A stretch of DNA of 64,000 nt from Opitutales bacterium (GCA_028045305.1 JAOFTV010000009.1:2399-66398); one strand, 5' to 3'. Shown: positions 1 to 64,000, numbered from the stretch's first letter. Notes: generated from the letters alone by a model not told the origin. Numbers and translations are program-made.

Positions 1-33
1 TCGTGCGCGCAGGCTATATTATTGAAGATCTAA
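1..33 (+). CDS. 3' end of an upstream CDS truncated by the window edge (...SCAQAILLKI*); possibly holo-ACP synthase
   Basis: Frame 1 is open to TAA at 31-33; AQAILL resembles AcpS C-termini, but only 10 codons are visible. Confidence 0.25.
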   Translation, partial: SCAQAILLKI

Positions 34-49
34 TTCGTTTAAAAAATTT

Positions 50-538
50 ATGAAATGCCACCATTGTGATAGCCAAGCTACTGTGCATTTGACACAAATT
101 ATTAATGGTCAAATGCATAAGATGGATTTATGTGAGGCTTGTGCCCAGGAAAAAGGGGTGACCAATCCAGATAATTTATCCATTGGTAATCTCCTAGACG
201 ACAACCAACCAAAGATCGATGCCTCCACTGCATCCATGACTTGCGAGAGTTGTGGTACCACGCATCAAGAATTTAAAAAAGGTGGAAGATTGGGATGCGA
301 AGCATGTTATCATGTATTTCGCCCCGTGCTCGAGCCCCTGCTGGATGGAATGCATGCAGGAATTAAGCATTTAGGAAAAGTTCCCTCCCGTAGCGTAAAG
401 AAAAAATCAGCAGAAGAAAACGAGGGTATTTTACAAAAAGAGTTAAAAAAGGCGGTCGAAGAAGAAAATTATGAAAAGGCGGCGGAACTTAGAGATCGTT
501 TGAAGAAATTGCAGGCGAGAAGCTCAACGACTGCTTGA
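50..538 (+). CDS. mcsA: McsA, activator of protein-arginine kinase (UVR domain)
   Basis: Four CxxC motifs (CHHC, CEAC, CESC, CEAC); RLGCxxCY; C-terminal UVR motif EENYEKAAELRD; upstream of mcsB-clpC. Confidence 0.93.
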   Translation: MKCHHCDSQATVHLTQIINGQMHKMDLCEACAQEKGVTNPDNLSIGNLLDDNQPKIDASTASMTCESCGTTHQEFKKGGRLGCEACYHVFRPVLEPLLDGMHAGIKHLGKVPSRSVKKKSAEENEGILQKELKKAVEEENYEKAAELRDRLKKLQARSSTTA

Positions 539-544
539 ATCGAC

Positions 545-1618
545 ATGTTTCACGACCTCTTTTTTTCAAAAACTAAAGGCAGGGTGCCCAAACCTTGCCC
601 TATCGCCCTGAGCACCCGTGTTAGACTGGCTAGGAACCTGAGTACATTTCCCTTTCCTGGACGGGCTCAATCCGGGCAGAAAAAAGCGGTTCTTTCAAAA
701 TGTCTCGATGCTTTAGAAAAAGTAAAGCCTCTCCAATCCTCCACCTCAGTGGAATTGGACGAGTTAAGCGAACTGGATCGTCAAATTCTTGTGGAAAAGC
801 ACCTAATCAGCCTGGAGCTTTCTCAATCTGATGAGTCCGGAGGGCTTGTTCTTTCCAATGATCGGGCATGTAGCGTGATGGTGAACGAGGAAGATCACTT
901 GCGAATACAGGTTTTGGGCAATGGATTAGATTTTAAGAAAGTCTGGAAACTTGCGGATTCTCTCGATTCCGGAATTGAATCGAGTGTAGACTATGCCTTT
1001 GACAAAGAGCTTGGGTTTTTAACCGCGTGCCCCACCAACCTGGGGACCGGTATGAGGGCATCGGTAATGATGCACCTTCCTGGCTTGGTGATGTCCAAGA
1101 ATATGGACAAGGTCATCAATGCAGTAAATCACCTGGGTATTGCAGTGCGTGGACTTTTTGGAGAGGGTTCAGATGCAAGTGGGAGTATTTTCCAAATTTC
1201 TAACCAGCAAACCCTGGGAGAGTCAGAAACTGCCATTCTCGAAAGGTTGGAAACCACCCTGGAGAATATCGTCCACCAAGAGCGGATGGCTCGTGAAAAA
1301 CTGATGGAGGATGATGGTGTTCGTTTGATCGATAAAATAAGCCGTGCGGTGGGCTCTCTAAAAACCTGTTTTCTTATACAAAGTTCCGAAGCGATGGACC
1401 ATCTTTCATTAATTCGTCTAGCCGCAGATTTTGGATACCTTCCGGAAAAATTTCGTGCCCTTGCAGACCGCATGTTCATAGAGGTGCAACCTGGGCATGT
1501 TCAACTTTCAGCTGGCCAGCCTATAGAACCTGGCGAGCGTGACCGCTTGCGTGCAGAAACCTTGCGGGCTGAATTCCTGCGCGTTCCTCAACTTAACTTG
1601 GATGCCCAAGTTGACTAA
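545..1618 (+). CDS. mcsB: Protein-arginine kinase McsB
   Basis: STRVRLARN, NEEDHLRIQ, LTACPTNLGTGMRASVM and QISNQQTLG motifs. Confidence 0.95.
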   Translation: MFHDLFFSKTKGRVPKPCPIALSTRVRLARNLSTFPFPGRAQSGQKKAVLSKCLDALEKVKPLQSSTSVELDELSELDRQILVEKHLISLELSQSDESGGLVLSNDRACSVMVNEEDHLRIQVLGNGLDFKKVWKLADSLDSGIESSVDYAFDKELGFLTACPTNLGTGMRASVMMHLPGLVMSKNMDKVINAVNHLGIAVRGLFGEGSDASGSIFQISNQQTLGESETAILERLETTLENIVHQERMAREKLMEDDGVRLIDKISRAVGSLKTCFLIQSSEAMDHLSLIRLAADFGYLPEKFRALADRMFIEVQPGHVQLSAGQPIEPGERDRLRAETLRAEFLRVPQLNLDAQVD

Positions 1619-1644
1619 CCTCTTATCAACCATATTCTAAAGTC

Positions 1645-4185
1645 ATGTCTGAACCAATGAGCAACTTCACACCGAGAGCCCAGCAAGTGCTCGCCTTGGC
1701 ACGCAAGGAGGCTGATCGGTTTCATCACAATTACATCGGCACGGAACATTTACTTCTTGGACTAATTAACCTTGGCCAAGGCGTGGCCGTGAATGTTTTA
1801 CAAAAAATGGGTCTGGACTTGGATACGGTCAGGCAAGCAGTTGATGAGCAGGTAGGATTAGGGCCCGAAGCCAAGCCCTCTGGGAACATCCCTTACACTC
1901 CACGCGTTAAAAAAGTACTCGCTCTCGCTGGCAAGGAGGCAAAATCTTTAAACCATAGCTATGTGGGTACCGAACATATTTTACTTGGCTTGCTCCGTGA
2001 AGGGGAGGGAGTTGCTGCACGGGTTTTAAAATCTTTGGATGTTGATGTGGACAGATGTCGAAATGAAATCCTTTCAGAACTTGATCCAAATTTTGCCAGC
2101 AGTGAGGATAAAGAATCCTCCATGGTTGGTGGGGATGGGGATGAACCAGAAGAAAAAGGTAAAGATGTAAAGACACCCGCACTCAAGGCATTCGGTAGAG
2201 ACCTTACTGAACTGGCCAAAAACGGTGAACTTGATCCAGTAGTTGGTCGATCTTCGGAAATTCGCAGGGTCACCCAAGTGCTTTGCCGCCGGACTAAGAA
2301 TAACCCCGTTCTTATTGGGGAAGCAGGCGTGGGAAAGACCGCAATTGTGGAAGGATTAGCCCAGCAAATTGCGGGCGGTTTGGTCCCGGAAAATTTAATC
2401 GATAAAAAGGTAGTCACTCTGGACCTTGCTCTGATGGTTGCAGGTACAAAATACCGCGGACAATTTGAAGAGCGCATTAAAGCGGTGATGGATGAATTAA
2501 GAAAATCCAAGAACATCATTATTTTTATTGATGAATTACACACCATCGTTGGAGCCGGTGCTGCCGAGGGGGCCATGGACGCTTCTAATATTTTTAAACC
2601 TGCCCTCAGTCGGGGTGAACTCCAGTGTATTGGTGCAACCACACTCGCAGAACATCGTAAATATATTGAAAAAGACTCTGCTCTTGATCGCCGTTTTCAA
2701 TCTGTAAAAGTGGAAGCTCCATCTGTCGAGGATACGGTCAAGATATTACAAGGAATTCGATCGAAGTACGAAGAACACCACAATGTTAATTACTCCGATA
2801 AATCTTTAGAGGCGGCTGCGAAACTTACCGATCGATATGTGACTGGAAAATTTCTTCCTGACAAAGCGATTGATGCCATTGATGAGGCTGGTGCTCGTTC
2901 ACGTATGGAATCGATGAAAAGACCGCAGGAGATCGAGGATTTGTCTGATGAGATTAAGGAAATTTGTGCGGTGAAAGAAAGTGCGATATCTGACCAGAAT
3001 TTTGAAGAGGCGGCAGAAGCCCGAGATAAAGAAAAGAAACTGCGTGCCAAGAGGGAACGCGTGCTCGAAAACTGGAAGAAAAACCGCGAACAAAACCGGG
3101 CAGAGGTCAGTGATGACGACATGCTTCAAGTGGTGGCAGACTGGACAGGAATTCCATTGAATCGTATGGAGTCCAAAGAGAGTAAAAAACTTCTCAAATT
3201 GGAAGATGAATTGTGCGAGCAAGTGGTGGGACAGGATTTTGCCACCCAAGTTGTGGCCAAGGCTTTACGGCGTTCAAGGGCTGACCTGAAAGACCCAAAA
3301 CGCCCCATCGGATCCTTTATGTTTCTCGGGCCAACCGGTGTGGGGAAGACTCATTTGGCCAAGGTTTTATCCGAACGAATATTTGGTGATCAAGAATCTC
3401 TAATCCAAGTGGATATGTCTGAGTACATGGAGAAACATGCCGTTTCCCGGATGATCGGATCCCCTCCTGGATATGTGGGGCATGATGAAGGGGGCCAACT
3501 GACAGAGGCAATTCGTCGAAAGCCTTACTCTGTAATTTTATTTGATGAGATCGAAAAAGCACATCCTGATGTTGCGCAAATTCTTCTACAGATTCTAGAA
3601 GATGGTCGATTGACTGACAGTTTGGGTCGGAAAGTAGATTTTCGTAATACCATATTGATCATGACCTCAAATGTCGGGGCAGATATTTTGCAACGCAATA
3701 CCTCGCTTGGATTTTCTGTAGATGATGCCGATCAGGATTTTGAAAAGATCAAAGATAAAATCATGGATGAGGCGAAGAAGGTTTTTAAACCAGAATTCCT
3801 TAACCGCTTGACGGAGATTGTAATCTTCCGCCAGTTGCTCAAGGAGCATCTGTCCGATATTGTTGATTTGGAGTTAGCGAAAGTTTCTGAGCGTTTAAAA
3901 GAACGAAAATTAAAACTCGATGTTTCCAAGGAGGCGAAAGAGTTTCTCATCGAGCATGGATATGATAAGAAATTGGGGGCTAGGCCTTTGCGTAGAGCAG
4001 TAGAAAGATATTTGGAAGACAATCTAGCAGAAGCCTTGCTTGCTGGTGACATTCGTAAGAATCTGCCCATTAAAGTAATTTTACATGAGGATGAAGAGAT
4101 TGGCCTCATGTTTGAGCAGGCTAAGAAAAGTAAGAAAAAGGTCAGTGCATCAACTCCGAAAGATATTAAAGATTCGGAATCCTAG
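1645..4185 (+). CDS. clpC: ATP-dependent Clp protease ATPase subunit ClpC
   Basis: Two Clp-N repeats (GTEHLLLGL); two Walker A motifs GEAGVGKT and GPTGVGKT; GSPPGYVG; UVR middle domain. Confidence 0.96.
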
Positions 4186-4273
4186 TCTGATTTTACACCT
4201 AGGAATTTTTTGTATCGAGTGATATTGGCTCGCTTATTAAAGTAGAGTTCTATAATTTAAAACCCCTTATTTT

Positions 4274-4690
4274 ATGGAAAAAACCCTCATACTACTTAAA
4301 CCTGATTGCTTGGATAACCGAGTGGTCGGACAAGTCATTTCACGCTTTGAAAAAAAGAACTACAGTATTATAGCCACTCGGATGATTCAGTTAGATGATT
4401 CCTTGCTAAGTGAACACTACGCACATGTTGCTCATTTACCCTTTTTTCCTGACATTGCCTCTTTCATGAGTTCTCGCCCTGTTTTGGCTATGATCTTGGA
4501 AGGTGAAAATGTAGTGCAAGGAGTGCGTGACCTTTTGGGACCTACTGATTCTACCACCGCACCAAAGGGTACAATTCGTGGAGATTTGGGAACCGACCGA
4601 ATGCGCAATGTGGTACATGCCTCTGATAGTTTGGAAAATGCACAGGTAGAGATTGAGCGCTTCTTTTCCGATCAACTTGCAATTGCCTGA
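4274..4690 (+). CDS. ndk: Nucleoside diphosphate kinase
   Basis: EKTLILLKPD, GTIRGD and NVVHASDS catalytic His motif. Confidence 0.97.
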   Translation: MEKTLILLKPDCLDNRVVGQVISRFEKKNYSIIATRMIQLDDSLLSEHYAHVAHLPFFPDIASFMSSRPVLAMILEGENVVQGVRDLLGPTDSTTAPKGTIRGDLGTDRMRNVVHASDSLENAQVEIERFFSDQLAIA

Positions 4691-4700
4691 TTGGGATACC

Positions 4701-4721
4701 AGCGAGCGGGTATAGCTCGCT
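4701..4721. terminator. Possible hairpin terminator between convergent ndk and ispF
   Basis: Perfect 7-bp inverted repeat AGCGAGC-N7-GCTCGCT; no strong U-tract. Confidence 0.35.
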
Positions 4722-4727
4722 TACAAT

Positions 4728-5216
4728 CTAAGCCTTTATGAGAAGGCAGACGGCATGAGCGGCAATTCCCTGTTCTTTTCCTAAAGCCCCAATTCCTTCG
4801 TGTGTGGTGGCTTTAATGCCAATGCAATCCTCAGGGGTATTCAATAACTCAGAAAGATTTTTCCTCATCCTGGGAAGGTGAGGCCCAAGTTTTGGACGTT
4901 CGGCAATCAAGGTAATATCGATGTTTCCTATATGGAAACCTCGCTCTTTGCACAGGCTAATCACTTTATGCAGAATAATGGAAGAGTCTAGGCCTTGGTT
5001 GACTGGGTCGTCGTCGGGAAAGTGGTGGCCAATGTCTGGTAGTGCTAGGGCGCCAAGGATAGAATCGGCAAGGGCATGAATCAAGCAGTCTGCATCAGAA
5101 TGTCCAAGAAGTCCAAGGTGGTGGGGAATTTCCACGCCTCCCAGGATAAGTTTTCTGCCCTCGACCAACCGGTGAAGGTCAAATCCGTGGCCTGTACGAA
5201 TGATTGGAGGGTTCAT
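4728..5216 (-). CDS. ispF: 2-C-methyl-D-erythritol 2,4-cyclodiphosphate synthase
   Basis: RTGHGFDLH, GHSDAD, DIGHHFP and IKATTHE motifs. Confidence 0.97.
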   Translation of the reverse strand: MNPPIIRTGHGFDLHRLVEGRKLILGGVEIPHHLGLLGHSDADCLIHALADSILGALALPDIGHHFPDDDPVNQGLDSSIILHKVISLCKERGFHIGNIDITLIAERPKLGPHLPRMRKNLSELLNTPEDCIGIKATTHEGIGALGKEQGIAAHAVCLLIKA

Positions 5217-5932
5217 GAGTTGTAAAGAAATTCTGCATATGCAAAATCGTCCGGAGTGGTGATTTTTGGATTCGGATAGTTTGGTTCAATAAAGCCAACA
5301 GGATGCCCGATCAGTTCTACTGCTGCCATATCATCGGTAAGGAGAATATTTTCTTTTTTGGCTTTTTTTAACCCCTCGAGCAACCATGCTTTTGGGGCTC
5401 CTTGTGGGGTCTCAATTAGCCAATGATTTGCCCGGTCGAGGGTGCGAGTTTTTGCCGGATCAAGAGGGTCTTGGGTACCTTCAACCCGTAAGCGTAAAGT
5501 ATCTTTGAGGTGGCGTGCTAGAGTAATCGAGCGATTCTTGGCAATTTCCCGGGCACATTGTGAAATAGTTTGAGGGCGGATAAAAGGACGGGCACAATCG
5601 TGAATCATAGTATGGGTGATTTCTTTGGGGAATGCATGCAAGCCCAGGTCCACGGAGTCTTGGCGGGCTTTACCTCCCTTAACCCATAAAACCTGCCTGT
5701 CTTGGCATTGAATAGATGATGCTTTAATTTGCTCCCACGATTCCTGGAGTTTTGAAAGTTGTGCGGAGTCCTTATAAGTGATGACCAAAGAGCTTACCTC
5801 TTCGACTTGTAAAAAGGACTGGCAGGAAAGGAAAAAGGCATGTTTCGTTCCAATAGGATGCAGGAGTTTATCTTTAATTTCTCCCTGCATTCGGGAGCCG
5901 CTACCTGCGGCCAGCAGCAAAGCACCAATCAT
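5213..5932 (-). CDS. ispD: 2-C-methyl-D-erythritol 4-phosphate cytidylyltransferase
   Basis: LAAGSGSRM, GGKARQDSV, IHDCARPF, ETPQ and NPKITTPDD; overlaps ispF. Confidence 0.93.
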   Translation of the reverse strand: MIGALLLAAGSGSRMQGEIKDKLLHPIGTKHAFFLSCQSFLQVEEVSSLVITYKDSAQLSKLQESWEQIKASSIQCQDRQVLWVKGGKARQDSVDLGLHAFPKEITHTMIHDCARPFIRPQTISQCAREIAKNRSITLARHLKDTLRLRVEGTQDPLDPAKTRTLDRANHWLIETPQGAPKAWLLEGLKKAKKENILLTDDMAAVELIGHPVGFIEPNYPNPKITTPDDFAYAEFLYNS

Positions 5933-6639
5933 ATTTCAGTTGAATTCAATTCCTCGAGAATGGACTCAAGTGCATCCCTAGGGTCGGGGGTAGCAAGAAT
6001 GGGGCGACCGATTACCAAAAAATTAGCTCCCGCCCGCTTGGCTTGGCCAGGAGTCATGATGCGTTTTTGATCACCTGCATTTGCATTGAGGGGACGAATG
6101 CCCGGAGTCACTAATTTGGTTGATGCAGGTAGAGAATGCCTGAGTCGTGGAAGTTCAAGAGGGGAACATACAATGCCACCAATTCCTTGATCTGTGGAAA
6201 GAGAGGCTAGACGAAGAACTTGATCATCCACGGGGTCATTCACACCGATGGCCTGTAACCCCTCTTGGTTAGTGGAGGTTAGTACAGTCACTGCAAGCAG
6301 GGTAACTTCTGGCATACTTTCCTTGGCCAACCGGGCACATCTGTCTAAGGCTTCCGGGCCTGCACTTGCATGTAGAGTTAATAAGCCAACTGGTAAATCC
6401 GACAGACTCTCCAATGCCTTGGCCATGGTGTTTGGAATATCGTGCAACTTGAGATCGAGAAAGACCTTCTTTCCGGATTCAGAAAGTTCACGGACAAGAG
6501 ATGGTCCATCACGCAGGTAGCTTTGTAGCCCTACTTTAACCCATGATAAACGATCACCGGTTTTTTCAAGCATTTGATGAATTTGCCCACGGTCTTCAAG
6601 GTCGAGAGCGAGAATGATTTCGGGTAATGATGGACTCAT
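5929..6639 (-). CDS. pyrF: Orotidine-5'-phosphate decarboxylase
   Basis: IILALD, VFLDLKLHDIPNT, LVTPGIRP and VIGRPI; ATG at 6639 chosen over the TTG at 6684. Confidence 0.96.
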   Translation of the reverse strand: MSPSLPEIILALDLEDRGQIHQMLEKTGDRLSWVKVGLQSYLRDGPSLVRELSESGKKVFLDLKLHDIPNTMAKALESLSDLPVGLLTLHASAGPEALDRCARLAKESMPEVTLLAVTVLTSTNQEGLQAIGVNDPVDDQVLRLASLSTDQGIGGIVCSPLELPRLRHSLPASTKLVTPGIRPLNANAGDQKRIMTPGQAKRAGANFLVIGRPILATPDPRDALESILEELNSTEI

Positions 6640-6737
6640 GTTATTGGTTTCATCATGTTTGGAGAAAGGATTGAGCCAATTCAATTCTTGTATCGCCCCA
6701 CCACCTTTACTTTTTTATCATATAAATCTAGTATATA

Positions 6738-7649
6738 ATGGAACAAATTTTAGCAAAATCACCGGGGGTAGTTGAACTCTTTGCACCGGCAAAGATTAAC
6801 CTGTTTCTTGCCATTACGGGAAAAAGGGAGGACAACTACCATGAGTTATGCACAGTTCTGGCAAAGGTATCAACTGGTGATGTCATACAGCTATCCAGAA
6901 ACAATACATCCAGGGAAGTAAATTTAAAGTGTCCAGGATTCAAGGAGTTAGAAACACCTGATAACCTAGTCAGCCAAGCGGTATCCAAGTGGTTTCAGGA
7001 AAGTGGAGAATGTTGGGGAGTTGAAATAACCCTAAAGAAAAACATCCTGCCAATGTCTGGTTTAGGGGGAGGAAGTTCCGATGCAGTCTCCACTCTGCTG
7101 GGAATGAATGAGTTAGGGGATAGTCAATTATCTGAGCAAGTACTGTTGAATTTGGCCGAGGAAATCGGATCAGATTGTCCGAGCTTTTTCAACTATGGTC
7201 CATGCCTTGCCGAGGGTAGGGGAGAACATGTCCGCCCCATTGAGCAATCCAGATCTTTGCATTTGTGCGGGCAACAGGTTTTACTTTTCCGGCCAAATAT
7301 TGGACTGTCCACGGCAGCTGTTTATGCAGACTTTTCTCGTAAACCAATTAATTCATCAAAGGAATGGGCAAGGGAACGAGTAAGTGCTTGGGAGAATGGA
7401 GTTCTGTCCATTGAGGAATTTTTACACAACGATTTAGAACGCCCAGTCTTTGAAAAGCATCGATACTTTCTTCCCCTTTTTAATATGATCCAACAAAAAT
7501 ATGGTCTCCATCCGAAATTGTCCGGTAGTGGAAGTTGCTGTTTCGTCTTACTTCCTCAAGGATTTGATCAACTTTCCTGCCTTGAGGATGAAGTTATTCA
7601 GGCTTGGGGGAAGGATGTTTGGTTACAAAAGTGTAAAATAATTGCCTGA
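6738..7649 (+). CDS. ispE: 4-diphosphocytidyl-2-C-methyl-D-erythritol kinase
   Basis: APAKINLFL, GLGGGSSDA, IGSDCP and LSGSGS GHMP kinase motifs. Confidence 0.95.
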   Translation: MEQILAKSPGVVELFAPAKINLFLAITGKREDNYHELCTVLAKVSTGDVIQLSRNNTSREVNLKCPGFKELETPDNLVSQAVSKWFQESGECWGVEITLKKNILPMSGLGGGSSDAVSTLLGMNELGDSQLSEQVLLNLAEEIGSDCPSFFNYGPCLAEGRGEHVRPIEQSRSLHLCGQQVLLFRPNIGLSTAAVYADFSRKPINSSKEWARERVSAWENGVLSIEEFLHNDLERPVFEKHRYFLPLFNMIQQKYGLHPKLSGSGSCCFVLLPQGFDQLSCLEDEVIQAWGKDVWLQKCKIIA

Positions 7650-7730
7650 AGCAATTTAATTACAGGTTAGAATTTGTTTCCCTTGTGCCAGTCTTTGGGT
7701 CATTATTGAAAGTTGGCAATTTTTTCAGCC

Positions 7731-9500
7731 ATGATAGAGGAAATAAAAAACTCACCAGAACTTATGCTTTTTGGGATTCCCGCGTCTCCCGGGATAGCTC
7801 ATGGTCCAGTATTCCGCTTTCTTCATGATGAAGTAAAGGTTGCCACCTACGAGGTGGACGAGTCCGACCAGGCTGAAGAGATTAAGCGTTTCCTGGAGGC
7901 CTTGGAAATGACGAAGGCAGAGATTCGGGAAATTCGAGAGGATGTTGCCAAAAACCTTGGTGAAAAAGAAGCGGGGATTTTTGACGCTCACATGTTGGTA
8001 TTGGAAGACCGTGCATTGATTGAGGATGTGAAGAAGGAAATCAAGGAATCTGGTGAAAATGTTGAACAGTGCGTCCAACGAGTAACCGGAAAATACCTAG
8101 CTTTCTTTGATCAATTGGAAGATAAATACTTACGGGAGCGGGCGGTTGATTTAAGGGATATTTCTCGGAGGCTTCAAAGATGCCTCTCGGGTACCACGGC
8201 ATCTGGAACGGCTTTTCTAGAAGTACCAAAAGTTTTGGTTTCGGAAGACCTGACACCGTCCGATACTGCTGCTTTGGACCGTACAAAAATTCTTGGTATT
8301 GCCACCGATCTGGGCGGACAAACAAGCCATGCGGTGATCATGGCAAGAGCAAGCGGTGTTCCTGCGGTAGTTGGGTTGCGTGGATTAACCGAAAAGTTAA
8401 AGCAGGGTGACGAGTTGTTGATCGATGGGTTTGAAGGCGTGGCTATCATAAATCCCAGTGAGACTACGCTTTTTCGATATGGTAAGGTTGATGTGCAGCG
8501 TCGTAAACTTACGAACTTGGTGGAAAAAGAATCTTCCTTACCGGCCCAAACTGCTGATGGTAAGGATCTGCTGGTATGGGCGAATGCTGATACCCCTGAG
8601 GAGGTTGAGAAATCAAAAAGCCTTGGTTGCGAGGGTGTGGGGTTGTACCGCACGGAATCTCTTTTTCTAAGGACCAATTCTTTACCTTCTGAAAATGAAC
8701 AGTATGAAGAATATACCTGTATGGTAAAAGCAGCTTCAGGTCTGCCTCTTACTATTAGAACTTTGGATCTTGGTGGCGATAAATTGCTTGATGGCTTGAA
8801 CCAGCAAGAGGAAGCAAATCCATTCATGGGATTTCGGGCAATTCGTTACTGTCTAAGTAACCCCAGTGTTTTTCTTAATCAATTACGTGCAATTCTTCGG
8901 GCAAGCGCCCACGGCAAGGTCCGCATCATGTTGCCGATGATCTCTGGAATTGGAGAGGTTATTCGTACGAAGGAATTTATTGCTCAGGCAAAACAGGAAT
9001 TGGATGGTCGTGGAGAAAAATACGATCCAGATGTAGAACTTGGTTGTATGATCGAGACACCCGCTGCGGTTGCCATTTGTGATTTGCTTGCCGAAGAGTC
9101 TGATTTTTTCAGCATCGGGACTAACGATCTTGTTCAGTATTTATTAGCGGTTGATCGGATAAACAATGAAATCGCTTTTTTATATGAACCTCATCACCCT
9201 GCAGTTTTACGTTCCCTCAAGCAGGTCGCGGAGGTGGCAAAAAACAAGAATATTCCGGTTACTCTATGCGGGGAAATTGCCGGGGACCCTCACTTTCTTC
9301 CGTTGTTAATCGGTTTGGGATTTGATTCTTTTAGCGCATCGGCATCCATGATTGCGGAGATGAAGTTTTTTGCCCGACGATTCAACCAAGCAGATGTTGA
9401 GGAAATTACCAAAGATGCAGAGGCTAAGGTTCGACCATCCGAGGTTAAGGAATTGATCAAGAATTTTTACGAAGCACGGGTATCCGAGGCTTCTATTTAA
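7731..9500 (+). CDS. ptsI: PTS enzyme I (PEP-protein phosphotransferase)
   Basis: GGQTSHAVIMAR phospho-His motif, GLYRTE, IRTLDLGGDK and SIGTNDLVQY. Confidence 0.95.
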   Translation: MIEEIKNSPELMLFGIPASPGIAHGPVFRFLHDEVKVATYEVDESDQAEEIKRFLEALEMTKAEIREIREDVAKNLGEKEAGIFDAHMLVLEDRALIEDVKKEIKESGENVEQCVQRVTGKYLAFFDQLEDKYLRERAVDLRDISRRLQRCLSGTTASGTAFLEVPKVLVSEDLTPSDTAALDRTKILGIATDLGGQTSHAVIMARASGVPAVVGLRGLTEKLKQGDELLIDGFEGVAIINPSETTLFRYGKVDVQRRKLTNLVEKESSLPAQTADGKDLLVWANADTPEEVEKSKSLGCEGVGLYRTESLFLRTNSLPSENEQYEEYTCMVKAASGLPLTIRTLDLGGDKLLDGLNQQEEANPFMGFRAIRYCLSNPSVFLNQLRAILRASAHGKVRIMLPMISGIGEVIRTKEFIAQAKQELDGRGEKYDPDVELGCMIETPAAVAICDLLAEESDFFSIGTNDLVQYLLAVDRINNEIAFLYEPHHPAVLRSLKQVAEVAKNKNIPVTLCGEIAGDPHFLPLLIGLGFDSFSASASMIAEMKFFARRFNQADVEEITKDAEAKVRPSEVKELIKNFYEARVSEASI

Positions 9501-9526
9501 AAAGGCTTTGAGGCAGAAAATCTGAT

Positions 9527-9820
9527 TTACTCGTCCTGGAATTTGGACGAAAAAAGATCTGTCATTTGTTTTTCCAAGTCAGAAGCATCCTGGGTAGAGC
9601 ATTCGAAAGTGAGTTCGGAACCGCGGGCTGCGGCGAGCATCATTATGCCCATAATACTTTTCGAGTTTACCCGTTCTCCATCTTTTTTTGTTACCCAAAC
9701 TTCGCCAGAGAAGCTTGATGCAATTCGGACAATCATAGCAGCTGGCCGGGCGTGCACCCCCATCTTGTTACTTACCTCGAGGGTAAAAGTATGGGTTTTT
9801 TCAGAAGATTGATCGCTCAC
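9527..9820 (-). CDS. ptsH: Phosphocarrier protein HPr
   Basis: GVHARPA (His15) and NSKSIMG (Ser46) motifs. Confidence 0.95.
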   Translation of the reverse strand: MSDQSSEKTHTFTLEVSNKMGVHARPAAMIVRIASSFSGEVWVTKKDGERVNSKSIMGIMMLAAARGSELTFECSTQDASDLEKQMTDLFSSKFQDE

Positions 9821-9838
9821 ATGAACGATTTAGATCGT

Positions 9839-10336
9839 TCAAGTAAGAAAAGACAAAGAAAAAGTTCGAGTACCCCAAAGGATTAAGCCTGCGGCTATGG
9901 CTGCAAGAAGATCATCGATCATTACACCCAGTCCGCCAGGAAGCTTTTGGGCAGAACGAATAATCGATGGCTTCGAGATGTCAAAAAACCGAAAAAGGGC
10001 CAGTCCAAATGCGAGCCAAATAAAAGTTTCGTTTGTCAGAGGAGCGTTCCATACATCCGACAGGGGAAAGTAAACGAATGGAATCACGGTAAACTCATCC
10101 CAAATAACTTCGCCTGGATCGTTTCGATCAAGAAGAATTTCTGCTCTCGAACAAAGAGGGATACCGATAGCAAACAGGGGGACAAAGAGTAAGGCAAGCA
10201 TCGGAGCAGGCACATGGAGTACCAAAGTCATAAAGGCAAATAAGGAAACTCCTGCCAATGATCCCATGGTGCCGGGAGCCGGCAATCTGGTACCTATCGG
10301 ACCAAGGGTGGCGAGAAAGAGGATAACTCGGTTCAT
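9839..10336 (-). CDS. pgpA: Phosphatidylglycerophosphatase A
   Basis: APGTMGS, DPGEVIWDE, FRFFDISKP and GVMIDDLLA. Confidence 0.94.
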   Translation of the reverse strand: MNRVILFLATLGPIGTRLPAPGTMGSLAGVSLFAFMTLVLHVPAPMLALLFVPLFAIGIPLCSRAEILLDRNDPGEVIWDEFTVIPFVYFPLSDVWNAPLTNETFIWLAFGLALFRFFDISKPSIIRSAQKLPGGLGVMIDDLLAAIAAGLILWGTRTFSLSFLT

Positions 10337-10957
10337 TTAACTCTTCCCGCTATCCTTGCCGATAAAAACATTCCAATATTTCACCAGGTAATTGACCCCA
10401 GAGTACACCGTGAGTACACAGGCCATAACCAAGGTTATTTGAGCTGCCTGGCCAACCGGCTCGATCCATGCTGAAGAAGTGGCAAGCCATTGAGTTCTTG
10501 AAAGATCATGAACAAGTGCCCCTTTTGCGATAAATAAACAAATCGAAGTAATTTGCATGACTGTTTTTACTTTGCCCGCCTTTTCGGCAGCGAGAGTCTT
10601 GCCCTGGGCTGCGGCAATTAGGCGTAATCCAGTGATGAGAAATTCCCGCGAAAGAATTAAAAGAATAGGAAATAGTGCCCATAGCCCAATTATGCCCAGG
10701 GCGAGCATGCTCACAAAAGTACCCATAGTAAAGATCTTGTCCACGAGCGCGTCCATGAATTTTCCAAAGTCAGAAACTTGTCCAAGGCGGCGTGCCAGCC
10801 AACCATCCATCCAGTCGGTTAAAGCCCCAAAAAGAAAAAGAACCAGTGCAGTTGTCCATAGCCATGGGATTGTTTTTCCTTCCCATGGGTGTAGCAAGGC
10901 AACCACGATTACCATAAGGGGGATTCTCGACAAAGTAAGTAGGTTTGGTAAGTTCAT
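10337..10957 (-). CDS. pgsA: CDP-diacylglycerol--glycerol-3-phosphate 3-phosphatidyltransferase
   Basis: MNLPNLLTLSR; CDP-alcohol motif TDWMDGWLARR...FGKFMDALVDK; GKVKT. Confidence 0.93.
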   Translation of the reverse strand: MNLPNLLTLSRIPLMVIVVALLHPWEGKTIPWLWTTALVLFLFGALTDWMDGWLARRLGQVSDFGKFMDALVDKIFTMGTFVSMLALGIIGLWALFPILLILSREFLITGLRLIAAAQGKTLAAEKAGKVKTVMQITSICLFIAKGALVHDLSRTQWLATSSAWIEPVGQAAQITLVMACVLTVYSGVNYLVKYWNVFIGKDSGKS

Positions 10958-11060
10958 CTCAGTCGAGGCTCTTTAGATCTTTCAAAGAAATTTGGCAACT
11001 ACAACCCAAGAAGGTCCTTGGTTGTGGACTTGTCAGTAGATAATCGTTAAAAGGGAAATA

Positions 11061-11570
11061 ATGGCTATTGCTTTGTACCCTGGCACTTTTGATCCTGTAA
11101 CTCATGGACACCTCGATGTACTTGCTCGTGCCTCCCGGTTGTTTGAAAAAGTGATTGTGGCGGTGGCCTCCGGGAATTCGGCCAAAAGAACCATGTTTTC
11201 TCCGGAAGAAAGAGTAAGGATGGTCGAAGAGAATTTGGAATCTTTCACCAATGTATCGGTTGAATTGTTTGACGGTTTATTGGTTGAACATGCCCGTGGG
11301 AATGGAGCGACCGTTCTGATCCGTGGATTACGGGTGGTTTCTGATTTTGAATATGAATTTCAAATGGCTCAGATGAATAGACACCTTGATTCCACATTGG
11401 AAACCATCTTTCTTATGCCCAGTCAAAAATATTTCTTTACCAGTTCTCAGCTGATCAAACAGGTTCACCAATATGGAGAACGAGAAACGGGGTTAGTCCC
11501 GGAAAATGTTAGGCTGGAATTGAAAAAAAGATCGGAACTGGAAAAGACTCAGTTGGAGGAAAAGCAGTGA
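11061..11570 (+). CDS. coaD: Phosphopantetheine adenylyltransferase
   Basis: YPGTFDPVTHGH and IRGLRVVSDFEYE. Confidence 0.97.
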   Translation: MAIALYPGTFDPVTHGHLDVLARASRLFEKVIVAVASGNSAKRTMFSPEERVRMVEENLESFTNVSVELFDGLLVEHARGNGATVLIRGLRVVSDFEYEFQMAQMNRHLDSTLETIFLMPSQKYFFTSSQLIKQVHQYGERETGLVPENVRLELKKRSELEKTQLEEKQ

Positions 11571-12901
11571 GCGACCGAAAGCGTTCTGTTTTCGGAATTG
11601 TATTCCTGACCATCTTTTTGGATATGGTCGGGTTTTCCATTATTTTTCCTCTTTTTCCGGCGATGTTGGATCATTACCTATTTTTGGAGAGAAGCATGGG
11701 TGGGGGAATGCTTTCAGGTTTTGTCATTTGGGTGAGTGGATTTGGGCATGATGTGCTCTTTAGTAATTCTCACTTTCGTTTGGAAACAGTTATTTTTGGG
11801 GGTATTTTGGGATCACTCTATGCGATACTCCAGTTTGTTTTTGCTCCCATTTGGGGCGGGTTGTCTGATCGATATGGGCGTAAACCCGTGCTCATGCTTA
11901 CCCTTGCGGGTACTGCTGTTGGCTATTTTTTATGGATCATGGCCGGGGATTTTTGGGTTCTTTTGCTTTCTCGCGTTGTAGGAGGCATGGCGGGCGGGAA
12001 TATTTCGGTAGCAACTGCATCTATTGCAGATGTGACTACCCGGGAAAAAAGATCCAAGGGTATGGCTTTTGTGGGAATTGCATTTGGGTTAGGATTTGTA
12101 CTGGGGCCTGCTCTTGGAGGCTTAGCTTCAGAATGGGACTGGTCTGGATCGGAATTAGTTTTCTTTGGGATGCACCCATTTTCTGCAGCGGCGACAATTA
12201 GTTTTGGACTGGCTATGCTCAATTTAATATGGCTAATCTGGGGTTTTTCAGAAACCCTGCCTGAGGAAAAAAGAAGCCGATCCAATTCTTGCCTTCCGGC
12301 GGTCTTTAATATGAGGAAGGTGACCAGTCCAGAAGCCCGCCGAACCTGCCTGACTTACCTGCTCTACATGGTATCATTCTCGGGTATGGAGTTTACCCTG
12401 ACTTTTCTTGCCGTTGAACGCTTTGCTTTTTCTCCCAAAGACTTGGGGGAAATGTTTTTATTGATTGGTGGGACGCTCATTTTGGTACAGGGCTTTATCG
12501 TTCGTCGATTTGTAAGCCGGATAGGAGAACGTAACATGGCACACTGCGGAATTTTCATTGGAGTATTTGCCTTTCTCATCATTGCTTATTCGAATGTTTA
12601 TTCATGGTTTTATCCCGGATTGTTTCTCATGTCTACGGGAGTGGCACTCATCAGTCCTACTTTAACCGCCTTGACTTCGTTGAGTTCATCCGAGTCCGAA
12701 CAAGGTGTAAACTTGGGGATATTTAGGTCCTGTGGATCGATCGCGAGGTCGATAGGTCCGCTGTCTGCTGGTTTAATTTACTTTGTCTATGGTTCATCTT
12801 TTGCCTACTTGATTGGAGCGATTTGGTTGATTTTTCCTGCAATTATTTTGTTTGGTGTTAAGCAAACCGCGGGGAGTAGGGGATTAACTTCTGCTCATTA
12901 G
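11567..12901 (+). CDS. MFS transporter (TetA/DHA1-like)
   Basis: About 12 hydrophobic segments; motif A GGLSDRYGRKP; motif C GFVLGPALGG. Confidence 0.9.
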   Translation: MSDRKRSVFGIVFLTIFLDMVGFSIIFPLFPAMLDHYLFLERSMGGGMLSGFVIWVSGFGHDVLFSNSHFRLETVIFGGILGSLYAILQFVFAPIWGGLSDRYGRKPVLMLTLAGTAVGYFLWIMAGDFWVLLLSRVVGGMAGGNISVATASIADVTTREKRSKGMAFVGIAFGLGFVLGPALGGLASEWDWSGSELVFFGMHPFSAAATISFGLAMLNLIWLIWGFSETLPEEKRSRSNSCLPAVFNMRKVTSPEARRTCLTYLLYMVSFSGMEFTLTFLAVERFAFSPKDLGEMFLLIGGTLILVQGFIVRRFVSRIGERNMAHCGIFIGVFAFLIIAYSNVYSWFYPGLFLMSTGVALISPTLTALTSLSSSESEQGVNLGIFRSCGSIARSIGPLSAGLIYFVYGSSFAYLIGAIWLIFPAIILFGVKQTAGSRGLTSAH

Positions 12902-12986
12902 GGTTCTTTTCACTCGCCAATTTTCGCATCTTTGCTTAATAATATTGGTTACGAACTTTTGAAACAGAACTTACTTACCAGCCTTA

Positions 12987-14867
12987 ATGAATACTGAAGT
13001 TATCGATCGCTTGGTCGACAAAGATCCATCCCTGGAATCCTCACGCCCCGTTTTAGAATCTATGATTCCCGGAACCTACTGTATACACCGCAGTTGGGGC
13101 TTCGGTTTGATTTCTGGTTTTGATGATGATCGTGGAATGATCCTAATTGATTTTGAGGATGACGAGCGCAGCAGCCATGCTATGGATCCAGTGTTTTGTT
13201 TAGACAAATTAGAACTGCTTCCTGAAACTCACATTCTTGCCCAGCATCGTAAAAATACTGAAGAAATTGAAAAATTGGCCAAGAAAGACTCTGCAGAATT
13301 GATCATCAAAATATTGGAGCAGGGAAATGACGGGTGTATGAATGCCCGTGATATCGAAAGAATTCTTGTCTACATGTTAGGTGCTGCAAAAGCTAAGCGC
13401 TGGTGGACTGCAACCAAGAAGGTTTTAGTCAAAGATCCACGCATTGCTGTTCCCAATAAAAAGAGTGAGCCCTATGTTTTGCGCGACGATCCAGTCAAGC
13501 CAGAGCAAGAAATTCTCCAGGACTTTTTCGAAGAGAAAAGATCATACTATAAAATTGTATTAGCCGAGAAACTGTATGATTTGGCGTCTGAAAAGGAGGA
13601 TTTACAAGCTGATCTCCCCCAGGTTTTAAGTGATTTAACCGTTGCCATTTTGGAAGCAAAGAACTTGAGCCAAGCCGATCGTTTGTATGGAATTTGGGTG
13701 CGTAATAACTTGGCCAGGGATGTTGAAGAAGATGTTGAAAAAATTGAACCTACCTCCGCTTCAATTCTTAAAGAATGCGAGGATGATCTGCCTGCTTTGG
13801 CAGACCTCATGCCCGCAAAGTTTCATGGTCGTTTTCTTGACCTGGTTGCCCGGACCTATCCAGATAATTGGAAAAAAATCGTCCTTAACTTGTTACAAAA
13901 TACTACGGTTAAATTTTCCGGTGAGTGTGCTCATTTTCTGATCGATCGTGAAGAGTCTAAATTATTGGTCTCGACCTTGAACAAGTGGTTGGATGAACAA
14001 AGTTTGAAAGCTCCGGTTTTGTTGTGGATGCTCAAATTTCGTAATCTTTCCAAATTTCAGGATTTGCTTGGGGAGATGATTAATCCACGTTTATTGACTG
14101 CGGTGTTCTCTGCGATTGATTACGAATCTTTGAAGAATGCGACCAGTCGCAGAATCCCACTTGGAGAAGTTCTTTCTGATGATCGTCAGTTATTGTCCGA
14201 TATTTTGGATAAAGGCACTGAAGAAAATGCAAAAGATCTTGCACAGGCTTTGATGCTTAATCCTGGATTTGAGGATTTAACCAAGAGATCATTGCTTGCC
14301 CGGTTCATTAAGAAATTCTCAAGCATCCAATCTCTCTTGGATGGGGAAAGCAGTTCGAGTAGTTCAGCAAGTTCTCCTGTCGAAGACACCCTTATTGTTT
14401 CCAAGGAAAGTTATGATCGCAAGCTTGCTGACCTAGATGTTTTGACCAAAGAAAAAATCCCCGAAAATTCATTGGCTATTGAAACTGCCAGGGAGCATGG
14501 CGATTTGAAGGAAAATGCAGAGTACCACATGGCAAAGGACGATCAGAAAGTTCTTTTAGCTAGGCAAGCAGAACTGCAGGGCGATTTGATGCGGGCAAAA
14601 TCTACCGATTTTGAAGATGCTCCGATCGATTCAATTGGAATTGGTTCTGTGGTCGAACTTAAAGACCTTGGATCCGGAGAAAAAATTAAGTATACAATAC
14701 TTGGTGCCTGGGATAGTGATCCCGAAAATAACATTCTTTCTTACCTCACTCCCCTTGGGCAAAGTATTCTTGGCAAGAAAGTCGCAGATGAAGTGCAAAT
14801 TGATGTGGAAGGTAACGATCAGTCTCTCGTCGTTGAGTCAGTTAGTCGCTGGGTTGATCTAAAATAA
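12987..14867 (+). CDS. greA: Transcription elongation factor GreA with a ~470-aa N-terminal extension
   Basis: C-terminal AREHGDLKENAEYH and ILSYLTPLGQSILG motifs. Confidence 0.88.
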   Translation: MNTEVIDRLVDKDPSLESSRPVLESMIPGTYCIHRSWGFGLISGFDDDRGMILIDFEDDERSSHAMDPVFCLDKLELLPETHILAQHRKNTEEIEKLAKKDSAELIIKILEQGNDGCMNARDIERILVYMLGAAKAKRWWTATKKVLVKDPRIAVPNKKSEPYVLRDDPVKPEQEILQDFFEEKRSYYKIVLAEKLYDLASEKEDLQADLPQVLSDLTVAILEAKNLSQADRLYGIWVRNNLARDVEEDVEKIEPTSASILKECEDDLPALADLMPAKFHGRFLDLVARTYPDNWKKIVLNLLQNTTVKFSGECAHFLIDREESKLLVSTLNKWLDEQSLKAPVLLWMLKFRNLSKFQDLLGEMINPRLLTAVFSAIDYESLKNATSRRIPLGEVLSDDRQLLSDILDKGTEENAKDLAQALMLNPGFEDLTKRSLLARFIKKFSSIQSLLDGESSSSSSASSPVEDTLIVSKESYDRKLADLDVLTKEKIPENSLAIETAREHGDLKENAEYHMAKDDQKVLLARQAELQGDLMRAKSTDFEDAPIDSIGIGSVVELKDLGSGEKIKYTILGAWDSDPENNILSYLTPLGQSILGKKVADEVQIDVEGNDQSLVVESVSRWVDLK

Positions 14868-14970
14868 ACTAAATTTTCTTTGTTCCGTAATTAGAGGGTT
14901 TATTTGCCACTCATTATAATTTAATTATTTCTTCTCGCAGACTTCCTCAGTTGCGGGTTTTGGTTTTCCG

Positions 14971-14999
14971 TTGCAGGTATGCCCGGAGAAATCTAAAAC
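14971..14999 (+). promoter_or_regulatory. Putative sigma70-type promoter for the ArsR-methyltransferase gene
   Basis: TTGCAG-17 bp-TAAAAC ending 10 bp before the ATG at 15009. Confidence 0.35.
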
Positions 15000-15008
15000 C
15001 TCACTCGA

Positions 15009-15935
15009 ATGAAGATAACTGAGGTATTACAAGTTCTTTCCGACCCCACACGGTTGCGTATGCTTCGTCTGTTGATGCAGGAAGAATTATCGGTTGCGGA
15101 ATTACAGGAGATCCTTGAGATGGGACAATCCCGAATATCTTCCCATCTCGGTCTGCTAAGACGAAATGATTTGGTTATCGACCGTAAAGATGGAAAGCGT
15201 ACTTACTACACCTTGGACATTGATCCTTCAACTAAGTATGAATTTCTCCGCCTTGCCTTATCTGAGGAATCAGACGAGGCATTCTGGGAGAGTGATCAAT
15301 CCGCCCTTGCTCGAATTATCGATCGCCGAAGGCGAGAGTCCGAACGTTATTTTGACGAGGTTGCAGAGCGCTTGGGAAAAAATTATGTTCCCGGCAGAAC
15401 TTGGGAGGCAATCGGACATTTTCTCTTTCGGTTGGTTCCATCTATCACAATTGTAGACTTGGGGGCAGGGGAGGGAATGATTTCTCAACTTTTGGCAGAC
15501 CGGGGCAAAAAGGTAATTTGTGTGGATAGTTCTAAAAGTATGGTTCGTTTAGGCACGGATTTAGCCAAAAGAAAAGGACTTTCCAATTTGGAATACAAGC
15601 TGGGTGACTTGGAAAAAGTGCCATTGCCTGCAAAAAGCGTGGACCTTGCTTTGATGAGTCAATCCTTACACCATGCCCAAAGGCCGGAAGTCGCTTTGTT
15701 AGAGGCTTTTCGAGTTCTTAAACCTGGTGGGCAGGTAATTGTAATCGATCTAAAAAAGCATAAGTTTGAAAAAGCCCGTGAATTGTATGGCGATCACTGG
15801 CTTGGCTTTGGGCAGAACGAGCTATACCGAATGATGGATGAGGCTGGATTTCGCGGTACTAAAGTGGAAGTGGTGGCCAAAGAAAAGAAGAAGCCTTTTT
15901 TTGAAACCCTTCTTGCAACTGCAGAAAGGGCCTAG
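15009..15935 (+). CDS. ArsR-family HTH fused to a class I SAM-binding domain (SahR-like regulator)
   Basis: N-terminal LSDPTRLRML...QSRISSHL; C-terminal VDLGAGEG, SLHH and RVLKPGG. Confidence 0.88.
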   Translation: MKITEVLQVLSDPTRLRMLRLLMQEELSVAELQEILEMGQSRISSHLGLLRRNDLVIDRKDGKRTYYTLDIDPSTKYEFLRLALSEESDEAFWESDQSALARIIDRRRRESERYFDEVAERLGKNYVPGRTWEAIGHFLFRLVPSITIVDLGAGEGMISQLLADRGKKVICVDSSKSMVRLGTDLAKRKGLSNLEYKLGDLEKVPLPAKSVDLALMSQSLHHAQRPEVALLEAFRVLKPGGQVIVIDLKKHKFEKARELYGDHWLGFGQNELYRMMDEAGFRGTKVEVVAKEKKKPFFETLLATAERA

Positions 15936-15960
15936 GATAGAGTATTTATGCTAATTGCTT

Positions 15961-18267
15961 CTACTTCTTAGCCGTTAAAGCGTCTAAAGCCTCTCTTACT
16001 TTTTGGGATTCATACTTCGGTTGTTCACAGGTATAATCTCGGCATAGAAAAAAGGTAGGAGTCTTTGAATCAGAAAAGGCAGAAAGGTAAGGTCCTATCT
16101 GTAAAATCTTTGAGTCCTCCGAGGGATTGGGTAAATGGATCAAAGTTTTGAAAGGTAGAAAACGCCGGCTTGTTTCCCTGAGAAATTCCTGAGTTTTTTT
16201 GTCCTCAAAATCTCCGGAAATAACAATTTCATAAGGTGGGTGGAGGACAAAGGCGAGAGCATGTAAAAAATTCTCTGCTCCAGAGGGATTGGAATGAAGG
16301 AATCCGGAAAATGCAGAAAACGAACGGTTTACACATTTGCGATACGATTCATCCCCCGTAATTTTCCATAACCTGCAAAGGTTCATTGCCATGATTGAAT
16401 TTCCAGAGGGTATCGCACCGTCGTAGATCTCCTTGGGTCTGGTTAGTAATTTCTCCCCATCCTTGGCGGTTAGGAAAAACCCACCGATAGCAGGATCCTC
16501 GAATAGATTGCTGGCGAGATCAATCAGTTGTTTGGCATGGCCCAAGTATTCGGGATTACAGGTTGCCTCGTATAGATCAATTAATCCTTGAGCAAAAAAT
16601 GCATAGTCCTCTAGATGTGCAGGCAGCCCGGCTTTACCAAGTCGCCAGCGCTTGAGCAACCTTCCATTTGTTTGTCGAAGTTCGGAAAGACAGAAATCAG
16701 CCGCTTCTTTAGCACGGTCAACATAAGTTTTGATGCCTAATGCCATGCCAGCGCGGGCAAAGGCGGAGATCATTAGCCCATTCCAATCCGTTAACACTTT
16801 GTCATCAAGTTGCGGATGAACCCTGTTTTCCCGAGTATCGAAGAGTTTCTTTCGTAAGCCCTCCAATTTCTTTTGAAATTCTTTTGGGTCTTTATTGTGG
16901 GACTGGGCATACTCGGTTATGGATTGCCTGAGATGAGGAATATTTTTTCCGGTTCGGGTGTGAGTTGCTTCATCCAAATAATTCCCCGATTGTTCGCATC
17001 CAAATACCTCGATAAAAGTCTGTCCATCCTCATTTCCTAATACGGAAATCAATTCATCCTCCGTCCAAAGATAGAATTTTCCCTCCTCTCCCTCACTGTC
17101 TGCATCTTCCGCAGAATAAAAACCACCCTGTGGGGAGGAGAGTTCACGTGCGACATAGTCCAATGTATTTTCGCAACCCTCTCTCATGAGCGAATCTTCG
17201 GTGATTTGATAATTTTCCAAGCAGGCTATCGCAAAGAGTGCCTGATCGTAGAGCATTTTTTCAAAGTGCGGGACCAACCATTCACGATCGGTTGAATAAC
17301 GGTGTATGCCCCATCCAATTTGATCATAGGTTCCGCTCAGGCGAATCTGACGAAGGGTATGGCTGGCCATATCGAGTGCCTTTTGCTCACCGGTTCTTTG
17401 AAAGTAGCGCAAAAGGAAGGAGAGAGCATGGGGAGTGGGGAACTTGGGTTGCTGACCGAAGCCTCCATGGATCGGATCATAGGCTTGGGATAGGGCATCA
17501 AAGCATCGGTCGAGATGACTGGCATTGAGGTCACCACCAACCTGGCTTAATTGCGCATTGGTTAAATTTTGAACAATTGTTTGTCCGACTTCTTCGACCT
17601 TTTCACGCTCTTCTTTCCAGACCTTCGAGAAGTGTGGAATTATATCGAGCATGGAGGATTTTGGGAAATAAGTACCTGCGAAAAAAGGAACTTTTTGCGG
17701 CGACATAATTACTGTCATTGGCCAGCCTCCACGACCTGTCATCATTTGAGTGACGGACATATAAACATTATCAAGATCGGGTCTTTCCTCCCGGTCAACT
17801 TTGATACAGACATAATTTTCATTGAGCAGGCGGGCGACCTCTTCGTCTTCAAACGATTCCCTTTCCATAACATGGCACCAATGACAGGTGGTGTATCCAA
17901 TCGAGAGAAAAATAGGTTTGTCCTCGGAAAGAGCGAGGTCGATGGCCTCATTCCCCCACGCTCTCCAATCGATGGGGTTTCGGGCATGCTGAAGTAAGTA
18001 GGGACTGCTCTCAAAAATTAAGCGGTTGTATTCAATTCCTCCGTCTGCAGGAAGTTTGGCAATTTCTTCAGAAGTGGGAAGTTCGTGCCTCATTAATGAA
18101 GTTGCATGCTTTTTTTCTAGAACCGAATTTTCAAGACTCCACTTAGTATCACTTGAAGAATTTCTTTCCGAGCAAGAGTTGAGCAGGAGTGAACATACCA
18201 AAGTCCACCAGTAGAGATAACTAAATGTGGTGCGAGAAATTCCGAACAAACAAACGGGCTCAGGCAA
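15961..18267 (-). CDS. YyaL/SPATA20-family thioredoxin-domain protein (DUF255 plus (alpha/alpha)6 barrel), possible lipoprotein
   Basis: [40 protein letters not shown] and [11 protein letters not shown]; N-terminal hydrophobic stretch ending in LLNSC. Confidence 0.92.
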
Positions 18268-19201
18268 TGGATATAAGTTGATTCAAAGAAGCCACCCGGT
18301 CTTCAATCTCAGATTTCCCCGCAGATTCCAAACGGTCGCACCCAAAGGCTTCAACGGTGAGGCTCGCTGTACAGGTTGCATAAAGCATGGCTTCTTTGAT
18401 CGCAGAGAAATCGTAACGGTTTCGAGAAGCTAACCGTCCAATCAGGGCACCAGCAAAAGAATCTCCCGCACCTGTTGGGTCATGCAATTGAGTGACTGGG
18501 TAAGCGGGTAGGGCAAATATACCATTTTCATGAAAAAGAATAGCCCCGTGCTCTCCTTTTTTAATGATCACACTTTCTGGACCCATTTGACGAAGTTTTT
18601 CCCCAGCAAGAATAATATTTGATTCACCGGTTAATTCTTCCGCTTCCGAATCATTGATCACGAAAAGACTGACTTTTTTGATTAAGGAAAGAAGGGATTC
18701 ACGCTCCGTCTCGATCCACAGGTCAATGGTGTCCGCAAGCACGAAAGGATTTTCGGACAATTGATCCAGTACATGCATTTGTAAGGCGGGATGGATATTT
18801 CCAAGAAGTACAAACGAGGAATCTTTGTAGGAATCCGGAAGGTCGGGACGGAAATTTTCAAACACATTCAAACGAATGTCCAGAGTGTCACGACGATTGA
18901 AATTTTCGTGGTATTTTCCTTTCCAAAAAAAGGTGGGTCCAGAATCATCTTTTTTAACACCTTCTAGATCAATCCCTCTTGCCCGTAGGCGGTCGAGGTC
19001 CGATTCTCCAAAATCATTTCCCACAACACCAACCATCCGTACTTTTGTGTAGTAACTCGCGGCAAATGAACAATAGGATGCTGCGCCTCCCAGTATTCTC
19101 TCCTGTTCGGCTTGGGGAGTAATAACGTTGTCAAAAGCCACCGAGCCTACCACCAATAATGGAGAAGATTCAGGTGAATCGGATGCAATAATATCAGACA
19201 T
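18260..19201 (-). CDS. PfkB-family carbohydrate/nucleoside kinase
   Basis: [14 protein letters not shown] and [11 protein letters not shown]. Confidence 0.92.
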
Positions 19202-19264
19202 AAGTGTAGAAGCTAAAAATTTCGGGCAGTCTAGGCAAGGTTCAAGGCCGAAAATAAAAGGAAT

Positions 19265-19669
19265 TCACGAGGGCATTTTTACTTCGATAATCGGAAAACT
19301 ACTCGCCAATACCACTTGTCCATCAATTTCAATAAGGATGGAAAAGTTTCCGGGGGCATCAAACTTCAAGCGATGGATGTCATTGATTAAATTTATCCGA
19401 TGCTGAGGACCTGGTGATTCAAATTCCCGATCGATAATTGTGCGGGGTTCTTCCTCCGCCATGGGTAAGCCAATTGTCATCTTTAACTTATGTTTACCTG
19501 TGGTCAGGTCAGAAAAGGAAAGAAACCAGACCATTCGCGGATGAACCACGGGAAATTCCTTTGCTCGTAGACTGGAGAAAATTCCCAGCAGGGTATGCTT
19601 ACCAGTTGCTGGATCGACATAAACACTGTCGCAGGTTATCCAAGCAAGGACTTGTGGTTTAGTGGACAT
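19265..19669 (-). CDS. Hypothetical small beta-rich protein (DUF6941-like)
   Basis: LAWITCDSVYVDPATGKHTLLGIF...FDAPGNFSI pattern; ATG at 19669 follows the prlC stop. Confidence 0.65.
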   Translation of the reverse strand: MSTKPQVLAWITCDSVYVDPATGKHTLLGIFSSLRAKEFPVVHPRMVWFLSFSDLTTGKHKLKMTIGLPMAEEEPRTIIDREFESPGPQHRINLINDIHRLKFDAPGNFSILIEIDGQVVLASSFPIIEVKMPS

Positions 19670-19680
19670 CAGAACGGTAA

Positions 19681-21798
19681 TTATTGGTTGGGCGGACATA
19701 GGCCACTGCGCTTGAGCAGGGCACTAGATTCGGGTGGACGCCCCATGAATTCGTTAAACAATTCTTCCGGAGGTCGAGAATTTCCCTGGCTGAGAATAGA
19801 TTTTCTAAAGGACCTACCAGTTGAGGGGTTCATTACTCCTTCTTTTTGAAACCTGGTAAAGGCATCCGCGTCCAAGACCTCTGCCCATTTATATGAGTAA
19901 TAAGCGGAGGCATATCCCATTGGGCTACCAAATAAATGGCTGAATCGAAGAGCAATGGTGCGGGGTTGTGTCTTTCGTTTGGGTAAATAATCACGAAGAA
20001 TTTCCTGGAGCGTACTTTCCATGTCTTGGGGGAGGTTTTGTGCAAGTGTACGATGCATGACCAAATCGAGTTTGGAAAATGCAAGCTGCCTCATCATCGC
20101 ATTTCCAGCCATGAAGTTTTTGGCCTTAATCATTTTGGTAAACAATTCTTCCGGGATCGGATCGTTGTTTTCGTGGTGTCTGGCAAAGAGGTCCAGGCTT
20201 TCTTTTTCCCAGCACCAATTTTCCATAATTTGAGAGGGTAGTTCCACAAAATCCCACGGAACATTTACCCCATTTAGGCTACGATGTGGAATTTCTCCAC
20301 AAAGGTGGTGCAAAAGATGCCCAAATTCATGAAAAATGGTCTCGACCTCGTAATGGGTGAGCAGGGCTGGTTTTCCAGAAGTTGGAGCAGTCAGGTTCCC
20401 GCAAATTAATCCAAGGTGAGGGGAGAGTTTGCCGGTACTCAATGGTTCTCCTGTTTTTAGGTAGTTCATCCAAGCACCCGCCCGCTTGCTAGAACGAGGG
20501 TGCCAATCGGCGTAAAAAGAACCAAGCAGTTGCCCGTTTTCCGAATCAAATAAATCATAAAACCTCACTTCCGGGTGCCAAACTTCGACTGCTTGATTGT
20601 TCTGTTCACCATTGGCATGGACTGTTCCGTCGAAGAGTGTGGACCTTTCCACAATTTTCAGACCGAAGACTTGTGTGACCAGCTCAAACATTCCTTGCAG
20701 TACCGAATGAATGGGGAAGTAGGGACGCAGATCTTCCTCGTCGAAATCATAGCGCTCGTTCTTAAGCTTTTCAGACCAATATCCAACCTCCCAGGGTTGT
20801 AAAAGGGCTATTTTTTTCCCGGTTTTTTCCGCTTTGAAGGATTCAAGTTCATGGTTTTCCTGATCGAAAAAGGGAGCGGTTTGGTCACGCAACTCGGATA
20901 TGAACGCATCTGCCCGATGCCCGCTTTTGGCCATGCGTCGAGAAAGAGCGACTTCGGAAAAATCGGCTTTCCCTAATACTTCCGCCTTTTCTTGTCGGAG
21001 TTGTAAAATGGTGGCGATTAAAGATTGGTTGTCATAAGGTGCTTCCGACCCAAGAGCATCACTTGCTGTCCAAACTTCTTTTCTCAATTCGTCATCGTCC
21101 AAATATTGCAGTACAGGAACCAGGGAAGGGGCGTGCAGGGTAAAGACCCAAGCATTTTTGCCCTCTTCTTCTCCCAGTTTTTCAAGAGCCGTTGCCCGTG
21201 CTGCATCCTGGGCACTTTTAGGTAAACCGCTCAATCTATCCTCATCTTTAACGACTAATTTCCATGAATTTGTCGCATCGAGCACCCGTTCGGAGAATTG
21301 CTGGGTGACCTGGGCAAGCTCAGTGGATATTTTTTCGAGCCTGTCTCTTTTTTCCGTGGGTAAATCAGCACCGGATTCCCGGAAATCGGCTATCGTTTCT
21401 TCCATCAATCTTTGATCGATCGGAGAAAGGTTCTGGGCTTCAAGTTTTTCTGAAAAAGAACGAATGACCTGCCAAAGTTTTTCATCCAAGGAAATTTTTG
21501 CCCCAAATGCGGAAACTATGGGGAGCATCTCGTTGTGAGCGGTTCGCAATTCTGAAGAATTACACACTGAGTCAAGATGACTTACGAGCCCCCATGAATG
21601 ATCGAGGTAAACAGTCGCCTGCTCCAGGGCTTTTACTGAGTTTTCAAAAGTAGAATCCGCAGTGCTTAAATTACGAATGGTTTGCAGGCGTTCCTCGGAC
21701 CTTTCCAAAGCAATAGATATTTCTGATTTAATAAGATCAGGGAAAAGTTGGGACCAGGCAGGTAGGTCGACGAGATTAAGAAATGGATTTTCTGGCAT
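19681..21798 (-). CDS. prlC: Oligopeptidase A (M3 metallopeptidase)
   Basis: FHEFGHLLH (HExxH), WDFVELPSQIMENW, YYSYKWAEVL and KRAGAWM. Confidence 0.93.
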   Translation of the reverse strand: MPENPFLNLVDLPAWSQLFPDLIKSEISIALERSEERLQTIRNLSTADSTFENSVKALEQATVYLDHSWGLVSHLDSVCNSSELRTAHNEMLPIVSAFGAKISLDEKLWQVIRSFSEKLEAQNLSPIDQRLMEETIADFRESGADLPTEKRDRLEKISTELAQVTQQFSERVLDATNSWKLVVKDEDRLSGLPKSAQDAARATALEKLGEEEGKNAWVFTLHAPSLVPVLQYLDDDELRKEVWTASDALGSEAPYDNQSLIATILQLRQEKAEVLGKADFSEVALSRRMAKSGHRADAFISELRDQTAPFFDQENHELESFKAEKTGKKIALLQPWEVGYWSEKLKNERYDFDEEDLRPYFPIHSVLQGMFELVTQVFGLKIVERSTLFDGTVHANGEQNNQAVEVWHPEVRFYDLFDSENGQLLGSFYADWHPRSSKRAGAWMNYLKTGEPLSTGKLSPHLGLICGNLTAPTSGKPALLTHYEVETIFHEFGHLLHHLCGEIPHRSLNGVNVPWDFVELPSQIMENWCWEKESLDLFARHHENNDPIPEELFTKMIKAKNFMAGNAMMRQLAFSKLDLVMHRTLAQNLPQDMESTLQEILRDYLPKRKTQPRTIALRFSHLFGSPMGYASAYYSYKWAEVLDADAFTRFQKEGVMNPSTGRSFRKSILSQGNSRPPEELFNEFMGRPPESSALLKRSGLCPPNQ

Positions 21799-21995
21799 GT
21801 TTCTAAAAATTATTAGGACATTCAATAACTAAGGAAGCCCCCAAACATGGCAATCCAAAGAGCTTGGGATAAAGTCTGGTGAAATCCGAAAGGGGGAAGT
21901 GGCTGCTTGTTTATCGAACGATCGGACTTGCTTGATTCCTAAAAAAATCCATTTTAAGGAGAAATTAAATCTCCTTTGTATTTCTTTAAAAATTT

Positions 21996-22706
21996 ATGAA
22001 AGAACAAACCTTTACTTTGTCCGCTGCAAAAAGTTCCGCTAATGAACGGGCGGCTTTTATTCGAAGAACTTATTCCCATTTAGCCGTGGCCATACTGGCT
22101 TTCATCGGGATTGAATGTTACTTGGTTAATGCTCCCTTCGCTGCTCAATTAGCTATGAGTATGACTAGTGGGTTTAGTTGGTTAATTGTCTTAGGTCTTT
22201 TTATGGGCGTAGGATACTTGGCAGATAAATTGGCTCGTTCCGAAAATTCTGAACAGATGCAATACTTAGGCCTTGGGTTATTTGTAATTGCCGAGGCGAT
22301 CGTTTTTTTACCCCTTCTTTTTATCGCAACCATGTATGGAGGGAGTGGGCTTATACCTACAGCTGGATTAATGACCTTGTTGCTTGTACTAGGAATTACT
22401 GCGACCGTTTTCATTACCCGAAAAGATTTTTCCTTCATGAAGGGAATCCTTTCAATCGGAAGTTTTGTCGCTCTTGGTTTTATTATTTGCAGTATGGTCT
22501 TTGGCTTTTCGCTTGGATTGGTTTTTGCCTCAGTCATGGTTTTATTTGCTGCCGGTTCGGTTCTTTATACCACTTCTAATATTTTGCATCACTACTCCAC
22601 CAATCAGCATGTGGCTGCTTCATTGGCTTTATTTTCTTCTGTTGCTCTACTTTTCTTCTACATTTTACAGGTTCTTATGAGCCTGACCAGTGGGTCGGAT
22701 GATTAA
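21996..22706 (+). CDS. Bax inhibitor-1/YccA-family membrane protein
   Basis: RAAFIRRTYSHL; about 7 TM segments; TRKDFSF; VLYTTS...VAASLALF. Confidence 0.88.
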   Translation: MKEQTFTLSAAKSSANERAAFIRRTYSHLAVAILAFIGIECYLVNAPFAAQLAMSMTSGFSWLIVLGLFMGVGYLADKLARSENSEQMQYLGLGLFVIAEAIVFLPLLFIATMYGGSGLIPTAGLMTLLLVLGITATVFITRKDFSFMKGILSIGSFVALGFIICSMVFGFSLGLVFASVMVLFAAGSVLYTTSNILHHYSTNQHVAASLALFSSVALLFFYILQVLMSLTSGSDD

Positions 22707-22751
22707 GCTTAGTTTTTACAATAGCTAATATTTTTCTTAGAAGGATCTATT

Positions 22752-23405
22752 TTAACCCCCAAAAAGCCGAGATGGTAAAAAGGGGCGTACCCGGTTAGAT
22801 GCACCCGTGATGGACATTCGTACCGTAATGTCCTCCCTTACAATTTCCATAAATTTGCCTGGAGCTAGTCCGAACTGAGATCGGGGAAGGACAAGCATGC
22901 CTTCCAGGCGAATCAAATCACCAGCTTTTCCTTCATACTTTCTACGTTGTCCTCTGAAATAGCGTATGGAAAGTGGGATACGTAACGATTTTTCGATGCC
23001 CTTAATCTGTAAAACTCCAAAGGCATCGGTGCGAAGTTCTTTCTTGTGCCAAGCAAAGTCTTGTAATTTTTCCAATGTAAATGAAATCACCGGATGGCGG
23101 GATGAATGAAGCCATTCTGGAATATGGGTTTCGTATGCCACAATGGGATAACCAAAACGTAATGAGCGAGAATTTAGAACAATTTTGCCAGATGAATTTT
23201 CTGGATACTCAGGAGAGAAATTCATTTTTCCGTCCATTTGGCCAAAAGTTCCCCGAATAGCTCCGCTTCCGAATCCAGTGGCAAGGTTTACTTCCACACG
23301 ACATAGAGAAGCGAGTGGACGAAAGTCAAATTCCATTGCGGGAAGATTTAAGGTAAAAGCACTAATTGTAGCTATTGTAGAAAAAAGCTTTTGCCTATTA
23401 ATCAT
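22752..23405 (-). CDS. YceI-family periplasmic lipid/polyisoprenoid-binding protein
   Basis: Signal peptide; IRGTF, WL..S.HP.I.F, G.LQIKG..K and PRSQFG patterns. Confidence 0.75.
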   Translation of the reverse strand: MINRQKLFSTIATISAFTLNLPAMEFDFRPLASLCRVEVNLATGFGSGAIRGTFGQMDGKMNFSPEYPENSSGKIVLNSRSLRFGYPIVAYETHIPEWLHSSRHPVISFTLEKLQDFAWHKKELRTDAFGVLQIKGIEKSLRIPLSIRYFRGQRRKYEGKAGDLIRLEGMLVLPRSQFGLAPGKFMEIVREDITVRMSITGASNRVRPFLPSRLFGG

Positions 23406-23459
23406 TAAATTTTTTGTAACCCCAGGTTAATCTAAAGTCGAATGCGTAAATCGGTTATT

Positions 23460-23488
23460 TTGACCAAGTTAATGTATCAAATTACTTT
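23460..23488 (+). promoter_or_regulatory. Putative sigma70 promoter of the TonB-dependent receptor
   Basis: TTGACC-17 bp-TACTTT. Confidence 0.4.
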
Positions 23489-23512
23489 AATTAGAATTTC
23501 ATTGTTGATCAC

Positions 23513-23534
23513 TATTGATAATTAATTATCAATA
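23513..23534. promoter_or_regulatory. Perfect 22-bp palindrome; Fur-family-like operator
   Basis: TATTGATAATTAATTATCAATA, with TGATAAT/ATTATCA half-sites, 7 bp before the receptor start; a Fur-family gene lies directly downstream of the receptor. Confidence 0.7.
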
Positions 23535-23541
23535 AATCCTC

Positions 23542-25320
23542 ATGTGTAAATTGATTAAATTTTTAGTTTTTAGTTTATTGGCTGGATATTCCTTATTTGC
23601 TAACGCTGAGTTAGAACCAATGGTGGTGGTCGAGACCCGTAGGCCCCAACCGCTAAGTGAAGCGTCTCCTTGGGTAACGAGAATATCAGGTGATGACCTT
23701 GAACAAAGACAGATTTATAATTTGTCAGATGCACTACGATCTGTTCCTGGGATGGCTGTTGTAAGAACTGGCCAGATGGGTTCACAAACCTCGCTCTTCA
23801 GTCGCGGAGGTGCAAGTAATCATACCGCTTTTATATACGAGGGAAGGAAGTTGAATGGTGGCTTTTCGGGTACTTACAATCTTGGTGAGCTTTCTAATAT
23901 GGGTGCGTCAAGTATTGAAGTTTTGAAGGGTTCATCAAGTATCAATGGAGCTCATGCGATGGGCGGAACGGTTCATATGCGTAACGAATTACTTTTAAGT
24001 GATGGGTATGACTCAAAAGTAGGTTTTTCATATGGTTCATTTGATACCTTGAATTCTAATTTCAGTACCCGATTTAAAAATGGAAACTGGGCAGGAAACT
24101 TTAGTTTTTCATCTTTAGATACAGAGAATGATCGGCCACATTCAAAGTTTGAAAGTCTGAGTTCTTCATTTTTAATAGAAAACCAACTGACCGATGGGCT
24201 TTCCGTTAACTTACTTGGTTTAGGCTATGATAATTTCCTAGGTTCGAACTTTAATAAAGGATTTAATGTTGATCCAGATGCCTACCAGGAAACATTTCAT
24301 TTCCTAATTTCACCACAGTTAGAAATTGAAACAGATTCATGGGATGCAACTTTGAATTATTTATTCAGCGAGGATGAATTAAATTATACACCCTCTTACA
24401 ATATGCTATACTGGACTGAACAAGAAAATGTGGATTTTCTGACAAACCATAACCTAAGTGATATAAGCTCATTTCAAATCGGTTTAGGCTTTTCAACAAG
24501 CAGGTTTTTTAGAGAGCGTAACTTCGTTAATAGTTGGGGACAAAATTATGCTTCCTTGGGATTTCTCCATGAAATTAGCAACGACACTAAACTTTACGGG
24601 AATCTTCGTTTTAGTGATTATTCAGATTTCGAAAGCTCGGAGACATATAACTTCAAAGTTAGTAAATCATTAACCAGTGACCTGAGTATTTTTGCTAAGT
24701 TTTCTACAGGTTTCACGCCGCCAGAAGCACTGGATTTGTATAGCTATGGAGTTGGTTATCCAGGTAATCCAGATTTAAGTGCAGAGGAATCAAGGAATTA
24801 TGAACTTGGATTTTCAAAAAATGATCAAGCGTCAAGAAACGAACTGAAAATGACGTTGTTTTTTACCGAATACAATAATCTCATCCTCGCTCCATATGGT
24901 GTAGTACCTGAGAATGTAAGAAAATCAGAATCAATAGGAATTGAATTATGGTCCCATAACCAAATCACTCAAAGAGTCCATCTAGAATCTTCCGTTTCCT
25001 ACGCTAAATCCAAAAATTTGGATTCTAATGAAGATTTCCTTCCTAAGAGACCTGAATTTTTTGGTTCCGTTACAGCTACCTATTCAGAAGATGAGTTCGA
25101 TGTAGGGACTCAAATGAATTTCAAAAACAGAACTAGGGAAAGTGCTACAAAGAAAAATGATGATTACTTCTTGGTTCGGCTGTTTGGGAATTACCATATC
25201 TCGGACCAATTAACTTTTAATGCTCGAATTGAAAATCTTTTTGATGAGAACTATGAGGAAGTAATAGATTATCCAGCACTAGGTAGAGCAGCACATGCTG
25301 GATTGACTTACAATTTCTAA
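23542..25320 (+). CDS. TonB-dependent outer membrane receptor (BtuB-like architecture)
   Basis: Signal peptide; TonB box-like EPMVVVET; plug motifs LRSVPG and IEVLKG; C-terminal RIENLFDENY...GLTYNF. Confidence 0.92.
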   Translation: MCKLIKFLVFSLLAGYSLFANAELEPMVVVETRRPQPLSEASPWVTRISGDDLEQRQIYNLSDALRSVPGMAVVRTGQMGSQTSLFSRGGASNHTAFIYEGRKLNGGFSGTYNLGELSNMGASSIEVLKGSSSINGAHAMGGTVHMRNELLLSDGYDSKVGFSYGSFDTLNSNFSTRFKNGNWAGNFSFSSLDTENDRPHSKFESLSSSFLIENQLTDGLSVNLLGLGYDNFLGSNFNKGFNVDPDAYQETFHFLISPQLEIETDSWDATLNYLFSEDELNYTPSYNMLYWTEQENVDFLTNHNLSDISSFQIGLGFSTSRFFRERNFVNSWGQNYASLGFLHEISNDTKLYGNLRFSDYSDFESSETYNFKVSKSLTSDLSIFAKFSTGFTPPEALDLYSYGVGYPGNPDLSAEESRNYELGFSKNDQASRNELKMTLFFTEYNNLILAPYGVVPENVRKSESIGIELWSHNQITQRVHLESSVSYAKSKNLDSNEDFLPKRPEFFGSVTATYSEDEFDVGTQMNFKNRTRESATKKNDDYFLVRLFGNYHISDQLTFNARIENLFDENYEEVIDYPALGRAAHAGLTYNF

Positions 25321-25325
25321 GATTA

Positions 25326-25697
25326 TTACCCGCACTGCGGGCACACGCCATACAACATAACCTCAAAACCCTGTACATTAAATCCCTTTGGGACTTTGGC
25401 AGGAGGAGTATCTTGTGTTGTATCTGGCAATGCATAAAGCTTATCACAAAATCGGCAGGTAAAGTGAACCTTGTCTTTGCCGTCAACCCATTCATATCGT
25501 GGAGGTTGTCCTGGATAGTCTACCCCTACAACCTGCATTGATTCGGAAAGTGCTTTTAGATGGCGATAAATGGTGGCGATTCCAAGCTGGGAAATATTTT
25601 GGGACGCGAACTGATGAATTTCTGATGGAGTAAGTGGGCGGCCCGCAGAGCGAATCACCTCTGTTATGACTTTTGCCTGCTTGGTGTTTCTTTTCAT
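25326..25697 (-). CDS. Fur-family transcriptional regulator
   Basis: LGIATIYRHL helix; HFTCRFC and YGVCPQC zinc-site motifs. Confidence 0.88.
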   Translation of the reverse strand: MKRNTKQAKVITEVIRSAGRPLTPSEIHQFASQNISQLGIATIYRHLKALSESMQVVGVDYPGQPPRYEWVDGKDKVHFTCRFCDKLYALPDTTQDTPPAKVPKGFNVQGFEVMLYGVCPQCG

Positions 25698-25712
25698 CCA
25701 AAAAAAGAAACA

Positions 25713-26297
25713 CTATTTGCCCCTTTGAGCATTTTTAGTGCATTCGATGGTTTCACGTTTGAGAGATTGTACCTCTTTTTTAATTTCCGCGTAGGTCTTC
25801 TTCTCCATGCGGTCAATGAACAGAACGCCATTGAGGTGGTCAACTTCGTGCTGAATGCAACGAGCGAGCAAACCATCACATTCAAGGGTGTGTTCAGCAC
25901 CGTCCAAATCTTGATAGGATACAAAGATGCGCTCAGGGCGGGCAACATCTGCATTGATTCCGGGAAAGGAAAGGCATCCTTCTTCGTAGTAATATTCATC
26001 GCTTGGTAATGCTTTGACCACAGGGTTTGCCATGGATATTGGCATAATCAGTGAAGGAGAGAGAGGCTTGCCATCCAAGATACAGGCCATTGGATAGTCG
26101 GGGTGCTCGGGGACTTCTACCACGCAAAATTGCAGGGCTTTTCCAATTTGCTGAGCAGCCAAGCCAATGCCTTCAGTAATCCGCATTAGAACAAGCATGT
26201 CTTGCGAAAGTTTAGACAGTTGCCTGTCAAAATCTTTAACCTTCTTACCCTTTTGCCGAAGGATAGGATTTCCAAAATTACGTATACTCAAACTCAT
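25713..26297 (-). CDS. def: Peptide deformylase
   Basis: GIGLAAQQ, EGCLS and QHEVDHLNG. Confidence 0.97.
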   Translation of the reverse strand: MSLSIRNFGNPILRQKGKKVKDFDRQLSKLSQDMLVLMRITEGIGLAAQQIGKALQFCVVEVPEHPDYPMACILDGKPLSPSLIMPISMANPVVKALPSDEYYYEEGCLSFPGINADVARPERIFVSYQDLDGAEHTLECDGLLARCIQHEVDHLNGVLFIDRMEKKTYAEIKKEVQSLKRETIECTKNAQRGK

Positions 26298-26388
26298 ATT
26301 GATCAAGTTTATGGACTAAAACTGGGAAGAATTAAATTGAAATTGCATTGATTGGAGGAATTCGAAATAAAGGTATCCCAATTTGGAT

Positions 26389-28665
26389 ATGGCAAACAAG
26401 ATAAAGTTGGGAGGAATTATATTTCTTCCTATTTCTGTGGTTTTAGGAATCCTCGGATTGGGGTTTCCTGTATTCTTTGCAACGGTTTCTGAGCATACCT
26501 TGGTTGATATTGGAGCAGGTACTAAGACGATTGACGAGGAAATGATTCGTCAACTCCGTCAAAATAATGTGGGGCCAGCAGAAATGCTTTTGCCCTTGGC
26601 TTCTGTGAACAAGCGTCAGGAATTTGCCGATGCAATAGAGAGCAAAAAAAATACTCATCCTGAATTATCTATTTCTGGTGGTGGGAGTATTTTTGATATG
26701 CTTACTTTCAACGAATACTTCGGAGGTTTGGATAAATACAATCTGAATCGTGGGAGGTATCAGGCTTTCTTTGTGTACAACCGAGCAACTTCAAGGGGAG
26801 ACCTTTGGGATCGTCTGCGTGACAAAAGTTCAAACGACAATGTTCAGGCTCTTTTGCGTTCTATTCCGGTGGACGGTCGGCCTGGTTTCTTCTGGACCAA
26901 GTTAATCAATGAGCCCTTAGTTTATGCATTCCCTGGAGTGAAAGTGGCTAAACTCACAGATTATCCCTACTTTTCTGGTCGCAAGGTTCTCCTCTCTGTT
27001 GGATTGCGAGGCCCTCAGGCTTTCGATGGCAATGTTACGGAGGCTCAAATTCGCGACCTATGTCTTGCGGAAGCACGGGTTGGCTTAGCTGATTTTACTG
27101 GAGATGCGGAGTGGTTTGATGTTCGAAAAGAAGGCACGGAAACGAATATTCTTCGGGCACAGGAAAGTTTCCCTCTTTCCAACACCCTCGATTTTTCTGA
27201 TTTGGCTGATCGCTCTGTGATGCTCAAACTTGGTCGTACTAAGGACGGGGGATACGCAGTAATTATTGGTGGAATTATTAATTCGGAAGGAAAAATGGAA
27301 AGCCATGGACGCTGGCTGCCTTACCCCATTCTCGTTCCTATGATGGTGGGCACTGCAATGTCTATTGAAAAAGATTATTACACTGGAGATACAGCTTTCG
27401 AAATTGGACAACTTTCCCAAAAAGCTTTGCAGGGAGATCATTCGTCCAAAGAACGAATCCGTTCGTTCTATTGGTCTGCCCATCAACTCGCCCGTAAAAT
27501 GAACCTGATTCAAATGGCTGAACTTACGCAAAGCTGTCCGGATTTACAGGGTGTTTTCGATTTGGCCGCTTTAATTCGTATGCTGAACCGCCCGCTTTCC
27601 GCTTCCATCGGGAAAATTAAGGAAACAAACCATGGATCTGGACTGCTTCCATTAGATGAGCGCGAGGAACATAGAATCGAACTGCTCAAAATGATCGAGG
27701 AAAAGAAAGTTATCCAATCAAAATTCGATAGAGATTTGCAGATCGTTTATTCCGCGACTCTTCTATCTAGAAATCCCTCTGGGATTTTAAGGTTTGTCAG
27801 CAATTATCCTGTTTATGAGAAGGATGGAGATGACGATGCTGTCGAGCGTGCACTCGATGATATTAAGGTCGCTATGTCTCATGGCAAAGGTGGAATTGAT
27901 CATCTGCTTGACCGTAATAAGCCTATACATCACAGCGGATTTGCGGTGAGTATGGCAGAACCCTTGTTTCCTTTTTTGGGTGGCGGGTTGCTCACCACTT
28001 TATCTCACAAACACAGAGACTTTTCCATTGCCTTAAAAATTGCTCTGTTCATTGGGTCATTTTTCTGCCTCATGCTATTTATCTCTAAAACAATACCAAG
28101 ACCTAGCTTCCAAAGATCAAACAGCCATTATGGCCTTCGTTGGACTCGCAGGTTTTCGGCATCTGCTCTCTTTGCATTGCTTGGAGTTTTGGCGATCGAG
28201 CCAACTCTTTTGCAAACCCCAAGAGGGCAGGTTTCTGTAGCCGGGTTTGATTTTGCGCTTGCGAATCTGCTCGCCTACGCCAATGAGGATTCTATGGCGG
28301 ATCAAAATCTAACCATCGTAACCGCGATCATTGCAGGAGTTTTTCTGCTTATTCAAATCGTAATTTTCATGATTTGTATGTCCCGCGTATCACAAATTAA
28401 AAACGAGGAGCTCAGGGCTGGACTAAAACTCGGTCTGCTCGACAACGAGGAAAACTTATTTGATCTCGGATTGTACATAGGTCTTGGAGGAACCGTTCTT
28501 TCTCTCATCCTCCTCCTTGTGCTCGATGTTAAACAGGATGCACTCATTGGTGCTTACACCTCCACTTTGTTTGGAATTCTCTTTGTTGCGGCATTGAAAA
28601 TTGTTATAGTCCGGCCATACCGCAATCACTTGTTGGTCAAGCAATCTGAAGACAAAGGGGCATGA
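26389..28665 (+). CDS. Large inner-membrane protein with a ~500-aa predicted periplasmic domain and a C-terminal MotA/TolQ/ExbB-like channel module
   Basis: N-terminal TM plus 5 C-terminal TMs; last two read GLYIGLGGTVLSL and ALIGAYTSTLFGIL. Confidence 0.7.
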   Translation: MANKIKLGGIIFLPISVVLGILGLGFPVFFATVSEHTLVDIGAGTKTIDEEMIRQLRQNNVGPAEMLLPLASVNKRQEFADAIESKKNTHPELSISGGGSIFDMLTFNEYFGGLDKYNLNRGRYQAFFVYNRATSRGDLWDRLRDKSSNDNVQALLRSIPVDGRPGFFWTKLINEPLVYAFPGVKVAKLTDYPYFSGRKVLLSVGLRGPQAFDGNVTEAQIRDLCLAEARVGLADFTGDAEWFDVRKEGTETNILRAQESFPLSNTLDFSDLADRSVMLKLGRTKDGGYAVIIGGIINSEGKMESHGRWLPYPILVPMMVGTAMSIEKDYYTGDTAFEIGQLSQKALQGDHSSKERIRSFYWSAHQLARKMNLIQMAELTQSCPDLQGVFDLAALIRMLNRPLSASIGKIKETNHGSGLLPLDEREEHRIELLKMIEEKKVIQSKFDRDLQIVYSATLLSRNPSGILRFVSNYPVYEKDGDDDAVERALDDIKVAMSHGKGGIDHLLDRNKPIHHSGFAVSMAEPLFPFLGGGLLTTLSHKHRDFSIALKIALFIGSFFCLMLFISKTIPRPSFQRSNSHYGLRWTRRFSASALFALLGVLAIEPTLLQTPRGQVSVAGFDFALANLLAYANEDSMADQNLTIVTAIIAGVFLLIQIVIFMICMSRVSQIKNEELRAGLKLGLLDNEENLFDLGLYIGLGGTVLSLILLLVLDVKQDALIGAYTSTLFGILFVAALKIVIVRPYRNHLLVKQSEDKGA

Positions 28666-30281
28666 ACCGCAGTCTGCTGCTCGTAGTCTGCGACTTTCTG
28701 CTTCTTAGCATTCTCGCACTGGCACGCTTTGATGTGCCCAAGAATGCGTTGATTGCTCAGGATGGTCAAAAAGTCGTTTCCAAGGAAGTTGTCGAACGAA
28801 TATCTGATGGTGAAAATTACGACGATGTGGTTGCTGAATTGGAGGCAACAAATGAGACTTTGCTCGAAAATCTAAGCAGCGACAAAGATGCACTGCTTGA
28901 ACAAAAACTCAATTTGGAAGCTGAAATTGCTCAAAAACAAAAGGTTCTTGATCAAAAAGAACAGGAAATTGCCTCCAAGGACGCTGTAATTGAAGGTAAT
29001 GAGGAAGCCCTTGACCAAGCTAGAAAAGAAGCCGAAGAATTGGCAGCCCAACGCAGTGACATCGAACGTAAGAGGGAAGAATTGTTGCAAAGTAATGCGG
29101 CGTCTCAAAAAGAACTTGAATTACTGGCCAAAAACTTGGAGCAAGCTAAAAAGAAATCAGAAGAACTAACCATTCTGAAATCCAAAAAGGAAAAGGAAGC
29201 AGAAGCGGCTCGTTTGGAATTAGCGGCTTCGGTAGAAAGAGCGAAAGCCCAAGAACTTGCTGCCTCCGAAGCTAAAGCTTTGCTGATGGATGAAAAGAAA
29301 CGTTCGGATGAACTGCTCGCCTCTACTGCCCAAATTAATAGCAAAATAGACAGCTTGAACAAAGGCCTTGATGGGGTTGGTCAAGATCTTAAATCCGTGG
29401 GTGAGGGGTTAGTCGGAGTAGGGGACAAAATTTCCACTGTTTCTCAGGATGTAAGTTCGGTAAAAGAGGGAGTATCCAAAGTTGGTAAGAATGTGCAGGA
29501 ATCCGTCGATGTACAAAAAGAAAATTTCCGGAAACTTAATGAAAGACAAACTCGTTCGGTTAATGAAATCTTTACTCGGTACGAACAAAATAAGGTTACT
29601 CTTGAGCTTAACTACACTCACAAAACTGGAATCATGCAAACCAACAAGGAAGATAAATTCTCTATGGATTCCATCCTTATGGTTGACGGAAAATTTGTCT
29701 ATGCGTTGGTGCACGCCAAGGACAGTCCATTCAGGGTAGATTACAGACCTCGTAAACTCGTTGCTGTGAGCGGTCAAATTTCAGGTTCCAAACTCAAGGC
29801 TCCTTTGCCTGTTAAAGAAATAGCTTTCATGGATGATCCTAGGATCATTATTGTTCCTTTGTACGCAAAACCAGAAGAATTGATTGCATCCTCTGGGTTG
29901 GAGCTTTTTCAGGCACCGGCTAATCCATTTCTTTTTGACGATGCCGTGGTTGTGGATGTTAAAAATGGCAAGTTTGGCCAAACCAAATGTTTGCGTGATG
30001 AGAAGGACGGTCGTTACATTGAGGTGGATGAAAGACACTTTTCTTTTCTTACCGGAGCCTTCAACCCTGGAAAAGGTGACTTGGTTTTCTCACAAAAAGC
30101 GGAACTGTTAGGCATTATGGTCAATGGTGATTACGCCTTTCATGTTAAGAACTTGGGAAGTCGCATTCATGGTGGATCTCGGACACTTCTCGGTTCCTCA
30201 TTTGATGCTGATAAGACTAATTTACTTTTAAAAGATATGAACAGGAAGCTTTCTGGACTCGGTAAGAAGTTCAAATATTGA
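28662..30281 (+). CDS. Single-pass membrane protein: MotB/ExbD-like TM with Asp, long coiled coil, C-terminal trypsin/HtrA-like domain
   Basis: LLLVVCDFLLLSILAL; heptad-rich E/K/A/L region ~aa 55-295; C-terminal FNPGKGDLVFSQKAELLGIMVN; ATGA overlap with the upstream gene. Confidence 0.7.
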   Translation: MNRSLLLVVCDFLLLSILALARFDVPKNALIAQDGQKVVSKEVVERISDGENYDDVVAELEATNETLLENLSSDKDALLEQKLNLEAEIAQKQKVLDQKEQEIASKDAVIEGNEEALDQARKEAEELAAQRSDIERKREELLQSNAASQKELELLAKNLEQAKKKSEELTILKSKKEKEAEAARLELAASVERAKAQELAASEAKALLMDEKKRSDELLASTAQINSKIDSLNKGLDGVGQDLKSVGEGLVGVGDKISTVSQDVSSVKEGVSKVGKNVQESVDVQKENFRKLNERQTRSVNEIFTRYEQNKVTLELNYTHKTGIMQTNKEDKFSMDSILMVDGKFVYALVHAKDSPFRVDYRPRKLVAVSGQISGSKLKAPLPVKEIAFMDDPRIIIVPLYAKPEELIASSGLELFQAPANPFLFDDAVVVDVKNGKFGQTKCLRDEKDGRYIEVDERHFSFLTGAFNPGKGDLVFSQKAELLGIMVNGDYAFHVKNLGSRIHGGSRTLLGSSFDADKTNLLLKDMNRKLSGLGKKFKY

Positions 30282-30347
30282 TCTTTAAACGCCGACGGTC
30301 ATTCGATTGATCGTACAAACAATAATTCGACAAGGCAGAGCAACTAT

Positions 30348-33300
30348 ATGCTAATCAATGCGATAAAAGAAAGAGGGTTTGCGAAAGGGATTTTGGATTT
30401 GCCAGACACCAAGGTTCCATGGCTTGCCACACTTGGATTGATTATTGTTGTCTATCTTTTGAGTTTCTGGGTTCGCCTGGAATGGATAGACTTCGCTCAG
30501 GCGAGTTATCTTGACGAGCAAGGTGAAAGAAACTTTTTGCGTCCCAATATGGTTAAGGACGGGGTTGCTTTACCCAACACCCACGATAGCTTTTATTTTG
30601 GTAGCATTGTGCAGAAGGCTGCTCTGGGTATGCATAAGGAAAATAACTTACTTCCTGGTGTTTATCAAAATGGCATGATCACAGCCCTGCCTTATTGGTT
30701 GATCAATCTATTTCCACATCTTTCGATTGAACATCTGCTTTTGTGGTTACCTGTATATATCTCGGGACTTGTTTGTATTCCCATTGTTTTGATTGGCAAT
30801 CTTTACAGGTGTACGCTTTGGGGTTTTGCTGCTGCATGTTTGGCTGTAATAACTCACAGTTATTACAATCGTACTCTTGCAGGGTATTATGATACCGATA
30901 TTTTTGCCATTACATCACCGGCGTTCTCAGTTTTCTTTCTTTTGGCAGCTTCCCGTAAACAATCGATACGATATTTACTCGCTGGTGCCATTTCCTTAAT
31001 TCTAGGTAGGTTCTTTTATGGATCGATCCAAGCAATTACCTGTTCGCTGTGCTTGGGCTTCATGGGTTACCGCATTGGACTTTTAATTTTTGATACATGG
31101 ATTCATCGTGAGGATAATTCCAGCCTTTTAGAAAAACTGGGCAAGGGATTGATGGACCCTTTTAGTTTTTCATCTGTTTTTATCATTTCTTGGATTTTAT
31201 ATGTAGAGAGTTGGTCTTCTGGTGCGCTGGTTGAACAAAACCCTAAACTATTATTTTTTGCATTGGTTTTACCAGTAACTTTACTGCTCGCTTCTTTCAC
31301 ATCGATAAGATTCAAAATTTCTGATTTACGTATATCATTTATGCAATCTAAGTTGTTGCCGTTCTTGGTTTTATCAACTTTGGTTACCGTAGGAGTTGGG
31401 GTTATCCCTTTCATTAATTATGGCCCATTTGCAGGGACTTGGTCAAAAATTACCGGAAAATTACAAAGCTATTCAGTGGTTGGGAAAACTGGAACAACCA
31501 TGGCATCTGAAGTAGGAGCTCTCAAGTTTTTGGATGTCAAAACAACCATTCGTGAGGCTAGTAAAATTCCGCATGAAGTCGTACGAAACCGTATCCTCGC
31601 AGATACGCCGACTTGTTCCTGTCCCCGTTGTATGCCGGGAGGCTTAAAAAATGCAGGATTTGTGGTGCCTGCATCTATCCTTGGTTTAATCGGCATGGGT
31701 TTGCTTATTTTAAGGTATTGGGAATTTTGTATCACTCTTCCTTTCCTTGCGATTGCATACAATTGTTTCAAAGGAGCTGTTGGCTTGAGGTTTACCGTGC
31801 ATGTTGGGAATTATGCCGCCATTGGGTTAGTTTTTTTGCTAACTGTTTTAGTTTGGGGGGGCATAAGGCTTCTTGCAAAGAAACGCTTGCAGAATGATTT
31901 GTACAGACAAAGAGCAGGTTGGGTGAGTTGGGGAGTGGTAGCACTTTTGGTTGCTTGGTTTGCCACCCCAAATTTACAACATGCTGCTAATTATCATTCC
32001 CATGTGGTTTATCCAATCAAAACCATGGAGGTACTTGAGGAACTAAATAAAGCATCAGAACCCGAGGACTTTGTTGTTACTTGGTGGGATTATGGTTCTG
32101 GGTGTTGGTACTACGGCAATACCCGAACTTTTACATCTCCCGCGCATCAAACTGTGGACAATTTTCTAAGCTCAGAAATTCTTCGATCCACTTCAGATTC
32201 CCGAGCTTATAATCTTTCACGATTAAAGACAGAGTCTTATGTTCGTTTACAGGAGGAACGTAGTCGAGAGGGAACGAGCGATTATTCAACGGCAGTCCAG
32301 GCAATGTTTCAGGACGGTTCTCCCCAACAGGTTTTTTACCAAGGATTTTTGGCAGATGCTGCTAAACCTGAATTTCTTCTTCCTCCCAAAACTCGGGATA
32401 CTTTCCTGTTTTTACCTTATGAAATTTTAAGGATTTTTCCTACCATTCTTAGCTTCAGTTCTCGAAACCTTTATTTTTCCGGCAATTCAGGGAGTAATGC
32501 TTCCAATATCAGTGAACCACCAATGAAAATTATTCGAGGAGGCAGAAGGGAAGGAACATCATATGTTTTTGATGGGGGTTATCGATTGAACCGAAGAGGT
32601 GACTTGCTCGTTGATGGTGCTCAAAAAGGAATTATTTCTTATGGTCAAGTGTTCGAAGTTGATCCACAAGGCGGACCTGCTCGAGCAGTTGATTCAGTCT
32701 CCATTGATGGTTTGAAAATTGCATTAAAGTATAATTCCTCGGTCGGTCGACGATTGGTTCATATTCCTCACCTCAATGAGTTGATTATTCTTTCAGCAGA
32801 TACCTTTCGCTCATCTTTTGCACGGCGCTACCTACTTTCCCGGTTTGTTTCTGAAGTTTATGAACATCCTTTGTTTGCAAAAGGAGCAGACCCAAGAAAG
32901 CAGCCCTTTTTCGCACAGGCAGACTGGGTGACCAGCCAAGGGTCCAAAATTTTCCTAAACATGAGAGGAGGTTACCGTATTGAAGCCGATCTGAGTAAGA
33001 ATTCTGCTATTTTGCCCGGAGTTTCTAAACCCGTTGAATTTTCCTTTCATCGGAAATTGCATGATCAGACAAATTACAAGCTTATGAATATCCCTTCCGT
33101 TGAAAAACAAAATGCTCGTTTTCACTTGATTCAGACAAGTTTGCCTTTTTTTAGCTCAGATCGAGATCAAACAATATCGAGTGATGGACAAACTGTCGCA
33201 GAATTTGCTAAGACTCATAATATTCCCCCACATGCATTGGCTCAATACAATGATTTTAAACTAGACCATGTCTTTGCCAAAGGCGATAAAGTAAGGATTC

Positions 33301-33458
33301 CTGGAAAGGGCTATCAACTTGGACAAGCTTGGTTTTTTATGGACGAAGAAGCTTTTAGAAGTGTACTTGTCCAAGGATACTTTATGGAGGATTTAAACAA
33401 TAAATATTTTGAAAAGGTTTTCGCAAATGCGTGGGGAAAGGTTTTTAAATTGAAGTAA
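30348..33458 (+). CDS. pglB: STT3/PglB-family oligosaccharyltransferase with extra inserts
   Basis: [37 protein letters not shown] (32082-32096) and DNFLSS; multi-TM N-terminal half. Confidence 0.9.
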
Positions 33459-33553
33459 GTAATTTGCGGAATCTTAATTTTATCAATTATCATTAACTTA
33501 TTGATGTATTTTTTTTGTTGTTAGCGCTAATGTTAGTTATCTAAGATAGTATT

Positions 33554-36262
33554 ATGCACCAATTCAGACGATTTTTCATTCTGGCTGTCTTGCAGCTTCT
33601 AAGTTCTGTGTGCTTGTTTGGTATTGATTCCAAGGGGGCTATCATTATTGCCAACATTGTCGGAGAGGTTGAGGTTCTGAACAACGCTACCCAAACACCA
33701 TTGTCTTCGGATAAAGTTATTACCGGGGGAGTTTTGTTTGATGGGCACACCATCAAAGCTGGAAAGGGTTCAAAAGCCATTTTACTGATGTCAAGTGGAA
33801 CCATTCTCACAGTCCGTGAAAACTCCTCCATTAACTTGAAAAAGTTCGCCCAGGAACCTTTCACTCCTGGGGATAAAAAACTTTCTGAACTCAAATCGGA
33901 GCCTAGCCCATCTGAAACCACCGTTGAAGTTGAGAAAGGCGATTTGATTTTTAACATCAAAAAGTTGGATAAGAACTCGAATTTCGATATAGAATCCCCC
34001 TTGGGAACCGCGGGAATTCGCGGAACTGCCGGTTCTGCTGGTACTGATAAACTAACTCTTACCGAAGGTGCTGTACAAATCACACCCATCGGAGGCGGAG
34101 TCCCTGTTCCTTTGGGCGCGGGCCAAACCATCGCACCAGCACCTGGAGGAGGATTGAACACTCAGCCTGCGAGTGCTGAGGACATGAATAGTATTAACTC
34201 AGAAAATGCAGAAGCAGAGTCTAACACAGCAGATGTCTCTATGGAGGATGCTGCATCCGCTCAATCGGAGGTTGAGGAAGAGTCTGCTGCGGAAGAAGAA
34301 GCTGCTGCGGAAGAAGAACCTGCGGAAGAAGAGGCCGAAGAGGCTGCCGAAGAAGAAGCTGCGGAGGAGGAAGCCCCCGCTGAAGAGGAAGCCCCTGCTG
34401 AGGAGGAAGCCCCTGCTGAGGAGGAAGCCCCTGCTGAAGAACCTGAATCTGCACCTGAAGAAGAAGCCCCCGCTGATGAACCAGCTCCTGTTGCGGAAGA
34501 AGAAGCCCCTGCAGAAGAGCCATCTGCTCCAGCCGAACCAGAACCGGCAGCTGAACCAGAACCCACTGCTCCAGAAGAAGCCCCTCCTGCTGAACAAGCT
34601 TCTGCACCTGTAGAACCTGAAGCTGCTCCGGTAAGTGAACAAGCTCCTGTAGAGGTAGCCGCACCTTCTTCAGAATCCATTCGGGAGTCTGACCCCACAA
34701 TGAGAGAAAAGCAGAAAGGTAATGATGACCTTGATGCTAAGGAAGCAGCAATTAAATCAGCCTTGATGGCAGCTGGTGTCGATGAAGACCAAGCCTCTGC
34801 TGGAGCTTCCTTTATTGGTGAATCTTCTGATACTGATAATTTCCAAATTAACCTCGATGATATTAAAAATAGTACTGCTGATGAGTTAAAAGAAGCAGCT
34901 GAAAATGTTTCTTCTGGGATTGATCCTGCTGTTGCTGATGCTTTAAAGAGGCTCAAGAGGGACTTCCCCTCCTTTTCTTCCCTTTTCGAAAAGTACAAAG
35001 ACCATGCCATAGGTATTCTTGAACTTGTCTCATCACAATCCACAAAAGCTCGGCAAGTCGCTTCTTTAAATGATCAAGTTTTTGCCTTATATACAGATGC
35101 GGAGAATAGTGCTTTTTTTGAGGAGGAGATTGGGGTTGATGATGGTGATGCCTTTCGTGATCTACTGATTGATGATCCTGTCTTTTTCTCCAAGTTTTTA
35201 CCAGCACTCAAAAAGAACCCTAGTCTCCCACCTCTCCTATTCTCTGAGTTAGCTAAGTTATCCCTGACCGATTCTGAATTAAATGAAGTCCTCTCTGATG
35301 TCGGCGAAGGTCCCGGTGATGCCTCTCCATCGGGTAACCCCCCTGCAACATCTTCGCTCAATCTTTCTCAGGAAGCTGAAATGCTTCACCTATTGCAAGA
35401 TCATAAGATCTCTCCTGAGACCCTAGACGAAACCTTATTCATTTCATCTAACAATTTTGTGGCGAGTGTGTTTTTTGATGATGTTGTACAAGCTTATGCA
35501 GCGATGAGCCAATTGGAGGATTCTTTAACTAAGGACACTGCCGATCCTGTCATCCTTGATAGCATCGACTCCATTCAGAATTTCTCCAAGGTGTCAACAG
35601 ACTCGCAGAGCGACTCAACTGACGATGAAACTTTTATCTTCGGCGGTCGTAATGTTAGTTTATCTGGAGGTAAATATCCGGTGCTCAAAACCCCCGCTTT
35701 AATTGCTGCGTCCGAAAAACTTACTCTTCTTGGAGATTTGGTGTTCCAAGGAGATGAGAAGAGTGAACTAACCTTCCTCTCATCCGGTTCAATTGATACT
35801 ACTGATTTAACCAGTATTTCTCACCCTGGAAAACTGGGCTTTGGTTCCTTTGCCTCCCTGAATATTGAAAATGTTAGCCTAACTGCCTCTGAGATACATC
35901 TCCGGTCTTTGGATAGTATTATTCTAAAAAACACAAACCTCGTTACTAACTCTACTGGTGTGGATTTTATTCATTTAATGGCTGTCAGTGAAATAAATGC
36001 AGAGCAGTTGTCTATCCAGACTAGAGAAATCATCATGTCTGCAATGACGATTAATCTGATTGGTGTTAATTTTCCATCAGATTCGATTGTTGAGTTGAAT
36101 AGTGCTTATGGAGGCATTGGTGGTAAATATCCTAATTTTGGATCAAAGCAATATGGGAGAGTTAATTTCATCGAGGGTGTAAGATACGGTGAAAGTTTGA
36201 TCAACAGTGCATCTGCATTTGATGCTACTGGAGTAAATATTTCCATAGGGAAATTGCAGTAA
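33554..36262 (+). CDS. Large exported protein: FecR-like domain, acidic Ala/Glu/Pro linker, beta-rich C-terminal domain
   Basis: Signal peptide; FecR signature FDIESPLGTAGIRGT; AEEEAP repeats; no C-terminal TM. Confidence 0.8.
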   Translation: MHQFRRFFILAVLQLLSSVCLFGIDSKGAIIIANIVGEVEVLNNATQTPLSSDKVITGGVLFDGHTIKAGKGSKAILLMSSGTILTVRENSSINLKKFAQEPFTPGDKKLSELKSEPSPSETTVEVEKGDLIFNIKKLDKNSNFDIESPLGTAGIRGTAGSAGTDKLTLTEGAVQITPIGGGVPVPLGAGQTIAPAPGGGLNTQPASAEDMNSINSENAEAESNTADVSMEDAASAQSEVEEESAAEEEAAAEEEPAEEEAEEAAEEEAAEEEAPAEEEAPAEEEAPAEEEAPAEEPESAPEEEAPADEPAPVAEEEAPAEEPSAPAEPEPAAEPEPTAPEEAPPAEQASAPVEPEAAPVSEQAPVEVAAPSSESIRESDPTMREKQKGNDDLDAKEAAIKSALMAAGVDEDQASAGASFIGESSDTDNFQINLDDIKNSTADELKEAAENVSSGIDPAVADALKRLKRDFPSFSSLFEKYKDHAIGILELVSSQSTKARQVASLNDQVFALYTDAENSAFFEEEIGVDDGDAFRDLLIDDPVFFSKFLPALKKNPSLPPLLFSELAKLSLTDSELNEVLSDVGEGPGDASPSGNPPATSSLNLSQEAEMLHLLQDHKISPETLDETLFISSNNFVASVFFDDVVQAYAAMSQLEDSLTKDTADPVILDSIDSIQNFSKVSTDSQSDSTDDETFIFGGRNVSLSGGKYPVLKTPALIAASEKLTLLGDLVFQGDEKSELTFLSSGSIDTTDLTSISHPGKLGFGSFASLNIENVSLTASEIHLRSLDSIILKNTNLVTNSTGVDFIHLMAVSEINAEQLSIQTREIIMSAMTINLIGVNFPSDSIVELNSAYGGIGGKYPNFGSKQYGRVNFIEGVRYGESLINSASAFDATGVNISIGKLQ
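34361..34432 (+). repeat. Four 18-bp tandem repeats encoding AEEEAP, within a longer degenerate acidic region (~34270-34670)
   Basis: gcggaggaggaagccccc / gctgaagaggaagcccct / gctgaggaggaagcccct x2. Confidence 0.9.
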
Positions 36263-36294
36263 AACTAGCCCAATTTCTTTTAGGAATTGCCGAC

Positions 36295-37374
36295 ATGCTG
36301 CTGTTTATAAAGAATACAAGAATGCTTAGGAGTCTTTTCTTTTTTTGTTATCTATTATGCTGGTTAAATGTTGTGGGGCAGGAATCGTCCAACACATCAA
36401 ACAAATCTGATTCTCAAGAAAGTGTTCTTCCATCGGATTTCTTTGCTGGTGCTTTAGCGGATGCTACATCTATTAGTGAAGAATCAAGCAAGCAGAGATT
36501 AATAGATGTGAAAAGCACCACACTTTCACCAGCTTTAGCGTTTGGGTCATCATTTAAATATATCAATAATCCTGAAAAAAATTCTCTTTTATCTAGAAAA
36601 AGAGATGGTTCAGCATTGGATGTAAGCCTTACCTTTACTATGGGCTTGGGTGAGTATGGACTTTCTGATTTTGCGGTTACAGCACCATCTTTTATGTTTA
36701 TGAAGATGAGGACCTACAATGATCCTAACAAAGACTTTGGTCGGGAAATGGAAGCATATGATGTTGCAGTTCAAATAGCAGGCTTATCAATCCCATTTGT
36801 ATTACCCTATGATTTTACGGCAACTCTTGGGCACACCTATGTGGTTCCTTCACAGTTTCGTAATGCCGACAACATACTTTCTTATTCGAATACACCAAAT
36901 TTCAACATTGCTCGCCCCATTGCTCTTCCAAATGGGGATGTACTAGCTATAACGACGGGCGTAAGCTATACTTTTTCTGAGGGTGATTCTTTAGAGGAGA
37001 GTTTGAAATCAGCCGGTTTGCCTGTTTCATTAATCAATTCCATTGCAACCGTTGAGGCAAATTCTGCATCTCCTTACAACTTGCAAAATGGTTTTAGTCA
37101 CAGTGTTGGTCTCTCTTACCCAAAACCGCTTAATGAAAAACTGACAGTTACACCCAGTCTGAATTACTCTAAAATGCATTATGACAAAGGATCCAATGAT
37201 GGTCGGAAAGATACAACCTATGTTGCAGGGCTTACTGCAGCATATAAAGTAAATGATTGGATGAATGTTACCGGACTTGCGAATTATACGATTAAGAAGA
37301 CCAATGGTAATCTGTCTCCCGAGTTTAAAGATTTTGTTGGTGGTATCAGCGTTGGGTTCAGTCATTCTTTCTAA
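36295..37374 (+). CDS. Putative outer-membrane beta-barrel protein
   Basis: Signal peptide; alternating aromatic/hydrophobic strands; C-terminal beta-signal GISVGFSHSF. Confidence 0.75.
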   Translation: MLLFIKNTRMLRSLFFFCYLLCWLNVVGQESSNTSNKSDSQESVLPSDFFAGALADATSISEESSKQRLIDVKSTTLSPALAFGSSFKYINNPEKNSLLSRKRDGSALDVSLTFTMGLGEYGLSDFAVTAPSFMFMKMRTYNDPNKDFGREMEAYDVAVQIAGLSIPFVLPYDFTATLGHTYVVPSQFRNADNILSYSNTPNFNIARPIALPNGDVLAITTGVSYTFSEGDSLEESLKSAGLPVSLINSIATVEANSASPYNLQNGFSHSVGLSYPKPLNEKLTVTPSLNYSKMHYDKGSNDGRKDTTYVAGLTAAYKVNDWMNVTGLANYTIKKTNGNLSPEFKDFVGGISVGFSHSF

Positions 37375-37377
37375 TTT

Positions 37378-38424
37378 GTGAAAATGAAAATGCCTCTTAA
37401 AGGCATTTACATATTATTTCTTGGGGTATTTTTTTTGCTTACTATTTCTTGTCGTCCAAGCGAAAAAAAAACCATCACTCAGGAGCAAGCAAATTCCCTA
37501 ATCAAACAGGCAGATGGTGACTTGTCTGAACAAAACTATCTCGCCGCATTACAAGGCTTTGAGTCTGCTCTGGTTTACTATAAAAATTTTCAACCGAATG
37601 GTAGTAAAGTCGATGAATTAAGCGCAAAAATTAGGCAGACTAAGGCGATGTCCTTGGTAAGCCATTTTCAGGCAGTCGAAAATCAAAATGAGGATGATGC
37701 AGATAAACAACTTTTGCCTAAAACATTGGAAGCAAAAGATTTTAGAGTTTTACAACTTTATGGAAATCCAGTGTTAAAGAGAAAATGGACAGATCGTAAA
37801 CTTCAAAAAAGCGGTGAGTTTGTGGGGAAAGGAAGAAAGTTCACCCTTTTTCTCAAAGATGGAGTGGAATTATTCTTAGATAATAAACATCATCAGACTC
37901 TACGATCTTGCGGACCAGCCGGTTTCACTCTTTGGGAAAATTCAGTTACTGAAATATCTTCGGGAATTTATTTGATCTCGGGGAAAAATCTTCCCGCAGA
38001 AGGATGGTTTTTTTCCTATCCTATTGGTCAATTTTACTTAAGAGCAGATGAAGCTTTTGCTGTTATGCTTGAAACAACAACGAATGGTGGTTGTAAAATC
38101 ATTAGTTTAATTGGCACCACTGAGTTGATTATGGACAGTGGAGTGCGATCTATAATCTCTCCAGGAGAACTTATTTTTTTGATGAGGGATGAATTTAGTG
38201 TAAAGATGAATATCGAACTATCCACTTTTATAGGTACTTCTAAACTTTTTTCAGAGTTTGCTTCACCTCCCCCGATGCACAAAAAAATGAGACAACAGGC
38301 ATTAATTCAAGCATTGCGTACTAAGAAGCATTATCGGGCGTTGGTGGGTGATGCAAAAACGCTTGATGATTTTGAGGTACAAATTTTAAAGGAGGAAGAT
38401 GCTTTTAAAGATTCAGGAGATTGA
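37378..38424 (+). CDS. Putative lipoprotein with a TPR-like helix pair and a FecR-like beta domain (paralog A)
   Basis: Lipobox LLTISC; helical ADGDLSEQNYLAALQGFE; SLIG...ISPGE. Confidence 0.6.
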   Translation: MKMKMPLKGIYILFLGVFFLLTISCRPSEKKTITQEQANSLIKQADGDLSEQNYLAALQGFESALVYYKNFQPNGSKVDELSAKIRQTKAMSLVSHFQAVENQNEDDADKQLLPKTLEAKDFRVLQLYGNPVLKRKWTDRKLQKSGEFVGKGRKFTLFLKDGVELFLDNKHHQTLRSCGPAGFTLWENSVTEISSGIYLISGKNLPAEGWFFSYPIGQFYLRADEAFAVMLETTTNGGCKIISLIGTTELIMDSGVRSIISPGELIFLMRDEFSVKMNIELSTFIGTSKLFSEFASPPPMHKKMRQQALIQALRTKKHYRALVGDAKTLDDFEVQILKEEDAFKDSGD

Positions 38425-38432
38425 TTGCATGG

Positions 38433-38451
38433 TTGACCATGAGTTGGTCAA
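38433..38451. promoter_or_regulatory. Perfect 7-5-7 inverted repeat; candidate operator
   Basis: TTGACCA-TGAGT-TGGTCAA in the 52-bp gap between the two paralogs. Confidence 0.4.
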
Positions 38452-38476
38452 AGAAGATGCTATTGAACAGTAAAAA

Positions 38477-39421
38477 ATGTTTTTCCGAACTTTCAGGCAC
38501 CCTCTTTTTATTCTTTCATTTCTTGGGCTTTCCTTTTTTTTTCCCTTGATTGGATTGGCCAACCCTGAACGGGATGCTCTCATCGAAGATCATTACCAAA
38601 GAGGATATGATCTTTCGGAGAGCAAGGAATTCTCAAGGGCTCTTTTGGAACTCAATCTAGCAATGAGGCACATGCGGCATCTCCCTAGGCATCCCCGTAG
38701 AATAGAGATAGAGAAGTTAATTTTAAGGACAAAGGAACGCATGGTGTTGGAGCGATATTTGCAATCAAATGAATCCTCTATCAAAAAAGATGATCATTTA
38801 CTCCCCCTGAAATTTGAACCCGATCATTTTCGTGTCCGGCAAATTTATGGAAAGGTGTACATCCGCAAGATTTGGAAAGATCGAGAAACAATTACAACAA
38901 AAGAATATATTGGAGAAGGCAGGCAGGTTTCCACACTTCCCCACGCTGGTATCGAATTGGAAGAGTCCCGCACCCAGGGTTTTATTTTACGTGCAGTAGA
39001 TGCTGCTGGATTATCTCTTCTATCCTCTAATTCACTGGAATTACATTCCGGTTGCTTTTCAATATGTTCGAATAAATATATTCCTGAACTCATGCTCAAG
39101 TCGAGTTCAGCAAACCTTTCAGTCTCGAGCAGACAGCCTTTTGCATTGTTTGTTGAGGTGGGAACAGATGGACATTTGCACGCCACCTCCCTATTGGGGG
39201 AAATTAAACTACAAAATGGTGATGATCTGGTGCAGATTCTTCCTGGCGAAAGATGTGAGTCGACTCAATATGGGCTTAATCAAATTGATGATATGGATTT
39301 GGGGTCACATTTTTTGCGATCTAAACTCCTAGGGAAATTTCAAAACCCTCCCATTTTTTACGGTCAACTTGTTCAACAAGCACGAATTCAGATTCGTCGA
39401 TCAAGAGTTTCCTTGGAATGA
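38477..39421 (+). CDS. Exported protein with a TPR-like helix pair and a FecR-like beta domain (paralog B)
   Basis: Signal peptide; colinear motifs shared with 37378-38424. Confidence 0.6.
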   Translation: MFFRTFRHPLFILSFLGLSFFFPLIGLANPERDALIEDHYQRGYDLSESKEFSRALLELNLAMRHMRHLPRHPRRIEIEKLILRTKERMVLERYLQSNESSIKKDDHLLPLKFEPDHFRVRQIYGKVYIRKIWKDRETITTKEYIGEGRQVSTLPHAGIELEESRTQGFILRAVDAAGLSLLSSNSLELHSGCFSICSNKYIPELMLKSSSANLSVSSRQPFALFVEVGTDGHLHATSLLGEIKLQNGDDLVQILPGERCESTQYGLNQIDDMDLGSHFLRSKLLGKFQNPPIFYGQLVQQARIQIRRSRVSLE

Positions 39422-39489
39422 TAGATGAACTTTGCTTGGCGGAAAAAATCGAATCATCTCGAGACGATTAACGATTCTTCATCTAAGCC

Positions 39490-40941
39490 ATGAAAAGAAA
39501 ACAGCGAACTATAGCTATTTTCTCTACAATTTTTTTCTGCGTATTTTTCCTTTTTTTGATTGGCTGCTTTTCCACTCACTATGATCGAACCGAAAACTTT
39601 TCGTTTCTCTGGAAGGTTGGGGACTTAAGGAATGCGGAATTAGAAGCAGCTAGGTTGGCAAGAGAAGGACCGAAGAGAGATCGTATGCTTTATTACTTGG
39701 AGCAAGGAGCTGTTGCCCGCATGCATGGTAATACCGCCAACAGTATATCTGCGTTGCAGGGAGCTTCTCGAGAGTATGATCGGTGGTACGGTCCGCATTT
39801 GTACACTCAGACCCGATTAACAGAGGAGTTTTTATCCACCTTAGGTTCGGCGGAATCTAAGCCCTATAAATCAAGGATTTATGAGCGGGTAATGTTAAGG
39901 ACTTATCAAGCTCATAACTATTTACTGGCAAAAGATTATGGGCGTGCTCGTGCAGAAATTTTTAAGACCCGCCAGGCAATAGAAGATACTAAGGATATAT
40001 GGAGCAAGGAACTTTCTGCTGCTCGTGAGATGAGTAAGAAAAAACAAGTCGATCTTACTAGCACCCTTAATGCAAAGGGTCTACCTTCCGCACTTCGTGA
40101 AGAAGGTAAAACAATCAATGCCTTGATCACGCCTGAAATTCCCAAGTTTATAAACCCAGCATCCCTTTATTTTGAAGCCTTGTATTTCCTTCATGGGGCA
40201 ACACAAAGAGAGGATTTTACCAAGGCCGAGTATTCCTTACGTATACTGAGCTCGATTTACCCTCAAAATCAATGGATTGAAGAGGACTACAGGGCGGCAA
40301 AGGCGGGAACTCGCCCAACTGAGAAAACTGTTTATGTCTTTTTTGAAACTGGGCGGGCTCCCGTAAGAGTCGAAAAGAGGTTCGATCTACCTTTGTTCTT
40401 TTTCTCCTCCACCTCCCGTGTCCCTTATCTGGGCATTGCTTTTCCAAGTCTCCGGTTAAATGATCAATATTTGAAAGATGTGAAAGTATTTCCGTCCAAT
40501 GATCAATCGAAAGCGGTAACCACCAAATTATTGGCCGACATGGATGGGATTGTTGCTCAGGAATTTAACGAATATTTCGACATTGAATTATCCAAAGCGA
40601 TCACAGGAGCCTTATCCAAGGGTGGATTGCAGTACTTAGCCACCAATTCGGTGCGTTCTGAGAATGACCTTGCCCGTGCAACTGTCGGGGCTGGTGCGGG
40701 CATGCTCGCACATGCAACTACCCGGGCAGACCTTCGTTCCTGGAGCACCTTACCAAAGCAGGTTAGGTTTTGTAAGATTCAATCCCCGAGGGATCTGAAG
40801 TTGACCTTGAGTGGAGTTGGTACGAATTTATCCACATCTGTGAACCTTGAAAATAAACAGACCCAATTGGTATGGATACGAAGTATATCTGCGTTTACTC
40901 CCTTACGGATAGTTGGTGTCTGTCCACTTTCTCAAAATTAA
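39490..40941 (+). CDS. COG3014-family lipoprotein (TPR-like)
   Basis: Lipobox FLIGC; LYYLEQG, YERVMLRTYQA..Y and ADLRSWSTLP motifs. Confidence 0.8.
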   Translation: MKRKQRTIAIFSTIFFCVFFLFLIGCFSTHYDRTENFSFLWKVGDLRNAELEAARLAREGPKRDRMLYYLEQGAVARMHGNTANSISALQGASREYDRWYGPHLYTQTRLTEEFLSTLGSAESKPYKSRIYERVMLRTYQAHNYLLAKDYGRARAEIFKTRQAIEDTKDIWSKELSAAREMSKKKQVDLTSTLNAKGLPSALREEGKTINALITPEIPKFINPASLYFEALYFLHGATQREDFTKAEYSLRILSSIYPQNQWIEEDYRAAKAGTRPTEKTVYVFFETGRAPVRVEKRFDLPLFFFSSTSRVPYLGIAFPSLRLNDQYLKDVKVFPSNDQSKAVTTKLLADMDGIVAQEFNEYFDIELSKAITGALSKGGLQYLATNSVRSENDLARATVGAGAGMLAHATTRADLRSWSTLPKQVRFCKIQSPRDLKLTLSGVGTNLSTSVNLENKQTQLVWIRSISAFTPLRIVGVCPLSQN

Positions 40942-40945
40942 AACT

Positions 40946-41386
40946 ATGAAGACTTATATCCAGAAATCTTTTTTGATTTTGTTGTTTTCTTTACTTTTTA
41001 TTCTTTCGGCGTGCTCACATAAAGGAAAAGTTGATACGGTAAGCAAGGCAGACCCTCGGGACAAAAGTGCACAACCGGAGATAAAAAAAGTTGAGTTCGG
41101 TGGCGAGTTGGAAAAAAACCTCGAAGTTGTTCGTATAACCCAGGGTAAAGCCGATGGGAATCTTCTGCGTATGCAAGTGGAAATAAAAAACTATTCCTCT
41201 AAAGATGTTCAATTTACCCATAAAATTGAATGGTTTGATGACGATGGATTTTGGGTAAAGGACACTTCGCTTGTATGGAAATCCTTGATGATTCGTCCCA
41301 AAGAATCCAAGATGATTGAGTCCATTTCTACCCGTCCGGGAGTTTCCGCTTTTAGGCTAAAGATTCAACCTGCAAAAAATCCATGA
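40946..41386 (+). CDS. YcfL/DUF1425-family lipoprotein
   Basis: Lipobox LSAC; EWFDDDGF...W motif; precedes the lpoB-like gene. Confidence 0.8.
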   Translation: MKTYIQKSFLILLFSLLFILSACSHKGKVDTVSKADPRDKSAQPEIKKVEFGGELEKNLEVVRITQGKADGNLLRMQVEIKNYSSKDVQFTHKIEWFDDDGFWVKDTSLVWKSLMIRPKESKMIESISTRPGVSAFRLKIQPAKNP

Positions 41387-42000
41387 ACCGTCTCTTATTT
41401 AGTATACCACTCATTCTTTCATTCCTTTTCTTTTCTTGCGGAGAACGCAATCCAGTCGGTCGGGCAGCCGATGCACGTTACCTCGAAGATGGGAGCAATA
41501 AGGGACTTGTGAATTTGGATAAAATTAATGCTCAGGATTTCTCTCGGGCGGCCAATCAGTTGGTAACCGATTTACTAGGCAGTGGCAGCCTAACTCAGGC
41601 ACCATTACAGCCAGCGATCCTTCACATCGGTGAGATTCGCAATGATACCCAGACTTATTTTGATACGGATCTATTGCTTCAGGGGATGAAGCGTGACTTG
41701 CTTGCTAGCAAGAAGGTGCGAATATCCACAACTGCGGGACCGGAGGGGAAGATTGCTGACTCATATGCGGACACAGTACGCAAAGAACTCGGTGCTGATG
41801 GTGATAAACAGATCAATCGTCTACGTCCTTACTTTTCTTTGTCAGGGAAAATCATTGAGGAAACTTCAAGGGTTGAGAAAGTAACACAGAAAGACTTTTA
41901 CTTTCTCCTTACCTTGACTGAATTAAACGGTGGAACCGGAGTTTGGTTTGGACGTGAATTGATCACCAAGCAAGGTAGTCGTGGAGCGATCGGTTTTTAA
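41383..42000 (+). CDS. LpoB/YcfM-like lipoprotein (penicillin-binding protein activator family)
   Basis: Lipobox LFFSC; IRNDTQTYFDTD, LSGKI and YFLLTLTEL..G..VW. Confidence 0.78.
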   Translation: MNRLLFSIPLILSFLFFSCGERNPVGRAADARYLEDGSNKGLVNLDKINAQDFSRAANQLVTDLLGSGSLTQAPLQPAILHIGEIRNDTQTYFDTDLLLQGMKRDLLASKKVRISTTAGPEGKIADSYADTVRKELGADGDKQINRLRPYFSLSGKIIEETSRVEKVTQKDFYFLLTLTELNGGTGVWFGRELITKQGSRGAIGF

Positions 42001-43208
42001 ACAGATTTTTTCCAACGGGGAAGGAACTTAGGACATAAGTCTTCTAGTTCCTTTAGTCTTGCTCGGTTTACTAATTGCTCAGGATTTCCTGTACAATCAA
42101 TCAAATCACCACGCTGTAAACTAAGAAGTGTTTTTTGATCTTCCTTGAGTAAGTTTCTTCTCTGCCATTCGTATTCCCGTTCGATTCCATCGACTCCCAC
42201 TCCCCATAGAGACAGGGTTCCCTTACGCTTTCGTACGGGAGAAATGATTCGAAATATGCCCGATTTTTCAGGTAATGTCTTTGGGCGTATTCGAGAAAGG
42301 ATGGACATACCAAACTTCACTTCCCTGATTTCCAGGTTCAAGTGATGATTGATTTGCTCGACCCTTTGTGGAGGCGTGCATGGGCGCACTTCATGGCTAA
42401 AATATTTACTTTGCGTTTGCCAGAGTGGGCAGGGCATACCGTTGAAGTAGGGTGCCTGAATAAATAAGCGATCATTCCCCTCAACCGCATGGGCACAAGC
42501 TCCTTGCAAGGACCTGCAGACATCCCCTTCTGCCGGCTCGATCAATAGAAGTTGTCCACTGTCTTTAAGTAGGTTGCCTAACTGAATAATTGTATCGGCT
42601 CGTTCTTTTTCTTGAGCCCCTTCCCAGCATTCATTTAGGGCATAACTGGAAAGAATAAGGTCGTATCCTCCCTTGGCTGGATGATTGTCCAAGTGCCGAA
42701 GGTTCTTTCTTTCGGTCAATACCCGGGTGTCTGGCCACAGATGATTAGCTTCCCGGTGAATGCGCCGTAAGAAGGACAGGCTCTTGCCAGAATAATCCCA
42801 GGCGTCTAAAGCGATGGGATTACGGATTCCCCATGCTCGTAGATAATAGAGCACGGCGAGTGAACTTGCCCCGGTTCCGCAGCCCAAGTCCAGAACCCGT
42901 AGGGGGCCCTTGCCTGGTGCCCGCCAACCACGATAGTCAAAGGCTTCAGCCAAGGTATATCCGCAAGCGCCAAAGGTGCGTGGGGAATAAAAGTTTCCAT
43001 AGGCAAGAATGGATAGATCCCGTGCTCCATAAGATGAGGGGTCAAAGTCTCTTGTTTTATTAAATCGGTCGCTTTGACGGACAATTTCTTGGCGTAACAA
43101 ATTGAGGATGCGTTCCTCTCCCTGCTCTGGCCATTGCTGAATGGTTTGTTTCCACCACCAATCCTCTAACTCTCTAGGGTAGGGAGGCAGAGTGATGGTT
43201 GGCTTCAT
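41997..43208 (-). CDS. Rsm22/METTL17-like SAM-dependent methyltransferase
   Basis: LAYGNFYSPR, VLDLGCGTG, SYALNE, LLLIEPA, CPL and RIISP. Confidence 0.75.
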   Translation of the reverse strand: MKPTITLPPYPRELEDWWWKQTIQQWPEQGEERILNLLRQEIVRQSDRFNKTRDFDPSSYGARDLSILAYGNFYSPRTFGACGYTLAEAFDYRGWRAPGKGPLRVLDLGCGTGASSLAVLYYLRAWGIRNPIALDAWDYSGKSLSFLRRIHREANHLWPDTRVLTERKNLRHLDNHPAKGGYDLILSSYALNECWEGAQEKERADTIIQLGNLLKDSGQLLLIEPAEGDVCRSLQGACAHAVEGNDRLFIQAPYFNGMPCPLWQTQSKYFSHEVRPCTPPQRVEQINHHLNLEIREVKFGMSILSRIRPKTLPEKSGIFRIISPVRKRKGTLSLWGVGVDGIEREYEWQRRNLLKEDQKTLLSLQRGDLIDCTGNPEQLVNRARLKELEDLCPKFLPRWKKSV

Positions 43209-43271
43209 TCGGTCGGGTTGGAGTGATGGGCGGTTGTAACCAACCCTCTATTTAAATGAGCCTCCGTTTAT

Positions 43272-44624
<1,353 letters not shown>

Positions 44625-44710
44625 TCAAAATTCTTTGAAGTTCATAACAGGGGTCATCTGTCTCGCAATTTTTCAAGAAGGTCAATAAGTTGGGCGGTTT
44701 ATAAATAAAA

Positions 44711-46225
44711 ATGGCTAAGCAAAAGAATGCAATCTCTCCAACCCGGGAAGAAGATTATCCCGAATGGTACCAACAGGTGGTGCGAGCCGCCGATCTTGCG
44801 GAAAATACTCCGGTACGTGGATGTATGGTAATCAAGCCATGGGGCTATGGAATTTGGGAAAATATCCGTGATGCTCTCGATGGAATGTTTAAAGAGACGG
44901 GTCATAAAAATGCTTATTTTCCTCTGTTCATTCCTAAGAGCTTCTTGCAACGTGAAGCCGAACATGTTGATGGTTTTGCCAAGGAATGTGCAGTGGTCAC
45001 TCATTCCCGTCTTGAGGCTGACAAGGATGGCATACTACAACCTGCAGGTGAATTAGATGAACCCTTGATAGTACGGCCGACTTCCGAGACGATCATTGGG
45101 GAACTTTTTGCCCGCTGGGTACAATCTTACCGTGATCTTCCGCTGCTTATCAATCAATGGGCCAATGTTGTCCGCTGGGAAATGCGCCCCCGTCTTTTTT
45201 TACGCACCGCTGAATTTTTGTGGCAGGAAGGACATACTGTACATGCCACAGCTGAGGAAGCGATTGAGGAAACCCATCTGATGCTTCGTACCTATGCGGA
45301 TTTCGCAGAGAATTGGCTAGCAATGCCCGTATTGCGTGGCGAAAAGACCGAGGCCGAACGTTTTCCGGGTGCAGAAACTACTCTTTGTATAGAAGCGATG
45401 ATGCAGGACCGTAAGGCTTTGCAAGCGGGAACATCCCACTTCCTTGGGCAAAATTTTTCTAAGGCTTGTGGAATTAAATTTCAGGGAGTGCAAGGAAAGG
45501 AAGAGTTGGGATGGACCACTTCTTGGGGGGTATCCACCCGTTTGATCGGGGGTATGATCATGACTCATGCTGACGATGACGGTTTGATTGTACCTCCCCG
45601 GGTTGCACCCACTCAGGTGGCCATACTACCTGTCACCCCAAAAGAAGATTCCCGTGTACAAGTTTTGGAAGCCTGCGAGGCATTATCCAAGGAGATTAAT
45701 GAATGCACCGCTTTTGATTTGCCTGTACGGGTTGAAATGGATGACCGAGACTTGCGGGGTGGAGAAAAATATTGGCAGTGGGTCAAGAAAGGGGTGCCGC
45801 TTACCGTAGAGGTTGGACCACGGGACTTGGAAAATGGTACCGTTTTCGTGGGGCGTCGTGATTTGGGAGGAAAGCGTGAAGGAATGAAACGTGAAGAATT
45901 TATCTCTTCCTTGGAAGACACCCTTGTTGCCATCCAAAAGAATCTTTTTACTAAGGCTCAAGATTTTCAAAAAGAAAACACCCGCGAGATTGATAAACGC
46001 GAGGAACTTTACGAATACTTCACTGCAAAAAATTCTTCCAAACCTGAAATTCATGGAGGTTTTGCCCTTATTCATTGGGACAGGAACCCAAAGTGGGAAG
46101 AACAATTGAAGAATGATTTGAAAGTTACCATAAGGTGTATCCCTGAGGGAGTTTCTGTTCCCGGGACTTGTCTGTTCAGCGGACAAGCCAGTCCGGGTAG
46201 GGTAGTGGTTGCAAAATCTTACTGA
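44711..46225 (+). CDS. proS: Proline--tRNA ligase (archaeal/eukaryotic type)
   Basis: VRPTSET, QWANVVRWE, FLRTAEFLWQEGHT, QAGTSHFLGQNF and C-terminal AKSY. Confidence 0.97.
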   Translation: MAKQKNAISPTREEDYPEWYQQVVRAADLAENTPVRGCMVIKPWGYGIWENIRDALDGMFKETGHKNAYFPLFIPKSFLQREAEHVDGFAKECAVVTHSRLEADKDGILQPAGELDEPLIVRPTSETIIGELFARWVQSYRDLPLLINQWANVVRWEMRPRLFLRTAEFLWQEGHTVHATAEEAIEETHLMLRTYADFAENWLAMPVLRGEKTEAERFPGAETTLCIEAMMQDRKALQAGTSHFLGQNFSKACGIKFQGVQGKEELGWTTSWGVSTRLIGGMIMTHADDDGLIVPPRVAPTQVAILPVTPKEDSRVQVLEACEALSKEINECTAFDLPVRVEMDDRDLRGGEKYWQWVKKGVPLTVEVGPRDLENGTVFVGRRDLGGKREGMKREEFISSLEDTLVAIQKNLFTKAQDFQKENTREIDKREELYEYFTAKNSSKPEIHGGFALIHWDRNPKWEEQLKNDLKVTIRCIPEGVSVPGTCLFSGQASPGRVVVAKSY

Positions 46226-46277
46226 AGTACAGGCTTCAAAGTACTTAACCAATTAAGGCTAAAAACCGGTAAAAGGC

Positions 46278-47123
46278 ATGCAAGTCATTCGTTCGGTTAA
46301 GGAAATGAAGACTCGCTCCATGGACTTACGAAGGGATGGAAAGACTATTGGCTTCGTTCCAACCATGGGTTTCCTGCATGAGGGGCATCTTTCTTTGGTT
46401 GATTTAATTCGTAAAGATTGCGACATCCTACTCCTTTCCATTTATGTTAACCCTACTCAGTTCGGAGAGGGGGAGGATTTTGATAAATATCCACGCGACA
46501 CTGAACGGGATCTAGAATTGTGCCGTAGCCGAGGTGTCGACCTAGTGTTCATTCCCGAATCGTCAGAAATCTATGCGGGAAATGCATCGACCTATGTGGT
46601 GGAGGAAGAAGTGGGGATGGGAATGTGCGGAAATGCCCGTCCCAATCATTTCCGGGGGGTCGCCACTGTGTGTGCCAAACTATTTAATCTTTGTCAGCCA
46701 AACTATGTGGTTCTTGGTCAAAAAGACGCCCAGCAAGTAGTGGTGCTTAAACGAATGATTCGCGATCTTCACTTTCCTATCGATGTAGTGGTTGGTCCAA
46801 TTTTGCGCGAAGCGGACGGCCTCGCTATGAGTTCACGAAATAAGTATCTGCAATCCAAGCAACGAGAGGAAGCCCTACTTGTTTATCAATCAATACAGGC
46901 GGCCCAAAAAGTGGTCGAAGAAAAAGGCTCTTCCAATGTGGACCGGGTAAAAGCCGAGGTCTTGAATGTTTTGAAACAAGGCCGTTTACTACGGGTAAAT
47001 TATGTGGATGTAGTCGACCGGGAAACCATGCGTCCGGAAAAAGAGATTGTTCAGGGCCGCTCCCTTTTAGCGGTTGCGGTTTGGGTGGACCAGGTCCGCT
47101 TGATTGATAACTTTTGTTTTTAG
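46278..47123 (+). CDS. panC: Pantoate--beta-alanine ligase
   Basis: VPTMGFLHEGH, VNPTQF, GQKDAQQ, GLAMSSRN and RLIDN. Confidence 0.97.
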   Translation: MQVIRSVKEMKTRSMDLRRDGKTIGFVPTMGFLHEGHLSLVDLIRKDCDILLLSIYVNPTQFGEGEDFDKYPRDTERDLELCRSRGVDLVFIPESSEIYAGNASTYVVEEEVGMGMCGNARPNHFRGVATVCAKLFNLCQPNYVVLGQKDAQQVVVLKRMIRDLHFPIDVVVGPILREADGLAMSSRNKYLQSKQREEALLVYQSIQAAQKVVEEKGSSNVDRVKAEVLNVLKQGRLLRVNYVDVVDRETMRPEKEIVQGRSLLAVAVWVDQVRLIDNFCF

Positions 47124-47133
47124 TTCCTTTTTT

Positions 47134-48750
47134 ATGACCACTCAAACTAGACCTCAAAAAGAATACGATCTTGTCATCGTGGGTAGTGGGATTGCTGGGT
47201 TGAGCTTTGCATTGAAGGTTGCAGAGGCTGGATACCGGGTCGCCATTTTCACTAAAAAAACCAAGGCTGAGTCGAATACAAATTATGCTCAGGGTGGTAT
47301 TGCCGTGGTTACCTCTGCAGGAGATGATCTGGACAAACATGTTCAAGATACTTTAGAGGCGGGGGATGGACTTTGTGACCCCAAGGTGGTCAGGCAAATA
47401 TTGCAGGATGGTCCGGAACGAGTTCAGGACTTAATTCGCATGGGGGTAGAATTTTCCAGCCTGGAAGACGGTAGAATATCGCTCGGTAAGGAAGGCGGGC
47501 ACAGCAAACGACGGGTTTTACATGTTAAAGATATTACTGGCAAAGCCATTGAGGATGCCCTGCTTGCCAATATTGCCGCCCAAGGGGTTGACTTGTTTGA
47601 ACATTTCTTCGCCATCGACCTGATAACGGCCAAGAAGTTAAACAAGCTGGGCATGGGGGCATCCAAGGGCGACCGGGTGGAGGGCCTGTATTTTTTTGAT
47701 GCTGAAGCAAACGAAGTCATTACCGTAACCGCCTCTGCGGTGCTCCTTGCAACTGGAGGAGCGGGTCAGACTTATTTGTACACCACCAATCCTTCCATCG
47801 CTACGGCCGACGGAATTGCCATGGCTTCACGGGCTGGATTGTCGGTCATGAACTTGGAGTTTATCCAGTTTCATCCGACCACTTTGCATTCCTTACAGGG
47901 CGATCGTTTTCTCATTACCGAAGCAGTGCGTGGGGAAGGAGCGAAATTAATTGATGCCCATGGAAAACCCTTCCTGAAAAAATACCACCCCCTTGCTGAC
48001 CTTGCCCCCAGAGATGTGGTTGCCCGGGCGATTGATCGGGAAATGAAGAGATCGGGGGCATCCTGTGTTCGCTTGGATACTCCCAATATGAAAGTGGATT
48101 TTAAGGATCGTTTTCCAAATGTATACGAGAATTGTATGAAGCGCGGGATCGATCCGACGAAGACTCCCATACCGGTAGTACCAGCAGCTCATTATTCTTG
48201 CGGGGGAGTACCTACAAGTCTTGATTGTTCGACCAAACTTGCCGGTCTTTATGCTTGTGGTGAAGTGGCCTGCACCGGTTTACACGGGGCCAACCGTTTG
48301 GCCAGTAATTCTCTGCTTGAGGCGGTGGTCATGGCCCATCGTGGGGCAGAGTCTGTGTGTAAGTATTTGGCTGGGCAGAAAAAAAGATCAGTGGGCCTGC
48401 CCGAGTGGGCCGATGGAGATGTGCCAGCTTCTGACGAACGGGTTGTTCTATCCCACAATCTTGAAGAGTTGAAGCGTGCAATGTGGGACTATGTGGGCAT
48501 TGTCCGTTCGACCAAGCGTTTGGAAAGGGCTCATGCCCGCTTGCGCAATTTACGGCGTGAAATTAATGAATATTATTGGAATGCCAAAGTGGATGTTCCC
48601 TTGCTTGAATTGCGCAATTTAGTCTGCGTAGCCGAATTGATCGTACTTTCTGCCCTGAAGCGAAAAGAAAGTAGAGGCTTACACTTTACCATTGATTACC
48701 CTGACCAGTCGGCCAAACCCAAGAATACACGAGTTTCCCCTCGTTCCTAG
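47134..48750 (+). CDS. nadB: L-aspartate oxidase
   Basis: GSGIAG, AQGGIA, EGGHSKRR, QFHPT, ITEAVRGEG and HGANRLASNSLLE. Confidence 0.96.
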   Translation: MTTQTRPQKEYDLVIVGSGIAGLSFALKVAEAGYRVAIFTKKTKAESNTNYAQGGIAVVTSAGDDLDKHVQDTLEAGDGLCDPKVVRQILQDGPERVQDLIRMGVEFSSLEDGRISLGKEGGHSKRRVLHVKDITGKAIEDALLANIAAQGVDLFEHFFAIDLITAKKLNKLGMGASKGDRVEGLYFFDAEANEVITVTASAVLLATGGAGQTYLYTTNPSIATADGIAMASRAGLSVMNLEFIQFHPTTLHSLQGDRFLITEAVRGEGAKLIDAHGKPFLKKYHPLADLAPRDVVARAIDREMKRSGASCVRLDTPNMKVDFKDRFPNVYENCMKRGIDPTKTPIPVVPAAHYSCGGVPTSLDCSTKLAGLYACGEVACTGLHGANRLASNSLLEAVVMAHRGAESVCKYLAGQKKRSVGLPEWADGDVPASDERVVLSHNLEELKRAMWDYVGIVRSTKRLERAHARLRNLRREINEYYWNAKVDVPLLELRNLVCVAELIVLSALKRKESRGLHFTIDYPDQSAKPKNTRVSPRS

Positions 48751-48758
48751 CCAACTTA

Positions 48759-49706
48759 ATGGGGAAAAGTTTGGGCAGAATTGGGGTCGTCGGACCAGGT
48801 GCCATTGGTGGGTTTTATGGGGGAATGCTTGCACAAAGTGGAGAGGATGTTCACTTCCTCTTTCGTTCGACTTTTGATGATATTTTGCGGGGTGGATTGA
48901 CCTTGGTTCACCACCGTGACGGGGGAAGGAGTGCAAAGGTGGAAAATTTACACGCGTATGATTCACCCAGTTCCTTGGGCCCGTGTGATTGGATAATTGT
49001 GGCGGTCAAGGCCACGGCAAATTCGGCCCTTGAAGATATGATTCGTCCAATGCTTGGACCATCCACCCGTTTGCTCACTTTGCAAAACGGAATGGACAAT
49101 GTGGAAAATCTTCATCGTCTTTTTGGAGAAGATCGCCAGGTCATGGCCGGACTTTGCTTTACCTGTATTAATCGTACATCACCCTGTGTGATTGAAAGCC
49201 TCCTTCCTGGATATGTACAATTTGGACAATTAGGTGGGCGGCTGTCCAGGGATGCAGAAACCATGGTTCAAGCCTTTGAAGCATCTGGAATCAAGGTTCG
49301 GCGAGCAGATTCTTTGGACGATGCACTGTGGAGAAAACTTTGCTGGAATGTCCCCTTTAATGGACTTGCCATTGCGGCCGGTGGAATAACTACAGATTTA
49401 ATTCTTGCGGATTCCAAACTCAAAAAAAGAGCTCACGATTTGATGCTTGAAGTCCAGCAGGCCGCCTATGCTCATGGGGTTGAGATCGAGGACTCCTTTT
49501 TGAATCGGCAATTTGAATTAACCGAGCCGATGGGGCCATACCGACCATCCAGTTTGATTGATTTTCTGGATGGTAAACCAGTAGAGGTGGATGCGATCTG
49601 GGGAGAGCCTTTGCGTCGTGGATTGGATAAGAAGGTGCCGATGCCGGAAACCGAAAAGTTATTGAATGAATTAATCGAAGCAACCGGAGTTGCAAAAAAG
49701 ACTTAG
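48759..49706 (+). CDS. panE: 2-dehydropantoate 2-reductase
   Basis: GPGAIG, LQNG, WRKLCWNVPFN and SSLID; follows panC-nadB. Confidence 0.88.
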   Translation: MGKSLGRIGVVGPGAIGGFYGGMLAQSGEDVHFLFRSTFDDILRGGLTLVHHRDGGRSAKVENLHAYDSPSSLGPCDWIIVAVKATANSALEDMIRPMLGPSTRLLTLQNGMDNVENLHRLFGEDRQVMAGLCFTCINRTSPCVIESLLPGYVQFGQLGGRLSRDAETMVQAFEASGIKVRRADSLDDALWRKLCWNVPFNGLAIAAGGITTDLILADSKLKKRAHDLMLEVQQAAYAHGVEIEDSFLNRQFELTEPMGPYRPSSLIDFLDGKPVEVDAIWGEPLRRGLDKKVPMPETEKLLNELIEATGVAKKT

Positions 49707-52700
49707 CTAACGGAGGCAGGTTTGTCTATTGGCGGTCGACGATCAACCTCGAAGCCAAGAAAGCGAAAAAACCAACGGCCTCCCTTTTTTAAATCTTCTA
49801 GAATCAGGTAGAGGCAGGGCACCATTAATAGGGTGATAAAGGTCGCGAACATTACACCAAATCCAATAGCAATGGCCATAGGTTTAAGAAACTGTGCCTG
49901 TAAACTTTTTTCAAAAAGGATGGGCATCAAGCCGACAAAGGTAGTCAGCGAAGTAAGGAGGATAGGGCGAAATCTGGCCATCCCTGCGGTCTTTACTGCA
50001 TCCAAAAGAAAGGTTTCTTTCGTTCGTTCGTTTACATAATGAACTAGGACCAGGCTATCATTAATGACCACACCAGTAAGGGCAACTAGCCCGAAGTGTG
50101 AAAGCTGGCTGAGAGGAAGTCCGAAAAGGTAATGTCCGAGGGTTGCCCCGATCAATCCGAATGGAATAACAGACATAATCAAAAAGGGTTGGAGGTAGGA
50201 ACGGAAAGGAATAGCCAGCAGGGCGTAGATGAGAAACAGGCAAATTCCCCCAATGCGGGCAAGACCGGAGTCACTCTCTTCCTGTTCCTTTTTTTCTCCC
50301 ACAAAGGAAAATTTTAACCCGGGATATTCCTGGCGGAGTTGAGGAAGGAAGTTTTTTGCCAAGTCACGCTCAATGCCAGGTACATCGGCTACCACCTTAT
50401 CTGCAGAAGATCCCACATTGATTATCCGTGAACGGTCTGTTCTGGTAATCGTGGAAAAGCCTAAGCCAATTTTAATATCCGCCACTTCTTCCAAGGGAGC
50501 TTCCACACCACTGGGTGTACGCACTCTCAAATTGGAAAGGGCAGTCAGGCTTTTGCGGTCACTCAGAGGGTAACGTAGCATCACCTTGACCTCATCTCTG
50601 TTTCTTTGCAGGCGCTGAATTTCTTCACCGTAATAAGCCTGCCTGACCTGACGGCCAAGATCAGCCTGAGTAAGTCCAATTGATCGACCAGCTGAATTCA
50701 AACGGAGTTGCACTTCGCGTTTGCCCGCGGAAAAGGTATCCCGTTGATCAAATAAACCTTCGTAGGTTTCCAATTGTTTGACAAGCTTTCGACTGGCGAG
50801 GCTCATCTTATCGAGATCAAGCCCAGAGATTTCCACCTCCAATGCGGTACGACTGCCCCCGGCAGCCACATCCCCAAAAAACAATTCCTTTAGCCCTGGA
50901 ATCGGTCCAATTTGTTCCCGCCAGAGAGCAGAAATTTGCGGGGCCGTACGCGTGCGCATTTCCGACTTTATCAATTCCACGCTCACTTCTCCCATGTTCG
51001 AACCAGATACAATATTTGATGAACTCTTTGGTCCGTCTGAAAAAGGCTGGGCACCCATGGTACGCATAACATAGCGAAAGGGATTAGGCTCTCCCATCTT
51101 TTCTAATTCTTCAATGACTTGTAGCCGTGCCTGTTCGATCGTATCCATTGCCTGTTCGGTAGACCGGGCGGGCACACCTTCCTGCATGTTGATCTTGACC
51201 GATATATAATCTGAGGGGACCGGGGGAACTCCTCGGATCGAGGGAACATGCCCGCCGACAATCAGACCAATAGTCACAGCAAATAGGCCAATGAAAAAAG
51301 CGAGGGTCAAGTAGCGGTATCTTAAGCAGGATTCTAAAAATGGCTGGTAGATCTTTTCGATGAACCGTTCAAGTCCTTGTGCAATCTTGTCTTGCAAGCG
51401 GGATAGGAAATTGCTCGGAGCTTGGTTGAAACGGCAAAGGCTTAAATGATAGGGGAGAATAAATTTTGACTCGATGAGCGAGAAAAACAGTGCCGGTATG
51501 ACGACCAAAGGGATATCTTTGAGCAGTTTTCCTAACCATCCCGGAAGAAAGAGCAGGGGAACAAAAGCAACCATACTGGTAATGATTGCGAAGGTAACAG
51601 GCATGGCCACACGGTGAGTACCATCAATGGATGCGGCTAACGGACTTTTCCCACGCCTGCCCTGTGTGTATACAGATTCGCCAACCACAATGGCATCGTC
51701 GACCAGGATTCCAAGAACTACGATAAAGGCAAAGAGAGAGACCAAGTTGATCGAAGCGCCGATCACACCCATGGCAGCAAAGGCCCCCATGAACGAAATT
51801 GGCAGGCCGAGCGCCACCCAAAAAGCCAGGGATGGTCGCAGGAAGAGAGAAAGAACGAGGAAAACCAATAAAAGTCCCTGCGATGCATTATCAATCATCA
51901 TTTGTAAACGTCCGCGCAGGTAATAAGAACTATCCTGCCAGATCGTCATTTTAACACCCTCGGGAAGATTGGGACGGATGGCCTCGACATAATCGCTAAC
52001 TTTATCAGAGATATCCAAGGGGCTTTGATTGCCCACGCGAAAAACTCGTAGGGTAACTGCGGGTTGTTCGTCAAAAATGGTGTATAGTGCTTTGTCTTCG
52101 AACGCGTCTTTTACTTTCGCAACTTCTCCTAAAGTCACACTCGACCCATTTTCTGAGGGTAATAATTCAATGGCATCAAACTCCTGGCCATCCCGGGCTT
52201 TACCCATTGATCGAAGCAGGGTTTCACCCGCAGCAGTCCGGGCAACTCCACCAGGAACATCGAGCGAGGTTTGACGGAGGGTGCGAGCAACTTCGTCAAA
52301 ACTAAGTCCATGTTCGCGCAGAGCGGATTCGGAAACCTCGATCCCAATTTGAGGTTTACGAATCCCGGCGATCTCGACCTGAGTGATGCCTGGAAGGTTA
52401 GTCAAATCATCCAGGGTTTGATCGGCTAATTTGCGTAGAGATTTTTCATCACAGTTTCCATGAATGGCAACCGCGAGGACACGCCTTTTAATGGTGGTCA
52501 CTTCAACCATTGGTTTTTCCGCTTCTTCTGGCAGGGTAAGAATAGAATCAACCCGAACTTTTATTTCGTCAGCAAGCAGTTTGGCATCCCTTCCACGTTC
52601 TACCTGGACTGAGACCACTCCAAAGTTCTCGCGTGAATACGAGGTCATTTCCTTGATGCCAGTAAGGTCCCAGATTTTTTCTTCAATTTGTTTGCATATA

Positions 52701-52879
52701 CCGTCCTCCACTTCAAGGGGTGCGGCTCCTGGGTAGGCCACAGAGATGGTGACGAGATCGAGGTCGAAGTCAGGGAAAAGCTCCATTTTCAACCCACGCA
52801 CGGAAAAAATTCCCGCAATGAGAATGACCCCCATGAGGAGGTTGGCGGCTACTCCGTTTTTGGCAAACCAAGCAATCAT
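49703..52879 (-). CDS. RND efflux permease (AcrB family)
   Basis: GILVDDAIVVGE and RFRPILLTSLTT; 12-TM RND layout. Confidence 0.95.
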   Translation of the reverse strand: MIAWFAKNGVAANLLMGVILIAGIFSVRGLKMELFPDFDLDLVTISVAYPGAAPLEVEDGICKQIEEKIWDLTGIKEMTSYSRENFGVVSVQVERGRDAKLLADEIKVRVDSILTLPEEAEKPMVEVTTIKRRVLAVAIHGNCDEKSLRKLADQTLDDLTNLPGITQVEIAGIRKPQIGIEVSESALREHGLSFDEVARTLRQTSLDVPGGVARTAAGETLLRSMGKARDGQEFDAIELLPSENGSSVTLGEVAKVKDAFEDKALYTIFDEQPAVTLRVFRVGNQSPLDISDKVSDYVEAIRPNLPEGVKMTIWQDSSYYLRGRLQMMIDNASQGLLLVFLVLSLFLRPSLAFWVALGLPISFMGAFAAMGVIGASINLVSLFAFIVVLGILVDDAIVVGESVYTQGRRGKSPLAASIDGTHRVAMPVTFAIITSMVAFVPLLFLPGWLGKLLKDIPLVVIPALFFSLIESKFILPYHLSLCRFNQAPSNFLSRLQDKIAQGLERFIEKIYQPFLESCLRYRYLTLAFFIGLFAVTIGLIVGGHVPSIRGVPPVPSDYISVKINMQEGVPARSTEQAMDTIEQARLQVIEELEKMGEPNPFRYVMRTMGAQPFSDGPKSSSNIVSGSNMGEVSVELIKSEMRTRTAPQISALWREQIGPIPGLKELFFGDVAAGGSRTALEVEISGLDLDKMSLASRKLVKQLETYEGLFDQRDTFSAGKREVQLRLNSAGRSIGLTQADLGRQVRQAYYGEEIQRLQRNRDEVKVMLRYPLSDRKSLTALSNLRVRTPSGVEAPLEEVADIKIGLGFSTITRTDRSRIINVGSSADKVVADVPGIERDLAKNFLPQLRQEYPGLKFSFVGEKKEQEESDSGLARIGGICLFLIYALLAIPFRSYLQPFLIMSVIPFGLIGATLGHYLFGLPLSQLSHFGLVALTGVVINDSLVLVHYVNERTKETFLLDAVKTAGMARFRPILLTSLTTFVGLMPILFEKSLQAQFLKPMAIAIGFGVMFATFITLLMVPCLYLILEDLKKGGRWFFRFLGFEVDRRPPIDKPASVS

Positions 52880-54109
52880 TTATTTACTCCCGTTGGAATC
52901 GTTAGTCGGAATCTTTTCACCAGCTTGGAGGGGTTTGTCTTCTCCGACTACCCGAACCTTCATGCCTTCCGAAATTACTTCAATAGGAGTGGTGCAAACA
53001 CGCTCACCGTTTTTGATTCCGCTACCGACCCATACTTGTCGGTCAGCCCGATGAAGAACCTCAACCTGGCGCGATCTTAAACCGTTTTTATCGTCCACTA
53101 CTAAAATGGTGGTGAGATCCCGAAAGGCAGATTCCGGCAATAGGTAAAAGGGAACTTTCTTACCAATAAGTTTTAAATTGGAAAAGGTTCCAAGGCTCAA
53201 TGGATTCTTGACTGGTTTTTTGGAAAAGGGATTGGCGAAGCACCTGTCAATTCGAGCGATAAAATTAGTCAACCTGGTCTTGGGGTCCACGATACCCTGG
53301 GATCGATCGATAAAACCAAAATGGGTTGCCTTTCCTTCACGATCCAAGGTTTCAACCTTTATTTTTGAGAGCTCGGAGTTAGAGCCATCGACAAAACCTA
53401 GGAAATCAATTTCCCTCTGGCTTAGTGAAAGGTCGATCTCTGCAGAATCGAGGGAGTAGACCTCGGCCAGGGCGGCTGAAGTTCCTCCCCCCACTCGTTG
53501 CCCACGGTCGACCATCGTACGGATAATCCGACCATCAAATGGGGCAAGTACTTTGGCACGGGATAGGTTTTTCTTGGCCTGCGCAACAAAGGCTCTTGCC
53601 GCATGAGTTTCTGCTTCTGCTTTGCGAATTTGAGGGATTCGTCGGACCAATTCTGAGGCTTGTGTCCAATCCCGGTCTCCCCATTCGCTCTTTGCTTGTT
53701 CGGCAAGCTCCTGCTCCTGAACCAATTGAAGCTGGGTGCGACGCAGGTTTGCCTCTGCCTCAGCGACATTGCTAAGCAGGTCAACTTCTTCGATTTTGAC
53801 CAATAAATCACTCTTTCGGAAAAAACCACCTGCCCGAAATGAGGGAGCCAGATCCTGTTCTGTAAACGGAGCCACTGCTTCGATGATTCCTGGAACTTCC
53901 GCAATCAATGTGGTCAATGTACGCGGACGAACTACGCCATGGGTACGAAGGTTTGCGGGGAGGGATTTCTTTTCGGCCACCACGACTTCGACATAGGGAG
54001 ATTCCCTTTTAAATTCACGGGGTTGCGGTTGGGGGCGCATCTGGATCAAGTACCAGGCAAACCAGACAAGCGTGGCAAGAACGAGTGGGGGAAGAATATA
54101 TTTTCTCAT
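52880..54109 (-). CDS. RND periplasmic adaptor (membrane fusion protein)
   Basis: N-terminal TM; helical hairpin; VLAPFDG, VDPKTR and LPESA. Confidence 0.92.
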   Translation of the reverse strand: MRKYILPPLVLATLVWFAWYLIQMRPQPQPREFKRESPYVEVVVAEKKSLPANLRTHGVVRPRTLTTLIAEVPGIIEAVAPFTEQDLAPSFRAGGFFRKSDLLVKIEEVDLLSNVAEAEANLRRTQLQLVQEQELAEQAKSEWGDRDWTQASELVRRIPQIRKAEAETHAARAFVAQAKKNLSRAKVLAPFDGRIIRTMVDRGQRVGGGTSAALAEVYSLDSAEIDLSLSQREIDFLGFVDGSNSELSKIKVETLDREGKATHFGFIDRSQGIVDPKTRLTNFIARIDRCFANPFSKKPVKNPLSLGTFSNLKLIGKKVPFYLLPESAFRDLTTILVVDDKNGLRSRQVEVLHRADRQVWVGSGIKNGERVCTTPIEVISEGMKVRVVGEDKPLQAGEKIPTNDSNGSK

Positions 54110-55536
54110 GATTTTTCGGCCAATGGGGATAATCCCAAGGCTAAGTATAGATCAATTCGGTTGTGCAAGCGTTGCTTGCGTATATTAAAAGCCCGACTTC
54201 TAGCATCAAAGGCACGCCTTTGGTTTTCCAAAGCGTTAAAGATTGCCTCCACTCCGCGTTGGTATCTTTCCCAACTTAACTTGGCGGCTTGTTCAGAGGA
54301 TTGAGCGGCCAGTTCGATTAACTTTTCTTGCTCAGCTAATCGAATTTCCGCGGCCAACAGGTTTTCAACCTCAGCAAATGCACGCAGTGCAGTGGAACGA
54401 TATTGTCCCCAAGCTGCTGCTTGGATTGCTTTTGCTTGGCGCTGCGCTGCCCGCAATCGACCACCATTGAAAATGGGTTGGGTCAGGGAACCATTGATTC
54501 CCCAGGTCTGGAAGTTTTGATCTAACAAGTTTTCAAACTCATCGCTACGACTTCCCGGGCCACCGGTTAGGGCGAGTGAAGGGAAAAAGTTTTTTCGGGC
54601 GACCTGAAGGTCAAGGCCAGCACTAAGAGCTTTTTTCTCAGCAGCGAGCAAATCTGGACGTTGGGTTAAAGTTTGGCTGGGGGTAGGTATGGAAATCTGG
54701 GGATCAGGAAATTCTCCAATCTCTTCACTTAAATTTTGATCAAGGGTATTACTGGGGTATTTTCCTAATAAAAAATTCAGTCGCCTTGTGTCCGATTCAA
54801 GCTGCCCAGCAAGGGCGAGGCTTTGCGCTTGGGCGGTAGCAGCAATTGCCTGGGCAAGGTTTTTATCGAGGCCATTGGCAAGGCCCTTTTCATATCTTTC
54901 TTCTACGAAGGTTTGATTTTGGATGAATGACTGGGCACTTTTACGAGCAAGTCCGAGTTGTTGAGTTCCTTCAATCAGGTCGTACCATGCTTTGGCTGTT
55001 TGACCAGCCAGGGACAGGCGTGAACCCTTATATTCTAAGCTGTCCGCTTCAAATGCTCGTAGGGCTGAATCCCGGTTGTCAGCGAGTTTTCCCCACAAGT
55101 CCAATTCCCAACTGATATTAAGCCCTGAGGTAAAACTGTTGCTGGTAAAAGAAGTACTTCCGTTAGGTAGGTTGAAGCCAATAAGGTTCCGTTTCGAACG
55201 ACTTCCAGTAACTTCTGCTTGTGCGGTTGGAAGAAGTTGAGCCCCTAGAATGGTGGCACGTTCGCCTTGAGCAATTAATCGTTCACTTAAGATCAATAAG
55301 TCAGGGTTCTCTGCCCATGCCTGCTCAATTACTTTAACAAGCGATTTCCCACCTAGAGTACGAGCCCAACCTGTTTCTGACAGGTTGGCGTCGATAGAAG
55401 AATGATTGGATTCCCAACTTTGCGGAGCAGGTATTTCCGAGACCAATTCTTTCTGAGCAAGCGGGGCGATGCATCCAATAAATAAAAAATGGAAAGCTGC
55501 AAAAAAGGGTGTGAGGAAAATAAGATTAGACTTCAT
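54106..55536 (-). CDS. Outer membrane efflux lipoprotein (NodT/OprM family)
   Basis: Lipobox FIGC; NPDL, SWELDLWG, RPDL, QPIFNGG and LYLALG. Confidence 0.93.
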   Translation of the reverse strand: MKSNLIFLTPFFAAFHFLFIGCIAPLAQKELVSEIPAPQSWESNHSSIDANLSETGWARTLGGKSLVKVIEQAWAENPDLLILSERLIAQGERATILGAQLLPTAQAEVTGSRSKRNLIGFNLPNGSTSFTSNSFTSGLNISWELDLWGKLADNRDSALRAFEADSLEYKGSRLSLAGQTAKAWYDLIEGTQQLGLARKSAQSFIQNQTFVEERYEKGLANGLDKNLAQAIAATAQAQSLALAGQLESDTRRLNFLLGKYPSNTLDQNLSEEIGEFPDPQISIPTPSQTLTQRPDLLAAEKKALSAGLDLQVARKNFFPSLALTGGPGSRSDEFENLLDQNFQTWGINGSLTQPIFNGGRLRAAQRQAKAIQAAAWGQYRSTALRAFAEVENLLAAEIRLAEQEKLIELAAQSSEQAAKLSWERYQRGVEAIFNALENQRRAFDARSRAFNIRKQRLHNRIDLYLALGLSPLAEKS

Positions 55537-55537
55537 T

Positions 55538-56209
55538 CTAAGAGGAGGCGTTGACGCCTTTAACAAAACCGTGAGTCACAAATCGGATCAAGCGGTCGAT
55601 CATTTCGTTGACTTCTTCCTCGTTGCATTCTCCCTCCGTAAAGTCACCAAGTCGGCGATGTTGGGCTAATGAACCGAGCATGGACGAAACGGCAAGATGG
55701 AGGTGCCAGTGGATTTCCTTAGGTGGAGCGTGGGGGTACGCGAGAGAGAGTTCTTGGTGGTATAACTTGGCAATTTGAGAAAAAAATCTTTGATGCATGC
55801 GTTCAATGAAACTAACGGGTTCGGTAAAAGTACGGGCAACCAGTTGGGCGAGACTCCAGCGAGATTTGGAACTGCGGGCTATTTCTTCTCCAATGGGAAA
55901 AATTAAAGAATGAAAGATTTCGCGTGCAGAAGGTGCAGTTTTCCCGTTTCTTGCTTTTGCTTCATCTAAAAGTTCGATTCTCCGGGCATTTATTGGTTGA
56001 ATACGTTCGCGCAGCATTTCCAGAACAAGGGCGTCCTTAGACCCAAAGTGGTAGTTAGCTGCTGCGAGATTCGCGTTCGCTTCAAGAGCGACCGAGCGCA
56101 TAGTCAACCCATTGTATCCGTGCTGTGCAAATAATCTTGCCGTTGCATTGATCAACCGTTTGCGGGTAGATAACTTTGTTTTAACTATTTGCGAAGAGGA
56201 TGAAATCAC
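55538..56209 (-). CDS. TetR-family regulator (PsrA-like)
   Basis: TRKRLINATARLFAQHG...NLAAANYHFGSK; GTG at 56209 chosen (ORF track starts at 56257). Confidence 0.88.
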   Translation of the reverse strand: MISSSSQIVKTKLSTRKRLINATARLFAQHGYNGLTMRSVALEANANLAAANYHFGSKDALVLEMLRERIQPINARRIELLDEAKARNGKTAPSAREIFHSLIFPIGEEIARSSKSRWSLAQLVARTFTEPVSFIERMHQRFFSQIAKLYHQELSLAYPHAPPKEIHWHLHLAVSSMLGSLAQHRRLGDFTEGECNEEEVNEMIDRLIRFVTHGFVKGVNASS

Positions 56210-56219
56210 AGTACAGCAA

Positions 56220-56237
56220 TTAAAACGCTTGTTTGAA
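56220..56237. promoter_or_regulatory. Candidate TetR autoregulatory operator
   Basis: TTAAAAC-GCTT-GTTTGAA (arms match at 6 of 7 positions), resembling the PsrA site AAAC-N4-GTTT, just upstream of the TetR start. Confidence 0.5.
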
Positions 56238-56372
56238 AAAATACAAACCAATACCAATTATTTCATCATTATGGTAATGGAGTGGCAAGGGGGTTAATGG
56301 TTGACTTTAAGAGCTAGTTTTAGTTGTATTCTCAGCTTTTCCCAAATTTTCAAGTACTCACTCCGTTCGAAT

Positions 56373-57275
56373 ATGATTAAGATACGTTTGCAAAGGCATG
56401 GTGCCCGTCACGCCCCCTTCTACCGCATGGTAGTTACTCCATCGGAAACTCGCCGTGATGGCCGTTACATAGAGGTTTTAGGGACTTATAATCCCCAGTC
56501 CTCAGCCCGTGAACGCGAGCTCGATCTGAAGATGGACCGTATCGATCATTGGTTGGATGTGGGGGCTCAGCCAACTGATACCGCCAAAAGTTTAATCCGC
56601 CAGGGTCGTCTGTCACCCGAAGAGTGGTTAAAACGGACGGAAGCTAAGTCGGCAGCCAAAACTGCTCGCATTTCCAAGAAAAAAACACCTGCTCCTGTAG
56701 CCGAAGCTCCAGTGAAAGAAGAAGCCAAATCTGATGAAGCTCCTGCCGAAGAGGCCAAGGAGGAACCGAAAGCAGAAGAGCCAGTTGCTGAAGCCGAGGA
56801 GGCTAAGGAAGAAGCTGTAAAAGAAGAAGCCAAAGCTGAGGAGGCTCCCGCCAAAGAGGCTAAGGAGGAACCGAAAGCGGAAGAGCCAGTTGCTGAAGCC
56901 GAGGAAGCCAAGGAAGAAGCTGTAAAAGAAGAAGCCAAAGCTGAGGAGGCTCCCGCCAAAGAGGCTAAGGAGGAACCGAAAGCGGAAGAGCCAGTTGCTG
57001 AAGCCGAGGAAGCCAAGGAAGAAGCTTCAAAGGAAGAAGCCAAAGCTGAGAAGCCAGCGCCAAAGGCGAAAAAAACCAAGGAAGAACCCGCTAAGGAAGA
57101 GCCTAAAGCTGAAAAACCTCCCGCTAAAGAAGGAGAAGGGGAAGACAAAAAAGAAGCTGCAGAGAAACCAAAAGCGAAGAAAGCCCCAGCTAAAAAAGCG
57201 AAGAAGGATGAGTCCAAGGATAAGCCTGAAGACACTTCATCTGAGGAGGCCAAGGAAGAATCGAAAGATTCCTGA
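56373..57275 (+). CDS. rpsP: 30S ribosomal protein S16 with a ~200-aa E/A/K/P-rich repetitive tail
   Basis: MIKIRLQRHG...PFYRMVV...RDGRYIEVLGTYNP...GAQPTDT; followed by trmD-rplS. Confidence 0.95.
   Translation: MIKIRLQRHGARHAPFYRMVVTPSETRRDGRYIEVLGTYNPQSSARERELDLKMDRIDHWLDVGAQPTDTAKSLIRQGRLSPEEWLKRTEAKSAAKTARISKKKTPAPVAEAPVKEEAKSDEAPAEEAKEEPKAEEPVAEAEEAKEEAVKEEAKAEEAPAKEAKEEPKAEEPVAEAEEAKEEAVKEEAKAEEAPAKEAKEEPKAEEPVAEAEEAKEEASKEEAKAEKPAPKAKKTKEEPAKEEPKAEKPPAKEGEGEDKKEAAEKPKAKKAPAKKAKKDESKDKPEDTSSEEAKEESKDS
56718..57050 (+). repeat. About 3.2 tandem copies of a 105-bp (35-aa) unit inside rpsP
   Basis: Units start at 56718, 56823, 56928 and (partial) 57033; consensus EEAKAEEAPAKEAKEEPKAEEPVAEAEEAKEEAVK. 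Confidence 0.93.
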
Positions 57276-57335
57276 TCTTTCTTTCTGCTGTTTTTTTCTG
57301 ACCTTCTCAATTTGTAATGCCTTTTTTCGGCACCG

Positions 57336-58049
57336 ATGATCCAACCTATGAATTCACCCCTGCGTTTCGACGTTCTTTCCCTTTTTCCGGGAACTGTTGA
57401 TTCATTTGCAGGCGAAAGTATTTTGGGTAAAGCATCGGCTCGTGGATTGGTTGAAGTTTCTTCCCATGACCTTCGCGACTGGTCAAAAGGTAAACATCGT
57501 GAAGCAGATGACCGTCCATTTGGAGGTGGTGCTGGGATGGTGCTGAAACCAGAACCGCTTTTTGACGCCGTAGAGGAATTATCAAGCCCGCAGAGCACCG
57601 TAATTTATATGGCTCCAGATGGAGATCCTTTCACCACGCAAATGGCCAAAGAGCTTTCAACCTCGCAGCATTTGGTTTTAATCAGCGGGCATTACGAGGG
57701 AATTGACCAGCGTGTTCGTGACGAACTGGTTCATCGCGAAGTTAGTATTGGAGACTATGTACTGACCAACGGATCACTGGCTGCTGCAGTCATGATTGAT
57801 GCGGTAAGTCGGCACCTTCCTGGAGTTCTAGGAGATGACGAGTCTCTTCTCGACGAATCTTTTGAGGACGATTTACTGGGATGCCCCCAGTACACGCGTC
57901 CTGCCGAATTTAGAGGCCTGAAGGTTCCGGAAGTTCTTCTTTCGGGAAATCATGAGGAAATTGCACGTTGGCGCCATGAGCAAAGAGTGCAAAAGACCCT
58001 TAGTCTTCGGCCTGACCTCTCAACCAACACCCAAACTACTAGGAATTGA
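57336..58049 (+). CDS. trmD: tRNA (guanine37-N1)-methyltransferase
   Basis: DDRPFGGGAGM, GHYEGIDQR, SIGDYVLT and PQYTRP. Confidence 0.97.
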   Translation: MIQPMNSPLRFDVLSLFPGTVDSFAGESILGKASARGLVEVSSHDLRDWSKGKHREADDRPFGGGAGMVLKPEPLFDAVEELSSPQSTVIYMAPDGDPFTTQMAKELSTSQHLVLISGHYEGIDQRVRDELVHREVSIGDYVLTNGSLAAAVMIDAVSRHLPGVLGDDESLLDESFEDDLLGCPQYTRPAEFRGLKVPEVLLSGNHEEIARWRHEQRVQKTLSLRPDLSTNTQTTRN

Positions 58050-58053
58050 TAAG

Positions 58054-58428
58054 ATGAATGAACAATTGTTGAATGAAATCACCAGCGAGTACCTTCAAGA
58101 AGGTCGCGACGCATTCAAAGTCGGGGATGGGGTAAAAGTACATGTCCGAGTCCGCGAAGGCGAAAAAGAACGGATTCAAGTATTTGCCGGTATTGTTATT
58201 GCCCGTAAGGGGTCAGGTATCCACGAAACCTTTACAGTTCGGAGAATAGCTTCTGGAGTCGGAGTGGAACGGGTATTCCCGGTTCATTCACCCCTGATCG
58301 AAAAGGTGGAAGTGGATCGCGAGAGCATTACCATGCGTTCGCGTATGTACTACCTTCGTGATCGCATTGGTAAGGAAGCTACCAAGGTCAAAGAAAAACG
58401 TATTTTCGAAAAGAAGAGAAAGAATTAG
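58054..58428 (+). CDS. rplS: 50S ribosomal protein L19
   Basis: FKVGDGVKV, ERIQVFAG, FTVRRIASGVGVERVFP and YYLR. Confidence 0.97.
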   Translation: MNEQLLNEITSEYLQEGRDAFKVGDGVKVHVRVREGEKERIQVFAGIVIARKGSGIHETFTVRRIASGVGVERVFPVHSPLIEKVEVDRESITMRSRMYYLRDRIGKEATKVKEKRIFEKKRKN

Positions 58429-58506
58429 TACAAAGCACCTGTTCTGGTTCTTTGGTCTAAGAATGTTTTTTACGCAGTTTGCCAAATAGTAAACAGTAGG
58501 GCTTTT

Positions 58507-59949
58507 TTAAGTTCGCAAAAGGTTCAACCTTTCGGGGGAGAGAAATTGTTCAAGCATTTTTCGACCATTTGCAAACTCGACTGTGCTATGGGTTTCTTCC
58601 ATGATTCTTCGGTAAAGTTGATGGACTCTCATACCGTATGCCAAGGTGGAAAAATGTTCGCTTACAGAATTTTGATTACACTGAATTTTTTCGTTTGTTA
58701 AGATATCCAATCCTGCTTGTTCTCTTAAGGAGTTGCAATGCTCTTGAGAGGATTTGATTTTTTGAATGACTTCTTTTTGCATATCCTCGTCTAAACGTCC
58801 AAAGTCGATATGGTCATTCATGCACATGGCAGCATGGGCACGATTTAAGGAATTCACGGGCAAAGGGACCTGGTATTGCTTGTAAACATAATCGAGGGAT
58901 TTTTTGATCTTATTTCTTAGTAAATCCTTATTTAAGAGGGATTGTTCAACCCAAAGGTTTGCGTAAAGGTTTTCAAGGCTCACTCCCTTCCGGGCAAAAT
59001 CAGAAGTAATGTCCGGAATATTTCTTCCGCACAGACTCTTTCCGAAGCTCCAGGGTTCCAAGAATCCTAGTCCAAAGCCTTCTGCCACGCTAACATTGAT
59101 GATTGATGAGACTCGTTGGACGAGTTCAGGAAAGCTTTCCTTTATTTGTTCACCCAATCCATAGGTTAAGGAAAGGCCTAAACTCTTTCCAAACTCTTTC
59201 CAATTCTCATAGGTTGCCTGGAAGGATTGATTGGTTGGACCTAGGCTGTTGGCAAAATGGATTTCCGGGTGAGATGCGGCAAGTAAAGCGAGTTCTCCCA
59301 AATTTTTCCTTCTCACTGCCCGCACTGGGTAGAGGTAGAGATTATCGGGGATTTTAGAATTGGTTGGTTCTGTTTTGTTTCTTTCAATTGGAGTGACGCT
59401 AGGTACGGCGTTGGCCAGTAAATGAACCGGGCTTGGATGATCTTGAAGCATTGACTGCAAAAAAGAGCAGTCTCTGCTATTGAGGGCGGCATAATGAATT
59501 CGTTCACCCGTTGGATAGGCTTTTTCATGACTTTTTCCAAGATTATGAAAGTTTTCCGGTCTACCATCCTCGGCAAAGTCATGAGGTTGTAAAAGTAAGG
59601 GAGCACCATGCTTGGCAAGTTGGGCAACTGCCTGAGTGAGAGCAGGGTTTTTCCCGAGGGAGTGGTTGTGCACATGCCAAAGGTCGGGAAGTTGACCGAG
59701 CGCATCGCGAGCGGCATCCTCCATTCTTAAAAGGAGAGTTTTGGGATCAATCGAATCAGCCAGAGCCGCATAATCGAGTCCTTCAACGACCCGTACCTCG
59801 TCAAGGATTTTGCCGGTGTAAGGCCGACCGCTAAGAATAACCCATTGATCAGGACCTTTTCCCGAATCTTTCCATGATTGGACAGTGTTTTCTAAAACTC
59901 GGGTAACTCCACCCGGTTCAAGGTGGTAATGTACCAGAGCTACCTTCAT
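58507..59949 (-). CDS. GT-B (GT4-like) glycosyltransferase
   Basis: HYHLEPGGV, YPVRAVRRKN and SVAEGFGLGFLE. Confidence 0.8.
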   Translation of the reverse strand: MKVALVHYHLEPGGVTRVLENTVQSWKDSGKGPDQWVILSGRPYTGKILDEVRVVEGLDYAALADSIDPKTLLLRMEDAARDALGQLPDLWHVHNHSLGKNPALTQAVAQLAKHGAPLLLQPHDFAEDGRPENFHNLGKSHEKAYPTGERIHYAALNSRDCSFLQSMLQDHPSPVHLLANAVPSVTPIERNKTEPTNSKIPDNLYLYPVRAVRRKNLGELALLAASHPEIHFANSLGPTNQSFQATYENWKEFGKSLGLSLTYGLGEQIKESFPELVQRVSSIINVSVAEGFGLGFLEPWSFGKSLCGRNIPDITSDFARKGVSLENLYANLWVEQSLLNKDLLRNKIKKSLDYVYKQYQVPLPVNSLNRAHAAMCMNDHIDFGRLDEDMQKEVIQKIKSSQEHCNSLREQAGLDILTNEKIQCNQNSVSEHFSTLAYGMRVHQLYRRIMEETHSTVEFANGRKMLEQFLSPERLNLLRT

Positions 59950-59964
59950 GGAGAAAAAGATAAA

Positions 59965-60945
59965 TCAGGAAGAAGCCATGCGGTTGCGGTATCCCTCAAC
60001 TTCAATCATGGGGGGTCTTTCTTCTTCGATGACTTCCTGGACTACTTGGTGGTATTTACCTTCTTCAACCTCGAAGCGTCGATAAAATGTTTCCAAATCA
60101 GGCATCCGATCCAATTTTCCTTGAGCATGCAGGCGGTTAAAAAAGGTCTGAAGGATACCAAAACTCATTTTCCCCAGCGCATTTGTGGTTTGGTTTCGAT
60201 GAACCCTGCGGTCGAGATCGGTTTGGGCAAAAGTTTCCAAGCCGTGCATCGCGTAGAGGTCTAAAAGGTGTGAAGTTTCCACTCCATATCCAATAGGAAA
60301 AGGAATTTTTTCGAGTACTTCACGACGGGCTGCATATTCTCCAGAGAGTGGTTGAATGATGTGGGAAAGTTCAGGAAAAAAGAGAGAGAAAAGCGGGCGG
60401 ATAAGAATCTCGGTAACCCTGCCACCTCCGCTTGGACGAAGACCGCTCGAGTAATTAAGAGGTCGGTCATAAAATGCCTTTACATATGAAATCTCATCCC
60501 GGTGAATCAAGGGGGCAACCAGTCCATAAACAAATCGTGGGTGGATATTTGAAATATCAGCGTCAACATAGCAAATAATGTCTCCCTTGAGTTGATGAAT
60601 AGCTTTCCACAAGTTTTCTCCTTTTCCGCGCTTGTCCCCAACCTCGGGAAGAATATCGGAAGCTAGGTAGACATCCGCACCATAGTTCTTGGCAACCTCA
60701 AGAGTTTTATCCATCGAACCCGAATCGATCACCGCAAATTCATCGATTAGGGGATAACGTTCCATCAATTCAGAACGAAGAATCAAAACTTCTTTTCCAA
60801 TGGTTTTTTCTTCGTTTAAAGTTGGAATGCAGAGGGAAATTTTAAGGCCTTTTTTTTCTTTCTCTTCAACCAGTTTAATTAAGTCCCAAAAGTCCGCGTG
60901 ATGAAAGGTATTCCTTTCCAACCAATTCTCGTTAATTTTATTCAT
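59965..60945 (-). CDS. gpgS: Glucosyl-3-phosphoglycerate synthase (GT81)
   Basis: IPTLNEE, GKGENLW, DAD, VKAFYDRP, GGGRVTE, QPLSGEYA and GYGVE. Confidence 0.9.
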   Translation of the reverse strand: MNKINENWLERNTFHHADFWDLIKLVEEKEKKGLKISLCIPTLNEEKTIGKEVLILRSELMERYPLIDEFAVIDSGSMDKTLEVAKNYGADVYLASDILPEVGDKRGKGENLWKAIHQLKGDIICYVDADISNIHPRFVYGLVAPLIHRDEISYVKAFYDRPLNYSSGLRPSGGGRVTEILIRPLFSLFFPELSHIIQPLSGEYAARREVLEKIPFPIGYGVETSHLLDLYAMHGLETFAQTDLDRRVHRNQTTNALGKMSFGILQTFFNRLHAQGKLDRMPDLETFYRRFEVEEGKYHQVVQEVIEEERPPMIEVEGYRNRMASS

Positions 60946-62129
60946 GAATCACAAATGCCTTGGTCAATTGCTTGGATTAGGGTGACGAGTTGAGTCATAC
61001 CTGCATAGAGAGGGTCAAGTTGTACGGTTTCGTTGATCTCACGCAAATTCTCCACGGTGGTCAATCCGAGGGTGACCGCTGGTAGACCACTTAGGATCAA
61101 AGCGTTAAGGTCCCCTGTGCTTGGGTCGACCTTTGGAGTAATCCCGGCTTCCTGCATAATTGATCGCGTGGTCTTTACTAAAGGGTGGGTAAAAGGAATG
61201 CTGCAATTTTGTCTTTTAGCCACAACTTCCATGCTTACCAGGGTACCTGTCTCGGCAGAAAATTGTTCACATATCTCGTTGAGCTGGTCCTCCATCTGAC
61301 CGATGATATCGTTATCTTCGCTGGTGATTTCAAAACGTAAGGTTCCTTGCTTGGGTGAAGTATTAAAACTTGAACCACAACGAAGTCCTCCAAAAACCAA
61401 TTGTGTTTTTGGTTCTTTGGGAATGGGAATTTCCCGGATCTGGTTGATTAGACCGGTTACATGACTGATCGCTCCAGAAGCCCCAAATCTTTTCCAGTCA
61501 TAATCGCTGGGCACTTGCAAGGTAATCTCTCCTCGTAAGGTTCCGAGACCGGAATAACTCAATCGTCCAAGAGTCGAACCCTCTACACAAATACCTGCAC
61601 GGGCTGGTATGCTCATGGTTTCGAGAAAGCCACTTGCACCCTCAAGGTTTGCTCGGCCAAGACTTCGCGAATTGGCAACGAGAATAAGATCGTCCCGCAA
61701 CTGTATTCCCAAATCATCGAGCAGGCGGGGTAGGGCGATCATCGCGGCAAGCCCCAGGGCATTATCGGCAATGCCAGGTCCACGCATGTGATCAGAACCC
61801 ACTTGAATCTCGTGCCTGACTTCCTGGGAAAAGACGCTGTCGGCATGGGCCATAACCAGAATGGATGATTGACCTTCAGTTCCTGGAAGGTGAGCAGATG
61901 CATTTCCAAATTCATCAATTGTTGGCGAGCTCAGTCCATTCTCCCGAAAACGGTCAACCACTGCACGAATACGTTCATCTTCCCCATAGGTGGGGGAAGG
62001 GATTTCTCCAAGCAACACTGTATCGGTTAAAAAAGAATCCCGCTTTTCACTAATTGTTTTGACCCGTTCAGGGATTTGATCAAGCAGTCCGCTAAGTGCT
62101 GTTTCACGATCAATTTCTTGTGTTTCCAT
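60942..62129 (-). CDS. M20/M25/M40-family peptidase-fold protein, possibly inactive
   Basis: EIPSPTYGE, AHADSVF, GPGIADN; the usual EE and C-terminal H motifs are not evident. Confidence 0.75.
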   Translation of the reverse strand: METQEIDRETALSGLLDQIPERVKTISEKRDSFLTDTVLLGEIPSPTYGEDERIRAVVDRFRENGLSSPTIDEFGNASAHLPGTEGQSSILVMAHADSVFSQEVRHEIQVGSDHMRGPGIADNALGLAAMIALPRLLDDLGIQLRDDLILVANSRSLGRANLEGASGFLETMSIPARAGICVEGSTLGRLSYSGLGTLRGEITLQVPSDYDWKRFGASGAISHVTGLINQIREIPIPKEPKTQLVFGGLRCGSSFNTSPKQGTLRFEITSEDNDIIGQMEDQLNEICEQFSAETGTLVSMEVVAKRQNCSIPFTHPLVKTTRSIMQEAGITPKVDPSTGDLNALILSGLPAVTLGLTTVENLREINETVQLDPLYAGMTQLVTLIQAIDQGICDS

Positions 62130-62268
62130 CGGGTATAGAGTTAAGGAGGGAAGCAGATTTTTGCAAAGCCTAACCGAAAAAATCGTTTTAGAGGTTGAAA
62201 TAGAAGAGCCCTTACTCCATCACCCAAAAGGATAAGGTATGATGGATTTTCGCTTTTTAATTAAATAG

Positions 62269-63525
62269 ATGGCTAAAAATATAGGATTTGTTTCGACTCG
62301 TTTTGCCGGGCAGGACGGGGTTTCGCTTGAAAGTGCAAAATGGGCAGAAGTGCTCTGGGAAGATCATCACGTCAGTTTCTGGTACAGCGGTCAGAGCGAC
62401 CGAAATCCCGATATTAGCCATGTTGTCCCTGAGGCTTATTTCGGATTTCCGGAAAACCAGTGGATTAACCAACAAATCTGGAAAGGTGAGCCTCGTGATC
62501 GTTTTGTGACTGAACGCATAAGAGCCATGGCCGACTACCTTAAAAGTACCCTGTATCGATATGTGGAGAAGTTTTCCATCGATCTTATAATTCCCCAAAA
62601 TTGCCTGGCCATTCCTATGCATGTACCGTTGGGAATCGCCCTAACGGAATTTCTTTCGGAAACAAGAATGCCTGCCATTGCCCATCACCATGATTTTTAC
62701 TGGGAACGCACCCGTTTTTCGGTCAATTGTATCCCGGAATATCTTGATATGAGTTTTCCGCCCAAACTGGGCAATATGCGCGATGTGGTCATCAATGAAG
62801 AAGCACAAGAGCAATTGGCCCTGCGTAAAGGAAGTGCCTCCTTGGTCATTCCGAATGTTTTCGACTTCGAAAACCCTCCAGAACCAGTCGATGAATATGC
62901 CTCCGATGTCCGTGATGAGCTTGGTCTGTCGGAGGATGACTTTTTTATTTTGCAACCGACCCGGGTAGTTCCACGCAAGGGTATCGAACAGGCAATTAAA
63001 CTCGTCAGTATGCTTAAGGATCCGCGCTGTAAACTGGTTATCTCACATGAAGCAGGAGACGAAGGATACGAGTACTTGGGCATGCTCGAACAACTGGCCA
63101 AGGAAGAAGGAGTGGATATGCGCATTGTAGCCGACCGGGTGGGAGAAGTCAGGCAGCGAGATTCCGACGGCCGAAAAGTTTATACCCTTTGGGACCTTTA
63201 TCACCATGCCGATTTTGTCACTTACCCGAGTACTTACGAGGGTTTTGGAAATGCTCTTTTGGAAGCGATCTACTTTCGCAAACCTGTATTAATCAACCGT
63301 TATTCGATTTTTGTACGTGATATTGAACCCAAGGGTTTTCGCTTGCTCACCATTGATGGCTTTGTCACTCCGACAATCGCTCGGCAAGTCCGTCAAATTC
63401 TGACTGATTCCGAATTAAGCGAGAAGATCGTTAACCACAATTACGAAGTAGCCAGGCAATTTTATTCCTACTCCACTATTCGGAGCAACTTACGGGCTTT
63501 TATCGCCGATTTGACCGGTTACTAA
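62269..63525 (+). CDS. GT4 glycosyltransferase, similar to mannosylglucosylglycerate synthase
   Basis: DGVSLES.KW, HHHDFYWER, LQPTRVVPRKGIE and YPSTYEGFGNALLE. Confidence 0.8.
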   Translation: MAKNIGFVSTRFAGQDGVSLESAKWAEVLWEDHHVSFWYSGQSDRNPDISHVVPEAYFGFPENQWINQQIWKGEPRDRFVTERIRAMADYLKSTLYRYVEKFSIDLIIPQNCLAIPMHVPLGIALTEFLSETRMPAIAHHHDFYWERTRFSVNCIPEYLDMSFPPKLGNMRDVVINEEAQEQLALRKGSASLVIPNVFDFENPPEPVDEYASDVRDELGLSEDDFFILQPTRVVPRKGIEQAIKLVSMLKDPRCKLVISHEAGDEGYEYLGMLEQLAKEEGVDMRIVADRVGEVRQRDSDGRKVYTLWDLYHHADFVTYPSTYEGFGNALLEAIYFRKPVLINRYSIFVRDIEPKGFRLLTIDGFVTPTIARQVRQILTDSELSEKIVNHNYEVARQFYSYSTIRSNLRAFIADLTGY

Positions 63526-63532
63526 GTAAAAT

Positions 63533-64000
63533 ATGAGCTATTTCACTCAAACTGCTATCAAGCACATCTCCAGCACACGTTTAAAACTTCTGCGCCGAAG
63601 ACTGGGTAAACTCTACGGAATGGATCGGGCTGACCGCTTGCTCGATCGGATGTACCAAATGATCGGCCGGTATGGAGTGGGAGTGGGATTATCTCCCAAT
63701 ACAGGCCCATCCGGGCTAAGTCAGCAGGATGTAGTCTTGATTTCCTATGCAGATATGGTGCAGGCAAAGGATCGGGCTCCTCTCGAAGTTTTACGACAGT
63801 TCTGCACCCAACGGTTAAAAGGAGCGGTTTCCACCATTCACTTCTTACCCTTTTATCCATGGACTTCGGATGATGGATTTTCCGTGGTCGATTACCGACA
63901 GGTTCACAAGGATTATGGGAGTTGGTCGGATATCGAAAAATTTGCAGATGATTTTCAGTTGATGTTTGATTTAGTGCTCAACCATTGCTCATCCAAAAGC
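63533..64000 (+). CDS. GH13_18 sugar phosphorylase (glucosylglycerate/sucrose phosphorylase family), truncated by the window edge
   Basis: Not in the ORF track; manual translation from ATG 63533 gives VVLISYAD, IHFLPFYPWTSDDGFSVVDY and LMFDLVLNHCS. Confidence 0.88.
   Translation, partial: MSYFTQTAIKHISSTRLKLLRRRLGKLYGMDRADRLLDRMYQMIGRYGVGVGLSPNTGPSGLSQQDVVLISYADMVQAKDRAPLEVLRQFCTQRLKGAVSTIHFLPFYPWTSDDGFSVVDYRQVHKDYGSWSDIEKFADDFQLMFDLVLNHCSSKS

Follow-up and report, generated by a model that had tools for sequence, protein, structure and literature searches.

Can a pair of membrane-protein genes that escapes the standard family profiles encode an ion-driven motor? The question is raised by a 64,000-nucleotide stretch of DNA from an Opitutales bacterium (the window), in which a sequence-only reading had proposed a motor of MotA/ExbB and MotB/ExbD type.

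Architecture of genes A and B

Gene A, here in its long form, occupies 26389..28665 on the plus strand and encodes 758 aa with six predicted transmembrane (TM) helices. Gene B follows on the same strand (28662..30281, 539 aa), and the two reading frames share an ATGA overlap, so both sizes and the coupling are as first described. The two A helices quoted in the sequence-only reading span 28468-28506 and 28540-28581, with the codon for the lone Asp of the B helix at 28692-28694. Neither protein matches a Pfam, NCBIfam or PADLOC family above cut-off; in the Pfam/NCBIfam search B draws coiled-coil look-alikes only. Of 292 multi-TM ORFs in the genome, 5 carry a minimal two-helix motif: three Pfam ExbB/TolQ genes, gene A, and a member of another pair that lacks annotation. 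A TM partner with an Asp lies downstream of 10 of the 292. The two-helix motif and Asp partner in A/B exceed chance.

Hydropathy places the A helices at residues 10-28, 547-565, 590-608, 646-664, 693-711, and 723-741, and the AlphaFold2 model has a mean pLDDT of 83.6. The pattern of TM helices and charges suggests that residues 29-546 and the 609-645 linker lie outside and the C-terminus inside. Residues 29-546 (26473..28026, +), mostly helical, would form a periplasmic domain. Fold and family searches gave no assignment for this domain, and it is absent from short-A lineages. By hydropathy, the long form next has an additional TM hairpin (residues 547-608; 28027..28212, +), with a basic, presumably cytoplasmic loop. 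The C-terminal core is all-helical in the AlphaFold2 model, with a 28-aa cytoplasmic loop and a 17-aa cytoplasmic tail.

The length of A differs by lineage. It is ~760 aa in the window's own family, ~550-600 aa in other Opitutales, and ~170-225 aa in most other carriers, where A consists of one extra TM helix and the core. The three-TM core is therefore the conserved unit, and the size of 758 aa holds here but is not a general trait. Relative to 570-aa forms, own-family A has ~190 inserted residues in total, noted at 26965-27310 (residues about 193-307); they include a subdomain rich in beta structure and a hairpin of helices. Core residues Q656, D692, L695, Y696, G698, A722, Y723, and G729 are invariant, and P743 is invariant or nearly so. 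Conserved Thr/Ser residues stand in the last two helices: T702 (63/65 cores), S725 (64/65), and T726 (50/65, with Asn in the other 15).

Gene B starts with only about four cytoplasmic residues and, by hydropathy and alignment, a single TM helix (residues 5-23; 28674..28730, +). Its Asp, which the sequence-only reading had singled out, is Asp11, and it is invariant in 64/64 non-redundant B sequences. A stalk follows (28731..29549, +), 271 aa here and 199-353 residues in 64 relatives (median 272); look-alike matches and a heptad pattern point to a coiled coil. The head (residues 297-539; 29550..30278, +) is predicted by a structure model to be a trypsin/HtrA-like double beta-barrel, with DegS and the RsgI9 S1C domain among its nearest structural neighbors. 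The periplasmic domain of B had been called unfamiliar, but the predicted fold is a known one. A GxSG motif occurs in 0/63 B sequences. In a local alignment of low probability, Lys471 stands opposite the catalytic Ser, a position mostly occupied by Arg/Lys; H351 is kept in 42/46 Opitutales-type sequences. The head is thus predicted to have a trypsin/HtrA fold without the catalytic serine. Neither B nor its 64-member alignment matched ExbD (PF02472) among the best 25 of 72 families. As the sequence-only reading had it, no OmpA-type peptidoglycan-binding domain or ExbD domain was found in B.

Distribution and genomic context

Genomes were searched with the last 127 residues of A, or with a 65-row profile of them. 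This C-terminal core is present in 112 of 301 Verrucomicrobiota genomes, one copy each; the best matches reach E<=4e-32, and no others come close. Among 1.84 billion representatives, the profile found 521 clusters at E<=1e-3 and 462 at <=1e-10. A B-head profile was detected in 36/36 A-positive versus 0/29 A-negative genomes, adjoining A every time, and in 4/4 further A-positive genomes, so the two genes do stay together, as had been proposed. Directly after A, a B-type N-terminus occurs in 146/150 loci (some genomes counted twice), and Asp11 is present in all 146; the search pattern did not require the Asp. The remaining four comprise two loci missed by the pattern that have Asp11, one contig end, and one small inserted ORF. 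The pair is near-universal, as a single copy, in several families (46/48 and 23/26 genomes), and both genes are absent from some members of at least six. It has no match on plasmids or phages, and its occurrence across genomes does not follow flagella, Pal or PilT.

Apart from each other, the neighbors of A and B vary by lineage across 61 loci, and the surroundings are housekeeping genes. No conserved mechanical target gene lies near the pair in these loci. As first noted, tonB, tolA, flagellar, and zor genes are not among the 51 window proteins scanned. A peptide deformylase gene (25713-26306, minus strand) adjoins A in 21/61 loci, usually divergently upstream, and is the sole neighbor retained beyond one family group, in several Opitutales families. 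A TonB-dependent receptor gene (23542-25320) and a Fur-family regulator gene lie ~1 kb upstream of A (23542-25697). The receptor neighbors the pair in only 14/61 loci, all from the window's own family, and the linkage of both genes to A is mostly confined to that family.

The region 3' of B (30348-39421, +) encodes a PglB/STT3 oligosaccharyltransferase of 1036 aa, a FecR-domain protein of 902 aa whose repeat is acidic and rich in Ala/Glu/Pro, a likely beta-barrel protein, and two proteins without annotation. The PglB/STT3 and FecR-domain genes are retained in 13-14 own-family loci. An unannotated 483-aa probable lipoprotein gene, a DUF1425 gene, and an LpoB-family gene stand in a row at 39490-41997 (+). 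In seven short-A loci, a Ser/Thr kinase gene with an FGE-sulfatase domain is found directly 3' of B (L111:10457-13048 and six similar).

Probable kinship to MotA/ExbB and alternative functions

The pair resembles ExbB-ExbD and TolQ-TolR (PF01618, PF02472) in its three-TM, N-out core, whose second helix bears a GL[FL]GTV-type motif and whose third has A-x3-T-x2-G spacing, and in the downstream single-TM partner with a conserved Asp. Hydropathy, charges, and AlphaFold2 helices predict that the core ends in a TM hairpin with the C-terminus inside. The ExbB hexapeptide GL[FL]G[TS]V stands in the matching helix in 17/17 short-A relatives, and the second A motif is at ExbB spacing. This hexapeptide identity favors kinship to MotA/ExbB. 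The differences are that the hairpin between the two A motifs is ~10 residues shorter than in ExbB (loop, 28 aa), that B has a 200-350 aa stalk and a trypsin-like head instead of an ExbD domain, and that no TonB/TolA gene lies near A/B in the window. Motor genes recognized by Pfam exist separately in this genome (5 matches).

A further difference is that A has no profile match to this family above cut-off. The best PF01618 match had E 0.0022, in 1/65 cores, and the best short-A form reached 14.4 bits against a cut-off of 22.9. HHalign of A with a 33-sequence ExbB/TolQ alignment gave a probability of 6% over 12 columns. With an ExbB PSSM, the A family (median -30) does not stand apart from other TM proteins (background -33.5). 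The ExbB set had been picked by a G-x-x-G-T pattern, so its 29/33 is partly circular. The A profile gave no cross-match to genuine ExbB/TolQ in the same genomes, nor to any PDB sequence. In a fold search with A, ZorA ranked 40th, amid generic bundles of three helices. Since the profile tests fell short of significance and the fold searches gave no clear answer either way, we do not file the pair in a named family. The motor-pair reading is supported by the invariant Asp and the linked genes, but the significant match to MotA/ExbB on which it was to be checked did not appear. We put the probability that A/B is a divergent MotA/ExbB-type ion-driven membrane motor at about 60%, and that the pair works like a 5:2 motor is likewise rather probable.

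DegS and membrane-tethered S1C domains sense unfolded envelope peptides. The B head might do the same, with the stalk opening an Asp-lined, MotA-derived ion channel to signal or depolarize. Its closeness to DegS and the RsgI9 S1C domain fits such a gated channel, as do the kinase gene 3' of B in one short-A group and the lack of a conserved mechanical target gene nearby. However, neither A nor B has a cytoplasmic output domain, the kinase is lineage-limited (7/61 loci), and a long stalk in all 64 sequences would suit force transmission. We consider a channel of this kind unlikely. If instead the small-residue motif were convergent packing and the Asp a structural polar contact, A and B could form an unrelated structural complex that tethers two membranes. 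Every profile test falls below significance, and the cluster counts describe a closed family, both consistent with a tether. It is nonetheless improbable, given that hexapeptide, motif spacing, N-out topology, and Asp-TM partner coincide and that three of the five ORFs passing the motif test are known motors.

There is very little to favor a role in phage defense, as a membrane system like Zorya or Kiwa. Comparison of Kiwa KwaA with A gave 8/65 weak matches. The A core model is all-helical; KwaA, in the available text of its description, forms a tetramer, bears a cytoplasmic beta-barrel, and has a soluble partner (bioRxiv 10.1101/2023.02.26.530102). The KwaA model matched no pair gene in 201 genomes and one in a separate 5-genome search. 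A near-universal single copy in housekeeping surroundings, no plasmid or phage matches, and no recurring zorC/D/E- or KwaB-like neighbor also speak against defense.

Probable internal start and proposed mechanism

Long A genes probably contain a second start. The internal ATG (M636) would give a short isoform (28294..28665, +) of 123 aa with a three-TM, N-out, ExbB/TolQ-like topology. A Met lies 13-23 residues before Q656 in 128/130 long-A loci, its distance shifting by lineage within a divergent linker, and occurs in 91% of 35 diverse loci versus <=43% for other 11-residue windows. A Met is at the corresponding place in 7/17 short-A genes. Synonymous G is avoided around the ATG with z values of -7.0, -8.4, and -4.9 in a Coraliomargarita-like family, an Opitutaceae-like family (both labels inferred from similarity), and a mixed group, values that are overstated since related loci are treated as independent. 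In the same groups, its start-profile percentile among internal ATGs is 0.93, 0.92, and 0.79. Outside the window's family, the internal ATG ranks within the top tenth of mRNA openness at 28/28 loci, compared with 24/28 true B starts, 33/362 other internal ATGs, and 0/7 short-A lineages. Openness peaks at the ATG, and G is avoided on both sides. At this place, one relative carries GTG and its sister ATG.

In the window's own family, M636 has neither the open-mRNA nor the start-profile signal: 3/10 loci are in the most open tenth, the start-profile percentile is 0.41, and across these measures the median percentile is 0.33-0.41 and z is -1.4. The strongest synonymous constraint of gene A in this family lies at the internal-start region. 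Of 750 windows, the 12 with the lowest synonymous divergence (0.17-0.34 of expected) cover codons 618-639 (28240..28305, +). Within this stretch, at 28259 and 35 nt 5' of the ATG, a TTGC box resembles the genome's commonest upstream word, and a weak promoter model ranks a promoter-like box at the internal start 10th of ~4000 positions. We regard 28240..28305 as a candidate for a promoter within the gene or for a region of initiation. Across the genome, Shine-Dalgarno motifs are not enriched at starts (7% versus 10% at internal ATGs), although the anti-SD is present. The upstream word with the strongest enrichment is TTGC, which peaks 30-50 nt 5' of start codons, a pattern suggesting that many mRNAs have short leaders or none.

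These sequence patterns make use of the internal start quite likely in related families and, with less assurance, fairly likely in the window's own. Long and short A are probably made from one gene in Opitutales-type genomes. The signal could also be a promoter boosting B alone, or a structurally kept Met, with no short A. The own-family constraint, upstream of the ATG, resembling a -35 box and in mRNA that is not unusually open, would suit this. It is doubtful in view of a Met kept while its distance to Q656 drifts from 13 to 21 residues, the openness and G avoidance centered on the ATG, and the GTG substitution.

For the motor, we propose that five A cores ring two B helices, that H+ or Na+ flows past Asp11 and the Thr/Ser ring, and that the B dimer turns or pulls; stoichiometry, ion path, and rotation would be as in the known family. 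Force would travel along the stalk through the periplasm to the head of B, whose predicted dead protease cleft would most likely grip an extended peptide of an envelope protein. In Opitutales-type genomes, the 500-residue domain and extra helices of long A may anchor the ring, with 123-residue cores from the internal start filling the other positions. The anchoring proposal is confined to long-A lineages, since short A has no such domain. With so few cytoplasmic residues in B and a 17-residue tail in A, output should be periplasmic, as in GldM. The full picture is a tentative one: a transducer-free, Tol/Ton-independent motor of Verrucomicrobiota, with an asymmetric 5:2 ring of long self-anchoring and 123-residue subunits, a 30-50 nm coiled-coil axle, and a dead HtrA tip that pulls envelope proteins.

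Judging from the available portions of their descriptions, tolQ + TPH-vWA motors and GldLM are closest in concept. A tolQ-like gene and TPH-vWA proteins are predicted direct force transducers (PMC12204202). They share with A/B an orphan pentamer-type gene tightly linked to its partner, occurrence in Verrucomicrobia, and an Asp helix fused to the partner's own periplasmic effector domain. To speak of an undescribed motor class was therefore an overstatement. TPH-vWA proteins have a vWA head and mostly a heterologous B pair, whereas the B head is trypsin-like with one B per genome; A also differs in falling below Pfam detection and in its probable internal start. For GldL-GldM/PorL-PorM, the proposed mode has the inner dimer as a long periplasmic shaft and an outer ring that must be anchored (PMC9389320, in part), resembling the mode proposed for A/B. 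A/B has no Gld/Por Pfam match, its motifs are of ExbB type, and its proposed anchor is the periplasmic domain of the long isoform rather than a cytoplasmic tail.

In ZorAB and MotAB, ions pass the Asp and a Thr/Ser ring, according to the accessible text of PMC11890865. ZorA-ZorB (PDB 8vvn; same source) also has a three-TM core with Ser/Thr and an Asp near the partner N-terminus, and came up weakly in the fold search. Unlike ZorAB, A/B has a 17-aa A tail, no peptidoglycan-binding domain, and no recurring effector genes, and is inherited lineage-wide as a single copy; PADLOC found no ZorA/B match for the window genes. MotAB has an OmpA-like peptidoglycan-binding domain that was not found in B, and FliG is present in just 12/36 pair-positive genomes. 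HtrA, DegP, and DegS share the predicted fold of residues 297-539, but B has no GxSG or PDZ and places a long stalk behind the Asp helix. MamO is a repurposed protease fold (available text of PMC4794232). The main text of a MotAB-homolog survey, as far as available, does not describe the A/B architecture, and its supplements might list members (PMC12505986). A literature search, mostly without subscription papers, found no such pair, trypsin-like axle head or internal start in motor A genes.

A second motor-like pair missed by PF01618 lies on contig C13 of the same genome (16686-21036, minus strand). One protein (428 aa) has both helix motifs and, at its C-terminus, a long, ZorA-like helical tail; its partner (276 aa), encoded in an overlapping frame, has an Asp in the TM helix, and a 775-aa ORF comes next.

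If the motor reading is true, a lineage-wide 5:2 motor has been missed by standard profiles, one with an effector head and a ring built from two isoforms of one gene. How the outer ring of GldLM-type motors is anchored when the inner dimer works is an open point in the portion of PMC9389320 available, and a long isoform bearing the anchor would be a directly testable answer. The 123-residue and ~170-residue cores would be small candidates for structure and reconstitution. Because the pair occurs once per genome in most Opitutaceae-like and several other families, knocking it out in a cultured member would give an interpretable result.
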